Positions 1 to 64,000 of a stretch of 64,000 bases of DNA are shown here, in pieces (within the stretch, counting starts at the first letter, position 1; each line of letters starts with the position of its first letter). The notes under the pieces were generated by a model that had not been told where the DNA came from, made no database searches, and saw only the letters and a program-made list of their open reading frames with translations. The stretch lies in the IMG/VR virus record IMGVR_UViG_3300031251_000001, positions 1 to 64,000 of that record; one strand, written 5' to 3'. Position numbers and translations under genes: made by a program.

Positions 1-470
1 TAGCCACCCATGGTGCAGGCCTGCCAGATGCGATCATCGTGGTCAAAGACTTGCTCCACGGAGGAGTATTCATCGAGATCCTTCTGTCGTGCGTCGCAGA
101 AGTAGTAAGCAACGACATCCCAGTAGGCCTCACCAATCTTCAATCGCAGCTGATACGACGCGAGATAGGCCTGCTGGGTGACCAGGTAGAGCCCAGTGGC
201 ATCAAACACCAGCTCGGAGCTGCCTCCCCGTCCCATCACGTAGACGCCACTCTCAGCGAAGCGAGCATTGACGCAGACGAGCTTGCTACCGTCGGGTGTC
301 TCTCGGGCAAAGTAAACGGTCGTAAAGGCTACCAGCACTTCCATCTGTTTCTTCGCGCGATCCCGCTTATTAGGGTTCGAGTCGATGAACCTGAGCGACA
401 TGGGGAGCACCGCGTTTTCGTAACGCCGTGCGTTCAATTCTTCCTGGCTGATGGACCGTGCAGTGATCAT
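1..470 (-). CDS. hypothetical protein (3' end runs off the window)
   Basis: Open frame from ATG at 470 (MITARSISQEELNARRYEN...) to the window edge, with a GGAGGAG Shine-Dalgarno just upstream. Absent from the ORF track because no stop codon lies in the window. Confidence 0.7.
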   Translation of the reverse strand, partial: MITARSISQEELNARRYENAVLPMSLRFIDSNPNKRDRAKKQMEVLVAFTTVYFARETPDGSKLVCVNARFAESGVYVMGRGGSSELVFDATGLYLVTQQAYLASYQLRLKIGEAYWDVVAYYFCDARQKDLDEYSSVEQVFDHDDRIWQACTMGG

Positions 471-484
471 GGCTCCTCCTGGGG

Positions 485-500
485 CAAAATACGTATTTTG
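485..500. promoter_or_regulatory. 16-bp palindrome CAAAATACGTATTTTG, copy 1 (putative operator)
   Basis: Exact palindrome, intergenic, 14 nt upstream of the ATG at 470. Confidence 0.75.
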
Positions 501-502
501 GG

Positions 503-667
503 TTAAGGGTTCAGAAGATCGATGATTGGTTTGGCCTTCGGCTTGGGTGGCGACGGCTTCGGTGGCGGCAACTGGGATGTCGGCTCGTCCTCGGTGGTGT
601 CGGCCGCGATCTTGACTGCCAGTTCCAGGTCCTCATCAGTCCTGGCTACACCATGATCGCTGCCCAT
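503..667 (-). CDS. small Pro-rich hypothetical protein (54 aa)
   Basis: Manual translation MGSDHGVARTDEDLELAVKIAADTTEDEPTSQLPPPKPSPPKPKAKPIIDLLNP*; fills the gap between flanking minus-strand genes. Confidence 0.45.
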   Translation of the reverse strand: MGSDHGVARTDEDLELAVKIAADTTEDEPTSQLPPPKPSPPKPKAKPIIDLLNP

Positions 668-1722
668 GCCAGTCTCCAGAACTCATTGAAGGTATGCTCC
701 TGCTTCACCCGCAGCTTATCAGCTGTCTCGACTCGATCCCAGAGCGTCTGAGGCTTCTCGGCACAGCGATACCAGCCATCGAGGAAACTGGAAGCATTGA
801 AGGAGGCACGTTCCACGCCGCAAGGCTCAGGAAGCATGGGCATATCGACCAGGTGGCCACTGATGCCGTGCTGTATGATCTCCTTGATGGGATCGATGTT
901 GATGGCCAGGAGCGGCATTCGCATGGACCGGCACATGGCAGGATAGAAACCGAAGCTGGTGCGGCAAGAAGGATAGACCGCGATGTCCCGATCGCGTAGC
1001 CAGACCACGAGATCCTGAATGAACATGGGTGCATGCGTCTGGAAACGACCAGCATGCTGGATCTGCATATCGCGCACGAGCGTACGACAGCGCTTGGGCA
1101 GTGAACAGGTGAGGTAGCAGTCGACGATGTGGTTGTCGGTGTTGTTGAGGAACTGATTGACCGTGTGGAACCACTGTTCGGGGAACTCACGCAGGCAACC
1201 TGAGTCACAGATGGCTGCGAATCGGAGTGGGGAGCTGATCGGGGCCGGGAAGGAGCTGTCTCCGGAGGCCCACGAGAGCTTGGTCGTGGTCACTTCACCG
1301 TTGACGGTGGATAAGAAGCTGGCACCCGAGGCCAGGCGGTGCACCGCAGCTGAGGGGCAGATGACACGGTGAACACAGCTCCACACTTCGGCCTCGGATC
1401 GCTGAATCTCGTAAGGCGAGATAACCATGTCAAGGAACGTGGTCTTGTTGGTGAGGTCGGTGCGAGGCAGGTAGAACCAATTGTGGTAGGGGACGTAGCC
1501 AAAGGCCACGATGTGCTTAAACTTGGCCGGTGCCAGCTTCTGCAGCTTGTGGGCACACTTACGCGAGATAGATTTGGTGTCCCAGTAGCGATGGATGCCC
1601 TGACCTTTGGTGCCGGAGACCAGGTAGTAGACATCAACGCCGCAAGCGAGAGCCAGATCGGCTACTCGCAAAGCTGCCAGGGTTGTTTCGGAGCGGTCGT
1701 AGGGGGCAAGAATAGCTAGCAT
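646..1722 (-). CDS. GT-B fold (GT4/Glycos_transf_1-like) glycosyltransferase, degenerate catalytic motif
   Basis: C-terminal DIAVYPSCRTSFGFYPAMCRSMRMPLLAINIDPIKEIIQHGISGHLVD parallels the GT4 D..v.PS..E.FG....EAma.g.Pvv......Eii..g..G.lv signature, but both Glu are replaced. Confidence 0.65.
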   Translation of the reverse strand: MLAILAPYDRSETTLAALRVADLALACGVDVYYLVSGTKGQGIHRYWDTKSISRKCAHKLQKLAPAKFKHIVAFGYVPYHNWFYLPRTDLTNKTTFLDMVISPYEIQRSEAEVWSCVHRVICPSAAVHRLASGASFLSTVNGEVTTTKLSWASGDSSFPAPISSPLRFAAICDSGCLREFPEQWFHTVNQFLNNTDNHIVDCYLTCSLPKRCRTLVRDMQIQHAGRFQTHAPMFIQDLVVWLRDRDIAVYPSCRTSFGFYPAMCRSMRMPLLAINIDPIKEIIQHGISGHLVDMPMLPEPCGVERASFNASSFLDGWYRCAEKPQTLWDRVETADKLRVKQEHTFNEFWRLAWAAIMV

Positions 1723-1755
1723 GCCTGCCCATCTTACCGTGCAACTCTTCGCTGT

Positions 1756-1977
1756 CTAGTCCGGCACGGCCATCCAGTCTTTGGCGAGGATATCCTCGTT
1801 GGTCAGCGTGTAGGGCATGGGGCCGATAAAGCCGGTCTGCAGGTAGAGGTAGGGAGCCTGCATCTTGGAGTGGGCGTCAGGGATCTGGAGAGCCAACCAC
1901 ATCTGGTGAGGCAGCCAGGCACGACGCCTGACATGAAGACCAGCCTTGACTGCCTCAATTGCGCCGCCGATACCCAT
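1756..1977 (-). CDS. DUF2829 / Thoeris anti-defense 2 (Tad2)-like protein
   Basis: 73 aa; M.IG.AIEAVKAG..VRR.AW ... PY.Y ... PY.....DILA.DW pattern typical of DUF2829. Confidence 0.7.
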   Translation of the reverse strand: MGIGGAIEAVKAGLHVRRRAWLPHQMWLALQIPDAHSKMQAPYLYLQTGFIGPMPYTLTNEDILAKDWMAVPD

Positions 1978-1988
1978 AGAGAGGTCTC

Positions 1989-3962
1989 CTACTGCTGTGG
2001 CTGCTGGCCGCCCCCTTGCTGGAGCTGCTGCATGGCCTGGTTGCCGGCATCTGATTTGATTTGTCGCTTGGCCTTGTCCATCTTCGACATGACGATCTCA
2101 TGCAGGAAGGAATTAAACCGCCTCAGCTTCGCCAGTTCCGACCCCTTGGTCGGTTCAGGCGTTGTTACCAGTTGGGTCGCCAGGCTGTCAGCCAGGGCCT
2201 GCAGCTGCTGAGGATCGTCAGGCACTTTACCGCTGGTCTGCATCATGTACGAGGTTACTGGGGTCGGGGAGGCTCCGCCCGTCATGCCGCCGCCCATCGC
2301 ACCAGAGGGGTCGCCACCGCCCGCAGGAGCTCCACCGCCGCCTTGGGCTCCTCCGCCACCCTGCCCGCCGCCCTGGGCTCCCTGCATGCCCTGCATGGCC
2401 GATGCGGTAGAACCAGGCTGTAATTGAGCAGAAAGGCCCCTTTGTTCCATCTTCTTTTGAGAGTCGGCCTGAATGTCTGCCATTTCGACAGCTTCTTCGG
2501 CCATGTTCTCCTGTTCCTGCCGCCAATCCATATCGACTTCGCGGAAGGCCTTGCGACCGCTGACCTGCTGACCTGAGTACATCTGCAGGATGAGCTGACG
2601 CTTGGTTTCGTCGTCGACGATCGTGACTGGCTTGTAGTAGATCGAGTCGGGTGTCTCGGCGTTCGTTTCTTTGCAGACTCGCTTAGTGGCCCAACGCAGA
2701 AAGCTGTTGTGGTTGAGCACGATCGGCTTATTGGTCGATTCAAACAGACGGATGGCAATAGGCATCGCCTGCAGCTGCAGGGAGCCACGCCAGAGATCGG
2801 CCGGCACATCGATCTCATCGAGAAGGGCTGACTCGCCATACTCCAGGAGATCCTTGGGGGCGAGCTGCTGCGCACCGCCACCCATGAGCTGCATCTGCAG
2901 CGGGGTAGGAGCGATCTGGATGGAGGCCGGGTCACGCTTCCACTTCACCAGCATGCGGGTCATGTCGGCCACGATGTTCTGACCAGGCACGACAGAGAAG
3001 ATGCTGTCACCGCCTGTCGCACCGGGGATGCCGCTCTGCTGCGTCGGCGAGAGCACACGCATGGGGACCACGAAGTCCATACCGATGGCTTCGTTCTGCT
3101 TGCGGAGCACCTGCACATTCAGGATCGACTGGAGATTACCGAGGACACGGGGAATACCCCAACCCAGGTTCTCGATGCCACCCAGGGTGGGCGAGTGCAT
3201 GTGGAAGATGGCATTGTCGTGGAACTTGAATTGCGTGTTGAGCTGGATGGTCTTGAGCACTTCCTTGGGAACATTCTCCAGGAGGTGCAGGCCGTACTTG
3301 GGCTTCCAGCCACGGATCTGATTCTTGTAGCTTTCGGGGATACGCCAGATGTAGTGGCGTTTGCAACTGTAAGGATCGAAGAGAATATCGATCTCGTGCG
3401 GAGACCAGCGCTTGAGCTGGAGTGATTCTTTACGATCATCCTTCTTATCGTCGATGTCGTTCTTGGTCTTCTGCTTGCAGTGCGGGCAGATGGAGTAGAA
3501 CTCAGGGAAGCGGAACTCGAAGCCAGCCTCATAGAAGGCATTGGAGAGGATACGACGAAAGCCGCAGATCCTCTTACGTTCGCCGTCAGGGCTCCTACCG
3601 GTGCACACCAGGAAACGATTGAACGGCACCATGAGCGTACAGAAGGCATTGCCGTAGCAATGCTCATCCATCGACAGAGCACCCGTCATCTCGCTGATGC
3701 GCAGGTGCTCACGCATATAGGTGCCGAGCTGCTGACCTTCTTTATCCGAGTAACCTTTGCCTTCGTAGACCGGGTCGGTGAGAAAGTATTTGATCTTCCG
3801 GCCCAAGCCGTTGGTGTAACGGCCGTAAAACATGAAGATCCGCTCCGCGTAGAGCATCAGTTCCCTGATGCTCATCGGGGCAAGCGTATTGCCCAGCGTG
3901 CGGAACGGGTCGGCGAATCGAACGTGCGTGGAACTCATTTCCGACGACTGTATCGGGATCAT
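1989..3962 (-). CDS. phage portal protein (Cys-rich insertion; Gly/Gln-rich C-terminus)
   Basis: 657 aa; D...YGNAF, FHM..P......GWG.P and NEAI.MD...P.R segments typical of large-phage portals; CPHC zinc-finger-like insertion. Confidence 0.7.
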   Translation of the reverse strand: MIPIQSSEMSSTHVRFADPFRTLGNTLAPMSIRELMLYAERIFMFYGRYTNGLGRKIKYFLTDPVYEGKGYSDKEGQQLGTYMREHLRISEMTGALSMDEHCYGNAFCTLMVPFNRFLVCTGRSPDGERKRICGFRRILSNAFYEAGFEFRFPEFYSICPHCKQKTKNDIDDKKDDRKESLQLKRWSPHEIDILFDPYSCKRHYIWRIPESYKNQIRGWKPKYGLHLLENVPKEVLKTIQLNTQFKFHDNAIFHMHSPTLGGIENLGWGIPRVLGNLQSILNVQVLRKQNEAIGMDFVVPMRVLSPTQQSGIPGATGGDSIFSVVPGQNIVADMTRMLVKWKRDPASIQIAPTPLQMQLMGGGAQQLAPKDLLEYGESALLDEIDVPADLWRGSLQLQAMPIAIRLFESTNKPIVLNHNSFLRWATKRVCKETNAETPDSIYYKPVTIVDDETKRQLILQMYSGQQVSGRKAFREVDMDWRQEQENMAEEAVEMADIQADSQKKMEQRGLSAQLQPGSTASAMQGMQGAQGGGQGGGGAQGGGGAPAGGGDPSGAMGGGMTGGASPTPVTSYMMQTSGKVPDDPQQLQALADSLATQLVTTPEPTKGSELAKLRRFNSFLHEIVMSKMDKAKRQIKSDAGNQAMQQLQQGGGQQPQQ

Positions 3963-3986
3963 GTCGCATCCTGCGGCAAGAGTAAC

Positions 3987-4170
3987 TTACTTACGCGGTG
4001 CGGTCACCCGAGTCATCGTTTTGCCGAACAGATCATCCTGATCGTGTTCGTCGGAGCCGGTCTTGCGACCAGGCTCCGGATCAAACTTGATGCGATCATT
4101 GTCCATGACCGCGATCTTTTTGCGTGGTGGGAGCTGATCAACCGGCTGCTGGTTGTCCTTGCTCATCATC
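3987..4170 (-). CDS. small hypothetical protein
   Basis: MMSKDNQQ... start after a GGAGAAG SD, between 4138..5076 and the portal gene. Confidence 0.45.
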
Positions 4171-5076
4171 TTCTCCTTCGCCAGCGGGAGGCACATACGG
4201 GAACAGCACCACGTCAAGTGGGCCGATACTGAATTGTAACCCTATGTGCTTGACAAGCAAAGGCTCACTCTTACTCTTGCCGTTCGAGACGACCATCTGA
4301 ATCGCGTTATCGGACTGATCAGGAAACACTCGTGGTGTGGCTGAATCGCGAACGTCTAATGCCAGCACTACGAAGCCGTCCAGCACCTCAGCATGGTGAT
4401 AACGACCCTGCGTCGTGAAGCCACCCATCTTGTACTGGCAGAGGAAAGCAGGGGGCAATACCTCACCGTGGTTATTGCACCAGGGTACAGCTGCTGAAGG
4501 CTCATCACGATCGGTAGGTTCAGGGTCTACGCTCCCTTCTGCCTGCTTCAGCTGAGCATGCACCAACTGCTCGAACATCTCCTCCATCCGGGTCATGCGG
4601 GCATCCAGCTCGGGATGCAAGTCGTAGGCCGAGTCGGGTGGATTGTCGTCGAACTCTTCGTCAGGCGGCGGTGGTGGTGCCGGCCTGGCCGCGGGGCGGG
4701 CCTGGGGCTGCCGGGTCACGGGCCGAGCAGCTGCCGTCTTGGTCAGGGGGCGGGGAGCACGAGCCGAGTTCTGTGGTGTAGCGTTCAAGTCTTCCTCCTT
4801 GAGATTTTCGATGCCGCCCAACCAACGGTTATCTCCCGTGGTCTTCTGCAACCTGGCCGCATCGTCGTAAGTGATGGCAACGGGATCTTTGACACGTTCA
4901 CCGTCGACCGACTTGATCGCCAGGGTTCGTTTGCCGATGTCCTGGAACCTGACCCGATCAGGGCGGACATTGGTCTTCGAGGTGTTGACCTTAATCACGC
5001 GACCTCTGGATGCCTTGCGGGCACCGTCAAGAGTGTCCAGGCCTGTCTGATTGTACTCAACGTCATCCATGATCAA
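4138..5076 (-). CDS. hypothetical protein with Pro/Ala-rich linker
   Basis: 312-aa ORF co-oriented with its neighbours; contains KTA/KQA motifs. Confidence 0.7.
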   Translation of the reverse strand: MIMDDVEYNQTGLDTLDGARKASRGRVIKVNTSKTNVRPDRVRFQDIGKRTLAIKSVDGERVKDPVAITYDDAARLQKTTGDNRWLGGIENLKEEDLNATPQNSARAPRPLTKTAAARPVTRQPQARPAARPAPPPPPDEEFDDNPPDSAYDLHPELDARMTRMEEMFEQLVHAQLKQAEGSVDPEPTDRDEPSAAVPWCNNHGEVLPPAFLCQYKMGGFTTQGRYHHAEVLDGFVVLALDVRDSATPRVFPDQSDNAIQMVVSNGKSKSEPLLVKHIGLQFSIGPLDVVLFPYVPPAGEGEDDEQGQPAAG

Positions 5077-5166
5077 CCCGTAGATACCGACCTAATTAGT
5101 TGTGCCACCGCGCAACCACCAGGGTTGCACTTACTGGCTGTAGGCCTGTCGGAGACCTCCGAAGCT

Positions 5167-5192
5167 AAAGAAAACCCCGGTCGTTACCGGGG
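5167..5192 (-). terminator. intrinsic terminator
   Basis: Minus strand CCCCGGT-AACG-ACCGGGG followed by TTTTCTTT, downstream of 5245..6411; a second 11-bp hairpin lies at 5210..5234. Confidence 0.7.
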
Positions 5193-5244
5193 CATCTTAA
5201 CACAATAGTGGGCGATGACAATATGTCATCGCCCGGACTTGGGG

Positions 5245-6411
5245 TTAGACTTCGACTTCCACATCGATCATCATACGCCCCAGCCAACGCTGACCCAGCA
5301 GGGCCGTCGTCTTCAGGGGAGTAAAGAGATAGCTGAAGGTATCGTCGTCTGCGGTGTTAGCGACACCGCTCAGATCGTAGACCAGACTGTCCAGCAGCTG
5401 CTCCTTCGTGACAGCATAGGCTGCCAGCTTACTGCTGCTCAGAAGCCGAGCCGAATCATAGGGCACCGCCATGTGCCCGTCGTTGGAGTAGTTGAAGATC
5501 TCGTTGGCGAAGTAGAGCGAATTGATCGCGTCTACCATCCCAGGGAAGTGGGAGTCGAGCTCTGCCGTGCGGGCAGCCTGACAGTTGGCGTACTTGCCGC
5601 CGACCGACCACTCATCCCGTGGGAACATGGTGAACAGCTCTTGACCCGCTGTTACCGTGGCCCCGTGCTCGACGTGGATGCTGCTGATCGCCAGCAACAC
5701 CTGGTATCGCAACGGCGCCGAGATCTGCTCAACCGGCGTCACCTCAATGATGGTGCAGCCATCCACCTCGGACAGGGAGATTACCCCATCGAACGGGGTG
5801 TAATACTTCCTGCCGAACCGGAAGGCCCGATAGAGATCGGTGACGTCGGCTGCAGCCAAGTCCGCCACCAGCTGCCTCTTATCGTTGTCCGTAGGGGCCA
5901 CCAGGGCGGTGGTCATCAGGACAGGCAGCTGGAGATACTGGATGTCCATCGGGGCTACGCTCTCCGGAAGCGACCCGATCGCGTCCTGCCACTTCTTCTG
6001 GAAGACCACGGCAGCTGCCGTCATGTTCCAGTTGAGCTTGGAAGCGATGGTGGCAACCCGTTGCCCGACGTCGCAATGCCGCATCTGCTCCATCAGATCG
6101 CGATCAAACTTGATCCCGATGCGATGGCCGTTGTTGCTGATCTTATCAACACCACGGCCCAGCAGCGTACGGCTCTGGAAGTCCTGCAGGAAATACCAGC
6201 GCGTGTGCTTCTGCTGGCAGAGGAAGTGCCCACTGGCGAACTCCAACCCTGCGGGTTCCACCGTCATTGCTGATCCCAGCAGATGACGAGCCCCGAGCTT
6301 CTTCGGGGAGAATTGTTTGTTGTGTCGTGACAACTCACGAGTGGCCACCGTTTCGGGCCGTGCAGCGAAGGTCTTCAGAGCCTCGCCGGCTTTCTGATCG
6401 ATCGTAACCAT
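5245..6411 (-). CDS. hypothetical protein (contains a sandwich-barrel-hybrid-like V.HG..V.AG..L segment)
   Basis: ~388-aa ORF with an AAGGAG SD, its own promoter motif upstream and a terminator downstream. Confidence 0.7.
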   Translation of the reverse strand: MVTIDQKAGEALKTFAARPETVATRELSRHNKQFSPKKLGARHLLGSAMTVEPAGLEFASGHFLCQQKHTRWYFLQDFQSRTLLGRGVDKISNNGHRIGIKFDRDLMEQMRHCDVGQRVATIASKLNWNMTAAAVVFQKKWQDAIGSLPESVAPMDIQYLQLPVLMTTALVAPTDNDKRQLVADLAAADVTDLYRAFRFGRKYYTPFDGVISLSEVDGCTIIEVTPVEQISAPLRYQVLLAISSIHVEHGATVTAGQELFTMFPRDEWSVGGKYANCQAARTAELDSHFPGMVDAINSLYFANEIFNYSNDGHMAVPYDSARLLSSSKLAAYAVTKEQLLDSLVYDLSGVANTADDDTFSYLFTPLKTTALLGQRWLGRMMIDVEVEV

Positions 6412-6490
6412 ATTCAAACTCCTTGATAGAACAGAACTGCATGGATAGGCGCAGCTTCGTTCACGCCCTCACGATAGTAAGGGGCGTGAT

Positions 6491-6530
6491 CCGTTCATGT
6501 GTTATGACGCAGATGTGACGCTAGTTTAGC
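6491..6530 (-). promoter_or_regulatory. putative phage promoter GCTAAA-N15-CGTCATAA (copy 1)
   Basis: 31/40 identical to 47324..47363; sigma28-like TAAA-N15-..ATAA geometry; intergenic and upstream of a gene. Confidence 0.6.
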
Positions 6531-6533
6531 GAC

Positions 6534-7106
6534 CTACGGAGTGTGTTTGCGTGGCTTACTCTTACGTGGTTCACGCATCACCGGGATAGCGGCAGGAGCG
6601 TTGGCGGGGACAAGCAAGTAGTCCGAGTCGATGAAGCTGTCGTCGTTGGGGTGTGCCTGGCGTGCTACCAGGCCGCTGGCGCTAGCCTTGACGATCGACT
6701 TGGCATCGAGATCCTCAATGGTGACCTGGCCGTCCCCGGAAAGCATGTTGAGGGGACGTCCCACGAAAGGCATGACGAAGAAGAGATCGTTTCCTTTGAG
6801 CATGGCGGTGACGCTCTCGGCCAGGGCCTCCAGCGTCTGGAAGCCGCGGCAGCCACAGCTGATGGTGCTGAGGTCCAGGTAGAAGTACCAGTAGGGTGTC
6901 GATGGCTTGCTGACGCTGAGATCACTGGGCTCTTTGAGAAAGCCCTTCCACAGGGCGTCCACCACCGGAGGATCTTTAAGCAGCAAGGGAGCGACAACAG
7001 GGTCGAGGCTCTGCAGCATGGCAGCCCAGCGCTGCGACTGGCTGAGAGGCTTACCAACGGACGGCGGGGAACTCTCCACGTTCTCGGGCACTTTTGATCT
7101 CCTCAA
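6534..7106 (-). CDS. hypothetical protein
   Basis: 190-aa ORF in a tightly packed minus-strand run. Confidence 0.6.
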   Translation of the reverse strand: MRRSKVPENVESSPPSVGKPLSQSQRWAAMLQSLDPVVAPLLLKDPPVVDALWKGFLKEPSDLSVSKPSTPYWYFYLDLSTISCGCRGFQTLEALAESVTAMLKGNDLFFVMPFVGRPLNMLSGDGQVTIEDLDAKSIVKASASGLVARQAHPNDDSFIDSDYLLVPANAPAAIPVMREPRKSKPRKHTP

Positions 7107-7842
7107 TCGATTTGATCACACGGCGCTGGTCGGGAGCGGTCAGCTCATCCATGCGTTTGGTGACAGGTTGTTGGAACGGCACGTCAGGCACGTTGTAAGT
7201 GGTGTTGTCTTCAATGAGCGACATGGGGTCAGGGTGGCCTGCTACCACGGCGACCCCGAACTTAACGAACTTGGGGTCGGGATGGGCACGGATGGCGTGC
7301 AGCATCCCGTCGATGTTGCGACGAGCGATGAACTGTCCTTTGGTGGAGTTGACGGCAATCACCGATAGCTTGATAGCCCCTGGTCCCCCTGTCTGCGGGT
7401 CGGGAATGGTGAACTCCTGCTGCATGAACTTGTGGTAGTGACCGGTCACCTTATCCAGGAGGCCCACTGAGCACAGGAAGTCCAGCGTCTCCTTCCAGAA
7501 GTATTGCCGCACCGCGTAGAAGGTGTAGTTCCACTTGGGATCATTGCCGATGTCCAGGTACTTGAAGAAAGCCCTGGGCGTGGAATACTGGTACAGGCGA
7601 AACTTGGAATCAGACACCGAGGCCAAGTCGTGAAGGTAGGCGTCGTTAAACGTCTGGATCTTCATCGGAATGGCCAGGGTGAAGAAGGCAAAATCCTTGG
7701 CGATCGACGCCAACGACGTAAAGACACCGCTGGCGGCGACGAGGGGATAACGTGGAAAGGGTGAACGAGGATCAGCCAGTTGCTCTCCCTCGTGCACGCC
7801 CGGTGGCAACCACAGTTTTCCCCGCTCCGGATTAACTGGCAC
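7051..7842 (-). CDS. hypothetical protein
   Basis: 263-aa ORF overlapping both neighbours. Confidence 0.7.
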   Translation of the reverse strand: MPVNPERGKLWLPPGVHEGEQLADPRSPFPRYPLVAASGVFTSLASIAKDFAFFTLAIPMKIQTFNDAYLHDLASVSDSKFRLYQYSTPRAFFKYLDIGNDPKWNYTFYAVRQYFWKETLDFLCSVGLLDKVTGHYHKFMQQEFTIPDPQTGGPGAIKLSVIAVNSTKGQFIARRNIDGMLHAIRAHPDPKFVKFGVAVVAGHPDPMSLIEDNTTYNVPDVPFQQPVTKRMDELTAPDQRRVIKSIEEIKSARERGEFPAVRW

Positions 7843-8392
7843 TCTTGATCTCCTGGCCGACGAGACGCAGCTGCAAGCAGAGACTCAGGATAGTGCTCGT
7901 CTCGAAATCGATGTCGGTGCCGATGTTTTCCCAGCCCTCCGGGAAGTTGGTGAACCCGTTCTCCTTGAGGAGCTGCAGCATGCTGTGTTCACCTCGGTTG
8001 AGGATCTTGGGCAGGCTGATGGAGTGCTCCGGAGCGGCAACATAGAACGGTAAGGTGTAGGGGAACTTACCGTCCGCGTCAGGGCGAAGCGACCGTAGCC
8101 ACAGGTGGTGGATGATCCGCTGGGGCTCGAAGCCAACGAACTTCACTGGTTCATCCGGTGCCCACAGCCCTGAGCAGTTGAAGATCGGCTTCTGAACATT
8201 AAGCCAGCGCAGGGCCTTGAACGTGGCAGTTGCCTTTTCGTCAGTGGCGAACTTCACCGGGTTGTTGCCGTTGACGTCGATGATGCCGATCTCAGCAAGC
8301 TCACGAGGCTCCGTCTCCGTCCACTTCGCTGCTAGTAAATAGAGGTGTGTCTTGATTGGCACGGAAGAGTAACTCCTGGTTCTTATAGCCAT
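7832..8392 (-). CDS. hypothetical protein
   Basis: ORF between the resolvase and 7051..7842; start uncertain. Confidence 0.55.
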   Translation of the reverse strand: MAIRTRSYSSVPIKTHLYLLAAKWTETEPRELAEIGIIDVNGNNPVKFATDEKATATFKALRWLNVQKPIFNCSGLWAPDEPVKFVGFEPQRIIHHLWLRSLRPDADGKFPYTLPFYVAAPEHSISLPKILNRGEHSMLQLLKENGFTNFPEGWENIGTDIDFETSTILSLCLQLRLVGQEIKSAS

Positions 8393-9068
8393 AGACGGCA
8401 ATGAGGGCCGACTCGGCACGATTGTGATCTTTCACCCGTTCAAAATCAACTGCATTATCTTTGAACATGGCGATCGCGGCACGGCGTGCGGCGTTCTTGT
8501 CCCTGCTGATCAGGCCCATGTACTTCTTCCACATCTTGGCGGTCACGTAGGCAAACTTGAACCAACCATGCGTGTAGAGAACCATCGGCCACATGGCATT
8601 GGCGATGCCTACCGCAACACCAGAGTAAGGGCTGAGGCCGAACTGCCGTTTGCAGGCCCGACAGGCACCGCCACCGGGTCGGAACAACGTCACGACCACT
8701 TTCTCAATCGTGATGTGGATGTTGTTAGGATCATCGGTGGTTAAGCTAAGCAATTGAAAGAAGCGAGCCAACTCGTCGTACTTGTACTCGCTGCGAGTGG
8801 TCGTACGTTTGACCTTCTTCTTCTGCTTGGCCTTGAGGGCTCCAGCACGACGCAGTTTGAGGTGCTGTGTGTTGACCATCTTCTCGGCTTTGTTCGTCGG
8901 GATATCGAACACCTTGAAGTGGAACTTGCCGCTGGGATTGACCAGCATGACGCTAATCGCCCCCTCGATACCAGGATCGATACCAATGTAAATACGCTGC
9001 CCGGGGTGATAGTGGGCTAGAAACGACTCCAGCTCTTTGTCGATCGGAGGGATGATCTTCTTGGCCAT
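8301..9068 (-). CDS. RuvC-like Holliday junction resolvase
   Basis: IYIGIDPG (catalytic D), ITIEKV (E), WKK..GL...K..AR..A...F and DHNRAESALIA motifs. Confidence 0.8.
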   Translation of the reverse strand: MAKKIIPPIDKELESFLAHYHPGQRIYIGIDPGIEGAISVMLVNPSGKFHFKVFDIPTNKAEKMVNTQHLKLRRAGALKAKQKKKVKRTTTRSEYKYDELARFFQLLSLTTDDPNNIHITIEKVVVTLFRPGGGACRACKRQFGLSPYSGVAVGIANAMWPMVLYTHGWFKFAYVTAKMWKKYMGLISRDKNAARRAAIAMFKDNAVDFERVKDHNRAESALIAVYGYKNQELLFRANQDTPLFTSSEVDGDGAS

Positions 9069-9934
9069 TAGTTGCTTCGCTGCCCCCGCATCCGCCTCAA
9101 GGGCTGCTGGAGTACAACGCCTTTCGAGATGGGTTTAATGGGGATACCGGGAGGAGGAACAGGGTTACCCTGCATGCTGGCAGCAACGTCTGTCCGCCAC
9201 TGTGACGCATGCAGCGGATTGGCACGGTTGTTACAAACGGCGCGAAAATGCTCCATAAGCAGATGGACGGCTCGGGCACCGACATCCGCTTCGTGAGCCT
9301 TATCCTCGTTAATCACCAGATCGTACTTGGGTACCAGGTGCTCCATCAGCTTGTGGGCCTTGAACTTGTTGCCGTGGTTCACCAGGCGCGTGCACCAGGT
9401 ACGCATGGTGTCACTCGGCAGGAACTGCACTGCCGACTCGTTGGACTCCCGAGACGCGATCTCCAGGGCCTGCGAGTCGATGAGCTTGTCGGTGAAGCTG
9501 AAGTTGGGAGCGATCTGCAGATGGGCCATAGCCTTGGCGAGGCGGGGCTCATCGAAGCGGTAGGAGTTGTGCCCGGCAATGTAGTAACCACGCTTCATCA
9601 GCGAGGTGAAGATGTCGTGGTAGGCCTGGAACACCTTCTGGGCCGGCATACCGACTTCACACAACTTCTCCCAGGTGATGTCATAGCCGGAGAGATCACG
9701 GCGGACGCGCTCGAGTCCGGTGCGGAGCCGATTGAGGTTGGCTCCTGGTACCTGACGCCAGTCAATGAAGACTGACATCATGTGCTCAATCTTGCCATCG
9801 TTGACCTGGATGTGAGCAATGTTAACGACATAGTCGTCCAGGCTGAAGCCGGACGTTTCGAGATCGATGGCGACGTAGCGGGAGGGGAGCACCCCTCCCT
9901 GCTTACGCAGCCACAGCTCCGGCCAGTTAGCCAT
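9068..9934 (-). CDS. DEDD-family 3'-5' exonuclease (DnaQ-like)
   Basis: ExoI AIDLETSG, ExoII AGHN..RFD, IDS, ExoIII AHEADVG (last Asp apparently shifted or substituted). Confidence 0.8.
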   Translation of the reverse strand: MANWPELWLRKQGGVLPSRYVAIDLETSGFSLDDYVVNIAHIQVNDGKIEHMMSVFIDWRQVPGANLNRLRTGLERVRRDLSGYDITWEKLCEVGMPAQKVFQAYHDIFTSLMKRGYYIAGHNSYRFDEPRLAKAMAHLQIAPNFSFTDKLIDSQALEIASRESNESAVQFLPSDTMRTWCTRLVNHGNKFKAHKLMEHLVPKYDLVINEDKAHEADVGARAVHLLMEHFRAVCNNRANPLHASQWRTDVAASMQGNPVPPPGIPIKPISKGVVLQQPLRRMRGQRSN

Positions 9935-9935
9935 G

Positions 9936-10437
9936 TTAGCCTTTTCGACGGAACATAGAAGTGAAGTCCTGCCAAGCCCAACTCAGGCACTTACGCCAGG
10001 TTGGTCTCTTAACCAAGTTAGCTGCCGTCTTGGCCCCCTGACGGATGTTGGGATATCGCTTGATAGGGTCATCCTGCATGAGCGTCGCCTCCTGAATGCC
10101 CTCATAGAAGGCACCAATCAGTGCCGAGCCGAGATAGGCACACATGGCGACATGCACGTGAGGATCGGCATCGAGCCAGCCAAACTCCTTCATGGCCTCG
10201 TGCATCGGTTTATCGTTGCCACGAGCGGACATGACGAAGTTCGACAGTGACTCCATACCATAGGCGACCTGCTCATCGGTGATCCCTTCCTTGCGAAGGT
10301 AATCCTCAACCGTCTCCCAGGGACGCTTCTCCATGCGGTGCAGCATGGTCTGCACAAACCAGCCGAAGTTGTGGGCAATGTCCCGCTCCTGGGAATAGAG
10401 ACGGTCGTCTTTACCGATGGCCTGCAGAGACATGATC
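9936..10437 (-). CDS. hypothetical protein
   Basis: ORF abutting the exonuclease gene; AAGGAG SD near 10440. Confidence 0.6.
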
Positions 10438-11077
10438 ACTCCTTGATCGCGGGTAAATCGTTGAACGGCACAGCGCTGCAACGAATCTTATCAATAGTGG
10501 CCAGGATCTGGGAGAGGAACTCGTTCTTGTGCACGTAGGTATTGGTCCGGAACCCTTCCGCCGTGTAGAGCTCCGTGTTGGGCTCGTTGCCGGCGTCATA
10601 GCTACCGTCCGCACCGCGATGGATCATGAACGGACCATAGAGGAACTTCCCGTGCTCTACCAGCTGCTTCCTGATGTACTCCTCGGAGGCACAGAAGTAT
10701 TGAGCATAGTAGAACCGCGACGGCACATCACCGATGTGGGTTTGACTGTTCAGCTTCTCCACCTGAAACGTGCACTCAGGTCCGATCTTGAGAAACTGCT
10801 GGTGACCGGCTTGCGAGGAGTCCATGGCCAGGATCACCATGATCGCCACCATGTCGCACTTAGGTGAGTTGAGGAAGGTATTGATCGTTTCCTGAATACC
10901 CTTGGCTCTCCAGACTTCTTCCTTCTGCAGTCGATCCCACTGTGCGACGGTGAAACTTTTGCCTGCGATTTTACGTTTACCGGGATAGGGTCTCGGTGAG
11001 GTATCCACGCACGCCAGCAGCTGGTTACGGGTGATCGACTTGAGGCCGCTTAATGGTGTCACGGGTGGGTACTCCAA
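10436..11077 (-). CDS. hypothetical protein
   Basis: 213-aa ORF in the operon; start uncertain. Confidence 0.6.
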   Translation of the reverse strand: MEYPPVTPLSGLKSITRNQLLACVDTSPRPYPGKRKIAGKSFTVAQWDRLQKEEVWRAKGIQETINTFLNSPKCDMVAIMVILAMDSSQAGHQQFLKIGPECTFQVEKLNSQTHIGDVPSRFYYAQYFCASEEYIRKQLVEHGKFLYGPFMIHRGADGSYDAGNEPNTELYTAEGFRTNTYVHKNEFLSQILATIDKIRCSAVPFNDLPAIKE

Positions 11078-11474
11078 ATGCTACATGTTTGAACTTGGTG
11101 CCGGGGTCACCATCGAAAGAGACACAGCCGCCCGGCCTGAGCTTGAACCGTACCATCTTGCTCAGGAATAGATTGGCGAGTTCACGGGGGTGGATGGCGA
11201 GCGTCTCACGGATGAACTGCTCGAAGACCAGCCGATCGACTTCCGTGCTGTTGAGGCTGCGGATAAACCACTTGAGTTTGGGATAGTCTTCCACGCGGAT
11301 GAAGATCGTCTTACCCCGCAGCGGCACGACACGGGTCAGGAGGATACGATGAGCACCCGTCTTGCTGGGATGGATATGGCCGTCAACGCGGGTGATGCCG
11401 AGATCCTGAAACAGCTTATCGAGCTCGAACCGCACTTCGTCATACAGTTGCTTTCTTTTGGTTGTTTTCGGCAT
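11025..11474 (-). CDS. hypothetical protein
   Basis: Likely start MPKTTKRK after a GGAGGG SD. Confidence 0.6.
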   Translation of the reverse strand: MPKTTKRKQLYDEVRFELDKLFQDLGITRVDGHIHPSKTGAHRILLTRVVPLRGKTIFIRVEDYPKLKWFIRSLNSTEVDRLVFEQFIRETLAIHPRELANLFLSKMVRFKLRPGGCVSFDGDPGTKFKHVAFGVPTRDTIKRPQVDHP

Positions 11475-12303
11475 GAATGCCCTCCAGGCACTCCAGGCAC
11501 ACCTTGTCGCTGAACTCAGGATCAAAGGTGGCAGGTTTGTTGCATTGCTTACAGGTGCGATTCAAGAAGCCAAGTCGATGGGTTGCTGACGGACACTCAG
11601 CGAATCCATGAGGACAGAAGCGGCAAGGGAACTGATCAGCGTAGCCCTTGGGACACTTGGCGGAGACACGGAATCGTTGCTGTAGCAGTTTTCGGTTGTG
11701 GGACAGGAGCGAGCCTGTCACCTTGGTTTCACGGAAGGTGGGAGCCTCAGCAGCTCCGGCTACCAGCTTGAGGCAAAGCCGCAAGCGGACAAAATCCCGA
11801 GGGTGGCGATACACGATAGGGTTGGGGCGATCACCACGACGGCGGGGGAATCCCAGCCGTCGTTGGATGACGCCGCACAGACGCTGCGACCACCAGGTAG
11901 TGACCGTGCTGCCGGCCGCGGTGCCGGTGACGATGATGAACTTAAACAGTCCACCCCGCTCACCGGTACCACGAAACGACTGCCTGGCTGCGGAGATCAC
12001 GGCATAGCACCACTCGTCACGGGCTTGACCTCGCCACGGCGGCACCGACTGTGACCGGAGCAACTCCCGGTTGGCGCAGAGCCTGATACACAAAGGCATG
12101 AGCAATTCAGCGGTGAGTGTCTTCCCCATCAAATACCGCAGAGATGACTCAACGTGGTCATCCTTGACCCCCAGGTAGGAGGCGATGTGCGAATAGAAAT
12201 GGATGAAGACTTCACCGCGAAGCGACACGTTAAGATACCGAGAGACCGACGAGTAGAACTCATCGGCCTCATTGAGTATCTTGTTGACGCTCACTACGGC
12301 CAT
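11440..12303 (-). CDS. hypothetical protein with Cys-rich (zinc-binding) C-terminus
   Basis: 287 aa; CP....CRFC....C...TH and CKQC...CLEC clusters. Confidence 0.7.
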   Translation of the reverse strand: MAVVSVNKILNEADEFYSSVSRYLNVSLRGEVFIHFYSHIASYLGVKDDHVESSLRYLMGKTLTAELLMPLCIRLCANRELLRSQSVPPWRGQARDEWCYAVISAARQSFRGTGERGGLFKFIIVTGTAAGSTVTTWWSQRLCGVIQRRLGFPRRRGDRPNPIVYRHPRDFVRLRLCLKLVAGAAEAPTFRETKVTGSLLSHNRKLLQQRFRVSAKCPKGYADQFPCRFCPHGFAECPSATHRLGFLNRTCKQCNKPATFDPEFSDKVCLECLEGIHAENNQKKATV

Positions 12304-12306
12304 GGA

Positions 12307-13203
12307 TTATCTCCTGACGGCGGTCTTTCCCTTCGCAGCTGCTTTAGGGGCAACCTTGGCAGCCACCTGTTTGGGGGCCACCTTGGCGGGTTCACGAGGC
12401 GTGGACTTGGCGGGTTCCTTGTCGTCTGACTTGTAACCCTTCACGGCCTTGCCCAGCTTGACGCGGATATCGGTGAGCGACGCATAGTAGGCGTTAGCCG
12501 TACTCTGCAGCTCCTCGGCGGCGGTGATGGACTTGTCGAGCTCCTCAATCATGAACGGGTTGAGCTCATCCGGAGGGATATCGAGCAACCCGTTGTTGAT
12601 GGTGTCGTCCGCTGCTTCACCATACTTGTTGAGAGTATTGCAGAGCTTGTGGAACTTGCTCAGGGCCTGCATCGGCTTCTGAGGCACCCCTGGCTTCTTG
12701 CCGCCGCTGCGGTGGTGCTGAACACGCGAGTCGGAGTGTGAGGCTTCGCTGGCCAGCATGCTGTGCGACCAGCGCTGCTTGATGCAGGATGCCAGCATCT
12801 CCATCCGCTGGGTCTCACTGCCGATCTTGGAGAGCGACAGCCAATGGTTGTAGGTCAGCGCCATTGACCGCTTGGCCGCTTCCTCGGTCTTCTTGAGCAC
12901 GAACTCGCGAGTGAACGTATTGGCCAGCGTGCGGGCGTTGTAGAGCGTGGTGGTGGTCTGATCAAAGTAGATAGCCATCTGTTCGATAGGCTTGGCACCA
13001 TAGGACAGATCACCGCTCTCGATGCTCTGAAGCACCTCATTGACGTTGGTACCCAAATCGTAGTAGGTCAGCACACCGTTGTTGTTGAGCTTGACCATCC
13101 GCTCTTTGAGCTTGTCGCAGATGACCTGCAAGGGTTTGGTCATCTCTTTGTGCACACTGGCGGCGGTGCGCGGCACGGGCAGCCGTTCGACTTCCTGGGT
13201 CAT
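12307..13203 (-). CDS. DUF1016/YhcG N-terminal-like helical DNA-binding protein with Lys/Ala-rich tail
   Basis: YYDLG......YGAK.IEQ.A......L...R.LA..F ... LTYNHW..L......R..L...I...WS...L pattern resembles DUF1016_N; no nuclease domain follows. Confidence 0.55.
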   Translation of the reverse strand: MTQEVERLPVPRTAASVHKEMTKPLQVICDKLKERMVKLNNNGVLTYYDLGTNVNEVLQSIESGDLSYGAKPIEQMAIYFDQTTTTLYNARTLANTFTREFVLKKTEEAAKRSMALTYNHWLSLSKIGSETQRMEMLASCIKQRWSHSMLASEASHSDSRVQHHRSGGKKPGVPQKPMQALSKFHKLCNTLNKYGEAADDTINNGLLDIPPDELNPFMIEELDKSITAAEELQSTANAYYASLTDIRVKLGKAVKGYKSDDKEPAKSTPREPAKVAPKQVAAKVAPKAAAKGKTAVRR

Positions 13204-13205
13204 GG

Positions 13206-13811
13206 TTATACTTCCTCCTCATGTTGAGTGAACTGTGGTGTCCAGAACCGCTTGACACGTTCGATCAGTGTCACCAGCGGCTCGATAATGATCGATTCAC
13301 GAAGTGGGGAATCGGGACCAGGCACATACCGCAGTTGTAGCCCAGGAACATCTTCCTCCGTCGCGTAACCTGGATGGAGTGCGAGACCTCCCCGCACATT
13401 GATTCGTTTTACGATTAAGCAGGGCGAGCGGGCGTCATTCTCGTACATCCGTCTCGTCATGTCCATCGCTTTGACGTAAGCCTTCCCTAAAGGCGTGGTC
13501 TCGAATGCACTGAACATCCGAGGCAGGGTAGAGTTTTTATCGTCGTGCAGCTTGATGCCGCCGAGCGTGCTGCAGATCAGCAGAAACGGGAAACCATCAA
13601 CGCAGGCGTTAAAGGAATCCACCGACAGACCTGGCGTACCGTTGGTAGCCAGGTGATGAGCTCGCAGCTGCTTGATGTGGCGATCCACTCGAAACAGCTT
13701 CATCACGAGCGAGACAGTCTCCACCTCCAGGTTGATCTGGCTTTGACTGTCGCGCGACGTTCGATGGTTGACCTGCGAGATGAAGGCATCCCGCACGGGA
13801 TCATTCTTCAT
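13206..13811 (-). CDS. hypothetical protein
   Basis: 201-aa ORF coupled to the recA-like gene. Confidence 0.7.
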   Translation of the reverse strand: MKNDPVRDAFISQVNHRTSRDSQSQINLEVETVSLVMKLFRVDRHIKQLRAHHLATNGTPGLSVDSFNACVDGFPFLLICSTLGGIKLHDDKNSTLPRMFSAFETTPLGKAYVKAMDMTRRMYENDARSPCLIVKRINVRGGLALHPGYATEEDVPGLQLRYVPGPDSPLRESIIIEPLVTLIERVKRFWTPQFTQHEEEV

Positions 13812-15522
13812 CGTCTTCGGCCTCCTCCTTGGTCACCGGCTTACGTTCAGCCTCTTCCTTCTCATCCTTCTCCTTGGACTTCTTCTTGATCTTCTTAGCT
13901 TCCTCCTCCATGGCTTTCTTGGAGTGCTCGGCCACCAAGCGAGAAAGGATGTTGGGGTGCTTCTTCTCGTACTCCCGACGAATGGCGTCACGCTGTTCCA
14001 GGATGTCACCATCGAGGTAGGCGATCTCCTGAATACGCAGTGCCTTACGGATCATGGTCAGCACTTCAGGGTTGCGGTGGATCATGTCACCGAGCACACG
14101 GAACGGTACCGCGTCCTCTTTGGTCATCCCCAGCGTCTTAGAGTAAGCCGCGTTGGCGACATCACCCGTTTTCGTGATGGTCATGTGCCAGCCGGCATCG
14201 GTCAGGTTCTTCTTGTAGATGCCCTCCTGCACCGCCTTGGAAGCGAGCAGGGTCACCGTGGCGGCATTCCAGTCATAAGCCGTACGGAACTGCCAGCCCT
14301 GGGGGCTATCGTCAGGCTCGGTCCAGCGCAGGGAGTCTACCTGGATGACACGATGATCAGTACCGAACGAGTTCTTGTCGTTCTTGATCTTGATCGTGCT
14401 ACCCTCGTAGTTCGCAGCTCTGAACTTCTTCACCCGACGCAAGTCGAGATCGAATGATTCGACGAACTGCACCTGCTGACCGCCGGCCTTGCTCCTGGTC
14501 TCGAAGCCCTGCGAATCCTTGCCGAGCTTGGTCTGCGAGACCAGCACAACGAGGACGGGCCACTGTTCCAGGATGTTAGGCAGCGTCTTGAAGAAGTTGG
14601 TGTTCATCAAGGCTTCGTGGGGGTGGGCGCGATCGCCGTGGCCCCGCTCCCAGGTCTTCTCCTGATTCTCCTGAGACATCTTGCCGGAGATGGTATCCAC
14701 GGCCAGACCGAGCACCCGCGACCTGCCGATCTTCTCGATTTTCGTGACCTCACGAAAATTACCATTCTTCAGCTTGTGCTTGGTGGTGATCGGCACGCCG
14801 TTGAGCATGGTATGGATGGCAGCGTCGGTCTGCTTCTTGCAGATCTGTTGCCAGTGATCGACCGACCTGGCCCGATGGATCATGACCCGCTTGATGGAGT
14901 CACCCAGGAGACCCGGCGGCAGATTAGGCGACAACTTCGACTCGTGATCGATGTAGTTACCAAATCCACCATAGAGATCGATCCAGCGCATCAACTCCAA
15001 GGCCAAAGTCGATTTGGTGGAGCCCCAGACGCCAGCCAGGGTAATGACGGTGCCGATCGGCATGCCGGTGGCGCCGGCGATCCACTCCATCGGCAGACAG
15101 CCAGGGATGGGATCGCTGTCCCAGGCCGAGGATGCCCACATGGGGACGCCGATCCACAGGCCCCGTAGGGAGCCGGTGCCGATGAACTGCTGGGTATCGC
15201 CACTCTTCTTGAAGGAATGGGCGAGCTGTGCCTGGATGACGGCACTCTGTACGGTACGAGCGGCACGAGCCGAGGCGGGCAGGATCAGACCGCCGCCTCT
15301 TCTCTGCACGATGGGAGACCGACTAACCAACTCCTCCAGAGCGGGTGCGTCGGTAACGATGGGACTCTTATTGGCTGCTTTCTTTTTCGTGGTGGTGGGT
15401 TTAGCCTGGGCAGGCCTGGAGGGAGGGTTCTTCGTCGGGGGTGTGTAGTCAACGGCCACATCTGTTTCACGTGAAACACGTCCTGACTCGACCTGGATAG
15501 GTCCATTGCCGAAACGACCCAT
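13801..15522 (-). CDS. recA: RecA/UvsX-like recombinase
   Basis: G.P.G.V..LAG..GSTKSTLA (Walker A variant), YIDHE, AVDTISG (Walker B), SQ, AGG..VQF and K..KN motifs. Confidence 0.8.
   Translation of the reverse strand: MGRFGNGPIQVESGRVSRETDVAVDYTPPTKNPPSRPAQAKPTTTKKKAANKSPIVTDAPALEELVSRSPIVQRRGGGLILPASARAARTVQSAVIQAQLAHSFKKSGDTQQFIGTGSLRGLWIGVPMWASSAWDSDPIPGCLPMEWIAGATGMPIGTVITLAGVWGSTKSTLALELMRWIDLYGGFGNYIDHESKLSPNLPPGLLGDSIKRVMIHRARSVDHWQQICKKQTDAAIHTMLNGVPITTKHKLKNGNFREVTKIEKIGRSRVLGLAVDTISGKMSQENQEKTWERGHGDRAHPHEALMNTNFFKTLPNILEQWPVLVVLVSQTKLGKDSQGFETRSKAGGQQVQFVESFDLDLRRVKKFRAANYEGSTIKIKNDKNSFGTDHRVIQVDSLRWTEPDDSPQGWQFRTAYDWNAATVTLLASKAVQEGIYKKNLTDAGWHMTITKTGDVANAAYSKTLGMTKEDAVPFRVLGDMIHRNPEVLTMIRKALRIQEIAYLDGDILEQRDAIRREYEKKHPNILSRLVAEHSKKAMEEEAKKIKKKSKEKDEKEEAERKPVTKEEAEDDEE
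15463..15478. promoter_or_regulatory. parS: canonical bacterial parS site TGTTTCACGTGAAACA
   Basis: Exact match to the chromosomal parS consensus palindrome; read as VSRET in the recA-like frame. Confidence 0.7.
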
Positions 15523-15538
15523 TGCGACTCCTTCGGTT

Positions 15539-15554
15539 CAAAATACGTATTTTG
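15539..15554. promoter_or_regulatory. 16-bp palindrome CAAAATACGTATTTTG, copy 2
   Basis: Exact; between a terminator and the SD of the recA-like gene (16 nt upstream of ATG). Confidence 0.75.
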
Positions 15555-15555
15555 G

Positions 15556-15581
15556 AAACAACCCCGGCCCGAAGGCCGGGG
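15556..15581 (-). terminator. intrinsic terminator
   Basis: Minus strand CCCCGGCC-TTCG-GGCCGGGG-TTGTTT just after the stop of 15596..17557. Confidence 0.7.
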
Positions 15582-15595
15582 CGTCCGTGGGTTGA

Positions 15596-17557
15596 TTATC
15601 GCCGAGTGGCAGTGCCGCCGCTAGGTGGTTTCTTGACCGGAGCGGCAGCAGGTTTCACAGGGGCCTTGCCGGGAGCAGGCTTACCAGCTACTGGTTTGCC
15701 GGGAGCCGGTTTGACCGGGGCCTTGGCGGGTGCCGCAGCTGGTTTCACCGGAGCTTTGGCAGGAGCAGCTGCTGGCTTGACGGGAGCCTTACCGGGAGCC
15801 GGTTTGACCGGAGCCTTACCCGCGACGGGCTTGGCTGCTGGTCGTGCCGGTGGCGTGGGAGCCTTCCCTGCGGGAGTCTTACGGGCAGCAGCACGGGTAT
15901 CGGCCCCTGCTGCAGCACGCTTGGCCCGTTCGATGTCAGCAGTCGAGACAGCCGGCGTGGAGAAATCATCATCCTCTTCTTCGGGGGTGGTTTCTTCCTC
16001 CTCTTCGGCGTCAGCGTCCGCTTCGACCTCGGCATCAGGATCGTAGTCTTCAGTGACTTCCTCTTCGGTTGTCTCATCCTCTACGGGTGCCTCTTCCTCG
16101 GCTTCAGGATCGGCTTCCTGTTCTTCCTCGGCTTCAGGATCAGCTTCGGGATCTTCTTCGACCTCCCCTGCTTCCTGATCCTCCTCGGGTTGATCCTCGG
16201 TGATTTCCTCTTCCTCGACCTCACCCTGATCAGCAGCGTCGACTTCCTCGAAGGTCTCGTCGTCCTCTTCGGGTTCTTCGTACTTGGCTGCTGCCGGCGT
16301 CTTCGTGCCAGCCTTGGGCTTGGCAGCGGCCGTCTTGGGCTTAACGGGTGCAGGAGTCTCATCCTCGCCGCTGGTCTCATCGTCCCCAGGGACAACCGCG
16401 GAAACGCGAGACTGGAGAATGCCCTGAACCTCGTCAGTCAACAGGTGATCGTGCTCTTCCCAGCACTTGATCACCAAGCCGCCCACGTCCTTGAAGGCAC
16501 GAGCGATGACGGCTGCCTGCTCTTCGTCGTCCATAATGCGCAGCAGGCCAGGGTGGCTCTTGCCGTCAGCCTTATAGCCGTACCAGAAGTAGGCGGTCTG
16601 GAAGATCCGCTGGACGTGCTCAGCACTGAGGGTCGCTGAGAAAGGAGCCGTCTTGGCGGTGGCGGCGTATTCGCGGTACAGGTTGGTGTGCCAGCTGTAC
16701 TCGCCCAGTCCGTTGGTCGGAGCCCCACCATCCCAGGTGCATTCAGCGCCGGGAGTGACCTTGGGACCTGCCTTGAAGAACTCCAGGATGCGACCATTGA
16801 CCAGATTGCCTTCCTTACCGAGGAAGCCGATCGGATCAGTCTGGTACATCTTGTTGATATTCGTCTCGTTCTCTGAACCTTCCTTGCGGATGTCCAGATA
16901 GGCGAGCAGGCTCAGCGCTGTCGTTTTACCGATGCGGCAGATCGGCAGCGCATCTTCCTCACCCAAGCCATAAGGAACAGGATCCTTACGCTTGCCCTTG
17001 GCGGAGGGCAGCAAGTAGTTGTTCTTGCCGTGAGCCAGCACCGCACCCTGCATGAAGGCCATGTAGTCAGGGCCGGAGAGAGGCTTGGAGGCGTTGCCCT
17101 CGCGAGAGAACAACTTGTTCCATGACCCCTTCCAGTCTCGACCATCAGCCCACTTGCCGCTCTTGTTGGCTCGGAAGGCAGCCCAGTAGAGCAAGGTGTA
17201 AGGATTGGTGCGTTTACGCTCTTCCTCCTGCTGCGGTGAGTAGAGGATGAAGCTCACGCGGTCCTTGCCGGCGCCGACAAAACTCGCGGTGGCTACCACA
17301 GCGATCCAGTCCGTCTGCTCACGTTCTCCGGTACCGGCACGAGCACGCAAGAACTTGCTATCCGAGTGCACCGGATCCAGCGCAGGGTAGGGACGCATGA
17401 CCAGCTCATGATCCCTGGAAGGATAGTAGAGCTTAGTCCGCACCATCTGGTTGAGCAGCAGTGCGTCGGAACCGCCTCCCTCGTAATCGGCCGCAGCCCC
17501 GGCGGTACGACCGACATTCCCTGTCACAGCTTCCACATTCTTTCCAAAACGACCCAT
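15596..17557 (-). CDS. putative ssDNA-binding / nucleoid protein with acidic tract and histone H1-like Pro-Ala-Lys repeats
   Basis: Lies between DNA polymerase and recA; globular N-terminus, ~110-aa Glu/Asp tract, KAPVKPAAAPA repeats; AAGGAG SD before MGRFGK. Confidence 0.5.
   Translation of the reverse strand: MGRFGKNVEAVTGNVGRTAGAAADYEGGGSDALLLNQMVRTKLYYPSRDHELVMRPYPALDPVHSDSKFLRARAGTGEREQTDWIAVVATASFVGAGKDRVSFILYSPQQEEERKRTNPYTLLYWAAFRANKSGKWADGRDWKGSWNKLFSREGNASKPLSGPDYMAFMQGAVLAHGKNNYLLPSAKGKRKDPVPYGLGEEDALPICRIGKTTALSLLAYLDIRKEGSENETNINKMYQTDPIGFLGKEGNLVNGRILEFFKAGPKVTPGAECTWDGGAPTNGLGEYSWHTNLYREYAATAKTAPFSATLSAEHVQRIFQTAYFWYGYKADGKSHPGLLRIMDDEEQAAVIARAFKDVGGLVIKCWEEHDHLLTDEVQGILQSRVSAVVPGDDETSGEDETPAPVKPKTAAAKPKAGTKTPAAAKYEEPEEDDETFEEVDAADQGEVEEEEITEDQPEEDQEAGEVEEDPEADPEAEEEQEADPEAEEEAPVEDETTEEEVTEDYDPDAEVEADADAEEEEETTPEEEDDDFSTPAVSTADIERAKRAAAGADTRAAARKTPAGKAPTPPARPAAKPVAGKAPVKPAPGKAPVKPAAAPAKAPVKPAAAPAKAPVKPAPGKPVAGKPAPGKAPVKPAAAPVKKPPSGGTATRR
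15620..15880 (-). repeat. tandem coding repeats (KAPVKPAAAPA / KAPVKPAPG)
   Basis: Imperfect 27-33-bp units encoding about 5 KAPVKP repeats. Confidence 0.75.
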
Positions 17558-17571
17558 AACGTCTCCTTCTG

Positions 17572-20500
17572 CTAGGCAGCGGCATACCACAGTGGTATAC
17601 GGTGCTGTTCGCAATCCTTTTCAGTAAACGGTTCTGACCAGCGTGTCGACACTTCGTGTGACATGGATAGATAATAGGGTCCCGTTCCAAGCGACTCACC
17701 GTGAAGGTCAGTCGGGTAGATGGGCACTTGCTTGGCCATGGCCCAGCGGACCAGGCCTGTCTCCGGATGAGCCAGGTAATCGACCAGGTCGTACGGTGCT
17801 TCGATCAAGAGAGCATCGTGGATGGCCAGCAGCATTTTGACTTCCTTCTCGATCCCGGCCTCACGCAGAGCGTAATAGAGGTTGGCCACGCCCCGGTTGA
17901 GGGCACCAGCCACCAGAGCCTGGATCGGGAAGTTCATCGCCTGGCGTTCGATGTCGCCTGCCTGCCGCTTGTCCATCGCTCGTGGGAAGCGACGGCCGCG
18001 ACCAAAGCAGGAGAACATGACGCCCTCTTCGACAGCGATGCGGCGGCACTCGCTGAAGAACGGATCGAGTTCCGGGTACAGCTCGTACACGGTATCGATC
18101 ACCTGCTGTGCTTCCTCCTGGGTGATGTTGACGCCCTGCTCTTTGACAGCGAAGGCGATAGCCTTGGCACCGCGACCATAGAACAAACCGAACACCACGC
18201 TCTTGGCGATATGACGCAGGTTCTCCGCGTCGACCGACTTGAGCCCCGCCTTGCTGTAATCGCACTCCAGTTTGAAAGCGATGACCGCGATCATGGAGTG
18301 GATGTCCAAGTAGTCAGGATGCTTGGGGATACCCGGTGTGTCGCCATCGGGCAGGGTGTTACGACGCGCATGGTCGATGAGCACCTTACACCCCGACATG
18401 ATGCCGGCACCGAACAGCTCCGCACCCTTATAGTCGTGCTCGATGAAGCACATGCCGGGACGGGCCACGAACATCGATCGCAGCTTCTTGTTGTAGATCC
18501 AATTGCCCAGAGCATCCTGGCCGAAGATCTTCTTGAAGTCCTTGTCGCGATTCTTTGACTGATTCTGCAAGTTGGGTCGGAAGGACTTCCAACGGCTGGT
18601 TTCAGCAAAAGGAATGAAGTGGGACTTCACGACATCATCGGCGTCGATGCAGGCAGGCAGACCCTTGTCGTAGACGTGGCCACCCGTTTCGAGATCAATC
18701 TTGTAAGTGCCATCCTTGTTGAGCTCAGGGGGCCTCAGCGTCTGCTTGAGGGCCTGATCAAGAAATCGATGGTTGCGGATGAGATTGATCTTGGGGGCAA
18801 CGTCAGGGTTCTCTTCTGCCAGGATCGCCAACACCTGCTTGTTGGTCGAGGGACTGCGGAACAACGTCTCCCCTCGCTCGACGACATCCTCCCAGCGCAT
18901 CGGTGGCTTGGAAGTATCGATGAGCGGCTCCAGCTCCAGGGAGATAGCTCCCTCGGGCCGCAGCGACAAGGACTCACCCGTCTCCGGGTCGAACTTGCCG
19001 TTGTAACGTGTCCCAAAGAGGATCTCTTTGATCTGGTCGGTTGACCGCACATTGAGACCTTCTCGTTTCACTTTCTTCTTGGTGACCTTGAGTCCCTTCT
19101 TGAGCATCTTGCGTTTAGTCACCAGGTACCAGCGGTCGGGCCAGTTGAATGCCGCTTTGGCCTCCGCCTCCTTCTTGTCTCGTCCTCCCATGAACAAGGT
19201 AGTTAACTCTGCCAGTCTTTGTCGGTCGACTTTGATGCCGGTGGACTGCATCTCCAGGATCGGGGGCAGGGTCGACATGCCCTCCCAGAATGGCTCCCAG
19301 ACGCAATAGCCGTCATAGTCACAGCTGAGTCTCTTCTCCAGCTCCTCAGCGGCACGCAGGGTGACGTCGGCGTCATAACAGCCGTAGCTGTCACGCACGT
19401 GGATGCCGTCCTCCTCCAGCTCACCGATGAGGATCTCGTCAGGACACTCACCGTAACCATCCAGAGCGGCTGCGGTGATCTTCATCTTCGTGCAGTAGTC
19501 ATCCTTCCACTCTTCGAGCTTGCCCTCCCAGCGTGGTGCGGTGGTGTACCGCATCCCCAGGGACTCCAAGCCCAGGAAGGCTGTCTCTTCGATGGCGTGG
19601 GCGGCGACAGCGATATCGAATCCACCCTTGCCGGCCCGACACTGCTGCCACGGCTCACGGCCTTTCTCGTCGACCTTGTAGGGCACGGCGAACTCAGGAC
19701 GCAAGTCGAGACCGAAGTGGACGAACCACTCCAAATCATTCACGAAGAACGCACCGACCGCCCGCAAGCCACGCATGAAGTCTTTGAGTAGGCGGAACAA
19801 CCGTTTGACGGCCGGCCTACCGTACTTGTCGACGAAGGCGACGCCGCCACCCTGGTGGGTGAGCTTGAAACAGACAGCGGTCTTAAAGGCCCAGGACATC
19901 TGCACGGTCCGCAGGTAGGCACCTTTGTCGGTGGGGTGTTGTCCCTGCCACTCAGCATCCCATGCCACCATCCGTTTCTTCCGCCGCTTCATGGTGGCTT
20001 TAGCTTCTTTGACGATCTCGATCGCGTGCTCCAGGGTGGTGCACATACGGTGATCGATATCGTCTTCACGCTGGGTGCCGTCGCCGCTGGTGAGGAGGTA
20101 ACGGAACCGGCCCATGCCGCGCTCGAGTTGTCGCTTGCAGGCCACATCGGAGATAGCCTGCACGGGATGCAGAACCGTCATCACCGAAGCGGTGCGATCC
20201 TCGGCCTCATCGGGACAGCGATAGCTGATCTTCTCGATGCGACCCTCCATGTAGCCGACGCCGAACTTGCTGTCATTGAGTACCAGCTTGCTGGCGTCCG
20301 CCCCCAGGCACAGGATGTACTTGGGTTTGACAAGGAGGATCTCCATCCACAGGAGCGGCAGACAATCGGCTATCCACTTGGCCTTGGCCTTCTTGCTGCC
20401 GTCGGGTGGCACGAACTTGAGGATGTTGGTGACGTACCACTTGTTGGCCCCTTTGATGCGCAGGTCCCGAATGGTGTTGAGGAAGACCTCCCCCGTCTTA

Positions 20501-20883
20501 CCCATGAGGTTACGACGATAGGCTTGTTCCTCTTCCGCCGGCATCTTGCCGATGACCATGACCTCGGCTTCGTGAGGACCATCCACCGGCGGTACGACGT
20601 AGTCGCTGTCCAGCATCGACTTAGCCAGGTGCTCACTGTGCTGACCCCAGATGTGCCCAGGAATGAAAGAGGCCGGCAGATAGACGCCAGGCTTGGCTTC
20701 CACCATGAGCTCGGTACCGGGTACACGCAAGGCCTGGTCGTAGAGCCTGCTCATCTCCTCGGTGTAGAGCACCGGTTCTTTCTTTTTGGTTTTGGCGGTC
20801 TCCACTCCCATTGCCAGGTTGGCAGCGCGAATGAAGTCAGGCCCCGAGACGGGGATGCCAGGTGAGTTCCAGGGATAGATCAT
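17572..20883 (-). CDS. family A DNA polymerase with N-terminal uracil-DNA-glycosylase-like domain (SPO1-type architecture)
   Basis: UDG-4-like VMVIGKMP..EE, YVTNILKF.P, P..ILCLG, VLHP; exonuclease WDAEW and YGCYDAD; polymerase motifs A HDYKGAEL, B RHIAKSVVFGLFYG, C IHDALL. Confidence 0.9.
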   Translation of the reverse strand: MIYPWNSPGIPVSGPDFIRAANLAMGVETAKTKKKEPVLYTEEMSRLYDQALRVPGTELMVEAKPGVYLPASFIPGHIWGQHSEHLAKSMLDSDYVVPPVDGPHEAEVMVIGKMPAEEEQAYRRNLMGKTGEVFLNTIRDLRIKGANKWYVTNILKFVPPDGSKKAKAKWIADCLPLLWMEILLVKPKYILCLGADASKLVLNDSKFGVGYMEGRIEKISYRCPDEAEDRTASVMTVLHPVQAISDVACKRQLERGMGRFRYLLTSGDGTQREDDIDHRMCTTLEHAIEIVKEAKATMKRRKKRMVAWDAEWQGQHPTDKGAYLRTVQMSWAFKTAVCFKLTHQGGGVAFVDKYGRPAVKRLFRLLKDFMRGLRAVGAFFVNDLEWFVHFGLDLRPEFAVPYKVDEKGREPWQQCRAGKGGFDIAVAAHAIEETAFLGLESLGMRYTTAPRWEGKLEEWKDDYCTKMKITAAALDGYGECPDEILIGELEEDGIHVRDSYGCYDADVTLRAAEELEKRLSCDYDGYCVWEPFWEGMSTLPPILEMQSTGIKVDRQRLAELTTLFMGGRDKKEAEAKAAFNWPDRWYLVTKRKMLKKGLKVTKKKVKREGLNVRSTDQIKEILFGTRYNGKFDPETGESLSLRPEGAISLELEPLIDTSKPPMRWEDVVERGETLFRSPSTNKQVLAILAEENPDVAPKINLIRNHRFLDQALKQTLRPPELNKDGTYKIDLETGGHVYDKGLPACIDADDVVKSHFIPFAETSRWKSFRPNLQNQSKNRDKDFKKIFGQDALGNWIYNKKLRSMFVARPGMCFIEHDYKGAELFGAGIMSGCKVLIDHARRNTLPDGDTPGIPKHPDYLDIHSMIAVIAFKLECDYSKAGLKSVDAENLRHIAKSVVFGLFYGRGAKAIAFAVKEQGVNITQEEAQQVIDTVYELYPELDPFFSECRRIAVEEGVMFSCFGRGRRFPRAMDKRQAGDIERQAMNFPIQALVAGALNRGVANLYYALREAGIEKEVKMLLAIHDALLIEAPYDLVDYLAHPETGLVRWAMAKQVPIYPTDLHGESLGTGPYYLSMSHEVSTRWSEPFTEKDCEQHRIPLWYAAA

Positions 20884-21968
20884 GCTTCCATGCCTTCCAA
20901 AATACGTATTTTGGGTTTGAGCCCGAACTTCACCACCACGTCCTGTTTAGCGGCCTCTTGGATGATGTAAGGCCGCATGACCGACTTATCCAACTCGTCG
21001 GGATCGACTCCTTCAGGCAGACGAACAAAGGCTACCTGACCTGGTAGCTTCGTCCGTAGCTGCAGCGACAGCTTCTTGTGCTTGTCGGTGTCGAACTCAT
21101 CCGGATCCAGCAGATAGACCACACTGCCGTGCCGGAAGGCAACAGCAATCTGGCCGATCTGTGAATCGTTAAACTGGTGGCCCATCAGCGGGAAGGCCAT
21201 CGGACCGATGGCGAAGCGATCGTACCAACCCTCCACCATGATGCCCGTGTGGTACCTCCTGGCGATATGCAGGTTGAGTACCCCGGTCGAGTACGTCATG
21301 TCGGGACAGGTGAAATACTTGATCACGCCTTCACGCTTGAAGTCGATGTCGCCGACGAATCGTCCTTGCCAGCCGATGAGCCCAGTGGCATCACGGATGG
21401 GTACGATAATCCGGTGGAGAGCCGTGCGGAAGCGTGGGTTGGTGACAGCCACGCAGTAACTGACGCCGTGCCACTTGGAGAGCAGGTGCCCATCGACGTG
21501 TCGGCTGAGCAGGTAGGCATTGGCAGGGTGATGATAGGGTAGCTTGTGCAGCGGGGTACACACGCCGGGCATGGTAATGACCTTGGGCTCCGCTTTCCTG
21601 CCCTTGGCGACAGGCAAAGCAGCCAGCGACTTCGTCCCCATTTCGAGTCCCTGCGTGAACTCGTAAAGGTTCTGAGGATCGTCCAGGCAATCAGCGTTGA
21701 AGCAGTGGATGAGGAAGTTACCCTTCCGTCCATCACTCAGCATCTTGCCGAACATGTAGCTGACGTAGAGCCGTCGCTTGCGGTCAGGGCAGAAGGGGCA
21801 ATTGATGCGATAGAACTCGCCGCCTCGAACCTTGGCCAGCATGCGTTTGCCGGTGATAGGGTCGATGTAAGCAGGTCGATCGAACGCCTCACCCTCATGG
21901 TTGATCAGCACATCGTCGTACAGCTCCTTGAGCCGGTCGTAGAGTGCTGGATTCAGCGGATTGCTCAT
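20880..21968 (-). CDS. DNA primase (DnaG-like)
   Basis: Zinc finger CPFC...HCF..DC; RIIVPIRD..G..IGWQGR, KYF; TOPRIM VEGWYD, LDPD and LPEG.DP. Confidence 0.85.
   Translation of the reverse strand: MSNPLNPALYDRLKELYDDVLINHEGEAFDRPAYIDPITGKRMLAKVRGGEFYRINCPFCPDRKRRLYVSYMFGKMLSDGRKGNFLIHCFNADCLDDPQNLYEFTQGLEMGTKSLAALPVAKGRKAEPKVITMPGVCTPLHKLPYHHPANAYLLSRHVDGHLLSKWHGVSYCVAVTNPRFRTALHRIIVPIRDATGLIGWQGRFVGDIDFKREGVIKYFTCPDMTYSTGVLNLHIARRYHTGIMVEGWYDRFAIGPMAFPLMGHQFNDSQIGQIAVAFRHGSVVYLLDPDEFDTDKHKKLSLQLRTKLPGQVAFVRLPEGVDPDELDKSVMRPYIIQEAAKQDVVVKFGLKPKIRILEGMEA
20898..20913. promoter_or_regulatory. 16-bp palindrome CAAAATACGTATTTTG, copy 3
   Basis: Exact (extends to 18 bp); in the primase 3' end, 14 nt upstream of the DNA polymerase ATG. 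Confidence 0.75.
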
Positions 21969-23545
21969 ATACCGAGGTTGCTTCGTTGCTGAGGGTTCTG
22001 GGTTGGAATGTACTTGTCAGGGTTGTTGCTGCCTGCCTTACCGGCATCTTTGAGGGAGATGAAAGTACGGGTGCTCTCTTCAATGGTCATGTGGTCGGTG
22101 GCATCACTGAACTGGTAGAAGCTGCCGTCAAAGCGCACGATCAACCGAGGGCAGATCGGGCCGTGCCGGTTCTTGTCCGAGTACCAGGCACAGTAGCCAT
22201 CCTGGTTGACCTTGCCGCTGACCACGTTGATGTCGAGGTACATGCCGAACGACTTGCAGCCTTCCACGTCGGTACCGGCCATCGGGGCTCCCGGTGATCG
22301 CGAGTTGGCAGCACCGCTGAGCTGAGCCAGGAGTACCACGGGGACGTTGTACTTCTTGGCTACCTGAATACGCAGCTTACGCGGCAGATCACGCACTAAG
22401 TCGACACGATCGTCCTTGGTGTAGCGACCGTTGGAAGTCTCGATCACGTGATCCACCAGGGCACTGGTATGGTCGATCCATACCGAGTGGACGTAGGTGG
22501 TGTCGGTGTTGAGCAACCGGACGCAATTGGCGATCGTGGAAATCGACTGCACGGTGGCATGGTCGTTTTCCATGTTCGAGACGTCATAGAGCACGACGTT
22601 GTTGCTGATCGCTTTGGCTGCCGCCATGGCACGTCCCTTTTCGGAGATGTGCTTGGAGCCGGCGAACATCTTCTTCTCGTACTCCTGGGGCGGGTCGTTC
22701 TTCGTTCGCAGCCCCTCGAAGCCGACCTCCTGCAGGTACTTGGAGGGAATGCCGGCATAACAGCTGAGGAAGCGAAGGAGGAACTCCGACTTGGGGGTCT
22801 CGAAGGTGAAGATGGCAACGATCGGTTTGCGACCTTCAGCGTCCAGCTCCGCCGTCCTGGTGATCTGGCACGCGGCCCGTACCACTAGCGACGTCTTGCC
22901 ACCGCCGAAGGGGGCAGCAAAGCCAGCAACCCAACCACCGGCCATACCGCCGCCGAGGATGCGGTCGTAGACCTTGACCTCGGAAGAGCGACGGATAACC
23001 TTGGTGTTCTTCCACCACTCCCCGTCAAACATTTGTCCTGCTGCGGACAAAAGGGCCGGGGCCGAACGGGCTACCCGTTCGTTGATCTTGGCGAAGAAGT
23101 CAGGGATGTCTTCAGGTACCTGACCGATCTCACACTCCGCCTGGTAGGCCAGATAGATCGATTCCTCGACCATCCGCTTGCACAGGCTGATGCCCTTTTC
23201 GACGAGGTCGTCGGTGACTTTCATGCGATAGGCAACACGCACCAGTTCAACGGTCTCGTTGACCACATCCTCGGTGAAGACGCTAGGCATATCTTCCGCA
23301 GTCTCGCGCAGCGTCTGGATCAAAACATTGCGAGAGGGACGACTACCCAGAGCCAGAGCGTCACGGTAGAGACGCCACACCATGGCAAAGCCTGGGTTCC
23401 AACTAGCGATATCCTCGGGCTGGAGGGTATCAAGGAACTGCCTGGCGGCGGTCTCGGAAGCGAGCAACAGCTTGATGGCGTTGACCTTAGCGGTGCCGTT
23501 GAGGACCTTCCTTTTCTCCAGGTACTTTTCTTTGTCTGTGCCCAT
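21965..23545 (-). CDS. replicative DnaB-like helicase
   Basis: AAPFGGGKTS Walker A, FTFE, WIDH Walker B, LAQLS, KNRHG; adjacent to primase. Confidence 0.85.
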   Translation of the reverse strand: MGTDKEKYLEKRKVLNGTAKVNAIKLLLASETAARQFLDTLQPEDIASWNPGFAMVWRLYRDALALGSRPSRNVLIQTLRETAEDMPSVFTEDVVNETVELVRVAYRMKVTDDLVEKGISLCKRMVEESIYLAYQAECEIGQVPEDIPDFFAKINERVARSAPALLSAAGQMFDGEWWKNTKVIRRSSEVKVYDRILGGGMAGGWVAGFAAPFGGGKTSLVVRAACQITRTAELDAEGRKPIVAIFTFETPKSEFLLRFLSCYAGIPSKYLQEVGFEGLRTKNDPPQEYEKKMFAGSKHISEKGRAMAAAKAISNNVVLYDVSNMENDHATVQSISTIANCVRLLNTDTTYVHSVWIDHTSALVDHVIETSNGRYTKDDRVDLVRDLPRKLRIQVAKKYNVPVVLLAQLSGAANSRSPGAPMAGTDVEGCKSFGMYLDINVVSGKVNQDGYCAWYSDKNRHGPICPRLIVRFDGSFYQFSDATDHMTIEESTRTFISLKDAGKAGSNNPDKYIPTQNPQQRSNLGI

Positions 23546-23547
23546 AA

Positions 23548-24234
23548 TTACTGTCCTCCGTGCTTGAGAATCGTGGCTCGTAACAGCTCTGCATTCCTGA
23601 CGACGGCACTGGGAAGATACCCGGTGAGCAGAGCGTCATAGGTTGATTGGTTTGCCAGGTACTGGCAGGTCGCCAGTCGCAGTTTGAGGTCATACTCGTT
23701 CTCGTCAGCGATCTCATGCCGCAGACGCTCCAGCACCACGAGCTCGAACAGCGCCGGCAAATCTTCGGACTGCAGGTGCTGGATCGATAGCTGCTGCGTA
23801 GTGACGCGATGACAGAACAACACGACCTCGTGGGCGAGGAGGGCTGCGCGATGCTTGAACATAGCGGCGTAGTCGGTGTCCCGGTAGAGCTTCTCGATAC
23901 TCTTCTTCGTCAGCTCCTGGGGTGAAGCCAGGGAGCCGCAGAAGCCGTGCAGACTGGCGACGAAGAGGTAGTTCTCCGCCGGCCAATCCCTGAGCATGAG
24001 CCACCTCTCCAGTGAGGCAAAGTGGTTGGGCCGTTTACGATCCTCCACGTGCCGGGCCGGTCGGCCGTAGTAGACGCGGGGAGGAAGGTAGGCTTCAAAG
24101 CGTCCCGTGGAACGATGAATCGCCAAGCGCTGTCGAGCAACGTAAGGCACGAGCACGGACGCCCCCTTCGCTTCGTGTTCAACACGAGGCGGACGGGCGA
24201 CCAGTGGCGGGCCGAGACGGAAGAGCGACGTCAT
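23548..24234 (-). CDS. hypothetical protein (replication cluster)
   Basis: 228-aa ORF between the two helicases. Confidence 0.65.
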   Translation of the reverse strand: MTSLFRLGPPLVARPPRVEHEAKGASVLVPYVARQRLAIHRSTGRFEAYLPPRVYYGRPARHVEDRKRPNHFASLERWLMLRDWPAENYLFVASLHGFCGSLASPQELTKKSIEKLYRDTDYAAMFKHRAALLAHEVVLFCHRVTTQQLSIQHLQSEDLPALFELVVLERLRHEIADENEYDLKLRLATCQYLANQSTYDALLTGYLPSAVVRNAELLRATILKHGGQ

Positions 24235-25748
24235 TGGCCGTAGAACCTTTCGTATTGCTTGAGAGCGGGGTTATAGATGACCTGGTCGTAGCCCAGATCC
24301 TCGTACACCTTGAACCTCTTCCGTGCGTCCCGCTTGGCCTTGGAAGAGAAGGTGTCCCAGATGTCGTTATGAATCCCGTGCGTCTTGCCGGGCGACTTGC
24401 GCGTCAGACGACCGCTGACCTGATTGCAGCTCTCGTAAGAGACCACGCCGCTGGCGTAGACCGTCTCTTTGAGGAAGTCGAAAGAGACGCCGTAGTTCCA
24501 CACCAGATTAGCGATAGCGGCACGGCACTTGCCGGAGGTGAAATCATCGGTGACCTGCTTGATGCGGTCAAAGGTCATTTCTCCTTCTTCCGGCCCCAGC
24601 AAGCCGTGCTTCTCGTAGTAGCGGCGATCCGCTTCCTTGAGCTTCGTTTCCCCGTAGACCAGGGCGGTGCCGGGGCAATACTGGCGGACGTTCAGAGCGT
24701 GTTCGATGGTGGCAGTGGCAACGAAGACCTGATTGCCGTTACGGATGGCTTGCTTCAGGATGCGGGCTACCAGCTGGTTACGCAGATCATTAACCCAGTA
24801 GGTCTCACGCTTGTACTTCACGTCGTCCTTGATGCCGGCGGCGGGATCAACATCCATGCGGAAGCGGTGCCACACCACGACCACCGGGAGCACACGCCCT
24901 TTGGCTTCCGACTCCTTGAACGACTGCTTGAATCGCATGTCACCGAACATCTGCTGGCGACGATAGTTCTTGCCGTCGATTCGTTTGTCGAAGGTGGCAT
25001 CCAGTCCCCACATGATGCAGCGGTGGTACTGGGCCAGCCTCTCCATGTGCGAATCGGCCACGATGCGACGAGCCTCATCGACCAGCACCAGATCCACCTT
25101 CTCCTTGTCGATAGCGTCGAGGGAGTTGGCCGAGATCAGCATGACGCGGGCCTTGGGGTTGGTCTTCATGCCGCCGCCACGGACGCCAAAGTCGATCATC
25201 TTGGAGGAGAGCTCCGGGATGAGTCTCTGGCGGATGGTCGGTAGACCCACGACGATCACGTGGATACGCAGCTTCTTGAAGCCGGCACAGAGGGCACCGA
25301 TGATGTCACCCTTGCCCCACCCGGTCGGCAGGTTAGCCGTGCCGCCACGGTGGCGGTCAGCGATGATCATTTTGAGCAGGATGATCTGATCGGGATCGAG
25401 CGTGGGGTAGTAGCGGTTAACCCGTTCCCAATCAAAGATCCAACGGGTTGCATCAGCCGACCAGATGTAGCGCACATCAGGTTCATAGCCGTGCTTGATC
25501 AGGAAGTTCTTAACCGGGGTGAGGAACCCGGTGTCGGTGAGTATTCGCTGGTGACGGTCGACATGGAAGCACTGGACGAAAGTGTCTTCGCGGGTGTCCC
25601 ACCCCTGGGCCTGGGCAACACGTTTCTCGTAGCCCTGGAGGAACCGATGCTCGGTGAAGGTGAGCTTGGATCGGAGGAGGTCAGTGAGCTGCGGTGGAGA
25701 GTCGACCCGCATGCGGGTACCGTCCACGTAAATGGGAATTATCGCCAT
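24231..25748 (-). CDS. superfamily 2 helicase (UvsW-like)
   Basis: LPTGWGK motif I, LVDEAR motif II, GLDAT motif III, QVSGRLTR motif VI. Confidence 0.85.
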   Translation of the reverse strand: MAIIPIYVDGTRMRVDSPPQLTDLLRSKLTFTEHRFLQGYEKRVAQAQGWDTREDTFVQCFHVDRHQRILTDTGFLTPVKNFLIKHGYEPDVRYIWSADATRWIFDWERVNRYYPTLDPDQIILLKMIIADRHRGGTANLPTGWGKGDIIGALCAGFKKLRIHVIVVGLPTIRQRLIPELSSKMIDFGVRGGGMKTNPKARVMLISANSLDAIDKEKVDLVLVDEARRIVADSHMERLAQYHRCIMWGLDATFDKRIDGKNYRRQQMFGDMRFKQSFKESEAKGRVLPVVVVWHRFRMDVDPAAGIKDDVKYKRETYWVNDLRNQLVARILKQAIRNGNQVFVATATIEHALNVRQYCPGTALVYGETKLKEADRRYYEKHGLLGPEEGEMTFDRIKQVTDDFTSGKCRAAIANLVWNYGVSFDFLKETVYASGVVSYESCNQVSGRLTRKSPGKTHGIHNDIWDTFSSKAKRDARKRFKVYEDLGYDQVIYNPALKQYERFYGQ

Positions 25749-25846
25749 TCTCTTGCCTTTCCGGCATCATGGCGATAGACTTCCACTAGATGGATGGGCG
25801 TCTATCGCCGATATTGAGGGGCCGACAGTTAGCTGCTGTCGGCTCC
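25740..25846 (-). promoter_or_regulatory. structured 5' leader with kink-turn-like motif over the helicase start codon
   Basis: Alternative pairings: 25809-25800 with 25780-25771, or 25777-25769 with 25748-25740; an extra hairpin at 25818-25846. Confidence 0.45.
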
Positions 25847-25861
25847 TTGTGTTTTCAGATT

Positions 25862-26728
25862 CTACAAGGTTTCACACTGACGTGCAATGATCGAGTTGAA
25901 ATGCCTCTGTAAGGCCTGTTTTTCAGCCTCTCGCTGTACAAAGAACCCCGCTTTGTTGTTCAAAGTTGTATCAATCGTAACGTGATGCCAGTACGATACC
26001 AGCATCCGAATCCAAGTCTTAGTAGCGTTGACCACACCGTTCTTGCTGTACAGTGCGATTCGGTGCAAAAACGCATCCGGTCTTTTTAATTCTTCTTTAC
26101 TGAGTTGAGCACCAATCCCCCAGGAACGGTACGACAGCTTCGTGACGTCATCAATCAGCTTGCCCTCGCCGTAGCGGTGGGCCGAAACGCTGTTGATATC
26201 CAGCCACTGCGTCAGCCGGGTCCACTGACCCTTCGTGTCATCCGGATCAAGGAACCGCACCGGCGAGAGAATGTGACCCAGCAGTTTGCCCGTAGCGACC
26301 AGGTTGACTTTGTACGGGAAAGAGGCAAGCGGGTAGGTGATGTGCCGCTCCATGCGGAGCTCAATGGTCTCGTCGATCTCATCGGTGAGTGCCAGCCACC
26401 AGGTCGTAGGGTCGTCCCGTGGTGTCGAGCACTGTTTGTTATGCAGTGCCGCCGAGGAGTGTACAGCGAACAGGGACTTGAGTTTGATGAATCGGTCGCC
26501 CGAGGTGAGCACCGGGGCAAAGGCACGGTACGGGATGTTGGGCTTACACTGATTGATCTTCAGGTAAGGCAGGGCGTTGGCTGGCTCACAGTAAAAACGT
26601 ATGGAGCTGATCGAGTCGATCGGGATGGAGTTGAGCATCACGTCCACTGTCCCGCTGTGCGTCTCCTTCTCTTCGTCGGTACACCACGATCCGTTCCCAT
26701 CCCTGGTGAAGTGAAAGGCCAGCTGCAT
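25862..26728 (-). CDS. hypothetical protein, weak resemblance to the IS110 transposase C-terminal region
   Basis: SFP..VN....GKLLG.I..P.RF.DP......RL..WL echoes the Transposase_20 pattern; no DEDD domain seen. Confidence 0.5.
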   Translation of the reverse strand: MQLAFHFTRDGNGSWCTDEEKETHSGTVDVMLNSIPIDSISSIRFYCEPANALPYLKINQCKPNIPYRAFAPVLTSGDRFIKLKSLFAVHSSAALHNKQCSTPRDDPTTWWLALTDEIDETIELRMERHITYPLASFPYKVNLVATGKLLGHILSPVRFLDPDDTKGQWTRLTQWLDINSVSAHRYGEGKLIDDVTKLSYRSWGIGAQLSKEELKRPDAFLHRIALYSKNGVVNATKTWIRMLVSYWHHVTIDTTLNNKAGFFVQREAEKQALQRHFNSIIARQCETL

Positions 26729-26731
26729 GAT

Positions 26732-27358
26732 TCATCCTTGTTGCTGTCGTTCTCGAATCCTGTATCTCTCACGAAGCCTGACCAACAGTGAAGACATGAT
26801 CTGGGAAACACGCGATTCGGAGAGGTCCATCATTCTGCCGATCTCTTTCATAGTGACATCGTGCAGGTGATACAACCTCATGATCTCCCGTTCTCGTGGA
26901 TTGAGTCCAGCCAGGATCTCCTCCACCTGGTCACGTAAATCAACGTAGTAGAAACCAGCCACAGAGCGGTCAGCAAGCTCAGAGGCAAGATCAGTCTTCT
27001 TATAGTTAGCGGGAGCCTTGACGGCGTCGATCGATTGCAGACTCTCGGTGAAGTTCGGATCGGCGGCAATCCTTTTCTTTAGCTCCGTGCGACTGAACCG
27101 ACTACGTCGTCGCATGTAGTCCTGAATGCCGAAATGAGCGTGCATCGCCATGTAGCTCTTGAAGCTGCAATTGCGGTCAGGGTTATACCGTGGAGCATAG
27201 TCCAGCATGCGCATGTAGGCTTCGTTAGCGAGCTCATTGGCATCGTAGAGGTTGCCGAGCTTGTTCGCTGTAGCAGGACCAATCTCCTGAGCGATCTTCG
27301 TGATGATAGCAATCTGCTCAGCGGTCACTTCCACTTTCTGTTCTGGCTCGACATCCAT
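26732..27358 (-). CDS. RNA polymerase sigma factor, FliA/WhiG (sigma28)-like
   Basis: Region 2 YNPDRNCSFKSY.....FGIQDYMR; region 4 LNPREREIMRLY....TMKEIG..MDLSESRVSQI. Confidence 0.85.
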   Translation of the reverse strand: MDVEPEQKVEVTAEQIAIITKIAQEIGPATANKLGNLYDANELANEAYMRMLDYAPRYNPDRNCSFKSYMAMHAHFGIQDYMRRRSRFSRTELKKRIAADPNFTESLQSIDAVKAPANYKKTDLASELADRSVAGFYYVDLRDQVEEILAGLNPREREIMRLYHLHDVTMKEIGRMMDLSESRVSQIMSSLLVRLRERYRIRERQQQG

Positions 27359-27399
27359 GTCGATCTCCGGTCACTCCATGAGCGAACAGCTTACTCACT

Positions 27400-27966
27400 T
27401 CATCCTACCAGCGATAGACCTACCTCGGTCTCTTCGATGATGTTGCTGACACCGTTGCCTTCCTTATTGTCCTTGGGGACAGGGAACCTCTTCTTGCCGA
27501 TCTTCGAGAGCGTAATGCCATGATCGGTGTAGATGAAGTAGTTGTTGAACCCCGGCAGATGGATGGCACGGTAGACGTTAGCAATCGCATCCCGAAGCGT
27601 CTCAGCGATGGCACCAACGGTCATGTCTTCACGGCGGGCCACCAGCTCACCGATAGCAATCATGCGCTGGCCATCGTTCTTGAAGCCACCGTCCCAGTGA
27701 AGAAAAGCCCCAGGTGGGTCAGGAGGGTATGTGATCAACTTCTTCTCGCGTCGCAACTTGGCACCGTTACTGCGTCTGGCACGACCCTCCCTGATTTGCT
27801 CTTCCAGTGCCACGCCCTCGACTAAACCTCGAAGACGAGCCATGGCTGACATATCGTGACGCAGTTCTTCGACGTAATCTTTGCAGGCCTTCAGCTGCTC
27901 TTTCTTAGAGGGCAGCTGAAGGATGCGATCAATTTCCTTCCTGGTGTCATCAAGCATGGAATCCAT
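27400..27966 (-). CDS. hypothetical protein (possible C-terminal winged HTH)
   Basis: 188 aa; MTVGAIAETL.....NVYRAI ... ITLSKIGK. Confidence 0.6.
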   Translation of the reverse strand: MDSMLDDTRKEIDRILQLPSKKEQLKACKDYVEELRHDMSAMARLRGLVEGVALEEQIREGRARRSNGAKLRREKKLITYPPDPPGAFLHWDGGFKNDGQRMIAIGELVARREDMTVGAIAETLRDAIANVYRAIHLPGFNNYFIYTDHGITLSKIGKKRFPVPKDNKEGNGVSNIIEETEVGLSLVG

Positions 27967-27971
27967 TCCTA

Positions 27972-28601
27972 CTAGGCAGGCACGAGCTTAGCCGATTCCT
28001 TGTGCTTCGCCAACACGGATCTGACGGCACTACGCATCGTGCTCTCAAACCCGTCACGATCTGCATACGTGATGTCAGCGCTGGCTAAGAGGTCGGCATG
28101 ATCAGACAGAAAACTTTCAAGCTCCAGGATACCACCGCACGAGTCGATAACCTCGCCGGTGTCGTCATCGTCAATACGGGCGTACAGAAAACTGCCGTTG
28201 CAGTAATGGGTATAGAGCTCCAGGAGATCCCTGGCTTCCTGCTGGATGTCACGACCCTTGCGTTCCCTGGCGTTCATGGTACAGACAAGCAAGCCGGCGT
28301 TGCGAACGCCGTCCCAATCGTACTCCACGCCCGCTGTTCCCTCACCCTTGAGGAACCAAGAGCACTGGCCGTGCTCAAAGTAAGAACACATGAAGACCAA
28401 GCCGGCGTCGACTTTGCGTTTCATGGCTGGTGTGTAAGTGGGCGGTGCATTCCGGCTGATCCACTTGATGCCGATCTCGGCGTTGGGAAAGTGAAAGTTG
28501 CGGTGTTTGCTATTGAAGCTATGCAGGACAAACCCGCTCTCGTCCAAGGGATTCTCGGAGTCCTCGTCGGAGGTAACCGTGATGGAGATGTTGCGTTGCA
28601 T
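27972..28601 (-). CDS. hypothetical phage protein
   Basis: Probable start MQRNISITVTSDEDSENP; DSCGG motif. Confidence 0.65.
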   Translation of the reverse strand: MQRNISITVTSDEDSENPLDESGFVLHSFNSKHRNFHFPNAEIGIKWISRNAPPTYTPAMKRKVDAGLVFMCSYFEHGQCSWFLKGEGTAGVEYDWDGVRNAGLLVCTMNARERKGRDIQQEARDLLELYTHYCNGSFLYARIDDDDTGEVIDSCGGILELESFLSDHADLLASADITYADRDGFESTMRSAVRSVLAKHKESAKLVPA

Positions 28602-28839
28602 GATCGAACTCCAGACAGGCGCCGGCCATCGCGTCGACCACGAAGTCCAGCACCATAGACAAGATGAAATAGTAACCACAACAGGCGAAGGCGAGCAGGT
28701 TGATCAACTCCCCGGTGAAGCGACTGAGGAGACTAGGTGGGTGCTCTTCGAGTAGCTCCTGCACCACCTTCTCCCACGCGACTCCGTGGATCATACGGAC
28801 AGCATCCACGGCGGCATCCATTCTCTCTTGCTCTGTCAT
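28519..28839 (-). CDS. small hypothetical protein with a hydrophobic segment
   Basis: MTEQERMDAAV...; LINLLAFACCGYYFILSMVL hydrophobic stretch. Confidence 0.45.
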   Translation of the reverse strand: MTEQERMDAAVDAVRMIHGVAWEKVVQELLEEHPPSLLSRFTGELINLLAFACCGYYFILSMVLDFVVDAMAGACLEFDHATQHLHHGYLRRGLRESLGRERVCPA

Positions 28840-28888
28840 AGCGACCCCCAAGTAAAGCAGCCACCGCGAGGGTGGCTGCTGGTGCGTG

Positions 28889-31003
28889 TTACCCGATCTC
28901 AATGATCCGATCGAACGAAGGTTTGAGCAACGGATCATGGGTGATGACGATCATCTGCAGCCGATTGCGCAGCGACCGGGAGACAGCCTTCAGTACCTCA
29001 CCCAGGTAACGGCGATTCCGCTCATCCAGGTTGGCGGTCGGCTCATCCAGGACCAGCATGCCGATGTCACCGGCAAACAGTTCCAGCTGGGCCAGCCAGA
29101 AACAGATGGAGAGCACCACACGCTGACCGATCGACAGACGACTGATGGATCTCTCGCTCCGATCAGGCATGGAGATCATCAAATCGAGATCGTCGGTGGG
29201 TCGGCACGAGAAGCCGCCGCCGAAGCGTTTGATATTCCGGTTGATCGCCGGCTCGAGCTCCTTGAGGCAAGCACGCGAGACTCGTAGCGGCATGCGGGTG
29301 GGGTGCAGCAGCTCCGAGGCCTTCTCAATGACATCGATACGCTGCAGCATGACCAGGCTGTCTTCGATCTTCTTAGCGTTGGAAGCTAGCTCGGCCTGCT
29401 GCCGCTCCACCGACTCCTTGACCTGCTTGATCTTGCCCTTGAGCTCCGACGCCTTGGCACGCAGCCTGTCCTGGGCTTCCAGGTCAGCACTGCGGTCCTC
29501 GCCCGGTTTATCGATCTCGGTCAGAGTAGCTCGGCGAGCCCGATAGGTGGTGATCTGTTCCTTGAGCGAGGGAACAGCGGCCCGGTAGTCAGCCCTGGCG
29601 GCACGCAGCAGCTTCACCGTGGCATTACGCTTACGGATCTTGATGCGGGCCTGCTCAATGCGTTTGATGCGTTCTGCCTTCTCGGTGAGCTCCGGCTGCT
29701 CCACTGCCTTGCCCAGCGTTGCCTTGGCGCCGGCGATCTTGCTGGTCAGGTTGGCCTTCTCGGTGGTGGCAGCGTCGAATGCTTCCTTCTTGGCCTTGAG
29801 GTCCTTGGCCTTGGCCCGCAAGTCGAGCAGCTGGGCGTCGTAGGTATCCCGCTGCTTGCTCTTGTCGGTGATCATCTTCTGGATGTCATCAATAGCCTGG
29901 TTGCAGGTAGGGCACTTGGATTTACCCTTGAACTTGGCCATCGACTCAATCCAGGCGTGCAGCTCATCACGCTTGCCGGCGAGCACCTTACCATCGGTAG
30001 TGATCTTGAGCCACTCCTCCTGATCAAAGGGTTTGATCACGATGGTCTTGAGCTTGGACTCGTCAGCATCGATCTTGTTCTTCTTGGCCTTGTACTCGGC
30101 GTACTTGGCGATGTCGATCGCATATTGACGGATGGCCTGCAGATCAGCAGCGGCAACGGCCACGTACTTCTTGGTTGCTGCCAGATCCACCCGCCACTGC
30201 GCCTCACCCGTGAGTACCTTCTTGGCTGTCTCGATCTTCTCCCGTGACTCTTTCCCGCGTTTGGCGATCTTCTTGATGTCAGCGATAATTGAGTTACGCT
30301 GAGCCACCAGAGCCACCGAGTCACGCAGAACCTCATACTCTTCGTTAGTCAGGCACTGCACGAGGATGGCGTCGCGTTGTGTCTCGATCTCGACACGTTC
30401 CGCCCTGAGACGTTCGATCTCGGCGTTGATCTCGCCGCTCTTGTCTTGCACCGTGAGCTGAGTCTTCTTGAAGCCGGCGAAGATCCCCAGCGTCTTCTTG
30501 GCCAGAGCCAGGTCACCGAGCATCAACATTTTCTGGTAAACGGTTGCTCGGTCAGTGGACGTCGCGGAGAACAGAGCGTCGATTGCATTCTGTCGGAGAA
30601 AGACGGCATTAAGAACATCGGATGAGATCCCGAGGGATTCCATCCGTGCTTTAACTCCATCCCAACCCTCGACGTACTTCCCATCCGCTCCAGTGATGGT
30701 GATCTTGTCAGGGCGGATCGAATTGAGAAGGTGAACCTGTTGCTCGGCATGCTGAAAGGTGATGTCGACATAAGCCTTGTCCTTCTCCTTGGCCTTGTCC
30801 CGGATCACCTTCTTCTTGGTGTCGGCGATGCCGGTCCAGCGGTTAGTCATAGCGGAAACGATCGCTTCAGTCAGCGTCGTCTTGCCGCAGCCGTTCGGGC
30901 CGAAGATCCCGATGGTACCACGAGGAAGAGGATTCTTCTCGGTACCAAAGTGGATCTCCTTGTGCGGCCCGATATTGAAAAGTGTAGCGTACTTTAGGTA
31001 CAT
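28889..31003 (-). CDS. sbcC: SbcC/Rad50-like SMC-family ATPase
   Basis: GPNGCGKTT Walker A, coiled coils, CPTC zinc hook, LSIGQR signature, LDEPTANLD Walker B, ITHD. Confidence 0.9.
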   Translation of the reverse strand: MYLKYATLFNIGPHKEIHFGTEKNPLPRGTIGIFGPNGCGKTTLTEAIVSAMTNRWTGIADTKKKVIRDKAKEKDKAYVDITFQHAEQQVHLLNSIRPDKITITGADGKYVEGWDGVKARMESLGISSDVLNAVFLRQNAIDALFSATSTDRATVYQKMLMLGDLALAKKTLGIFAGFKKTQLTVQDKSGEINAEIERLRAERVEIETQRDAILVQCLTNEEYEVLRDSVALVAQRNSIIADIKKIAKRGKESREKIETAKKVLTGEAQWRVDLAATKKYVAVAAADLQAIRQYAIDIAKYAEYKAKKNKIDADESKLKTIVIKPFDQEEWLKITTDGKVLAGKRDELHAWIESMAKFKGKSKCPTCNQAIDDIQKMITDKSKQRDTYDAQLLDLRAKAKDLKAKKEAFDAATTEKANLTSKIAGAKATLGKAVEQPELTEKAERIKRIEQARIKIRKRNATVKLLRAARADYRAAVPSLKEQITTYRARRATLTEIDKPGEDRSADLEAQDRLRAKASELKGKIKQVKESVERQQAELASNAKKIEDSLVMLQRIDVIEKASELLHPTRMPLRVSRACLKELEPAINRNIKRFGGGFSCRPTDDLDLMISMPDRSERSISRLSIGQRVVLSICFWLAQLELFAGDIGMLVLDEPTANLDERNRRYLGEVLKAVSRSLRNRLQMIVITHDPLLKPSFDRIIEIG

Positions 31004-32124
31004 GATCCCGTCTCAAGATAGCGGTTGAGGAATGGTTTAAGTTTCTCTTCGGTTCGCTCCTTGCGGGCGATCAGCTCCATGACGAGCATGCGGACCTCGG
31101 GGTCTTCCGTCTCCTCGTTCAGAGCCTGACGGATTGCCTCGGCGGCCTTACTCTTCCACTCGACTGAGGTGACAAACTCCCCTTCAGGGACGTCAGCATA
31201 GAAGTAGCGGAAGAAGAGGTGTGCCCGGTCTTGAGCGATCGCGCGAACACGATCCTCGAAGTCTTCGAGCGCTTTGTCATACTCCACGTCCACAATCGGC
31301 TTCTCGATATCCTTGTCATAGGTAAACCTCCGTTTGGGTGCGGTGTAGTTGCCTAAGTCGAGGTGTAGCTTCTTGAGGGCGTCGATAGCGTGCTGCTCGG
31401 TGACGCAGCGACGCAGGCGGATAACGTGGCGGGTACGCAGCTTGATCTTCGTGAACAGGTTCTTCTCGAAGAGCCAGACGTGTTTGACCTCCTCCTCAGC
31501 GATGTCCTGCATGCAGGTCGTGCCGGGGGAGAGGAACTTGAGGATGTCCTTACCCTTGCCGCCGCGATCGATCTTCTTGAGGAGGTGGCGGTGGATGTCA
31601 CCGGAGACCACCGTCTTGATGTTGGTGGGGACGTTAACCAGACTGTCATCCGGCTCAGGACCGAAGGGCTTGTGCTCGGCCCACATCTGGTGGCAGACCA
31701 GCAGGTTGGCTGCCGACGGAATAGACTCGAGCGCGCCACGCAGGAGCTCGGTATCGGTGTAATCGAGCCCATAGAGGGTAACCCCGCCGTCGCACTTGAT
31801 CAGCTGACGATGGAGGTGGGTGCCGCCGCAAAGCGTGGCCCAGGGCGGATCACTGACCTCATGCTGACCCTGGACGAAGTAAACGCACTCCTGGTCTCCA
31901 GTGATGCTGCGGCAACTGGCGATGAACCTGCGCAGCTCCTTGAAGGCTCGGCTGTTGATACGCTTGCGGTCGATGACGTCGCCGCACAGAACGATCTTCT
32001 TGACCTTCTTACGTTTGACGATGGCCAGGATCTGGGGCAACACCTGGTAGGCATCAAAGAACAAGGGACGAGAGGGCCAACACGCATCATCAAGGTGCAT
32101 GTCGCCGACGAATAAGATGGACAT
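30994..32124 (-). CDS. sbcD: SbcD/Mre11-like metallophosphoesterase nuclease
   Basis: GDMH, GDVID, GQHE, CHQ and GDIH motifs; adjacent to sbcC; start MSILFVGD after a GGAG SD. Confidence 0.85.
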   Translation of the reverse strand: MSILFVGDMHLDDACWPSRPLFFDAYQVLPQILAIVKRKKVKKIVLCGDVIDRKRINSRAFKELRRFIASCRSITGDQECVYFVQGQHEVSDPPWATLCGGTHLHRQLIKCDGGVTLYGLDYTDTELLRGALESIPSAANLLVCHQMWAEHKPFGPEPDDSLVNVPTNIKTVVSGDIHRHLLKKIDRGGKGKDILKFLSPGTTCMQDIAEEEVKHVWLFEKNLFTKIKLRTRHVIRLRRCVTEQHAIDALKKLHLDLGNYTAPKRRFTYDKDIEKPIVDVEYDKALEDFEDRVRAIAQDRAHLFFRYFYADVPEGEFVTSVEWKSKAAEAIRQALNEETEDPEVRMLVMELIARKERTEEKLKPFLNRYLETGSCT

Positions 32125-32137
32125 GGGGACTCCTATC

Positions 32138-32153
32138 CAAAATACGTATTTTG
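32138..32153. promoter_or_regulatory. 16-bp palindrome CAAAATACGTATTTTG, copy 4
   Basis: Exact (extends to 22 bp, 32135..32156); intergenic, 13 nt upstream of the sbcD ATG. Confidence 0.75.
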
Positions 32154-32159
32154 GATTGT

Positions 32160-32477
32160 TCAGACGTTGTAACCGAGCAGGAAGACGGTACGCCGCCACA
32201 GCTCCACCTGGTCAGCAGAGGAGTAGCGGGTCGAGAGCTCTTGCAGATTGCGGACGATGGGATGGATGCAGTAGAGATCCATCACCATGAGCAGCAGAGC
32301 GTTAAACACCCTACGTGCCTCACCCTCGAAGTTCTCCCCCACGTGCCAATAGATCGGGTGGGCACGCAGGTCATCCATTCCGAGGACTTTGATATTCTTA
32401 GGCCAGTCAAACGACGGCATCGCCGCGAGGGACAGGTCGTCATCCTCACGGGGTTCTTCTGGTTTGGGTTTACGCAT
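32160..32477 (-). CDS. hypothetical protein
   Basis: 105-aa ORF in the operon. Confidence 0.6.
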   Translation of the reverse strand: MRKPKPEEPREDDDLSLAAMPSFDWPKNIKVLGMDDLRAHPIYWHVGENFEGEARRVFNALLLMVMDLYCIHPIVRNLQELSTRYSSADQVELWRRTVFLLGYNV

Positions 32478-32482
32478 GGTGC

Positions 32483-32797
32483 CTATTGGACGACATAGAC
32501 ATTGCCGTGGCGGTAGTTGCCGGCGGCAATGCCTTCAGGGTCAAGAGGGGGATTGAAGCGTTCCGAGTCGATAGTGACGTGAGCGGGGGTGAGCCCGTGC
32601 GGCGCCTGGAACTGGAACCTATGTTTATTCTTCTTCTTGGCTTCGCTCAAGTTGAGTTCGTCGGTAATCAGCTTGTCGAGCTGCGTTCGACTGAGCAGAG
32701 AAACGATGGTCCGGTCCTGAAACTGATACACGTAGAGGCGCCTTCTTGTCAGCCACAACAGGAGTGACAGGACGGCGAGGAGCGTCTTGCTGATCAT
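32483..32797 (-). CDS. hypothetical protein with N-terminal hydrophobic anchor
   Basis: MISKTLLAVLSLLLWL..., GGAAGGA SD. Confidence 0.55.
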   Translation of the reverse strand: MISKTLLAVLSLLLWLTRRRLYVYQFQDRTIVSLLSRTQLDKLITDELNLSEAKKKNKHRFQFQAPHGLTPAHVTIDSERFNPPLDPEGIAAGNYRHGNVYVVQ

Positions 32798-33677
32798 GCG
32801 TGTCCTTCCTTAGACAGCCGTAGGTAGCGTAGAGGCGGCGACCAGCCAGTGCTTTATTGGCGTCCGGTAGGACATCCCAACTGTATCGCCTGTACCACGA
32901 TTTAGGGATTCTCGTGGCAATGGCTACTTGCTGAGCCAGCGATGCAGGATCAACCACCATCGCAGCTGAAGTCCTGGTCACGTGCATACTATCCCGCACA
33001 GAGACCAACTTTATCAGATCATCCACTTCGCTGCGAGGCAGAATCACGAGAGAGCTGGTAACAGGAGTGATCCGGTAGACTTGCTCGTCACGAAGTCGGG
33101 TGCTGAGACCTTTGGCTATTTGCACTTTGAAGCTGTCGCATTTGATGCTGCCTAACCAATTAAAGTGTTTGTACTGATCCATGGATTGGTTGAAAAACCA
33201 CGACCAGTAATTGAACTCGTTGTTCAATCGATGTGTCACGATCAAAGGGAGGTCTACAGCGAAAGGATCATGTGCTCTTTTGATAACACAAATGGATAGG
33301 TCCTCCCGTCCAGGCAGTGGGTTACCGTTCTCGTTGAGAAGGTACTCAAATACTTTCTTGAACGTCGGGATGGTCCTGGTTCTCACCCAGCAATAGGGAC
33401 ACCAATAGTGCAGACGGCAGCTTCGCTTCACGGTGCCAGTTGCCAAACGAACGCCGATAGGAAAGCAATCACTGAGGAGATCCACGGCTCGGTCCGCTGT
33501 GATGGATTTTTTGCCGTTACAGATCTCCTCTTTGCCGTAGCTACCCATGCGACGGATGGCAATCTGCTTGGGAAGGTAGCTAGGGCTGTGTGCCATTTCT
33601 TTGCGGGGATTGAGAAAGGGATAAATGGCAGAATGGATGCACCGAAGAAGGTGCGAAAAGACGGCCGGAGTGTGCAT
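32625..33677 (-). CDS. degenerate Rep_1/HUH-like protein with CxxxxxCPxC zinc motif
   Basis: SCRLHYWCPYCW and ALAGRRLYATYGCLR resemble the N- and C-terminal motifs of pC194-type Rep proteins; HUH motif and catalytic Tyr not evident. Confidence 0.4.
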   Translation of the reverse strand: MHTPAVFSHLLRCIHSAIYPFLNPRKEMAHSPSYLPKQIAIRRMGSYGKEEICNGKKSITADRAVDLLSDCFPIGVRLATGTVKRSCRLHYWCPYCWVRTRTIPTFKKVFEYLLNENGNPLPGREDLSICVIKRAHDPFAVDLPLIVTHRLNNEFNYWSWFFNQSMDQYKHFNWLGSIKCDSFKVQIAKGLSTRLRDEQVYRITPVTSSLVILPRSEVDDLIKLVSVRDSMHVTRTSAAMVVDPASLAQQVAIATRIPKSWYRRYSWDVLPDANKALAGRRLYATYGCLRKDTHDQQDAPRRPVTPVVADKKAPLRVSVSGPDHRFSAQSNAARQADYRRTQLERSQEEE

Positions 33678-34023
33678 GGCGTGTTGTCCTGAGAGTTGTC
33701 GATTAAAGATGAGAATGACCGCTTGTAGTGACCCACAAAAAATCCAAAATACGGATTTTGAAATGGCTCTTTTTGGGCCTCTCTCTCATGAGTCTTTTCC
33801 GTGTTTTCACGGGGAATAATTCGATTATCCTACTATCTCACTATTGGTTCCTTACCCCACCGCCTATGACAATTTTGAACCATCAGCCCACACCCCGCCG
33901 TTTAGAAAGATAGACCCTGTATTATTACTACATAATAATACGAACACCTTCGTGCGTCCCCTTGGAAAGGGGGACGCACTCCGGTGTGTAACGTAATACC
34001 AAGACTAGGAAAGAAGAGACGAC
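33678..34023. other. AT-rich intergenic region with inverted repeats (candidate replication origin / control region)
   Basis: Longest non-coding gap in the window; GTATTATTA-CTACA-TAATAATAC (33919..33941), GTGCGTCCCC...GGGGACGCAC (33952..33979) and a one-mismatch palindrome copy. Confidence 0.4.
33745..33760. promoter_or_regulatory. palindrome variant CAAAATACGGATTTTG (1 mismatch), copy 5
   Basis: 15/16 match, in the AT-rich gap upstream of 32625..33677. Confidence 0.6.
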
Positions 34024-34398
34024 CTAGATGGCAGGGTCGGGCTTGTTCGACTTGAGCTTGGCAGCGCGAAGCTCGGCAGCTGCCTTGGCCTGGATGCGTA
34101 ACTTCTTCACTTGCCCGACTCGCACCGTGACGGGGATGTTGCGCTTAGCACAATACTTCTTAAACGACTGGATCACCTTCAGGCTGATCTGCTTCACCTT
34201 GGCCAGCACCTCGGAGGAGGTACTAGCCAGGTCCTCGACTGTCACGATGCCCAGGACCTCCAGAGGCTTGACGATCTTGGAGTTGATACGCAGCTCAGCC
34301 AGGGGCTTCTTCTCCACCGGGTCAGGGATGGCGACCAGGTGAGTCACCCGCTTGCCGATGCGTGGCTCCGGGACGGTAGGTATCCAACTGCGCTTCAT
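34024..34398 (-). CDS. stand-alone RNA polymerase alpha-subunit C-terminal-domain-like protein
   Basis: PLAELRINSKIVKPLEVLGIVTVEDLASTSSEVLAKVKQISLKVIQSFK parallels the alpha-CTD HhH pattern (i.eL.ls.r..n.L...gi.tv.dL...s.eell.i.n.g.ksl.ei). Confidence 0.6.
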   Translation of the reverse strand: MKRSWIPTVPEPRIGKRVTHLVAIPDPVEKKPLAELRINSKIVKPLEVLGIVTVEDLASTSSEVLAKVKQISLKVIQSFKKYCAKRNIPVTVRVGQVKKLRIQAKAAAELRAAKLKSNKPDPAI

Positions 34399-34417
34399 GA
34401 TCGCCTCGACTGGAAAG

Positions 34418-34433
34418 CAAAATACGTATTTTG
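34418..34433. promoter_or_regulatory. 16-bp palindrome CAAAATACGTATTTTG, copy 6
   Basis: Exact; intergenic, 19 nt upstream of the alpha-CTD-like gene ATG. Confidence 0.75.
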
Positions 34434-34435
34434 AT

Positions 34436-34906
34436 TTAACCGAACGTGTAGGTTACGCCTAGCCCAACCCCACGCGACCTCTGCCTCCCTTTCAAGCCCC
34501 TCGACTTGAGCAGGTGCTGCGCAGCCAGTGCTTCCTCGGGGACGCAAGCACGGACGGCATAGCGACGACCAGAGAGGCCACGACTGACCGAGTCGAGAAG
34601 GATGGTAGCGATGCCCTGGCGGCGGTACTCGGGGTGGACGCCTACCCACTTGACCAGCATGCGACCACTGGCACGACTGCGACGACAGAGGATGGCACCA
34701 CGGTACTGACCGTCGACCGTGGCGGCGAGGATCATGTGGTTACGCAGCAACCGGGAGACGTCGCTGCTGGAGAGGTTGGCCCTGCGGGTGGTAGCACGGT
34801 CAAGGTTAAAGAGATCAGCGACGGCGAAACAATCAGACTCTTCGGGAATGGCCAGGGTGACGACCTGGCCGGTTTTAGTGTGGCGGGTGAATAGCATGCT
34901 AACCAT
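34436..34906 (-). CDS. GNAT (RimI-like) N-acetyltransferase
   Basis: VGVHPEYRRQGIAT acetyl-CoA-binding motif A; V.E..LAAQ.L....G. Confidence 0.8.
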   Translation of the reverse strand: MVSMLFTRHTKTGQVVTLAIPEESDCFAVADLFNLDRATTRRANLSSSDVSRLLRNHMILAATVDGQYRGAILCRRSRASGRMLVKWVGVHPEYRRQGIATILLDSVSRGLSGRRYAVRACVPEEALAAQHLLKSRGLKGRQRSRGVGLGVTYTFG

Positions 34907-35528
34907 CCTGGTTGTAGTTCCTTGGTTGATAGAGTTCTTCCTCGAAGACCTTGCCGAGTCGAATGTTGGAGGCTCGGGCCATCTTGCTGCAGACGTCGGC
35001 GAGGGAGTTGAGTTCGCTGGTCTCGCGTTTGAGCCAGTGCCAGTGGACGAGGAGGCCCTGACGTTTCATCATTTCGATCGCGTCCCAGATCATCATGTTG
35101 GCGGTACGGGCGCTCTTCCGCTCGGAAGCACGCTGAACGTATTCACTGTCAGTGACGATGTGGACATGGCGAAACTCAATTTTTCCGCCATTATTTTTCC
35201 GTTCCTCCAGGACACGGCTGAGAATCTCCGCCAGCGGGGCGAAGTAGGCCATGAGCTCGGCGAAATTGATGCTGCAACGGTTGATGGAGCCGAAGAACTG
35301 GAGGCGTTCCCGGTTGGCGATGTCGATCAGCGTGCAGTACCAGCCGGAGGGCAGGTGACGTTGGCTGCCGCTACCGTCCCCCACGAGCACGTAATCTGCT
35401 TTCTCAATTGCGAGCTTCTCCAGCAGGGCTGACAGCTTCTGCTTTCCCAGGGTGGGGTTCCAGGTAGGCTTTTTGGCCTTGTTCTTTTCCATGCGTAGCC
35501 GTCTCCTCTGTTTGTCGTCGGGGTGCAT
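34899..35528 (-). CDS. rnhA: ribonuclease HI
   Basis: VGDGS, SINFAEL, IVTDSEYV, WHW.KR....LN.LAD catalytic D-E-D-D set; start uncertain. Confidence 0.85.
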   Translation of the reverse strand: MHPDDKQRRRLRMEKNKAKKPTWNPTLGKQKLSALLEKLAIEKADYVLVGDGSGSQRHLPSGWYCTLIDIANRERLQFFGSINRCSINFAELMAYFAPLAEILSRVLEERKNNGGKIEFRHVHIVTDSEYVQRASERKSARTANMMIWDAIEMMKRQGLLVHWHWLKRETSELNSLADVCSKMARASNIRLGKVFEEELYQPRNYNQDG

Positions 35529-35860
35529 GGCTTGCCTCCTGCAATCCATCTCGCGTCGACAGCAACACGCTGCGACCCAGCTGCACGAACTCATTCACCT
35601 TTTGATGGGTGATATTCACGGCACTGTTGAGCAGTCCGTTGGTGATGTCGATGTTCACGTGTGCATCGTGCACGGTGACTTCACCCTGGGTGCCGGTACA
35701 GAAGATGTGCCGGGCCAGGTCGGGGGTGTTGACGTTTTTCTGGTAGGCCAGTCCGATGACCACGCCGCGGAGCTCGGGGTACTGCAGCCTGAGCTTGTTG
35801 GCAAACTCGAAGCACGACTCGGCGATCTTCTGGTCAAACGTATTCGGTGTCGGGTCCATG
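35404..35860 (-). CDS. hypothetical protein
   Basis: MDPTPNTFDQK... ORF overlapping the RNase H 5' end. Confidence 0.55.
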
Positions 35861-36187
35861 TTTGCTTGCCTCGTATTCGATCTGCTCAGCATTCGACCAT
35901 TTCGAGGTCCGGCTGAAGGGATGGGTGATGTCGTTGAACAGGTTGGCTAACCGGGAGATGGCGAGAACTGCAACAAAATAGAAACTCCAAGCGTGGCACG
36001 TCAGAGCCACGACTAGCAGCAGGGCAATCCAGATCGAAAAACACCAAGCGCAGTTGAAGAAGTATCCGATAAGGCCTGGTAGCTTGACGGCGCGGCAACG
36101 AAGCCAGCCGGACAAGCGGCTATGCTTCCAGACCTCAACGACCTGCCAACAGGCAAGCGCTGCGATGAAGATCTCAGATAACGTCAT
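35834..36187 (-). CDS. small membrane protein (DUF1360-like, CxWC motif)
   Basis: Hydrophobic helices, FFNCAWCFSIWIA; GGAGG SD before MTLSEIF. Confidence 0.65.
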   Translation of the reverse strand: MTLSEIFIAALACWQVVEVWKHSRLSGWLRCRAVKLPGLIGYFFNCAWCFSIWIALLLVVALTCHAWSFYFVAVLAISRLANLFNDITHPFSRTSKWSNAEQIEYEASKHGPDTEYV

Positions 36188-36467
36188 GTCATCCTCCCAG
36201 TGGGATTGTTTCCAGTATGACCCACTGGCGGGTTCGGCCGCGATCAGAGGAACGGCCTTCCAGATCCAGCTCGTGTCCTTGAGCGGATCGTGTCGCGTCG
36301 ATGGGCAAGTGTAGCGCAATCAGCTGAGTCGTGTCCAGTCGCATGCCCTGCGTCTGGATGCGACGCCTTCCTGTTCGTTGCAGGAAGAGCACAGAGCTGG
36401 TGGAATCGGTTACCATCGTCACACCCTCGGGAGTCAGATTGTGTCAGCAGCGGTTCTTAATTCGATC

Positions 36468-38351
36468 ATGGCTACTGTGCCCACCACCGCTAACGGTGAA
36501 GTCCCCGCACCCTACGCGGCGGCGGAGCGGGAGGCACGAACCTCTAAACACATTCTAAACCTTCTGAACAACTACCGGGACGATCCCAAGAAGATGGTGT
36601 CGGTCGAACCGCTCCTTCCGTTGATGATCAAGCTGGAAGGCAAGCCGATGACGCTGCGGGATCACTTCCCCTTCGAGCCCTTCTTTCGCACCCGCCTGGC
36701 CGACGTCATCCAGTTCAAGACGGGACGACAGGCTGGCAAGTCGGCATCGTTGTCAGCTCGCACGATCGCGATGACCAACACGATTGACAACTTCTCCACG
36801 CTGGTGGTCACGCCGCTCTTCGAGCAGGCCCGACGACTCTCGACCATGTACTTCCGTCCGATGCTGGAGAACTCGCCGGTGCGGTCGCTGTTTGCTGACA
36901 GCGTCAACGCCTTGAAGAACGTCATGCACCGTATCTTCCGCAACGGAAGCCAGGTGATCTTCTCGTACGCCTACCTGAGTGCGGATCGTAACCGTGGTAT
37001 CTTCGCGGATCAGTTGGTGATCGATGAGCTCCAGGACATGCGACACGAGAACATCTCGGTGCTCATGGAGTGCTTGTCAGCTCGTAAGTGGAAGCTGCGT
37101 ATTGAAACCGGCACACCCAAGAGCATGGCCAATACGGTTCAAAAAGAATGGAACCATTCCAGCCAAGCCGAGTGGGTGATCAAGTGCCGCACCGCCGGCT
37201 GCAACTATTGGAACGTCGCGTCGCTGCATGAGGACTTGCTCGACATGGTCGGCGGCAGGCCACGCGATGACATCGGGCCGGGGAAGCCGGCCACGAGCTG
37301 TGCCAAGTGCGGCAAGATGATTGACCCCCGCTGGGGACACTGGCACCACTTCAACAAGAAGCTGCGCTGGGAACACGCCGGCTACCACGTCCCGCAGATC
37401 CTCCTGCCTATCCACTCCGAGAACAAGAAGGCCTGGGGCATGCTCCTGGCCAAGATGGGCGGAGCATACGGTTACGACTTCAACAAGTTCCTCAACGAAG
37501 TCATGGGCGAGTCGACCGATGACGGCATGCAGGTCATCTCCGAATCGGATCTCAAGCGAGCAGCGTGCCTGCCCTGGAAGAATGTGTTCGAGGAAGCGGT
37601 TAAGCACACAGGCGATTATGCGGTCCGGTACATGTCGGTGGATTGGGGCGGCTATGGCGTGAAGATGACGTCGTTCACTGTCATCACGATCATGGCCCCC
37701 AACGAGCGGGGTGGCATGGACATCCTCTTCTCGCACCGCGTCAATCGCATCAACGATTTCCCGTACGAGGCCAAACTGATCGCTCAGTTCTTCAAGGCGT
37801 TCCGCTGTGCCCTGCTCATCAACGATATGAACACCATCGGTATGGTCCGTGAGTCCATGCTGCGTCAGGTCGGCATGCCGGCGTCTCGCATCCTGGGTTC
37901 GATGAACACCGGCGTCCAGACTCGTGAGATCTGTCACTTCCACCAGCCGACGACCACCTACCCGTACACGTACATGTCACTGCACAAGACACGAAGCCTG
38001 GCCGTCACTTGCGACGCACTGCGGTCGTGCGCCATCCGGACGTTCCAATTCGATTACGAGAGTGAAGAGCGACCAGGCGTGCTCAAGGATTTTGAGGCGT
38101 TGATCGAAGAGCGAATTGAGCGACCTTCGGTGGGTCAGGTCTACACCATCATCCGTGATCCCGACAAGCCGGACGATTTCGCCCACACGGTGAACATGGG
38201 AGCGTGGTACCACTGGCGATCAACCAACCGCATGCCCGATTTGGCGGCGGCTGCTCGACTGACTCTCCCGGCTGATATTCTGAAACACATCGAACCGGAG
38301 TTCACGGACATCGAGTGGGATGAGATCAACGACAGCAGGCACTTCGGTTAA
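36468..38351 (+). CDS. terL: terminase large subunit (GpA-like)
   Basis: KTGRQAGKS Walker A, IDELQD Walker B, GTPK, zinc-binding Cys cluster, nuclease SVDWGG and PDDFAH; frame is open from 36378. Confidence 0.88.
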   Translation: MATVPTTANGEVPAPYAAAEREARTSKHILNLLNNYRDDPKKMVSVEPLLPLMIKLEGKPMTLRDHFPFEPFFRTRLADVIQFKTGRQAGKSASLSARTIAMTNTIDNFSTLVVTPLFEQARRLSTMYFRPMLENSPVRSLFADSVNALKNVMHRIFRNGSQVIFSYAYLSADRNRGIFADQLVIDELQDMRHENISVLMECLSARKWKLRIETGTPKSMANTVQKEWNHSSQAEWVIKCRTAGCNYWNVASLHEDLLDMVGGRPRDDIGPGKPATSCAKCGKMIDPRWGHWHHFNKKLRWEHAGYHVPQILLPIHSENKKAWGMLLAKMGGAYGYDFNKFLNEVMGESTDDGMQVISESDLKRAACLPWKNVFEEAVKHTGDYAVRYMSVDWGGYGVKMTSFTVITIMAPNERGGMDILFSHRVNRINDFPYEAKLIAQFFKAFRCALLINDMNTIGMVRESMLRQVGMPASRILGSMNTGVQTREICHFHQPTTTYPYTYMSLHKTRSLAVTCDALRSCAIRTFQFDYESEERPGVLKDFEALIEERIERPSVGQVYTIIRDPDKPDDFAHTVNMGAWYHWRSTNRMPDLAAAARLTLPADILKHIEPEFTDIEWDEINDSRHFG

Positions 38352-38533
38352 TCTTTGTTCTTGTGGTCGGGGCAGAAATAGATGAACTTTTGACCCGTCC
38401 ACTTCAGGCTCCAGCCCCTGGGGACGTCACCGTCCACTCGACCTTCGACGCATGTTTTGTCGCAATGCTCACACTTCAATTTCACTCGTTCGATGGAGCT
38501 TGGCGGTTGGTAGGTCGATCGCGGCTTGGACAT
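38348..38533 (-). CDS. small zinc-finger protein
   Basis: 61 aa; CEHC ... P.GW ... FCPDH. Confidence 0.55.
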   Translation of the reverse strand: MSKPRSTYQPPSSIERVKLKCEHCDKTCVEGRVDGDVPRGWSLKWTGQKFIYFCPDHKNKD

Positions 38534-38569
38534 GTTGTTCTCCCTCTGGTTAAGCTGATAGCTTAATTA

Positions 38570-40345
38570 TTATTCCTCTACCTCAGATCGCACAGGATCG
38601 CGAGCCTCAGAGTCACCACCCAGACCCTCGCAGATGGTGGAGATCGTGGCAGGCGGGGGCAGGGGTGCGATCCACTGGCCTAAATTGTCCCTCTTCTTGA
38701 TCGGCGTAGGGTCGAATACAGGCATGTCGGATTCTGCCATTGTGGCAGGCCGATGGAAGAGGGTAGCGATCTCGAACAGCTCAGCCTTCAGCTTGCTGGA
38801 ATACTCGATGTTGATCTGGTACAGAGCGGCCAGGTTTCGGAGCCACAACCAACACTCTCCCTCGACCTCCTTGGCCGGCCCCTCGAAGGGGTAGGTCACG
38901 TCGCCGTGCACCAGGTGACCACGGTACCAAGCCTGGCCGCCACGGGTGAATAAAGCCGTGAAGCGAAGGTCAGCGTTGAGCACCGACCAGACGTCATTGG
39001 TCTGCTGCACGAACCATCCGGTGCGAGTCCGCAAAATACGTATTTTGCGATTGGCCAGGTAGACCGCCTGGGTGTTGTTTTGTTTCTCCTGCCGATCAAG
39101 GCAGCGACTCCACTTACCCTGCGACGGACTCTTGAGCTGCGAGGTGATGAGTTGCGGGTCGAAGTGGTTCAGACGCATGTGTCGGATCATCGCCGTGATC
39201 TCATCCGGAGCAGCGTTGGTGATCCACTTGTTCATCGCCGTCTGCCAGGTGCGCGTGCGGTGCGACAACCACTCAATGAGTTCCAGCGGCTCACGCTGCC
39301 GGACATAGGTCGAGAGGGTTTCGTAGTCTGTGCCGGAGTAACCCTTGGCACAGATGTGACCATCGGTCATCGCCGCCATGCAGACCATGTACCAGGTGAG
39401 CTTCGGTCCCCAGAACACGATCTTCTTGCCGCTGAGACTCTGCCAGGCTAAGGTAGTGCGTGCCTGATCATCCCAGTGCCAGCCCACCATAGGCACGAGT
39501 GCTTCGGAGTAGCGATGTTGAATCTTGCTGATGCGCGGAGCGATGAGGGGCTCATAGACAGCATAAACCGTACCCTCGCCGGACTTGATGCACTCCTCCA
39601 ACCCTGTCAAACCCCCTTCGGGGCGATCTTTGTCGCAGGGAACGTAATCCCGTACAACCCGGTCCTTATGCTTCGTGACCAGGTGAATGCCCGCCAGTTT
39701 GGTGAGCGACGACCAACTGGGGACCACTACGTAATACTTCGACTTGGGAATACGTAGCGGACGGTGGAGCAGCGGATAGAGCACAGCGGCAGAGACATAG
39801 CCATAGCGTTCACAGTGCTCATCCGCCGGCTTGTTGTAGTTCAAGTGGTGAATGATGCTGATCACTTCCTTGGGCATCTGCTCGGAGCGAAGGATCTTCT
39901 CGGCGCCGTGCCAGATCTCTTCCACGGTGTTGGGCTTGCTCTTGCCGATCGGTGAACCAGAGGGGAAGTGGGAGGCGAGTCGTTGCCTGGCTTCGTCACG
40001 GGAGCACTTCCAGCTGGCGGACGCCAGATCCACGACACTGCCGCTGAAATCACAGGATCGACATTCGACGGTGACGACGGACGTGGTACACTCACAGATA
40101 AGCAGGTCGAGCGTCTTGCAACGCGGGCACCAGATGGTTGCCGGCAAACAGGCGTCAGGCAATTCAAGCCCAATGGCTTTGGCGATGACAGACCAAGCCG
40201 ATCCCGACTTATAACTTTGGAGCGATCCCATGACGTTAGTTGACATTGCTAGTGACGTGTCCTTGTCCATGACGAAGCAGGTGCGAGATAAGTACGGCCT
40301 GCCTGGGTTCGTTAAAGGTGCAACTGATGATGATCTGCGGCACAC
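38570..40345 (-). CDS. hypothetical protein with N-terminal primase-type zinc finger
   Basis: CPRC...CRSCDFSGSVVDL resembles a CHC2-like zinc-binding domain; no intact TOPRIM motif; true start probably near 40270 or 40246. Confidence 0.6.
   Translation of the reverse strand: MCRRSSSVAPLTNPGRPYLSRTCFVMDKDTSLAMSTNVMGSLQSYKSGSAWSVIAKAIGLELPDACLPATIWCPRCKTLDLLICECTTSVVTVECRSCDFSGSVVDLASASWKCSRDEARQRLASHFPSGSPIGKSKPNTVEEIWHGAEKILRSEQMPKEVISIIHHLNYNKPADEHCERYGYVSAAVLYPLLHRPLRIPKSKYYVVVPSWSSLTKLAGIHLVTKHKDRVVRDYVPCDKDRPEGGLTGLEECIKSGEGTVYAVYEPLIAPRISKIQHRYSEALVPMVGWHWDDQARTTLAWQSLSGKKIVFWGPKLTWYMVCMAAMTDGHICAKGYSGTDYETLSTYVRQREPLELIEWLSHRTRTWQTAMNKWITNAAPDEITAMIRHMRLNHFDPQLITSQLKSPSQGKWSRCLDRQEKQNNTQAVYLANRKIRILRTRTGWFVQQTNDVWSVLNADLRFTALFTRGGQAWYRGHLVHGDVTYPFEGPAKEVEGECWLWLRNLAALYQINIEYSSKLKAELFEIATLFHRPATMAESDMPVFDPTPIKKRDNLGQWIAPLPPPATISTICEGLGGDSEARDPVRSEVEE
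39032..39047. promoter_or_regulatory. 16-bp palindrome CAAAATACGTATTTTG, copy 7 (intragenic)
   Basis: Exact (extends to 20 bp); encodes KIRIL within 38570..40345. Confidence 0.7.
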
Positions 40346-41408
40346 CGACAGCAGTCTTGCTCACGACGTGTTCGCTTGCCCGAAGCTCAGGAAGTTCGCC
40401 AACATCAGTGGACCGGCTACCTGGCTCAATTATGCCATGTTCCGGGAACAAGAGAATAACTTCAAAGAGGCAGACAGGCTAGTCATCAAGTCCAACTTCC
40501 TCAAACATGCCGACTTCTGGGGCGTACGAAAGTACCTCCTGATGGTGGATGACAAGGTCAATATCGACCGCCGCGAGCCGATGACCAAAACGGCTTCCGC
40601 TGGTGATTATGCTTTCTCGGTGACAGACGCCGCCGGCATCACGCATCATCGCTGTTACGTAGGCGACGTGCCCAGCCTGCTCAAGTCGGCTGCCTGGTTG
40701 CACACCCACGGCCGGGATCTGGTGTTCGCTGAACGACAGAAGATTGCTCAGTGCATCCTCGACCGGGCCGATCAATACGAGATCTCGTTCGACCCTGACA
40801 TGGAAGAGCACCTGCACAAGACCGCAGGCCTCGGCGTCTCGACGCGAGCCAGCGTCGCCAAGGCCTTGACAGCTCGGGCCGTGCTGTCGGAGGGGATAGC
40901 CAAAGACGCACTCTACAAGTTCGCGGAAGATTGCAAAAACGGGGAGAATGATTTCACCGACAACGCCACCGCCCTCGACGTGGTGAGGAGACTGGACGCT
41001 TTTGATCAGATGCCCGGCTGGAGAAATAAGTACGCCAGCGGCCTTCCCCTTCCCGAGGAGATCCTTGATGTCACCCACCGCAAGGTGGCTGAACTCAAGA
41101 ACCACATCGTGGAGACGGCCACTGGTCGTATCTACTCCAAGGATCAGTTCGCCGGCCTCAACATGGAGCTCCTGGCTGACCATGTCGGACTGGAGTTCGC
41201 CAAGCGGGCCTCGATCGATGAGTCCATCGATCCTGACATGATTTGTGCCATGCTCAAGACGGCTAATCATGACACCGCTCAGGCCTTCGACCGTTTCATG
41301 CAACAACGCGGAGTGAAACCCGTTTCCTCGCCGACGATCCTGGTTCGGCTCGAACCAGAGGCGGGAGCGTGGGGTAAACTCGCCGAGTCTTACTCCCTTT
41401 CCAACTGA
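40230..41408 (+). CDS. putative head-associated protein with recurrent K-x-A motifs
   Basis: 392 aa; KGA, KHA, KTA (x3), KSA, KIA, KFA, KYA, KVA, KRA, KLA; GGAG SD. Confidence 0.55.
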   Translation: MTLVDIASDVSLSMTKQVRDKYGLPGFVKGATDDDLRHTDSSLAHDVFACPKLRKFANISGPATWLNYAMFREQENNFKEADRLVIKSNFLKHADFWGVRKYLLMVDDKVNIDRREPMTKTASAGDYAFSVTDAAGITHHRCYVGDVPSLLKSAAWLHTHGRDLVFAERQKIAQCILDRADQYEISFDPDMEEHLHKTAGLGVSTRASVAKALTARAVLSEGIAKDALYKFAEDCKNGENDFTDNATALDVVRRLDAFDQMPGWRNKYASGLPLPEEILDVTHRKVAELKNHIVETATGRIYSKDQFAGLNMELLADHVGLEFAKRASIDESIDPDMICAMLKTANHDTAQAFDRFMQQRGVKPVSSPTILVRLEPEAGAWGKLAESYSLSN

Positions 41409-42078
41409 CGTCCGTGCGACGAGAGAAACAGTAGCGGCAACGGGAGCAGGTCATCTTGTGTCCTGTCCCTTGCTCAGCCGGACAAACCAGTGAAGCACGA
41501 CCGGGAGTCTCCCAGAACTTGGCGAGGCTCCCTTGCTTTTCCCTGAACACCAACTCGGCCGCATACCCCGGAACATCACGGTCATCGACTGCCAGGTAGG
41601 CTACCCCGGCAAAAGGCAATCCACGCATGGGTGGTTCTCCGGTGTCACGATCGGCGGAGAGCCACAGGTAGACGTTGGGCAGTGCTGCCAGGTCAAAGAG
41701 AGCACCGAGGATGTTGGCTTCCCGCCAGGAGCGGGTGTAGATCAGGAACTTGGTCTGTGGCACGCGCAGGGCGATCTCGATGACCTTGCGGACATAGATC
41801 GCACTGTAGAAGTCACCGGAGACGTGCCACCTGACCATACGGTACCGCTGCAGGCGGATGGTCATCACCACATCATTAACGAACTCAGCCGTATGCGTGC
41901 TGGCTTCGTTTTCGGTCAGGGCCTGCTTGACGCTGGGCATGTGGAAGTAGCCCTGGGCAGCGTAGCAGATTTTATCGCACGTCGGCGAACGACCCGGACA
42001 GGTGGACCGGGCCGGGATCGAGAACGTGGCGATGTCGTTGCCGAGCTTGATATTGCCCGTGCGGAGAAGTGAAGTCAT
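41296..42078 (-). CDS. Gp88-like (radical-SAM-related) phage protein
   Basis: GN.KL....FSIPA..TCPG....C...CYA, RWHVSGDF, YTRS, LWLSAD, CP......TC..C.YC. Confidence 0.75.
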   Translation of the reverse strand: MTSLLRTGNIKLGNDIATFSIPARSTCPGRSPTCDKICYAAQGYFHMPSVKQALTENEASTHTAEFVNDVVMTIRLQRYRMVRWHVSGDFYSAIYVRKVIEIALRVPQTKFLIYTRSWREANILGALFDLAALPNVYLWLSADRDTGEPPMRGLPFAGVAYLAVDDRDVPGYAAELVFREKQGSLAKFWETPGRASLVCPAEQGTGHKMTCSRCRYCFSRRTDVSWKGSKTRRVYPTLPPLVRAEPGSSARKRVSLRVVA

Positions 42079-42314
42079 TTCGTCTTCTTTCCGGGAAACA
42101 GGGGGTGAACCTCTTCGAGCTGAACCGGCGGCACAGCGATCTCCAGCGGTTCGTTGGTGCGGGTGATCTTGCGGACCGCACCTTCGCCACGCAAGAGTTT
42201 CTTTCTGGCCTCGTCGGAAGAGCGTGCGGTGATGTCCACTACGCTCTGGACACGGTAGACCTGAACAGTGTCAGCTCGATACAGCTTCAGGCTGGGGCGT
42301 TTCTTCTTGGCCAC
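42075..42314 (-). CDS. small hypothetical protein
   Basis: GTG start after an AGGAG SD (MAKKKRPSLK...); V.ITA.S.DEA motif. Confidence 0.5.
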   Translation of the reverse strand: MAKKKRPSLKLYRADTVQVYRVQSVVDITARSSDEARKKLLRGEGAVRKITRTNEPLEIAVPPVQLEEVHPLFPGKKTK

Positions 42315-43167
42315 GAGTAGGCTCCTGGTAGGGATAAAGGAGGCTGTCAAAAACGGTGACAGCGTGACTAACAAAAGAAGCAGTTTGCAACTCGTAGGGG
42401 CCTGGTGCGGCAGCACCATGCAGGCTTTTGATCCGGTCACAGTAGACCATCCAGCAGAAAGCGACGGACTGCAGCAAACGGGCAAGTCGAGGAGGGTGTA
42501 GGCCTGCCGTGTGGAACTTCATGCTGCTACTGTTCAGGATGAGCATGAGGGATCGGGTCTCTCGGCGTTGCTCGATCGCGGCATAGGTCCAGTGCTCCAA
42601 CCCGAGCGAGGTGGCAAACTCGTTGAGTGCTGCGGCACGGATCAACTCAGGAATGTCCAGATCCTCTGACCCGGTCACCATCTTGTTGACCGCCTCGTTA
42701 GCCATGTGACTCATGTGCTGCAGATCGTCGATGCCGTAGAGCATGGACGGAAACAGGCTCGTCCCGGTCTGGGCGATCCAAACCAGGTTGTAGCGTGGGT
42801 CGTTACGGAGGTTATGTGATCCTTGCAAGGTGAAGTGGACGTCACGCGCAGCACAGCGAGCAGCATCCACGACTTTGAACTCGTCAATGTCCTCGCCCCG
42901 TTTGCAGAGGATGCGGGCACTGCTGGTAATGTCGGTGCTGAGCGTGGAAGGACCTTGTTGGACGTTTTCGATAAACCGGCAGGCAAGATGGATCTGTTGC
43001 TCATGGTTGCCGCTCTCGTAGACCACGAAGAGCAGACGGCTGCCATGCACCACAGCCATGCCATCCTTGATCAGCAAACGGAAGCGAACACGCAAAACCT
43101 CCAGGGCCTTGTCGATCTTCTGCTTCACGTAATCGGCGGTGTCTGCAGATAGTTCTTCAGTAGCCAT
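42271..43167 (-). CDS. hypothetical protein
   Basis: 298-aa ORF in the operon. Confidence 0.65.
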   Translation of the reverse strand: MATEELSADTADYVKQKIDKALEVLRVRFRLLIKDGMAVVHGSRLLFVVYESGNHEQQIHLACRFIENVQQGPSTLSTDITSSARILCKRGEDIDEFKVVDAARCAARDVHFTLQGSHNLRNDPRYNLVWIAQTGTSLFPSMLYGIDDLQHMSHMANEAVNKMVTGSEDLDIPELIRAAALNEFATSLGLEHWTYAAIEQRRETRSLMLILNSSSMKFHTAGLHPPRLARLLQSVAFCWMVYCDRIKSLHGAAAPGPYELQTASFVSHAVTVFDSLLYPYQEPTRGQEETPQPEAVSS

Positions 43168-43433
43168 TGTTCTTCTTGCTCCCTAGCGAGTTGATAGGTG
43201 GGTTGCGGCGGGTAGAGACTGATCCGATAGCGATCGTTCCCTTCGGCATCGGCCAGCGGGGACAGGTCGGCATAGTACCAGCCGTGGTACCGTGAGCTGT
43301 GGTCGTTGATAGGTAAAAGATGGGATGCCCGAAAGACGTCAGCTTCGGGCAAGACGTCGCGGATCGGCAGCTGGGGGCTGTCGATCGCGCGAATCACCCC
43401 GTTCGGGCAGAAGCTGATGGTGACCCGGTCCAT
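43125..43433 (-). CDS. small conserved-type protein (RASH..P...W.ADLSP motif)
   Basis: Motif resembles small proteins that accompany DUF1257/DUF2997 genes in Planctomycetota. Confidence 0.6.
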   Translation of the reverse strand: MDRVTISFCPNGVIRAIDSPQLPIRDVLPEADVFRASHLLPINDHSSRYHGWYYADLSPLADAEGNDRYRISLYPPQPTYQLAREQEEQWLLKNYLQTPPIT

Positions 43434-44107
43434 AGGTCTCCTAATTGTTGTGGTTGCTTCTCGAATCCGCGGCCAACAAGGTCAATGGATCCAGAGCGTC
43501 TCATGGTTAAGTCGATAGACTGCTTCTCGCTGAGCCGGACGGTGAAGCAAGGTTGCCCTGGATCGGTGGCAACCAGCTTAGCGACCTCAAAGCCACGCGC
43601 TTTTATCTCCAGCAGGGTGCGTCCGGTGACCTTGGCTTGAATCAGCCGCTCGAAGGTGGCGTCGGGTAGCTGGTCGTCGTCAATGTGGCCCCTGGTCTTA
43701 TCGAACAGGTCCTTGCTCATCAACATGCGTGCGAGACCGCGACCCGTGTTGTAGAGGTTGCATACCGGCAAGAGCTTGCCCTCCGGACCACGCACCAGTC
43801 CGACTTGAAACATGTTCTTATCGATGCGGTTCCGGATCACGTACTCGGCATTGAAGCCGGGAGCACAGGTGGGTTTACGAAACACAGCATTCATACGAGA
43901 CTGGATCTCGCTGGGTGACATGTTTTGATTGTCGTAGTCGCGATAGAAGGCATTGTTGCCGTTGCTTCGTGCTCCATACTCGGCCGCGATCTCTGCGCAA
44001 TCCAGTAGCTCTAAGCCGTAATGCGGGCAGCCGCTGCGCAGGCCCTGCACGTCCTGGATGACGTCGATCACTTTGGATTTTTGTTGAACCGTGGCACCGA
44101 GTGACAT
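43394..44107 (-). CDS. DUF1257-like hypothetical protein
   Basis: N-terminal I.D...L...C...GL and downstream VGL ... ARG pattern; AGGAG SD. Confidence 0.45.
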   Translation of the reverse strand: MSLGATVQQKSKVIDVIQDVQGLRSGCPHYGLELLDCAEIAAEYGARSNGNNAFYRDYDNQNMSPSEIQSRMNAVFRKPTCAPGFNAEYVIRNRIDKNMFQVGLVRGPEGKLLPVCNLYNTGRGLARMLMSKDLFDKTRGHIDDDQLPDATFERLIQAKVTGRTLLEIKARGFEVAKLVATDPGQPCFTVRLSEKQSIDLTMRRSGSIDLVGRGFEKQPQQLGDLWTGSPSASARTG

Positions 44108-44122
44108 GGTTTGCTCCTGGGT

Positions 44123-44156
44123 AAAAAGAAAACACCAGGCTGGGGAGCCTGGTGTT
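44123..44156 (-). terminator. intrinsic terminator
   Basis: Minus strand AACACCAGGCT-CCCC-AGCCTGGTGTT followed by TTCTTTTT, after the acidic ORF. Confidence 0.8.
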
Positions 44157-44178
44157 GTTGTAGTCCGCGTGACGCTAG

Positions 44179-44550
44179 TTAATCATCGTCATCGTCGTCG
44201 AAGTCATCCTCGTCGTCGAGGTCTTCATCATCAATGTCCTCGTCATCGAAGTCATCGTCGAGGTCGTCCTCGTCGTCCTCGTCATCCTCATCGTCGAAGT
44301 CATCTTCTTCGTCGAGGCCCTCGTCCTCGAAGTCCTCGTCGTCGAAATCATCGTCGTCGAGTTCATCGAGATCTTCGTCCTCGTCCTCATCCTCCTCATC
44401 GTCGAGATCTTCGTCCTCGTCTTCATCGTCGGGCACGGTTTTACGACGGCCGGCCTGGATGGGCATCAGGATGGGTCCCCAGCCATCCACTTCGACGAGA
44501 ACGCTGGGTGTTGGTTTGAATAGTGATCTAACGGCTAGAGACAGGAGCAT
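44179..44550 (-). CDS. small protein with ~83-aa Asp/Glu-rich tail
   Basis: GAGG SD upstream, terminator downstream; tail of DEDED/DDDF/DEDL units. Confidence 0.65.
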   Translation of the reverse strand: MLLSLAVRSLFKPTPSVLVEVDGWGPILMPIQAGRRKTVPDDEDEDEDLDDEEDEDEDEDLDELDDDDFDDEDFEDEGLDEEDDFDDEDDEDDEDDLDDDFDDEDIDDEDLDDEDDFDDDDDD

Positions 44551-45283
44551 GTCCTATTCCTCGTTTAAGTGACGCAGCCAGCTTTTGGGTGTTGCCTGTT
44601 TTCATAGGGAGTGACTCCAGCTGGGAAAGGAGTCGATCGATTTCCTGGCGTAAATGATCATCCACTTCGGAGGCCTTGGCGTCATTGCTCTTGGCCATGC
44701 CGAGCGTGATGTCGGGGTCGCCCATATCCTGCACTGACTCTATCAGATCACCGGGGAGAACGAACTCAGTCAGGATGGAGGGCGGGCGGGAGAAGCCCTC
44801 CATTTTGAGTTGGTTCACCACGTAGGCGCGAACGATCTCGGAGGGGAAGGCGGGATCTTCCTCGTGATCGGGCCACAGCAGCGTGGCCTCCGCGACTCCC
44901 CAAGCGCACTCCATGACGTCGGCAGGGTCGAAGTCAGTGAAGTTAGCTTCGCTTCCGGAGAAGGCGTTGCAGCCACGGATGAAGGCGGAGATGTCGTTCC
45001 AGAAGGCATCGCTGGTCACGATGTCGATGGCCGTCATCAGCCGGTCAATGTTGCCGGCGGATGGTTCCACCTTGAAGACGCGTTCCAGCTCGGCACGGAG
45101 CGTGGCGGGTGACCAGGTCAGGCAGTCGAGGGCTTCGTCGGTTTCGCGTTGCGGGCCGAAGCGATCGACCACGATGGCAAGCATGGTGGTACCGAAGGTC
45201 TCGTCATCAACCAGGAGTCGTTCAATGACATCGTTGGCTTGAGGGAGACTACGGACGCCGGAGCCGGTGACTGCTGGTTGCAT
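44528..45283 (-). CDS. hypothetical phage protein (acidic; possibly virion-associated)
   Basis: Start MQPAVTG after an AAGGA SD; FDPAD..ECAWGV.E motif. Confidence 0.65.
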   Translation of the reverse strand: MQPAVTGSGVRSLPQANDVIERLLVDDETFGTTMLAIVVDRFGPQRETDEALDCLTWSPATLRAELERVFKVEPSAGNIDRLMTAIDIVTSDAFWNDISAFIRGCNAFSGSEANFTDFDPADVMECAWGVAEATLLWPDHEEDPAFPSEIVRAYVVNQLKMEGFSRPPSILTEFVLPGDLIESVQDMGDPDITLGMAKSNDAKASEVDDHLRQEIDRLLSQLESLPMKTGNTQKLAASLKRGIGHAPVSSR

Positions 45284-45305
45284 GGTTCCATCCTTGGGAC
45301 TGACT

Positions 45306-46172
45306 CTATCGTAGCTTAGGGAGCTCGTAGTTTGCCCAGAACGTCTCCAGCTTCTCTTCCTTCTCCCGTTTCTTGGAGGAGGCGTTAGGCCGGCCGATGC
45401 TGATGGACTTCCATTTGTAGAGCTTCTTGGCTTGCTGGTACTCAGGGCAGTCATAGCCACTGAGCAGGAACTTGGCGTGTTTAAGATTACCCAAAGCCTT
45501 GAGCATTTCAACGTGCTCAGGACCATTCATTTCCACGCGATAGACGTCGGGACTGACGCGAGTGTCGGGGAAGTAGGGCGGATCGATGTAGAACCACACA
45601 CCAGGCTTGTCCATCGACTTGATCAGTTTGGTGACGTGGAGTTTTCGGATCATCACGTGTCGTAATCGCACCGAAGCCTGGGGCAAACCCTCCACGGCGC
45701 CAAAGAGTGCCGAGGCCTGCTCCAGCATGCCGTTACGGAGGCGACAGAAGGAAGCTGGGGCAAAGCTGTCACCGCGACCGCTCATGGAGAGACGCATCGC
45801 CAGGAAGTAGTGGTAGGCAGCTGCGGTCTTATCGAGGATTTCGAGTCGGTTCGATTCAACGGTATTGTGCGAAGCTCTCCATTGTTCCTCGCTGAAGGGG
45901 GTAGCACGGAGCATCCGGATTAACTTGTCGGAGAGCTTGGGGTTAGCCAGCACCTCATAGAAGTTGGTGATCCAGCCGTCGAGATCGTTGATGATCTCGC
46001 CAACCTTGCCGTTGTCCTCGATCCAGTCCCAACCCTCGGCCCAGCCACCGACACAAGCGAAGACGCGGATGCGGTGTGGGGCGGCAAGTTGCTTGATGAT
46101 GTTCTTCAGATAGAACTTACCACCATGCACTTTCAGAGGTTTAGCTTGTTTTGGAGTTCGCAAGGGTTTCAT
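45306..46172 (-). CDS. DNA adenine methyltransferase (Dam/D12 class)
   Basis: PLK.HGGK, INDLD...NFY, FYIDPPY catalytic motif IV, LSGYD. Confidence 0.88.
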   Translation of the reverse strand: MKPLRTPKQAKPLKVHGGKFYLKNIIKQLAAPHRIRVFACVGGWAEGWDWIEDNGKVGEIINDLDGWITNFYEVLANPKLSDKLIRMLRATPFSEEQWRASHNTVESNRLEILDKTAAAYHYFLAMRLSMSGRGDSFAPASFCRLRNGMLEQASALFGAVEGLPQASVRLRHVMIRKLHVTKLIKSMDKPGVWFYIDPPYFPDTRVSPDVYRVEMNGPEHVEMLKALGNLKHAKFLLSGYDCPEYQQAKKLYKWKSISIGRPNASSKKREKEEKLETFWANYELPKLR

Positions 46173-46599
46173 CCTTTTGCTTGTTGAGGCGTTTCATCAT
46201 GGGCGTGGTGTGGAGGGTGAAGCTAGTTTCCATGTTCACGCTGATGTCGTGGAGATCACCATCGAACGTATCACCTCTGGACAAGTCGAAGAAGAGGGGC
46301 TTAACCCAGGTTCGCTTGATGGCGGCAATGGAGAGCGAGCCGATCACCACGACTTTGTGGTCAATGAGAGCGATGGCCAGCTCATCGTCATGCGTGAAGC
46401 CTTGAACGATCAGATCGATGCAGCGAAAGATCATGGGCTCGGCAACAAAGCCCAAGTGGGTGAACCATTCGTGGATACCCAGACGCCAGATGACGGCGGG
46501 TGAAATGGAACCGTCTTTGGCCATCGCTTCCTTGTGGGTCGCAATAACGAAAGACGGTGAAAGAAGCGGGAACAGCGAGGCGAGTTGTGTCTCGGTCAT
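46141..46599 (-). CDS. hypothetical protein
   Basis: 152-aa ORF overlapping the methyltransferase start. Confidence 0.6.
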   Translation of the reverse strand: MTETQLASLFPLLSPSFVIATHKEAMAKDGSISPAVIWRLGIHEWFTHLGFVAEPMIFRCIDLIVQGFTHDDELAIALIDHKVVVIGSLSIAAIKRTWVKPLFFDLSRGDTFDGDLHDISVNMETSFTLHTTPMMKRLNKQKDETLANSKTS

Positions 46600-46886
46600 G
46601 CAGCGAAGCGAACCTCCATCATGTAGCCAATGGCCACCTTGTCTTCAGTATCTTCGTCTTCGGTGTGCTCATAGGCGGCGTTTACGGGAAAGGGATGAGC
46701 GGACTTGATGATCGCGGCTCCACGGATGCCCTTGGCCTTGAGCCATTTGTCCGCGAAGCTACGAGCCTGACCCTGCAGGAGATCGCTGATGGCCAAGTTC
46801 TTTTGACCTTTGTCGAACCCCATGTCGGAGAAGACCATGACGCTGATGGGATCAATGGTCTGGCTCTTCTCGTCGATAACTTTCAT
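46596..46886 (-). CDS. hypothetical protein
   Basis: MKVIDEK... start after an AGGAG SD. Confidence 0.6.
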   Translation of the reverse strand: MKVIDEKSQTIDPISVMVFSDMGFDKGQKNLAISDLLQGQARSFADKWLKAKGIRGAAIIKSAHPFPVNAAYEHTEDEDTEDKVAIGYMMEVRFAA

Positions 46887-46918
46887 GCTGCACTCCTGCG
46901 GTTTGGTCAACGGCTAAA

Positions 46919-46956
46919 GGAAAAACCCTCGGTAAGGATAACCATTACCGAGGGTT
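46919..46956 (-). terminator. intrinsic terminator
   Basis: 12-bp stem AACCCTCGGTAA/TTACCGAGGGTT followed by TTTCCTTT on the minus strand. Confidence 0.7.
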
Positions 46957-46958
46957 AT

Positions 46959-47047
46959 GCAAGTGGACCTTGCGGTCGCACTTGCGAAGGAGCGATCACA
47001 GCACGATTTCTGCAGGTGGTCGCTGATGCTGCTGAATACAGCAGATC
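46959..47047 (-). ncRNA. candidate structured RNA / structured 3' UTR (three hairpins, one with GCAA tetraloop)
   Basis: Back-to-back stems at 46959-46985, 46991-47024 and 47026-47047, followed by the terminator. Confidence 0.3.
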
Positions 47048-47056
47048 GCGTGCCCC

Positions 47057-47290
47057 TTATAGGAAATAGGTGACGTTGAACTCACTGCGGATGGCAGTGA
47101 CGGCATTGCCGTGGATTTCGAGGTTCTCTGCACCGCTGCAGAGGAAGTCAGCGGCCAGGATTGGATTGTCGAGGTCGACCCGACGAGCAATCCGTTTCCC
47201 TTGTCCGCGCACTTCACGTAACACTGTCTCGCCTTCATGTTGAAGGAAGAGATCTCGGACTTGTTCTTTGGTGGCAGGCATGTTGGGCAC
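47057..47290 (-). CDS. small hypothetical protein
   Basis: 77 aa; GGAG SD; promoter motif upstream. Confidence 0.6.
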   Translation of the reverse strand: MPNMPATKEQVRDLFLQHEGETVLREVRGQGKRIARRVDLDNPILAADFLCSGAENLEIHGNAVTAIRSEFNVTYFL

Positions 47291-47323
47291 TCCAGAGGGT
47301 AAGAGATCAGTGCGAGCTATACA

Positions 47324-47363
47324 CCGTTCATCTCTTATGACGCAAATCCGGCTCCAATTTAGC
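47324..47363 (-). promoter_or_regulatory. putative phage promoter GCTAAA-N15-CGTCATAA (copy 2)
   Basis: 31/40 identical to 6491..6530 with identical spacing. Confidence 0.6.
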
Positions 47364-47407
47364 CAGGATCTTTGTGACCCCTCAGAGGCATCATACGTTC
47401 ACTGCGG

Positions 47408-47719
47408 TTAGCCGGCTGGCTGGCGAGCAATGATTTTGTTGATTGACCCCAGCGGGATCGTCAGCTTGTCAACACCCAGGAGACCGATGATATCTCGCTT
47501 GTCTAAGGACGACATACTGTTCACCCTGCTCCTGACGCTGGCGAAGATGTCTGCCTGTTTGACTACGTTTCGGCACGACATGCAGTCACCTGCGGTAAGC
47601 GCACTATCGGCCGTACGCAGCTGATCCCTGTAGTTATTCAGGATCGGGAAGCGGGTCAGGAACCTGACATCGGTGATGAGCAGGCGGCACATAGGGTCGT
47701 CAAGGAAGCGTTCAATCAT
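47408..47719 (-). CDS. hypothetical protein (CxxC)
   Basis: 103 aa, last gene of the structural run. Confidence 0.6.
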   Translation of the reverse strand: MIERFLDDPMCRLLITDVRFLTRFPILNNYRDQLRTADSALTAGDCMSCRNVVKQADIFASVRSRVNSMSSLDKRDIIGLLGVDKLTIPLGSINKIIARQPAG

Positions 47720-47726
47720 GCCTGCC

Positions 47727-48128
47727 TCACGAGGTTAGGTTATAGGTTTCCATGCTGGTCAGACTGCTCAGCCGGGCCGTGGCGGCTAGTAATTGCTCTA
47801 CACGTGCGCGAATTTCATCCAGACCGTACTCGTAGTCGGCTGACGAGCGGAAGTCGAGAATGACTTCGTTGGAGCGAAAGAAGGGGAACTCATTGTCGAC
47901 GTTGGGGTCGTCGACAGGGTACTCCGCCATGTCAGCGACGGAGGCAACATTAGTGAACTTATTCACCTGATCTTCACTTCCCAGGGCCAGGGGCTGGCGG
48001 ATGAAGACGAAGATGTTGGGGTCGATACCTACCGGATTGGCTGTCACCAGGCGGAGCCGGAACACATCCAGATCCGCAGAGTCAACACGTGTCAGCCCGT
48101 ACCGCTGGAGATCGATCGTGACTGACAT
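47727..48128 (-). CDS. hypothetical protein, probably structural
   Basis: 133 aa; IFVF ... F..VAS.AD..EYP ... PFFR motif. Confidence 0.6.
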   Translation of the reverse strand: MSVTIDLQRYGLTRVDSADLDVFRLRLVTANPVGIDPNIFVFIRQPLALGSEDQVNKFTNVASVADMAEYPVDDPNVDNEFPFFRSNEVILDFRSSADYEYGLDEIRARVEQLLAATARLSSLTSMETYNLTS

Positions 48129-48137
48129 AGTAATCCC

Positions 48138-48416
48138 TTACTCTGGTTCCAGGTCCGGAATATCGGCCGGCATTCCTTTGCCGGTGCCATCGCGGGAGAT
48201 GACTCCCTTAATTTGTATTCTACCTCCTGATGGATGAATCATCATAGTCTTGGGATCAAACTTGATGGCCTCCTTCGTCCTGGCGTCGACGATCTTGATC
48301 GTGCAGTTCACTGTCTGCACGTTAGGCCCGAGAGGGCTCTCGGCATTATCGAGGTTGGTTTGCGCGATCGCAGTGAACTGGCGTAGTACGGGCTTCTCAG
48401 ACGTATTCAATGACAT
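48138..48416 (-). CDS. hypothetical protein
   Basis: 92-aa ORF overlapping the glycosyltransferase stop. Confidence 0.55.
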   Translation of the reverse strand: MSLNTSEKPVLRQFTAIAQTNLDNAESPLGPNVQTVNCTIKIVDARTKEAIKFDPKTMMIHPSGGRIQIKGVISRDGTGKGMPADIPDLEPE

Positions 48417-50520
48417 CGGTCACGGTTCCCTTCTTAGCTAGAGCGACGATAGCCTTCTGGACAAAGGCATCATAGGGGTGCTTCCAGTGTGGGTTAAGGT
48501 GATAGGTTCCAGTGGGCAGCGCAGCGGTGCCGGCCTCTACGTACTTGGCGTTCAAGTCGGCTGACGAGGAGGCGTGGTAGGCGCTAACGCCCCAGCGGTA
48601 AATGTATTGCCAGGCAGACGGCTCCAGGGCGGGTCGCAACACCGGGAGACCCAGACGGGCGACCTTCTCCATGAAGATCTTATCGTAGTCCCCCGTGGTT
48701 GGCTCAATGAGCCGGTGCTCGACTGCCACACTCCGCTTGAAGACCGATGTCATCAGGCCGTATCCGAAGTTCTTGGGATCAACAATCCCCTCGTAGGTTG
48801 TCTCGCCCTTCACACCGACTGGCCAGAACCAGTAGCGCTGTGAGTTGTACATGAAGCAGGTGGGGTCTTTCTGAAGGGCACTCATGGCCTGGTCCAGTCG
48901 ACCGGGGAGGCTGATATCATCGTCGTCCCAGACAGCCACGTATTCCTCAGCCATCGACATGCCGATGGCGAACTTCTCTCCCAGGGAGAGGCAGCGTTTG
49001 GGCAGGTTAATGATCTGGACGTTATGGGCTCCGCATTTCAGCTCCGAGCCGCGAGCATCGTTGATGATGATCAGTTCCTTGTGTGGCCACGATTGCAGCA
49101 GGAACGACTGAATCGACTCTTCCAGGAGTCGCTGATACTTGGTGCCGGCCCGCCCGAAGGTCATGCAGATGGCGGTGACCTTGGGTGGGATCTGGGGAGC
49201 AGCGGAGAGGGCCACGGGGTGAGCGGAGAGCTTGGCCAAGGGTTTCTTCTCCGGAGGTTTAGGAGGAGGTGGGGGCAGAGTCTGCGTCTCGGTATAGGTG
49301 GTGGTCGAGGTTTGAGTGTCACACTCGGTGCTGGTCTCAGCAGAGGCCGTGGCTACTATGGCCGCTGGTATGTGCTGCACCATGTGATCGATTGCTTCTT
49401 TGCTGATTGATGCAAGGAACTGAGCATCATTTTCTACATCTACCGATTTCCTGAAGTTGAGATCTGCGCTCTCGCGAAGATCAGGGATTCCAAAATACGT
49501 ATTTTGCGGCGGGTGAATCACCGGCAGGATGCTGTTGTGCTGATCGTAGCCGTCGACGTTGGCGAAGTTGATGAACTTCTTGTCCTGGCGAACGATGATC
49601 TCTTTCTTCTGCACCGCCGAGTACATGACCAGATCGTTGCCTTCGTCGGGCTTGGGCAGGTCGGGGTAGACCTTGCGAGCAGCAGCAAGCGCCTCTTCAA
49701 TGTCGTCCTCGCTTTGCCCTTTATGGTCACGGAAATGGATGAGCACGTCATCCCATCGAAGGCCGAGCTCCACGCGGCCAATGATGTAGTTAGCCATCAT
49801 CCGCCAGGCCGGTGACTCAAAACCTTTACCGCGAATATGGGTGAAGCGGTGTTGCCATTTCAGACCCTTGATGCAGACACAGCGACCGCCACGCTGTCGT
49901 ACTTTGGCGTGGGTGTAGACTTCTTCACCGCCGAAGTTCCGGAAGTTGTCGTTGAAACCGACCCAGTCTTTGGTACGCATGCCGAACAGGCCCATGCCGT
50001 GGGCCGGAATCTCCAGCCACTTATCCTCCTGGAAGGTCGTGTGCCAGGTCCCCAGCATGACGTCAGTGCCCCACTGCGGCTCCATGTGGGTAGCCAGCAC
50101 CTGTTCGGTGTCGTCGTAGCAGAGCGGGCCGTGCAGCAGATCCTTGTTATCCGGGAAGGTCTCGATGTACTCGTGGATCGCCTCGCAGGCCCCAGGGTGC
50201 AGGATGACGTGGGAGTCCACGCACAGGGTGTAGTCTGAGGCTGATTCCTGAAAGACCAGGTTACGGGGCCTGGCTGTGCCATCTTGCTTGGAATGGATGT
50301 AGCGGACGTTCATGCCGGGCGTGTCCCGCATCATCTTGTTGCAGAGTTCAAAGTTGAGTTGGGCTTCGGCGGGTCGCTTGGTGTTGTCGATCACCAGGAG
50401 CTGGTCCACCCACTTCTTCTGGAATAATCGTGTCGTAGTGAGCGTAGCCCAGAGGCCGTCGTAATCTGTGTGGACAGCCATGCCCACCGTGAGCGTATTC
50501 TTCCGCATTGTCGACTCCAT
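48397..50520 (-). CDS. two-domain GT-A glycosyltransferase: polypeptide GalNAc-transferase-like domain plus GT2 domain
   Basis: Domain 1: ARPRN, CVDSHV (DxH), P.HGMGLFGM, GF...F..FGGEE.....KV...GG...C......WQH.F. Domain 2: KVTAIC.T, Q.....ELIIIND, WDDDD.S.P.RL. Thr/Pro-rich linker between them. Confidence 0.85.
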   Translation of the reverse strand: MESTMRKNTLTVGMAVHTDYDGLWATLTTTRLFQKKWVDQLLVIDNTKRPAEAQLNFELCNKMMRDTPGMNVRYIHSKQDGTARPRNLVFQESASDYTLCVDSHVILHPGACEAIHEYIETFPDNKDLLHGPLCYDDTEQVLATHMEPQWGTDVMLGTWHTTFQEDKWLEIPAHGMGLFGMRTKDWVGFNDNFRNFGGEEVYTHAKVRQRGGRCVCIKGLKWQHRFTHIRGKGFESPAWRMMANYIIGRVELGLRWDDVLIHFRDHKGQSEDDIEEALAAARKVYPDLPKPDEGNDLVMYSAVQKKEIIVRQDKKFINFANVDGYDQHNSILPVIHPPQNTYFGIPDLRESADLNFRKSVDVENDAQFLASISKEAIDHMVQHIPAAIVATASAETSTECDTQTSTTTYTETQTLPPPPPKPPEKKPLAKLSAHPVALSAAPQIPPKVTAICMTFGRAGTKYQRLLEESIQSFLLQSWPHKELIIINDARGSELKCGAHNVQIINLPKRCLSLGEKFAIGMSMAEEYVAVWDDDDISLPGRLDQAMSALQKDPTCFMYNSQRYWFWPVGVKGETTYEGIVDPKNFGYGLMTSVFKRSVAVEHRLIEPTTGDYDKIFMEKVARLGLPVLRPALEPSAWQYIYRWGVSAYHASSSADLNAKYVEAGTAALPTGTYHLNPHWKHPYDAFVQKAIVALAKKGTVTDVIEYV
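49491..49506. promoter_or_regulatory. 16-bp palindrome CAAAATACGTATTTTG, copy 8 (intragenic)
   Basis: Exact; encodes QNTYF in the glycosyltransferase interdomain linker. Confidence 0.7.
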
Positions 50521-50568
50521 CCGTGTGTCGGCTGTAGTCTACAGGAGCTGGTGGGGGTGTCAATTGAA

Positions 50569-52401
50569 CTAGGCGCCACCAGTTGACGATGCGAACGTGA
50601 ACGCCGTCGAAGAGTGGAAGGTGACGGTGGTGGTTGAGGTGGTTGTGGTGGTAGTGGTGGTCGTGGAGGTGGTGGTAGTTTCCGTGATGGTGGTGGTTGT
50701 CGTGGTGAAGGTGGCGGTAACCGTAGTGGATCCGGTGTCTGTGCTTGTCGTGGTCGTGGTGGTCGTGGTGGTCGTGACATCACCGGTGGCGGTGGTGGTC
50801 GTATCGGTGCTGGTGTCCGTGGTGGTCGTGGTAGTGGTGTCGGTCGAGGTGTCGCTAAAGGTGGTGTCGGTACCCGTATCGGTGCTGGTGTCCGAGGTGC
50901 TGCTGGTATCGGTGTAAGAGGTGGTTGTCAGGGTGGCGGTGGTGGTCGTGTCGGTGCTGGTATCTCCTGTCGTGGTCGTGGTGGTCGTGGTGGTCGTTGA
51001 GGAGGTCGAGAAGGTATCGGAGAACGTGTAAGTATGGGTCGTGGAAGTCGAGGAGGTGGTTCCCGTGCCGGTACTGGTCGTGGTGGTCGTCGTGGTGGTT
51101 GTGGTCGTGGTATCGCTGCCGACCGTCTGACCGCAAGCGGAGGAGACGCCGGCCCATTCCAGCCACATGCCCAGCCAGCCGCTCGGCGTGGAGGGAGGAA
51201 TCGGCAGGGAGAGGATGTCGAACTCAATGGTGTTGGCACCCGAGACAAACGGTCCAGTGATGTTGTAGAGCCGTGGTGGGCCGCCCAGCATGAACAGGTT
51301 AGCGTCATAAGGCCCGATGTCGGTCAGGCCGGCCACCCCCACCGAGGTGCCGTTGATGCGGACAGCGGTGCAGTAGTTGTCACAGATGAAACGGAACTCC
51401 AGGAGCAAGTCAGCAGGGCTGCTAACTGTTCCTGGGATGGTGAAGTCCAGATGGAAAGTGTAGGTCGTGGAGACGCCCGCTGACACGGTGCCGGCGCAAT
51501 CCTTGGCGATCCAGCGGGCATTGTTACCTGGTAGCATCCACGGCGGTGAGGGGTAGGCCGCCGAATCCATCGACTTAGCCGGTGAACCGGAGATAGTCCA
51601 GTTGGCGTCATTGTTACAGGGATCGCCGAGCACGACGTTGGAGGCGTCGCAGCCGGTATTGTAGAGGCCCAGGTCCACCGGCTTGAGGTAGCACTGGATC
51701 ATGTCGCACTCGACGAACGATGACCGCCACACCTCGGCCTTGACGTCGCCGCTGGGCCACTCAATGTAGGAGACCAGGGCGCTTTGAAGTGCTCCCTCGG
51801 AATTAACGCAGAAGTCAGTGACCACGGGTTGAATCTGCGGATCGACGATGAGATCAGTGAAATCGAAATCAAAGTCAAAGACAGGAGCACAAGGCGTCCC
51901 CGACTTGGTCAGGGTGACAATGTCGGGCTGCACCGAGGTGGCGTTAATCGTGATATCAGCGCAGGGTATCTGAATGGCCCCGATGATGGTGATGACGCAG
52001 TTGCCATCAGCGTCCTGGGCGGTGCCACCGGTCAGGGTGAAGGCCGGTGGGTTAGGTGGTTCGACCTGGGTGATGCTGGTATGCGTCTGGATCGTCGGAC
52101 ACAGCGCCGGCGGGAGCACCAGCTCGCCGCCGATGGTCAGAACGCAACTATTACCGGGGACACGATCAGTAGAGAGTTGCAGGCCGACAGGCTCATCACC
52201 GATGCGGTATCGGACAGGCACGATGCTGTCGATGAAGGTGGGGCAGGGAGCCTCAATGTCCATCGGCACGAGCACGTTATCGAGGCAGTCAGGGATGTCC
52301 AGCGGAGGCGTATCGACATCAGTGTCCGGCAACATGCCACCCGGTGGAATCGGGGTGACAGGCGGATAACCGCACCGGGTTGTGTCGAACACATTACTCA
52401 T
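50569..52401 (-). CDS. tail-module protein with Cys/Pro-rich N-terminus, jelly-roll/lectin-like domain and poly-Thr mucin-like C-terminus
   Basis: WI....... YTF...F.I ... F..DN....V.ING ... F..G.N.IEF galactose-binding-like pattern; last ~180 aa mostly Thr. Confidence 0.7.
   Translation of the reverse strand: MSNVFDTTRCGYPPVTPIPPGGMLPDTDVDTPPLDIPDCLDNVLVPMDIEAPCPTFIDSIVPVRYRIGDEPVGLQLSTDRVPGNSCVLTIGGELVLPPALCPTIQTHTSITQVEPPNPPAFTLTGGTAQDADGNCVITIIGAIQIPCADITINATSVQPDIVTLTKSGTPCAPVFDFDFDFTDLIVDPQIQPVVTDFCVNSEGALQSALVSYIEWPSGDVKAEVWRSSFVECDMIQCYLKPVDLGLYNTGCDASNVVLGDPCNNDANWTISGSPAKSMDSAAYPSPPWMLPGNNARWIAKDCAGTVSAGVSTTYTFHLDFTIPGTVSSPADLLLEFRFICDNYCTAVRINGTSVGVAGLTDIGPYDANLFMLGGPPRLYNITGPFVSGANTIEFDILSLPIPPSTPSGWLGMWLEWAGVSSACGQTVGSDTTTTTTTTTTTTSTGTGTTSSTSTTHTYTFSDTFSTSSTTTTTTTTTTGDTSTDTTTTATLTTTSYTDTSSTSDTSTDTGTDTTFSDTSTDTTTTTTTDTSTDTTTTATGDVTTTTTTTTTTSTDTGSTTVTATFTTTTTTITETTTTSTTTTTTTTTSTTTVTFHSSTAFTFASSTGGA
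50575..51120 (-). repeat. low-complexity ACC/ACG (poly-Thr) coding repeat
   Basis: Runs of up to 12 Thr with recurring DTSTDTTTTAT units. Confidence 0.85.
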
Positions 52402-52403
52402 AG

Positions 52404-53324
52404 CTAGACGAACTCGACCTCAGTAGGACAGACGATCAGGCCCGTGAAGTTGACGTTGATGATTACCCGATTTTCCGCTGCCACGGTAGTTATCGCAATC
52501 CCTTGGCGGCTGGAGAGGATCAGATCGGGGCCGCTGCCGCCACCGATACTGCGGATTGTCTGTTGGCAGGCAATGCTTCCGTCGAGGAAGGTCGACCAGG
52601 CAGGGGCCACCTCATCCGGAGAAAGCTGCAGCTCGCCGCACGGCACCGGATCACCGGCTCGTACGGAGATGGAAAGCTGGATGGTGTTGCTGCTGTCGCT
52701 CTGTTGAACGCGAACGCGATAACCGGGGAGGAACGTGAAGTCGCCCACCATGCAGCTTCCCAGGATCCAGTAAGAAGGCCTACCGCTCCAGTCGAAGAGC
52801 GGGCAGCCTGGTGGGGCCTGGGAGAGGGTGCGATCCTTGTTGGCGACGGTGATGGATTGAACGTAGGAATCAGCCAAAGACTGGATGGTCGCCTGTTCCA
52901 CAAAGTTGTCAGTGAGGGTCAATGTGTCGTCGGTAGCCAGGATGCCATCCAGAGCGGTCAGGTCGCCGATGGTGATAGCTCCTGTCCAGAGATCAGGCGT
53001 GCACGGGATCGCCGGATCGCTGCCGTCGGCTGCTACGACGCCGTTGAAGACGGTGTACTTCGTGGAGGTGCGATCCAGAGCGATGTCCAGGCCCAGGTCG
53101 TTGCGCACAAAAACGGGAGCATCGCACTTGAAGTGGAAGATCAAAGTGCCCGACGAGTCTTCGACACTGTCCAGCCAGATGTTGTGTTCACCAACGACGA
53201 ACTCGCTCTGCGGCAGAAGAAGGAACTCAGCATCGACCAGCACAGGCAGCGGCAGCCCCGCAGCGGACTGCAGCAGGGGATAATGCCTCTTCTCGTTCAG
53301 GTTGTTCCAGGCCGGGAAAATCAT
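52404..53324 (-). CDS. tail/baseplate-associated protein (W.N.N..R.YP paralog family)
   Basis: N-terminal WNNLNEKRHYPL; beta-rich with C-terminal Cys. Confidence 0.65.
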   Translation of the reverse strand: MIFPAWNNLNEKRHYPLLQSAAGLPLPVLVDAEFLLLPQSEFVVGEHNIWLDSVEDSSGTLIFHFKCDAPVFVRNDLGLDIALDRTSTKYTVFNGVVAADGSDPAIPCTPDLWTGAITIGDLTALDGILATDDTLTLTDNFVEQATIQSLADSYVQSITVANKDRTLSQAPPGCPLFDWSGRPSYWILGSCMVGDFTFLPGYRVRVQQSDSSNTIQLSISVRAGDPVPCGELQLSPDEVAPAWSTFLDGSIACQQTIRSIGGGSGPDLILSSRQGIAITTVAAENRVIINVNFTGLIVCPTEVEFV

Positions 53325-54127
53325 GGTGTGAACCTCTGGCGACCGCCAACAATGGACAAGTCGAGTGACTCGGTGCTGGCGAGGAGGGCCAGCGGCGTGT
53401 CAGAAGCCAGGCTGTTATCGATCGACATGCCAACCATGCCGTATTGATTTGGTGTCACGGTGAAGGAACCGCCGGGGTACTTCACCAGCAGAGATTGCAG
53501 GTACTTAACACCATTGAACTGGCTCTCCGGAGCACACAGGTTTCTCTTAAAGAGCGGATCGCCCGTGACGTTAACCGTGATCGAATAGCTCGACTCGCTG
53601 GTCTGATCTAGCTCTAAGATGACACCGTTCTCTCCGATCAGCCACACTTCGCCGGCTGCCGTATTACCGGCGGTATCGGCAATGGCCCGTACGCCTACCT
53701 GGGGCTGTGGGATAACCGCTGAGGCCACCAGCTCGGTGCCGGCGGGATCAAACTTATGCAGCCCTACCGACCAGGAGCGGAAGGCGTTCAGGCGGATCGG
53801 GTCGCTCAGGATCATTCCTGCCGGCATCCCGAAGAGGTCGACGATAGGAACGACACTCGGAGGCGAGATGACGTCAAAGGTGGCTAGTGCCCTGATTTCC
53901 TCGGAGTCGTCTCCGAAGCGAAGGATCACGGTGTCGGCTGAGATCTCCACCTGAGACAGGTAGGCACCATTGTCGATGCCGATCGGGTAGAGCACCAAGT
54001 CGATGAAGGTGTTGTCGATGAGGACATCGCCTGCAGCGTTCCGCAGTGTGGCCCGTGACGAGAACGGATAGGCGGAGAGGTCTTTTTCTTTCTGGTATTC
54101 CAGATAGCCGGTACGGGTGCTTTGCAT
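53321..54127 (-). CDS. tail/baseplate-associated protein (paralog family)
   Basis: N-terminal EYQKEKDLSAYPF; GEVWLIGENGV, GDPLF...C. Confidence 0.65.
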   Translation of the reverse strand: MQSTRTGYLEYQKEKDLSAYPFSSRATLRNAAGDVLIDNTFIDLVLYPIGIDNGAYLSQVEISADTVILRFGDDSEEIRALATFDVISPPSVVPIVDLFGMPAGMILSDPIRLNAFRSWSVGLHKFDPAGTELVASAVIPQPQVGVRAIADTAGNTAAGEVWLIGENGVILELDQTSESSYSITVNVTGDPLFKRNLCAPESQFNGVKYLQSLLVKYPGGSFTVTPNQYGMVGMSIDNSLASDTPLALLASTESLDLSIVGGRQRFTP

Positions 54128-55710
54128 TAGACGGCCTCATGGTGGAAGTGTGAGAAGACCGTCTGGCTGTTGTAAGCGGCGATGCCGTCGATGCCGTCCG
54201 AGGGTCGATAGTAGAGCAGGTTGAAGGAGCTCAAATCCCAGGAACCGCCTTCGTCGAGGTTGGTGGCGTTGGCATTAAGCCTAACGCCCAGGTTGCCCTC
54301 ATCCACTGTCGTCACAGAGACTGAATACCAGTCTCCCATCGTGACGACCATTTCGGTCTGGGCGATGGTGACCAGCGTGAAGCCGTTGTAGTATCGGATG
54401 AGCAGGTTCTGTGTCGGGTAATCGATCAAGATCAGGAAATAACGGGGAGTACCACCCGAGAAGCGGTAGTTGATCATGAGCCCGCCGTTACGCTGGGCAC
54501 CGATGTCGCCTGGTACCAGCTTCAAATGGCAGAGTGTGTAGCGGTCGACCGTCTTCATGTCCGTGCCGACCCAACCGGCCAGATTGGTGTCGAAGATGTC
54601 CTCAGCCTGGAGAGCTTGACCCAGATCACTGAAAGCAGTGCAATAGCCATCGGCGTTCGGGTCGCTGCCGAAAGCAGAGGTAAAGCTGAAGCTCCCTTCG
54701 ATGGCGGCAAAGTTGGGAGCAGTGCCGGCACGGAAGCACACCTCAAAAGGCAGCGTAATCGTACCAGGGGTAGTGCCGTCCGGAGGCTGGGTACTCCCTG
54801 TCGTGGTGGTCGTGGTGCCGGTGATGATGACCGGTTGGTACTCGTTGGGTAGCTTGCCGTCCGAGTCGGCGATCTGCGGAGCGGAACAGACGGCCTGCCG
54901 TGGCATGGAGCAGTTGAGGACAAAGCCGTGACCATCGGTGTAGCGGGTGACTGAGGCGCAGCCCTGGAAGTCCAGGATGATCTGCCCAGCACAGCTAGGC
55001 TGCACCTGGGAAATGCTCTCGATGGGTTGCGGGTCAGGACAGGTATTACTCTCAGGACGGGTGTCGCACGGCCCCAGGTAGGTTTGGATGATCGGCGTCG
55101 TAGCGGTACTGAACTCGTCACCTTGACCGTCTGAGAGACTCATGACGATGCAGTTGCGTGGCTTGCCATTGATGGTGCGAACTTCCTTGGCGATCGTGAA
55201 GGGAGCCTGGCCAACCAAATTGACGATGCCGGTTAGGGCGTCTCCCGCCTGATCACCCTTCATGGACGACACCGGGAGAGCCTCATAGCTGGAAGCAGCC
55301 CTGCGCGACAGGATCGACTGAGATGGCGTGCTGAAGCGGTGTGAAACCAGGGCATCGTCGATGACCACGGGACCGAAGACAATCCAACCACCCACCCCTT
55401 TGACGAGAGGGGTGAGTCGAACCATCATGCGGTCGCTCTTCTTGACGAGAGTGGCGGCAGCAACGGGAACGCCAGGCGTTGAGGGATCACTGCAAGCGTT
55501 GATCATCACCGTGCACATGCCGGGGCCGCTGGTCAGTGCCGAGAAGTAAAGATCGCTACCCAGGCTATCAGGGAACTTGATCTTAGCGTCGATAATGATG
55601 CCGGATTGCAGCACTTGTCCGGCGTCGTCCACGCGCGTCGCCAGATCGCTCAACGGGTAGCCGTTGTCGGTGGTCTGGTCGTACCAATGTTCGTGGGATG
55701 TAGTGGGCAT
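54127..55710 (-). CDS. tail/baseplate-associated protein (paralog family) with short poly-Thr linker and C-terminal beta-sandwich
   Basis: WYDQTTDNGYPL; GPC..RPES.TC; ITGTTTTTTGST linker. Confidence 0.65.
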   Translation of the reverse strand: MPTTSHEHWYDQTTDNGYPLSDLATRVDDAGQVLQSGIIIDAKIKFPDSLGSDLYFSALTSGPGMCTVMINACSDPSTPGVPVAAATLVKKSDRMMVRLTPLVKGVGGWIVFGPVVIDDALVSHRFSTPSQSILSRRAASSYEALPVSSMKGDQAGDALTGIVNLVGQAPFTIAKEVRTINGKPRNCIVMSLSDGQGDEFSTATTPIIQTYLGPCDTRPESNTCPDPQPIESISQVQPSCAGQIILDFQGCASVTRYTDGHGFVLNCSMPRQAVCSAPQIADSDGKLPNEYQPVIITGTTTTTTGSTQPPDGTTPGTITLPFEVCFRAGTAPNFAAIEGSFSFTSAFGSDPNADGYCTAFSDLGQALQAEDIFDTNLAGWVGTDMKTVDRYTLCHLKLVPGDIGAQRNGGLMINYRFSGGTPRYFLILIDYPTQNLLIRYYNGFTLVTIAQTEMVVTMGDWYSVSVTTVDEGNLGVRLNANATNLDEGGSWDLSSFNLLYYRPSDGIDGIAAYNSQTVFSHFHHEAV

Positions 55711-55713
55711 AGG

Positions 55714-57237
55714 TTAGCAGCTGCAAACGCCTCCGGTGACAGGAGGGGAAGAGTTCAGAGGAACCGTCTGGTTCAGGCTAGCACGTGTGTCGTAGAGACT
55801 ACCATTGCTCGGTCCACCCAGGATCACAGACTCCTCGGCATCCCCGACTGTCGGCGAGTGGACGGTCATAGTAACCTTAACCTGTTTGCCGCTGCAACCA
55901 GGGATGCACAAACGGAAGCGAACCGAGCTGCTGGTCTGAGGATCGGCATAGTCGAACTTGGTGTAGAAGAGGGGCCAGGCTCCATTGAGTGGAACAGATT
56001 CTTCGATCGCCAGGCTGGAGTTATAACGGAACGCTGGACCGCACAGCGTTGGCGTGGAGCTGGGGGAGCCACCGATCATCTCGAACTTAAATCGCATCTC
56101 CAGCGGAATGAGACACTTCTTGCCAGCATTGCAGTAGATGCCGCTGACAGCCACACGGCAATTAGGCTCCTGGGTGACCATGAGCTTGGCGGGGTTATTG
56201 CGTCGACAATCTCGCTCTGCCAACCAGCGCTCGACACTGGAGTGATAATCGTCTCGTGCTTCCTTGAGCGTGTTGGCGATGTCCTGCCAGCGATCCCAGA
56301 GTCGTGAGACGGCCTTGTAGGTATTGACGTAAAACACAGGCGGGCAGACCTGGTCGCAGGCACTGTAGATGGCTAGTGCGTTGGGAGTCGTATGTGCTGA
56401 GCCGGCGGAGATGGAGACAGGCACCTGGAGGCGGTAACAGTCATCGGTAGAGAGGAAGAATCGGCCCGAGGCGTCAGGTGCCTGTTTGTTGATCGTGGTC
56501 AGGTAATCGACGGTGCCGTCGCAACCGGGGGTCTTACCCAGGCCGGCGCCGGCAACGGCGTTGAAAGCGAGTGTCGTAGACCGTCTGGTCCCTTCTGTGA
56601 CAACAGTGTCGGAAACGTCGATGCGGATGTTGTAACCGGCGACGATCTTGAACGTAGGAGCGGTATAGATGCCGCCGCCGAAGACGCTGTGGATGCCGCC
56701 ATTGACTTGGGTGTAGGTACGCGGGTCGAGGATCGCGGCCGTGGGAACGTAGGCATCCTCGTAGAGAGCAATGCCGCTGCTGGTGACTACCAGACGCAAG
56801 ACCTTGTCGGCGGTCAGCCATTCCATGACCAGACGGTCAGCACCCCAGGGAACGACGTGGTAGCGGGCACTCTCGGCTACGGGGTCGAAGACGGTGACGT
56901 TGTTAGCATCCTTGATGATCGGAGCAACACGGGTGACAGGCCCCGAGAGCGAATCCTCCCAGTCCGTGTCCCAGGTCTCCCACAGCAGAGAGATCTCTTC
57001 CCAGGTCAAATCATCGACGACTTCGGGGAGCTGCAGCTTAGTGATGCGAAGCGGATAGGCAAACCGCGCGACGTTGTAGTCCGCTGGTGTGTTGATGTCA
57101 GCTGGGCCGTAGGCCAGGTAGAGATCATGGATAATGCCGCTGAGATCAGAAGATCCCACAAACGGGTAATTGTGTCCCGTCTTGGGGGCCTGATCCACGG
57201 AGATACGAGGTAGATGATCAGCGTCAAACGACGGCAT
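55714..57237 (-). CDS. tail/baseplate-associated protein (paralog family, Cys-rich)
   Basis: GHNYPF; GAGLG..PGC, TIN...PD..G.F.L..DDCY. Confidence 0.65.
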   Translation of the reverse strand: MPSFDADHLPRISVDQAPKTGHNYPFVGSSDLSGIIHDLYLAYGPADINTPADYNVARFAYPLRITKLQLPEVVDDLTWEEISLLWETWDTDWEDSLSGPVTRVAPIIKDANNVTVFDPVAESARYHVVPWGADRLVMEWLTADKVLRLVVTSSGIALYEDAYVPTAAILDPRTYTQVNGGIHSVFGGGIYTAPTFKIVAGYNIRIDVSDTVVTEGTRRSTTLAFNAVAGAGLGKTPGCDGTVDYLTTINKQAPDASGRFFLSTDDCYRLQVPVSISAGSAHTTPNALAIYSACDQVCPPVFYVNTYKAVSRLWDRWQDIANTLKEARDDYHSSVERWLAERDCRRNNPAKLMVTQEPNCRVAVSGIYCNAGKKCLIPLEMRFKFEMIGGSPSSTPTLCGPAFRYNSSLAIEESVPLNGAWPLFYTKFDYADPQTSSSVRFRLCIPGCSGKQVKVTMTVHSPTVGDAEESVILGGPSNGSLYDTRASLNQTVPLNSSPPVTGGVCSC

Positions 57238-58199
57238 CACCCACCCCCTGTGACGCATCCACGGTCGGAGAGACGAGCACCCAACACGGTCGACTGGAAC
57301 ACAGCGTTGTTGGCTTGCAGCACGGAGCCGAAGCCTTCCACGATGGCTGCCTGGGCCAGGAGACGCTGAAGGTCAGCGGTGATCGCTTCCAAGTCGGAAC
57401 AGGTGGCACAGGGCTCGGTACAGGGGTTCCTGATGATCAGGCCGTTGGTGGCCGGCGTCAGGGTGACGCAAGCGGTGCCGAGAAGATTGTAGTTTCCTTC
57501 ATTGTCCCCAGGGATGTCGTTGATAAAGCGGATTGGCGTGGCCTGGGTGACGTCGCCGCTGCAGACGCAGTCTTCAGCAAAGTTGAGATCGGTGGAGGCG
57601 TTGAGCTGCAGGAGGGTTGGTTGGCCGGCGATTTGAGTAGCAACCCACTGGGTACCGATGCCGTCCGTGAACACCGCGTCACCGTAGATTCGAGCGCTCT
57701 CCTGTTGCCCGTTGACTACGGTGAACGAGATCATGCTCTGTAGCAGGGGGCGGACGGTATCCGGATCCAGTTGGCCTTCGTTGAAAGAGAACTCGAAGTA
57801 GCCGCTGGGCTGGAAATCAATGTCATCGGTCTTGCCGATGGTCAGCTTGCCGGAGGTGTCATCGAAGGGCTCGATGCCAGACAGGGCGTACGTACGGCCG
57901 GGAGTCAGCGTTTGCTTGTCGATGAGGGCAGAAGCAACTGGAACGGTGGGACCACCACTGGAGGGGCTGTAGCCAATGGTGACCGAGTAACCAGTGCCGT
58001 AGACGCCCAGCTTGTAAAGGAAGAAGCGTGCCGGGTCGACCGTCATGGCGGCATGCACCGGGAGATCGATGGCGACCAGGAAACTATTAGGTAGAAGGAA
58101 AAGGCCGGTCAGGTCACTCCCGCCGGCGCTGTCAGCCAGGGGATACCTGCGGCCCTCGTTGAGGTTCCGCCATTCAAGATTAGTCAGGCCGAGCGGCAT
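57237..58199 (-). CDS. tail/baseplate-associated protein (paralog family) with C-terminal coiled coil
   Basis: EWRNLNEGRRYPL; IN.IP.D..GN..L.G..C; NPC.EPC..C.DL. Confidence 0.65.
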   Translation of the reverse strand: MPLGLTNLEWRNLNEGRRYPLADSAGGSDLTGLFLLPNSFLVAIDLPVHAAMTVDPARFFLYKLGVYGTGYSVTIGYSPSSGGPTVPVASALIDKQTLTPGRTYALSGIEPFDDTSGKLTIGKTDDIDFQPSGYFEFSFNEGQLDPDTVRPLLQSMISFTVVNGQQESARIYGDAVFTDGIGTQWVATQIAGQPTLLQLNASTDLNFAEDCVCSGDVTQATPIRFINDIPGDNEGNYNLLGTACVTLTPATNGLIIRNPCTEPCATCSDLEAITADLQRLLAQAAIVEGFGSVLQANNAVFQSTVLGARLSDRGCVTGGG

Positions 58200-58207
58200 A
58201 GTGGACC

Positions 58208-59992
58208 CTAGCTATTAACCAGTTGCGAGCTGATGGCGAGGAGGCCAATGTTGCTGTTGTAACTATCGGAAGCCCCACGCCCGATGCTAAAGAGCACGGT
58301 GTCGCCGGCAGCCACGTCGAACGGCGTGGCTTCAATGTCCACGTATTGGTTAGTACCGGTGAAGGTAACAGCGGTGTTGACAGTAACGCTGAACTCGGCT
58401 CCTGTGCCGGGCACCGAGGCTGGTGTGGTCGGGTTGACCGGGATACGCCGAGCGGTGGCGGTCATGGCTGGCAAGGTACCCGCTACGGGGCCAAAGAGGC
58501 GGAGCTTCATCTTCAGTGTTGCTGAGATGATGGCCGAGGCCGGTACACGGAAAGAGACACGAATTGAGGAGGCTTGTCCCTTGGGGAAGCTGACGTAAGG
58601 GATGTCCTGGTAGATGTTATCTTCGGCGCCATTGAGGCGGACGAACTCCGCCGTCAGCTCAATCAGGCTCTCAGGTACAGCCGAGATGCCCACCAGGCCC
58701 TGGTACACCAGTGGCGTCGAGCTGTCCCCATCGACTAGGTGGATGGGTGTCTGATCGCTGGTCAGGAGGATGGTGTCAGAGGTGGCGTAGATACCCTCGG
58801 TGACACGGCCCTGGGTGAACTTGCCGTCTTCGGTGAGTTCCTTGAGAGCCAGGGAGCCGCGAGTGTTCCCTGCCAGGGTGGACAGGGCAAAGTCGAGATT
58901 GAGGAGGAGATCGCCCACCGTAGCTGTTTTGGTCGTGTCGCTGGCACAGATCACTTTGAGCCTGGTGTCGAGGCTGCGCAGGCTGGTGACGACCGAGGTC
59001 TCAGTGCTGAACCGCAGACGAGTGAAATAGAGCTTGAGGCTCATGTAGACATTACGCGGGCACTCCGGCGTGTCGCCATCGGTCGGAGGAGTGGCAGGGT
59101 AGTCATACGGCCAGGGGACATCCTGGTAACAGTCGCTCATCCACCAGAGGCCGTTCTTGTCGATGATGCAGGCACCGTTGTGGCCCTGGGCAACCGACAT
59201 GCCACTGTAGATCGGGCTGAGGCCCTTATCCCAGACGAGATCAACCGACGCCAGATCCAGCGGAGGCCACACCGCTGCCAGTTGAGGATGCTTGGTGAGG
59301 TTGTACCCCCAGACGGCTCCTGCCGGCGCGTTACCGGCGAAGATGCTGTTGCCGGCGGGCAGCCAGCCCGTCTGTGTGTTATCGGGGCTGCCGATCGTGT
59401 GTCGTACTCCGGAGCCGGGGGGAGTCACGGTGCCGGCGGGTTTGCAGAAGAGATCGAACTTCAGGTGAGTGTGTGATTCGAGAAGGTCAGGCCGCCACGG
59501 GTCTACGACAATTTTGCCGTTGAAGATCGACAGGACACGAATGGAGACCGAAGGGGTGCCGGTAATCAGCTTGCCGGGGGTGACGGCGGACAGGAAGTAA
59601 TCACCATCCGCAGGAGTGACGGAACCGGTGCTGGCGGTCAAGTCGATGGTGTCGACGCCGAAGATGGTCAGGTCGCCACGCAGGGAGCCGGTCTTGGCAC
59701 GGACAACGCCGATCACCTTGGCCAGGGGGTCCAGGCGAAGGTAGCCGCTCGATTGGCTGGCGACAGCCAGGGCGGGCCGATAGTTGAGAGCACCCTCATC
59801 CCAGGAGACGGGCTGACCCACGACGCAATCACTGGACAGGGCCACATCCGAAATGATGAGTTGGCGTCCGGCTGACAGGGAGTTCAGGAGCGTACGCAGG
59901 TCATCGATTTGTCGCTGCAGATCACCCAGCGGGCGATTGGCGACTCCTGCGCGTACTGGCTCACCATCGACGATCAACCGTGCCGTGCTCAT
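58208..59992 (-). CDS. tail fiber-like structural protein
   Basis: IVDGEPV.AGVANRP...L N-terminus; G.YFLS...PG.L motif; located in the baseplate module. Confidence 0.6.
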   Translation of the reverse strand: MSTARLIVDGEPVRAGVANRPLGDLQRQIDDLRTLLNSLSAGRQLIISDVALSSDCVVGQPVSWDEGALNYRPALAVASQSSGYLRLDPLAKVIGVVRAKTGSLRGDLTIFGVDTIDLTASTGSVTPADGDYFLSAVTPGKLITGTPSVSIRVLSIFNGKIVVDPWRPDLLESHTHLKFDLFCKPAGTVTPPGSGVRHTIGSPDNTQTGWLPAGNSIFAGNAPAGAVWGYNLTKHPQLAAVWPPLDLASVDLVWDKGLSPIYSGMSVAQGHNGACIIDKNGLWWMSDCYQDVPWPYDYPATPPTDGDTPECPRNVYMSLKLYFTRLRFSTETSVVTSLRSLDTRLKVICASDTTKTATVGDLLLNLDFALSTLAGNTRGSLALKELTEDGKFTQGRVTEGIYATSDTILLTSDQTPIHLVDGDSSTPLVYQGLVGISAVPESLIELTAEFVRLNGAEDNIYQDIPYVSFPKGQASSIRVSFRVPASAIISATLKMKLRLFGPVAGTLPAMTATARRIPVNPTTPASVPGTGAEFSVTVNTAVTFTGTNQYVDIEATPFDVAAGDTVLFSIGRGASDSYNSNIGLLAISSQLVNS

Positions 59993-60028
59993 GTAGTGCC
60001 TCCTTGCACTTCTCCATCTTAACCGAAC

Positions 60029-60541
60029 TTAGGCGTCAGGAGACAGGAACGGCAAACGCACCACGATCAGCTTCTGGCTGCCTGGTGAGAAGAGGAACTG
60101 CTCAGCACCCTGCATGTAGAAGCGACAGAGCTGCAGATCCTGGGAACGGTCATTCGGGTTGAGGATGGCGACCACGGCTCCGCCGTAGATCTTGGAGTTG
60201 GAACCACTGCTGAAGCTGAGACCGTTCACGCCGACTGTTTGACCGCCGTCACCGGGGTTACCAATCATCGACAGAATGTTGTCGACGTAGTCATCGTCGC
60301 TGGCGGAAGGGGCCAGGAAACCCAGCGGCACCCGCAGGTAGTCCAACGGGTCAGACAGGCCGGCATAGTAGTCCACGCCGTCCGTGAACGCAAAGCTGGG
60401 CACGGTGACTGCGTCACTGGGGGAGACGACGTTTTTGAACTCAACGTACATCTCGCGGGGGATGAACTTCTCGTTGCCGGGAATCATCATGTTCGCCAGG
60501 ATGCGGGCACCTTCAGCCATGATAGCGGTGATCATCTGCAA
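60029..60541 (-). CDS. tail-associated structural protein
   Basis: 170 aa; MY.EF.N ... DYLRVP; baseplate context. Confidence 0.55.
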   Translation of the reverse strand: MQMITAIMAEGARILANMMIPGNEKFIPREMYVEFKNVVSPSDAVTVPSFAFTDGVDYYAGLSDPLDYLRVPLGFLAPSASDDDYVDNILSMIGNPGDGGQTVGVNGLSFSSGSNSKIYGGAVVAILNPNDRSQDLQLCRFYMQGAEQFLFSPGSQKLIVVRLPFLSPDA

Positions 60542-62004
60542 TCCACTCCTGTGTTCTCGATCGTGACGTCAGGTTCTTCGGAGACCCAGGGCGTCAAGGA
60601 TACTTCAACGAAATCCATGGTGCTGACGTCAGGCTCGGGGATGGTGTAACCATCGAAGTTGACGTCGCAAATGATTTGAACAATGTACCAGATGTGCGGG
60701 GCACTGACATGCCGCAACCGGCTCAGATTGGTGAGCGGGAGAGAGTTCTTGCCCAGCTGACCGGTGAAGATGGTTACGGCGATGGCGTTCCGCAGAAAGT
60801 TATCCATCACCCAGCGCAGCGGCGAAATGGTAGCAGGGAGCATACCAGCAGCCGGCTCAGGATCATCGACTGTCAATCCGAGCATCATCTTGGCCAGGCT
60901 GATCCCCTGGGCTACTTCCCGCTTGCGTACTTCGGCCCAGAAGACGTCATCATTAGCGCTGAGATCGAACTCCACCTCCAGGAAGCCCGTGTCGGTGTTG
61001 ACCGTGGTACGCACCGGTACTGAGGTTTCACCGACCAGGAGAGGCGGACTACTGATATCAAGCCACTCTGGTTGAATCTCCAGATAGGGGAACACGCTGT
61101 CTATGAAACCATGGTTCAATCGATTAACGATTACCGCACTGGTCAGGGATTGACCGGACCGCAGCACGTCCCCGACTGCGACCGTTGCTGTCGCACTGTC
61201 GTTGCCTCGGTAAACCTGATCTGAGGTGACAATGGTCAGTTCGGTGGCGCTGTAGAAGACGTTTTCCACCACTTCGCCGTCACGGATCGCAAAGCCGCTG
61301 TCAGTGATGGCCGACAGCAAGGCGATCGTGTTACTGATCGTGTTGGTTTTTGTGATGGCGTCGTAGACACCATTGACGGCACGGCGAGCAGTGGGAGTCG
61401 AGACAGTGGGCAGCCCCACAGCGTAGCCGTAGAAGTTGTAAAGGTAGTGCAGCTCGGAGCGGCAGCCCCAGAACCAGACCCAGAGTTCGCGATCGACCAC
61501 CACGCCGGCGTCGATGATGTCATTGACAGGAGCACCGGGCTCGTTGAACGGGTTTTTAGCGAAAATCAGCTTACTATTGACGATGTTGTAGTCCACACCG
61601 CCAAACCAGCTGATCGTGGATCCATCCAATCTGTCTATGATCAAAGCGACATCAATCAGGCCGTCCGGCAGGGACCAACTGAAGACGTTTTTGTTGAATT
61701 GACCGTAGTTGAAACTGCCATCGAAGAAAAGGTTGGGGTCATCGAAACGATATAGGGAATCGGCTGTAGAGCGGTCTGACTCACGCAGTCGAACAAGCAG
61801 GGCTTCCTGCTTCATGAGGAGAGGGCACTTCTGTCGGCTGAAGCTGTTGCGGTAGTCGTCGAGGAGTCCCAGGGCGTGCCGGTCCTGCAGCAGACGGGCA
61901 CTGATCAGGTTCTTCGTCAGCGGATCACGGTCCGTGTTCGACCAGAACGACCCCAGGGCCGTCAGCACCTCATCCGGAAGATCCAGCTGCTCGGGGTAGA
62001 CCAT
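60532..62004 (-). CDS. baseplate wedge-like structural protein
   Basis: LGSFW N-terminus, G.DY; directly follows baseplate J. Confidence 0.55.
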   Translation of the reverse strand: MVYPEQLDLPDEVLTALGSFWSNTDRDPLTKNLISARLLQDRHALGLLDDYRNSFSRQKCPLLMKQEALLVRLRESDRSTADSLYRFDDPNLFFDGSFNYGQFNKNVFSWSLPDGLIDVALIIDRLDGSTISWFGGVDYNIVNSKLIFAKNPFNEPGAPVNDIIDAGVVVDRELWVWFWGCRSELHYLYNFYGYAVGLPTVSTPTARRAVNGVYDAITKTNTISNTIALLSAITDSGFAIRDGEVVENVFYSATELTIVTSDQVYRGNDSATATVAVGDVLRSGQSLTSAVIVNRLNHGFIDSVFPYLEIQPEWLDISSPPLLVGETSVPVRTTVNTDTGFLEVEFDLSANDDVFWAEVRKREVAQGISLAKMMLGLTVDDPEPAAGMLPATISPLRWVMDNFLRNAIAVTIFTGQLGKNSLPLTNLSRLRHVSAPHIWYIVQIICDVNFDGYTIPEPDVSTMDFVEVSLTPWVSEEPDVTIENTGVDCR

Positions 62005-62006
62005 TG

Positions 62007-63659
62007 CTATCTCGATACGGGGATGCTGTTGGTGGCGGTGATGGAGATGTCGTCAATCGACGAGAAGAACTGCACGGTACGGTAGCTGATGCCCTGCAGC
62101 GGCAAGTAGGGAATGTCGATCAACGTCGCCGAGTCAAACAGGAGGGTGTTGTCCTGGTTATCGACTAACCGTCCTCGTGCTGAGGCTCGTGCCACTTTAC
62201 CGTTCGTGCCGATCACCGAATAGACCGCGTTGATGATGTCGCTGACGTAGAGCTTCCCGATGAAGTTAGTCCGGTTGATTACACGGGCCACAGCGTCCTG
62301 GATGGCTCCGTTGTCAAAGAGCGGATCGGTGTCCTGACGGGTGAGCGAGAGATCGACGCTGACCCAGCAGGGGAAGGGAGCCCGCACCAGGCAGTCCGCC
62401 CCAGGATGGTCCACCAGCTTGTTGGAAGCATAGCCATCCTGAATAGCGGCGATCCGGCTGATGGCGGAGAGCACGACGTTGTAGGACGCTGTGGCTCCAA
62501 TCGCCAAGGCTGTGACATCGGTCGCAGTATCAATGAAGTCGATTGTCGCGGTCTGGTAACGGCTATAGCGGCCATCCACCGGGTTACTGACGTCGGGATC
62601 ATCGACGCCAATGTTGACGCCCCGTGAGAGGCTCTGCACTGCGAAGGAGCCGCCCAGGGTCGAGCCGACCGGCAGAATGGAGGCGACCTCGTAGAAGCCG
62701 GGCATATCGTCTTTGGTGATGAGGATACGCCAGACACTTTTAGGGGTGCCGTCGCTGGTGGTCAGCTTCTCGGAGAGAACAGCGGTTTTGGTGATCTGTG
62801 TTTTGAGGGCTACCTCATCCGTTCGCACATACCAATCGACTCGCCCACCAACTCCCACAGGGATCAGGAAACGACGATCACGTCGCATCTCGGCGTCGCC
62901 GGCGCCAATGATGGAATCACAGACGAAATCGGATAGGGTGGTGTCGCCACGCAGCAGGGCACGCATGGCAGGGCGGGAAGCGAAGGAGGGACGGGCTACT
63001 CCAGCTTCCAGCTTGTCAATGAGATCTTCGTTGGTCTCGGAATCAATGCCATTGCGGAAATCGCTGGCGGCGTAAGACGAGGTGAAGCCGGTGGGGACCA
63101 CATTCGGCGTGACGATGGCTCCGGCACGAAGCATGCCGACGCTGCCCGTCTGCGAGCAAACAATGGTGATCGTGAACTCGTAGCTGTCGTTGTCAATTTT
63201 GGTGATCAGCCGATCAGTCGGGGTGGCGATATCACCGGGGTCATTGCGTGCCGAGAAGACGGTGGTCGTAGTGAACTGCAGCGGTCCTGAGAAGAAGATG
63301 CTGCCGACGGGTACGACCAAGGGAGTATCGTTATCGCGGATGATCTTGATCTCACCTTCGGCCGCGACAGCGGGGAGACGGTCGATGCCGAAATTGGCCA
63401 CGATGTCGGTGACCATATCGGGGTCGGCCGCAGCGGGGTCATTCTTGATCAGGGTCAAGCTGCGGTTAGCCAGGACTTCGTTGTAGAGCGTGGTGGTCTG
63501 GGCTGTCAGCAGGGCGTGGATACGCGAGAGCACGTCATACACCGCGCCACGGGAGCTGTCGATCTGCGGATCAAACTCCACGATCTGCCGTACCGTGGAG
63601 TCAGCGAGGTTGGTCACCAGATCAGGTGCCAGCGTCTCAAGAGTGGGAGCTGTGATCAT
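62007..63659 (-). CDS. baseplate J-like protein
   Basis: NFG.DR..A..A.G, VP.G..F, G.D.ETNE.L, G.GD.EM.RD, GG.VD.YV. Confidence 0.8.
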   Translation of the reverse strand: MITAPTLETLAPDLVTNLADSTVRQIVEFDPQIDSSRGAVYDVLSRIHALLTAQTTTLYNEVLANRSLTLIKNDPAAADPDMVTDIVANFGIDRLPAVAAEGEIKIIRDNDTPLVVPVGSIFFSGPLQFTTTTVFSARNDPGDIATPTDRLITKIDNDSYEFTITIVCSQTGSVGMLRAGAIVTPNVVPTGFTSSYAASDFRNGIDSETNEDLIDKLEAGVARPSFASRPAMRALLRGDTTLSDFVCDSIIGAGDAEMRRDRRFLIPVGVGGRVDWYVRTDEVALKTQITKTAVLSEKLTTSDGTPKSVWRILITKDDMPGFYEVASILPVGSTLGGSFAVQSLSRGVNIGVDDPDVSNPVDGRYSRYQTATIDFIDTATDVTALAIGATASYNVVLSAISRIAAIQDGYASNKLVDHPGADCLVRAPFPCWVSVDLSLTRQDTDPLFDNGAIQDAVARVINRTNFIGKLYVSDIINAVYSVIGTNGKVARASARGRLVDNQDNTLLFDSATLIDIPYLPLQGISYRTVQFFSSIDDISITATNSIPVSR

Positions 63660-64000
63660 GAGGTCCTCGGCAGGGTCGGCAACGTCACTTGGATATCCGG
63701 GCTGTCCCCGGCCAGAGTGGTCAATTTCAGGGAAAGCGTCACGCGACCATCGCCGATGTCGGCACTCAGCAACTCCACGTTGTCGATCTGATCCGTGAGG
63801 GTGTCAGTATCAAGCACCTGGAGAGCGAATTGGCGTCGCAGGTCTATCATAGCAGACGCGAAAGACTGGCTTACGTCAGCGGCGGTGCGGAGACGGCCCT
63901 GCTTGACGTCGGTCATGAAGCGACAGCCGGTGTTGGGCCAGAAGAGCACCGAACCCATCTCGGTGAAGAGCAGGATGATGAAGCGCTGAATCGTCTTCTG
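63656..64000 (-). CDS. baseplate wedge subunit (gp25-like), 5' end outside the window
   Basis: Frame is open to the window edge: QKTIQRFIILLFTEMGS...P..GC.F; precedes baseplate J. Confidence 0.55.
   Translation of the reverse strand, partial: QKTIQRFIILLFTEMGSVLFWPNTGCRFMTDVKQGRLRTAADVSQSFASAMIDLRRQFALQVLDTDTLTDQIDNVELLSADIGDGRVTLSLKLTTLAGDSPDIQVTLPTLPRTS

Follow-up and report, generated by a model that had tools for sequence, protein, structure and literature searches.

It has been reported that some mycobacteriophages glycosylate their own capsid and tail-tube proteins in the cytoplasm with glycosyltransferases (GTs) that they encode themselves (Che8 gp110, Corndog gp38, Myrna; Freeman et al. 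2023 as summarised in PMC12363180). Phage virion glycosylation has so far been shown experimentally only in a few mycobacteriophages, where it alters antibody recognition. In animals and some protists, mucin-type O-glycosylation is initiated by the polypeptide GalNAc-transferases (ppGalNAc-Ts, family GT27), whose GT-A catalytic domain carries a DxH motif, a Gal/GalNAc-T motif (WGGEN/Q) and a downstream conserved His, and whose natural acceptors are S/T-rich tracts. In Gram-positive bacteria, the serine-rich-repeat adhesin (SRRP) loci (GtfA/B, dGT1, accessory Sec) encode a low-complexity S/T-rich acceptor next to cytoplasmic GTs, some of them bifunctional two-domain enzymes, and the acceptor is glycosylated before export or assembly. 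In addition, two other groups of GT-A enzymes are relevant: the prophage/host wall-teichoic-acid GT2 enzymes TarP and TarS, and the phage enzymes that glycosylate 5hmC in DNA, which are abundant in IMG/VR and whose top PDB homolog is TarP (bioRxiv 10.1101/2023.12.21.572611). Literature searches for phage mucin-like proteins, threonine-rich fibres or prokaryotic GT27 found no description of the module considered below.

The locus lies in a window of 64,000 nucleotides (positions 1 to 64,000 of IMG/VR record IMGVR_UViG_3300031251_000001) from an uncultured jumbo, myovirus-like phage, in which a tail-fibre-like protein ending in a poly-Thr tail is followed directly by a soluble GT with two GT-A domains. 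The preliminary description had observed this pair, with a gap of 48 bp, and the observation is confirmed. The features are as follows:

62007..63659, minus strand: baseplate J-like wedge protein, marking the start of the tail module (Pfam Baseplate_J E = 7e-13; PHROG 6).
54127..55710, minus strand: upstream fibre/baseplate-module protein (527 aa) with a short TGTTTTTTGST linker, a possible minor acceptor.
50569..52401, minus strand: fibre-like structural protein, 610 aa, the last large gene of the baseplate/fibre module.
51112..51720, minus strand: beta-sandwich domain of the fibre protein (residues 228-430).
50572..51111, minus strand: poly-Thr tail (residues 431-610), the proposed O-glycan acceptor.
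48397..50520, minus strand: soluble two-domain GT, 707 aa from the first ATG (probable start at M5, position 50508, giving 703 aa).
49651..50493, minus strand: domain 1 (residues 10-290), GT27-like GT-A domain and proposed protein-directed (initiating) transferase.
50209..50217, minus strand: DSH (D102-S103-H104), the DxH motif, putative Mn2+ ligands.
49921..49935, minus strand: FGGEE (residues 196-200), aligned to WGGEN/Q of the GT27 Gal/GalNAc-T motif.
49849..49857, minus strand: W222-Q223-H224, whose His aligns with that of the GT27 '(S)RVGH' segment, the putative third metal ligand by analogy with GT27.
49216..49650, minus strand: inter-domain region (residues 291-435), ending in an S/T- and Pro-rich linker, without a Pfam match.
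48400..49215, minus strand: domain 2 (residues 436-707), classical GT2 with WDDDDISLP (D532-D535 at 48916-48927), the proposed elongating transferase.
47727..48128, minus strand: conserved small gene of 133 aa downstream of the GT block.

The fibre-like gene was correctly described as the last of the tail-protein run, since a collinear block of large ORFs runs from the baseplate J gene down to 50569 and matches, gene for gene, a related 220-kb phage contig (L004), in which the 527-aa protein also has a homolog of 552 aa. The fibre protein itself has no Pfam or PHROG family, and the same searches on eight neighbouring tail ORFs gave nothing. Its place on the virion is inferred from gene order only, and its nature as a fibre from gene order and from an alignment of homologs with a conserved N-terminal part of about 420 aa and variable distal domains; there is no direct homology to a characterised fibre. 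The beta-sandwich domain is shared with small bacterial PEP-CTERM surface proteins: a HMMER search of 1.84 billion representatives found 113 hits, most of them proteins of about 200-230 aa matching residues ~244-420, and 23 of 45 aligned members carry a Pfam PEP-CTERM motif. The AF2 model of this domain has a pLDDT of 85, and Foldseek against the PDB gave only weak matches of the CBM/galactose-binding-like fold class (E ≥ 2e-3, TM ≤ 0.36).

Residues 431-610 are 62% Thr, 14% Ser and 7% Asp. This is the only S/T tract (at least 70% S/T per 20-aa window) among 65 non-overlapping ORFs (20,325 aa) of the window, and the only other run is the T6 of the ORF at 54127-55710, that is to say, such runs occur here only in fibre-module proteins. 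It could be supposed that the tail is an out-of-frame low-complexity repeat, a mis-assembly or the remnant of a gene decaying after loss of its distal domain, because the region is an imperfect short-period DNA repeat with strong GC skew and the window copy alone lacks the C-terminal domain that every homolog has. However, this reading is very unlikely: the ORF runs uninterrupted from a conserved domain into the tract, homologs switch to poly-T/S at the same conserved boundary, EW(T/A)GV..C, Thr codon usage (ACC 64%, ACG 23%) is similar to that of the rest of the gene, and alternative frames give shorter ORFs. In the homologs, the S/T tract is a linker of 25-95 aa before a variable distal domain, whereas here it is expanded and terminal; therefore the protein is not the dedicated acceptor that had been proposed, but a member of a fibre-like family.

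The gap between the fibre gene and the first ATG of the GT is 48 nt, while the second ATG (M5) is preceded by a GGAG Shine-Dalgarno sequence and agrees with the database gene call of 703 aa, which gives a gap of 60 nt. Pfam GT2 (PF00535) matches both halves above the gathering threshold of 23.3 bits (whole protein 57.5; domain 1 alone 29.2, E = 1e-6; domain 2 alone 31.9). No membrane segment is present (maximum Kyte-Doolittle 19-residue mean 0.97), which fits direct cytoplasmic protein glycosylation. The motifs listed for domain 1 in the preliminary description are all there, namely CVDSHVIL (D102, H104), PAHGMGLF, FGGEE, KVRQRGG and WQH, as is WDDDDISLP in domain 2, and D102, H104, G197, G198, E199, E200, W222 and H224 are invariant across 42 homologs.

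The grouping of domain 1 with GT27 and the synteny of the gene pair in related phages had been set beforehand as tests, and both came out in favour of the proposal. The AF2 model of domain 1 has a GT-A fold (pLDDT 91.3), and all of the top 50 Foldseek matches in the PDB are ppGalNAc-Ts (E 8e-16 to 1e-12, TMq 0.58-0.71), a result that gives no measure of the margin over non-GT27 GT-A folds. A profile of the C-terminal half matches only GalNAc-T7 (E = 0.02) and GalNAc-T10 (E = 0.49) among PDB glycosyltransferases: GLF is aligned, FGGEE is paired with WGGEN of GalNAc-T7 and WGGEQ of GalNAc-T10, KVRQxGG with K(I/V)WxCGG, and WxH with VGH. The sequence similarity is nevertheless marginal, with about 15% identity in the structural alignments, and neither phmmer nor the full-domain profile finds any GT27 at E ≤ 10; phmmer of the whole GT against PDB sequences gave only PglI at E = 1, and Pfam assigns only the generic PF00535. 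The enzyme also differs from ppGalNAc-Ts in having neither a ricin-type lectin domain (by Pfam) nor a type II membrane anchor or secretory location, and in being fused to a second GT2 domain. Moreover, E200 replaces the Asn/Gln of WGGEN/Q and occupies the position of the acidic residue in the WGGED-type motif of inverting GT7 enzymes; therefore retaining, GT27-like chemistry is not implied.

By sequence profile, the N-terminal half of domain 1 looks like generic bacterial GT2, and through it the full-domain profile finds wall-teichoic-acid and lipid-linked-oligosaccharide enzymes: TarP, the best hit (1.5e-6), TarS and PglI. Domain 2 matches SpsA and heparosan synthase, weakly EpsE and TuaG in NCBIfam, and GalT1 (5hea) only at E = 0.15. 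These matches would suit an enzyme modifying a host envelope glycan (O-antigen, teichoic-acid-like polymer, EPS or capsule) during infection, so as to block superinfection or prevent progeny from re-adsorbing to lysed cells, a role which a jumbo-phage review assigns to phage GT clusters (PMC7824862). However, this explanation seems unlikely, since the GT has no membrane segment, no sugar-nucleotide, flippase or polymerase genes were found nearby in the part of the window that was scanned, the gene sits inside the fibre module with conserved adjacency, the S/T-tract association described below would remain unexplained, and the whole-domain fold and the C-terminal-half profile point to GT27 and not to TarP. 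In contrast to TarP/TarS and the DNA enzymes, domain 1 has DxH instead of DxD/DDD and no trimerisation domain.

Glycosylation of phage DNA is very unlikely as well. In its favour are the TarP match, shared with the 5hmC-glycosylating enzymes, and the DDD-type motif of domain 2. But those enzymes carry R..DDD..EDY/F motifs and cluster with 5mYOX, C5-MT or ThyS genes, none of which is among the annotated neighbours in the part of the window that was scanned; the neighbours here are fibre genes and small unknown ORFs, and the nearest DNA enzyme is an N6-adenine methyltransferase 2.2 kb away. As for the SRRP loci, no GtfA/B (GT4), accessory Sec (SecA2/Y2, Asp) or LPXTG adhesin was found by Pfam among the ORFs scanned in the module and its flanks, and the proposed initiating enzyme is of a different fold class (GT-A here, GT-B in GtfA). 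With respect to the mycobacteriophage GTs, tblastn of the whole GT and of domain 1 against 50,697 deposited phage records found no match (for domain 1, even at E ≤ 1), and thus no detectable sequence relation to Che8 gp110 or Corndog gp38; the candidate target here is a long poly-Thr tract instead of capsid and tail-tube subunits.

Five related jumbo-phage lineages keep the order fibre gene then GT, usually followed by a GT9, which the present phage lacks. The fibre homolog sits immediately upstream of the GT in the contigs L002, L003, L004/L005 and L168, and 1.2 kb upstream in L166, and fibre paralogs carry S/T tracts in every one of these lineages, although in L004 the gene adjacent to the GT has no tract and the tract lies in a gene 6.4 kb upstream. 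Domain 2 is fused to GT9 in L166, and domains 1 and 2 are separate genes elsewhere; these fusions link the three GT modules to one pathway. GTs of about 280 aa with domain 1 alone sit next to mucin-like ORFs, which points to domain 1 as the protein-directed step, and cellular homologs fuse domain 1 to PqqD-like peptide-recognition domains and TPR arrays, as well as to GT25, FucT_N and CmcI glycan-tailoring modules.

The arrangement is not unique, for the enzyme family has at least 560 viral and 434 bacterial loci. In dereplicated viral clusters, an S/T-tract ORF occurs at gene position -1 (just upstream of the GT) in 5/33 against 8/327 at other positions (p = 0.0036), and upstream in 12/183 against downstream in 1/177. 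In bacteria the counts are 7/66 against 2/675 (p = 1e-6), the neighbours being Tat-signal, Cys-rich proteins with poly-T tails, but six of the seven positive loci are Chloroflexota, so these counts are not fully independent. The S/T neighbours fall into about 18 BLAST-unrelated families, so the pairing arose repeatedly; Pfam and PHROG searches on ten of those from other phages gave nothing beyond one PHROG of unknown function and Stig1-like Cys-rich repeats. On the other hand, about 85% of the clusters have no S/T-tract gene at position -1, and there is no general shift in S/T content there (Mann-Whitney p = 0.18), only the tail of the distribution being enriched. That is to say, the condition named in advance as refuting, homologs without any S/T-rich neighbour, holds for most of the family, and the link is a subset association, not a rule.

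The same counts leave room for a protein GT that acts on something other than the poly-Thr tract, such as capsid or tail-tube proteins (as in the mycobacteriophages) or host proteins, the Thr-rich segment being then a bare flexible spacer near the GT only because both lie at the end of the structural module; the tract-free neighbour in L004 would agree with this. This is considered unlikely, because the enrichment is specific to position -1 in viruses and in bacteria and extends over about 18 unrelated families, because in bacteria there is no structural module that could account for the adjacency, and because domain 1 resembles enzymes that naturally act on S/T-rich tracts.

The best explanation, held with moderate confidence, is that the pair is a phage-encoded protein O-glycosylation module. 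In this view, the cytoplasmic GT would transfer, through its GT27-like domain with a DxH...H metal site and an FGGEE motif, a sugar from a nucleotide sugar directly onto Thr/Ser hydroxyls of poly-Thr tracts in the phage's own fibre-like proteins before virion assembly; the fused GT2 domain would add a second sugar, and the GT9 of relatives could add a third. The product would be a densely glycosylated, extended, protease-resistant 'bottle-brush' segment on a baseplate-distal fibre, here about 180 aa long and terminal, so that it would replace the usual distal domain. The analysis itself establishes the anatomy of the genes, the conserved motifs, the structural and profile similarity to GT27, the absence of membrane segments, the conserved synteny and the family-wide enrichment, whereas the transfer activity, the tract as acceptor, the initiating domain and the order of action, the sugar and its anomeric configuration, and the presence of the protein and of any glycan on the virion are inferred from association and similarity, without biochemical or proteomic evidence. 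The interpretation in the preliminary description, in which domain 1 primes Thr with HexNAc and domain 2 extends it to give a mucin-like brush on the virion, is therefore only partly supported.

What is already known is that phages can glycosylate their own virion proteins; what differs here is a separate and far more widespread enzyme family, without a member detected in the 50,697 deposited phage records, whose catalytic domain most resembles the animal mucin-initiating transferases and which is repeatedly encoded next to poly-Thr/Ser proteins. If the module is confirmed, many environmental phages would be seen to carry mucin-like glycoprotein fibres, which bears on adhesion to polysaccharide matrices, stability and host recognition; a soluble, bacterially expressible enzyme for dense Thr O-glycosylation would become available for glycoengineering; and the origin of GT27-type O-glycosylation would become experimentally testable. 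It may further be speculated, tentatively and as less likely than not, that enzymes of the domain 1 type are a large prokaryotic and viral sister group of GT27, carrying out direct cytoplasmic 'mucin-type' O-glycosylation of poly-Ser/Thr tracts on phage fibres, on small 'phage mucins' and on Tat-exported bacterial surface proteins. Dense mucin-like glycoproteins would then be a common but unseen feature of environmental phage particles, and the eukaryotic mucin-initiating enzymes might have a prokaryotic or viral root.

In the flanking DNA, a promoter/terminator scan around the pair found no more sites than in shuffled sequence, and a TTGACA-16-TAGACT match in the intergenic gap carries no weight. 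Downstream of the GT block, the small gene of unknown function at 47727..48128 is conserved, since tblastn with the 139-aa gene that follows GT9 in L002 matches it with E = 3.5e-14.

The window is from a phage, as it contains a large terminase gene and a gene for a baseplate J-like wedge protein, the latter being followed on the minus strand by a run of large ORFs without family annotation. The database copy of the GT sits on a 214-kb contig, and the terminase is at most 30% identical to any deposited phage; therefore, this is an uncultured phage of jumbo size. The main features are as follows:
36378-38351 (+), large terminase
62007-63659 (-), baseplate J-like wedge protein
50569-52401 (-), last large ORF of the run, encoding 610 aa, with a Thr-rich C-terminal part
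48397-50520 (-), next ORF, encoding the 707-aa GT

Residues 431-610 of the 610-aa protein are 62% Thr and 14% Ser. Among 65 non-overlapping ORFs (20,325 aa) in the window, no other protein has such a tract, and only a T6 run occurs in another protein of the module. That the tract is merely an artefact is considered very unlikely. In the GT, the second ATG (M5) is preceded by a GGAG Shine-Dalgarno sequence and matches the database gene call of 703 aa, so the gap between the two genes is 48 or 60 nt. Pfam GT2 matches both halves of the protein, all the motifs listed in the preliminary description are present, and there is no hydrophobic segment, that is to say, the enzyme is soluble. The observation made in the preliminary description, a two-domain glycosyltransferase directly behind a poly-Thr protein, is thereby confirmed.

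About 130 database homologs share residues ~10-265 of domain 1 at about 40% identity with very diverse fusion partners, and about 20 of them share the full domain 1 + domain 2 architecture. In an alignment of 42 sequences, D102, H104, G197, G198, E199, E200, W222 and H224 are invariant. When a full-domain sequence profile was searched against PDB sequences, only generic bacterial GT2 enzymes were found, through the N-terminal nucleotide-binding half (TarP at 1.5e-6, TarS and PglI), and no GT27 appeared at E <= 10. This TarP-like half, together with the literature on jumbo-phage GT clusters, supports the alternative that a host envelope glycan is modified, but that alternative is opposed by the solubility of the enzyme, by its context and by the S/T association described below, and it seems unlikely.

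Three results point to GT27 instead. First of all, the AF2 model (pLDDT 91.3, pTM 0.90) was compared with the PDB by Foldseek, and the top 50 entries are all GT27 polypeptide GalNAc-transferases (T1, T2, T4, T7, T10, T12, Toxoplasma T3 and Drosophila PGANT9A), with E-values from 8e-16 to 1e-12 and TMq from 0.58 to 0.71, nearly the whole domain being aligned. Moreover, a profile restricted to the C-terminal half (46 viral and bacterial sequences) hits only two glycosyltransferases in the entire PDB, GalNAc-T7 (E = 0.02) and GalNAc-T10 (E = 0.49). In addition, this alignment pairs exactly the motifs named in the preliminary description: GLF with GGLF, FGGEE with WGGEN/Q, KVRQxGG with K(I/V)WxCGG, and WxH with VGH. 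The E-values are marginal on their own, but two independent methods converge, and it is concluded that domain 1 is a distant GT27-like GT-A domain. However, it is not a GT27 member in the family sense, since identity is about 15% and there is neither a lectin domain nor a membrane anchor. The acidic E200 lies where inverting GT7 enzymes have the acid of WGGED, so retaining chemistry should not be assumed.

Domain 2 (residues ~436-707) is an ordinary GT2 with WDDDDISLP, and its closest matches are SpsA, heparosan synthase, EpsE and TuaG. The inter-domain linker of the GT is itself rich in S/T and Pro and could also be a glycosylation site:
49216-49350 (-), linker, GT residues ~390-435, containing …TSTECDTQTSTTTYTETQTLPPPPPKPP…

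The Thr-rich protein belongs to a small family found only in related large phages. All members share a conserved N-terminal part of ~420 aa ending in EW(T/A)GV..C, which is followed by an S/T-rich linker of 25-95 aa and then by a variable distal domain, and two paralogs per genome are common. The copy in the window is the exception, as its tract is about 180 aa long and nothing follows it. One domain of this protein was modelled as a confident beta-sandwich (pLDDT 85):
51112-51720 (-), predicted beta-sandwich domain, residues ~228-430
This domain is shared with a large set of ~220-aa bacterial PEP-CTERM-anchored surface proteins (among them proteins P0129-P0234 of the search results), has no Pfam family, and resembles CBM / galactose-binding-like folds only weakly. 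It hints that the phage fibre borrowed a surface-protein domain of host type, and that the host has an exosortase system. The name 'tail fibre' is therefore inferred from gene order and modular architecture, not from homology to a characterised fibre.

In the related phage contigs L002 (223 kb), L003, L004/L005 (220 kb) and L168, the fibre homolog is immediately followed by the double GT2 and then by a GT9-like gene. In another relative, L166 (10487-14395), domain 1 is a separate and apparently split gene (ORFs of 176 aa and 226 aa), while domain 2 is fused to a GT9 domain in one 905-aa protein, and this fusion links the three GT modules. The window has no GT9, but the small gene after its GT is the homolog of the gene that follows GT9 elsewhere:
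47727-48128 (-), small gene downstream of the GT
Poly-Thr tracts occur in fibre-module proteins in all six lineages, although in L004 the tract is not in the gene adjacent to the GT.

Domain 1 is abundant in IMG/VR, with at least 560 confirmed loci, and occurs in 434 loci among bacteria sampled at one genome per species, spanning Alphaproteobacteria, Chloroflexota, Planctomycetota, Arenicellales, Streptomyces and Acidobacteriota, whereas it is absent from 50,697 deposited phage genomes even at E <= 1. In order to test the pairing family-wide, we called ORFs ourselves and used a strict tract definition, namely at least 25 aa in which every 20-aa window is at least 70% S/T. In 33 dereplicated viral clusters, an S/T-tract ORF was found at position -1 in 5/33, against 8/327 at other positions from -6 to +6 (Fisher p = 0.0036), and tract ORFs lie upstream in 12/183 cases and downstream in 1/177. 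In 80 bacterial loci, the corresponding counts are 7/66 and 2/675 (Fisher p = 1e-6). Nevertheless, about 85% of clusters show nothing at position -1, there is no general shift in S/T content (p = 0.18), the bacterial positives are phylogenetically clustered, and the gene calling was crude. Another protein target, with the tract serving as a bare spacer, is thus an alternative to be kept in mind, although it is considered unlikely.

The S/T neighbours fall into about 18 BLAST-unrelated families. Those of viral loci include strongly mucin-like ORFs, for example at loci L035 (45% Thr) and L041 (54% Thr), and GTs with domain 1 alone are sufficient partners in many phages. Many S/T-rich ORFs directly upstream of such single-domain GT homologs end in a shared C-terminal motif, C-x-[KRS]-L-[NGKS]-[FY] (for example CNRLGF, CKKLNF, CKSLNF and CNKLGY), even though the proteins are otherwise BLAST-unrelated, and it may be a virion-attachment or recognition signal. 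These ORFs, in other phage loci, are:
L038, 9453-9980
L047, 9583-9990
L049, 407-1030
L053, 9131-9994
L054, 2806-3576
L060, 1044-1385
L068, 358-993
L071, 978-3422
L081, 64-2163

In bacteria, the gene just upstream of the GT homolog encodes, at seven loci, a small protein with a twin-arginine (Tat-like) signal, a Cys-rich module and a poly-Thr/Ser tract:
L104, 4783-5991, Chloroflexota
L107, 7410-7865, Chloroflexota
L108, 2414-3169, Chloroflexota
L119, 7109-7624, Chloroflexota
L131, 7317-7895, Chloroflexota
L138, 6729-7646, Chloroflexota
L100, 6426-7028, Gammaproteobacteria
In L107 and L131 these proteins sit next to the same domain 1 + domain 2 fusion. Because Tat substrates fold in the cytoplasm, a soluble GT could modify them before export. 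Furthermore, giant phage proteins (1,090-1,612 aa) with several S/T tracts of 100-200 aa and Stig1-like Cys-rich repeats lie about 1.8 kb upstream of a 595-aa GT homolog, and their Cys-rich modules are BLAST-related to the Chloroflexota poly-Thr proteins L108 and L119:
L016, 4940-8212
L022, 3378-8216
L025, 4489-8211
Cellular homologs also fuse domain 1 to PqqD-like peptide-recognition domains and to TPR arrays.

It is proposed, with moderate confidence, that the soluble enzyme glycosylates poly-Thr tracts of fibre proteins in the cytoplasm, in which domain 1 would act as the protein-directed initiating transferase, domain 2 would add a second sugar, and GT9 in relatives would add a third. The result would be a stiff, protease-resistant, glycan-dense segment on a distal fibre, and in this phage the brush itself may form the fibre tip. 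The gene order, the conserved motifs, the similarity to GT27 and the enrichment of tract genes at position -1 rest on the analysis itself, while the glycosylation of the tract, the division of labour between the domains and the presence of the protein on the virion are inferred. The interpretation in the preliminary description is supported only in part.

Phage virion O-glycosylation is already known in mycobacteriophages, but those enzymes are unrelated at the sequence level, and their targets are capsid and tail-tube proteins. What differs here is a GT27-like family paired with poly-Thr proteins, which no retrieved paper describes for phages or bacteria, although this is only absence of evidence, as the literature covered was incomplete. 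The family is large, uncharacterised and easy to test in E. coli, and it bears on the origin of mucin-type glycosylation.

Glycosylation of DNA by the GT is very unlikely, since the motifs for it are absent and the neighbouring genes required for it are absent from the part of the window that was scanned. The only DNA-modification gene seen near the GT is a D12-class N6-adenine DNA methyltransferase (PHROG 56, E = 1e-29), which overlaps the next ORF by about 220 nt, so that the start of the downstream ORF is probably mis-set. In the same region there is a Pfam GP88 / DUF7227 family protein (E = 1.5e-31) of unknown function, lying between the terminase region and the GT block, and an ORF whose C-terminal ~85 residues are almost entirely Asp/Glu. 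Hyper-acidic proteins of this kind in phages are often DNA mimics or scaffolding-like proteins, but an overlapping plus-strand ORF reads as poly-Ser, so the true frame is uncertain:
45306-46172 (-) and 44528-45526 (-), D12-class methyltransferase and the overlapping next ORF
41296-42078 (-), GP88 / DUF7227 family protein
44179-44550 (-), 123-aa ORF with the acidic C-terminal part
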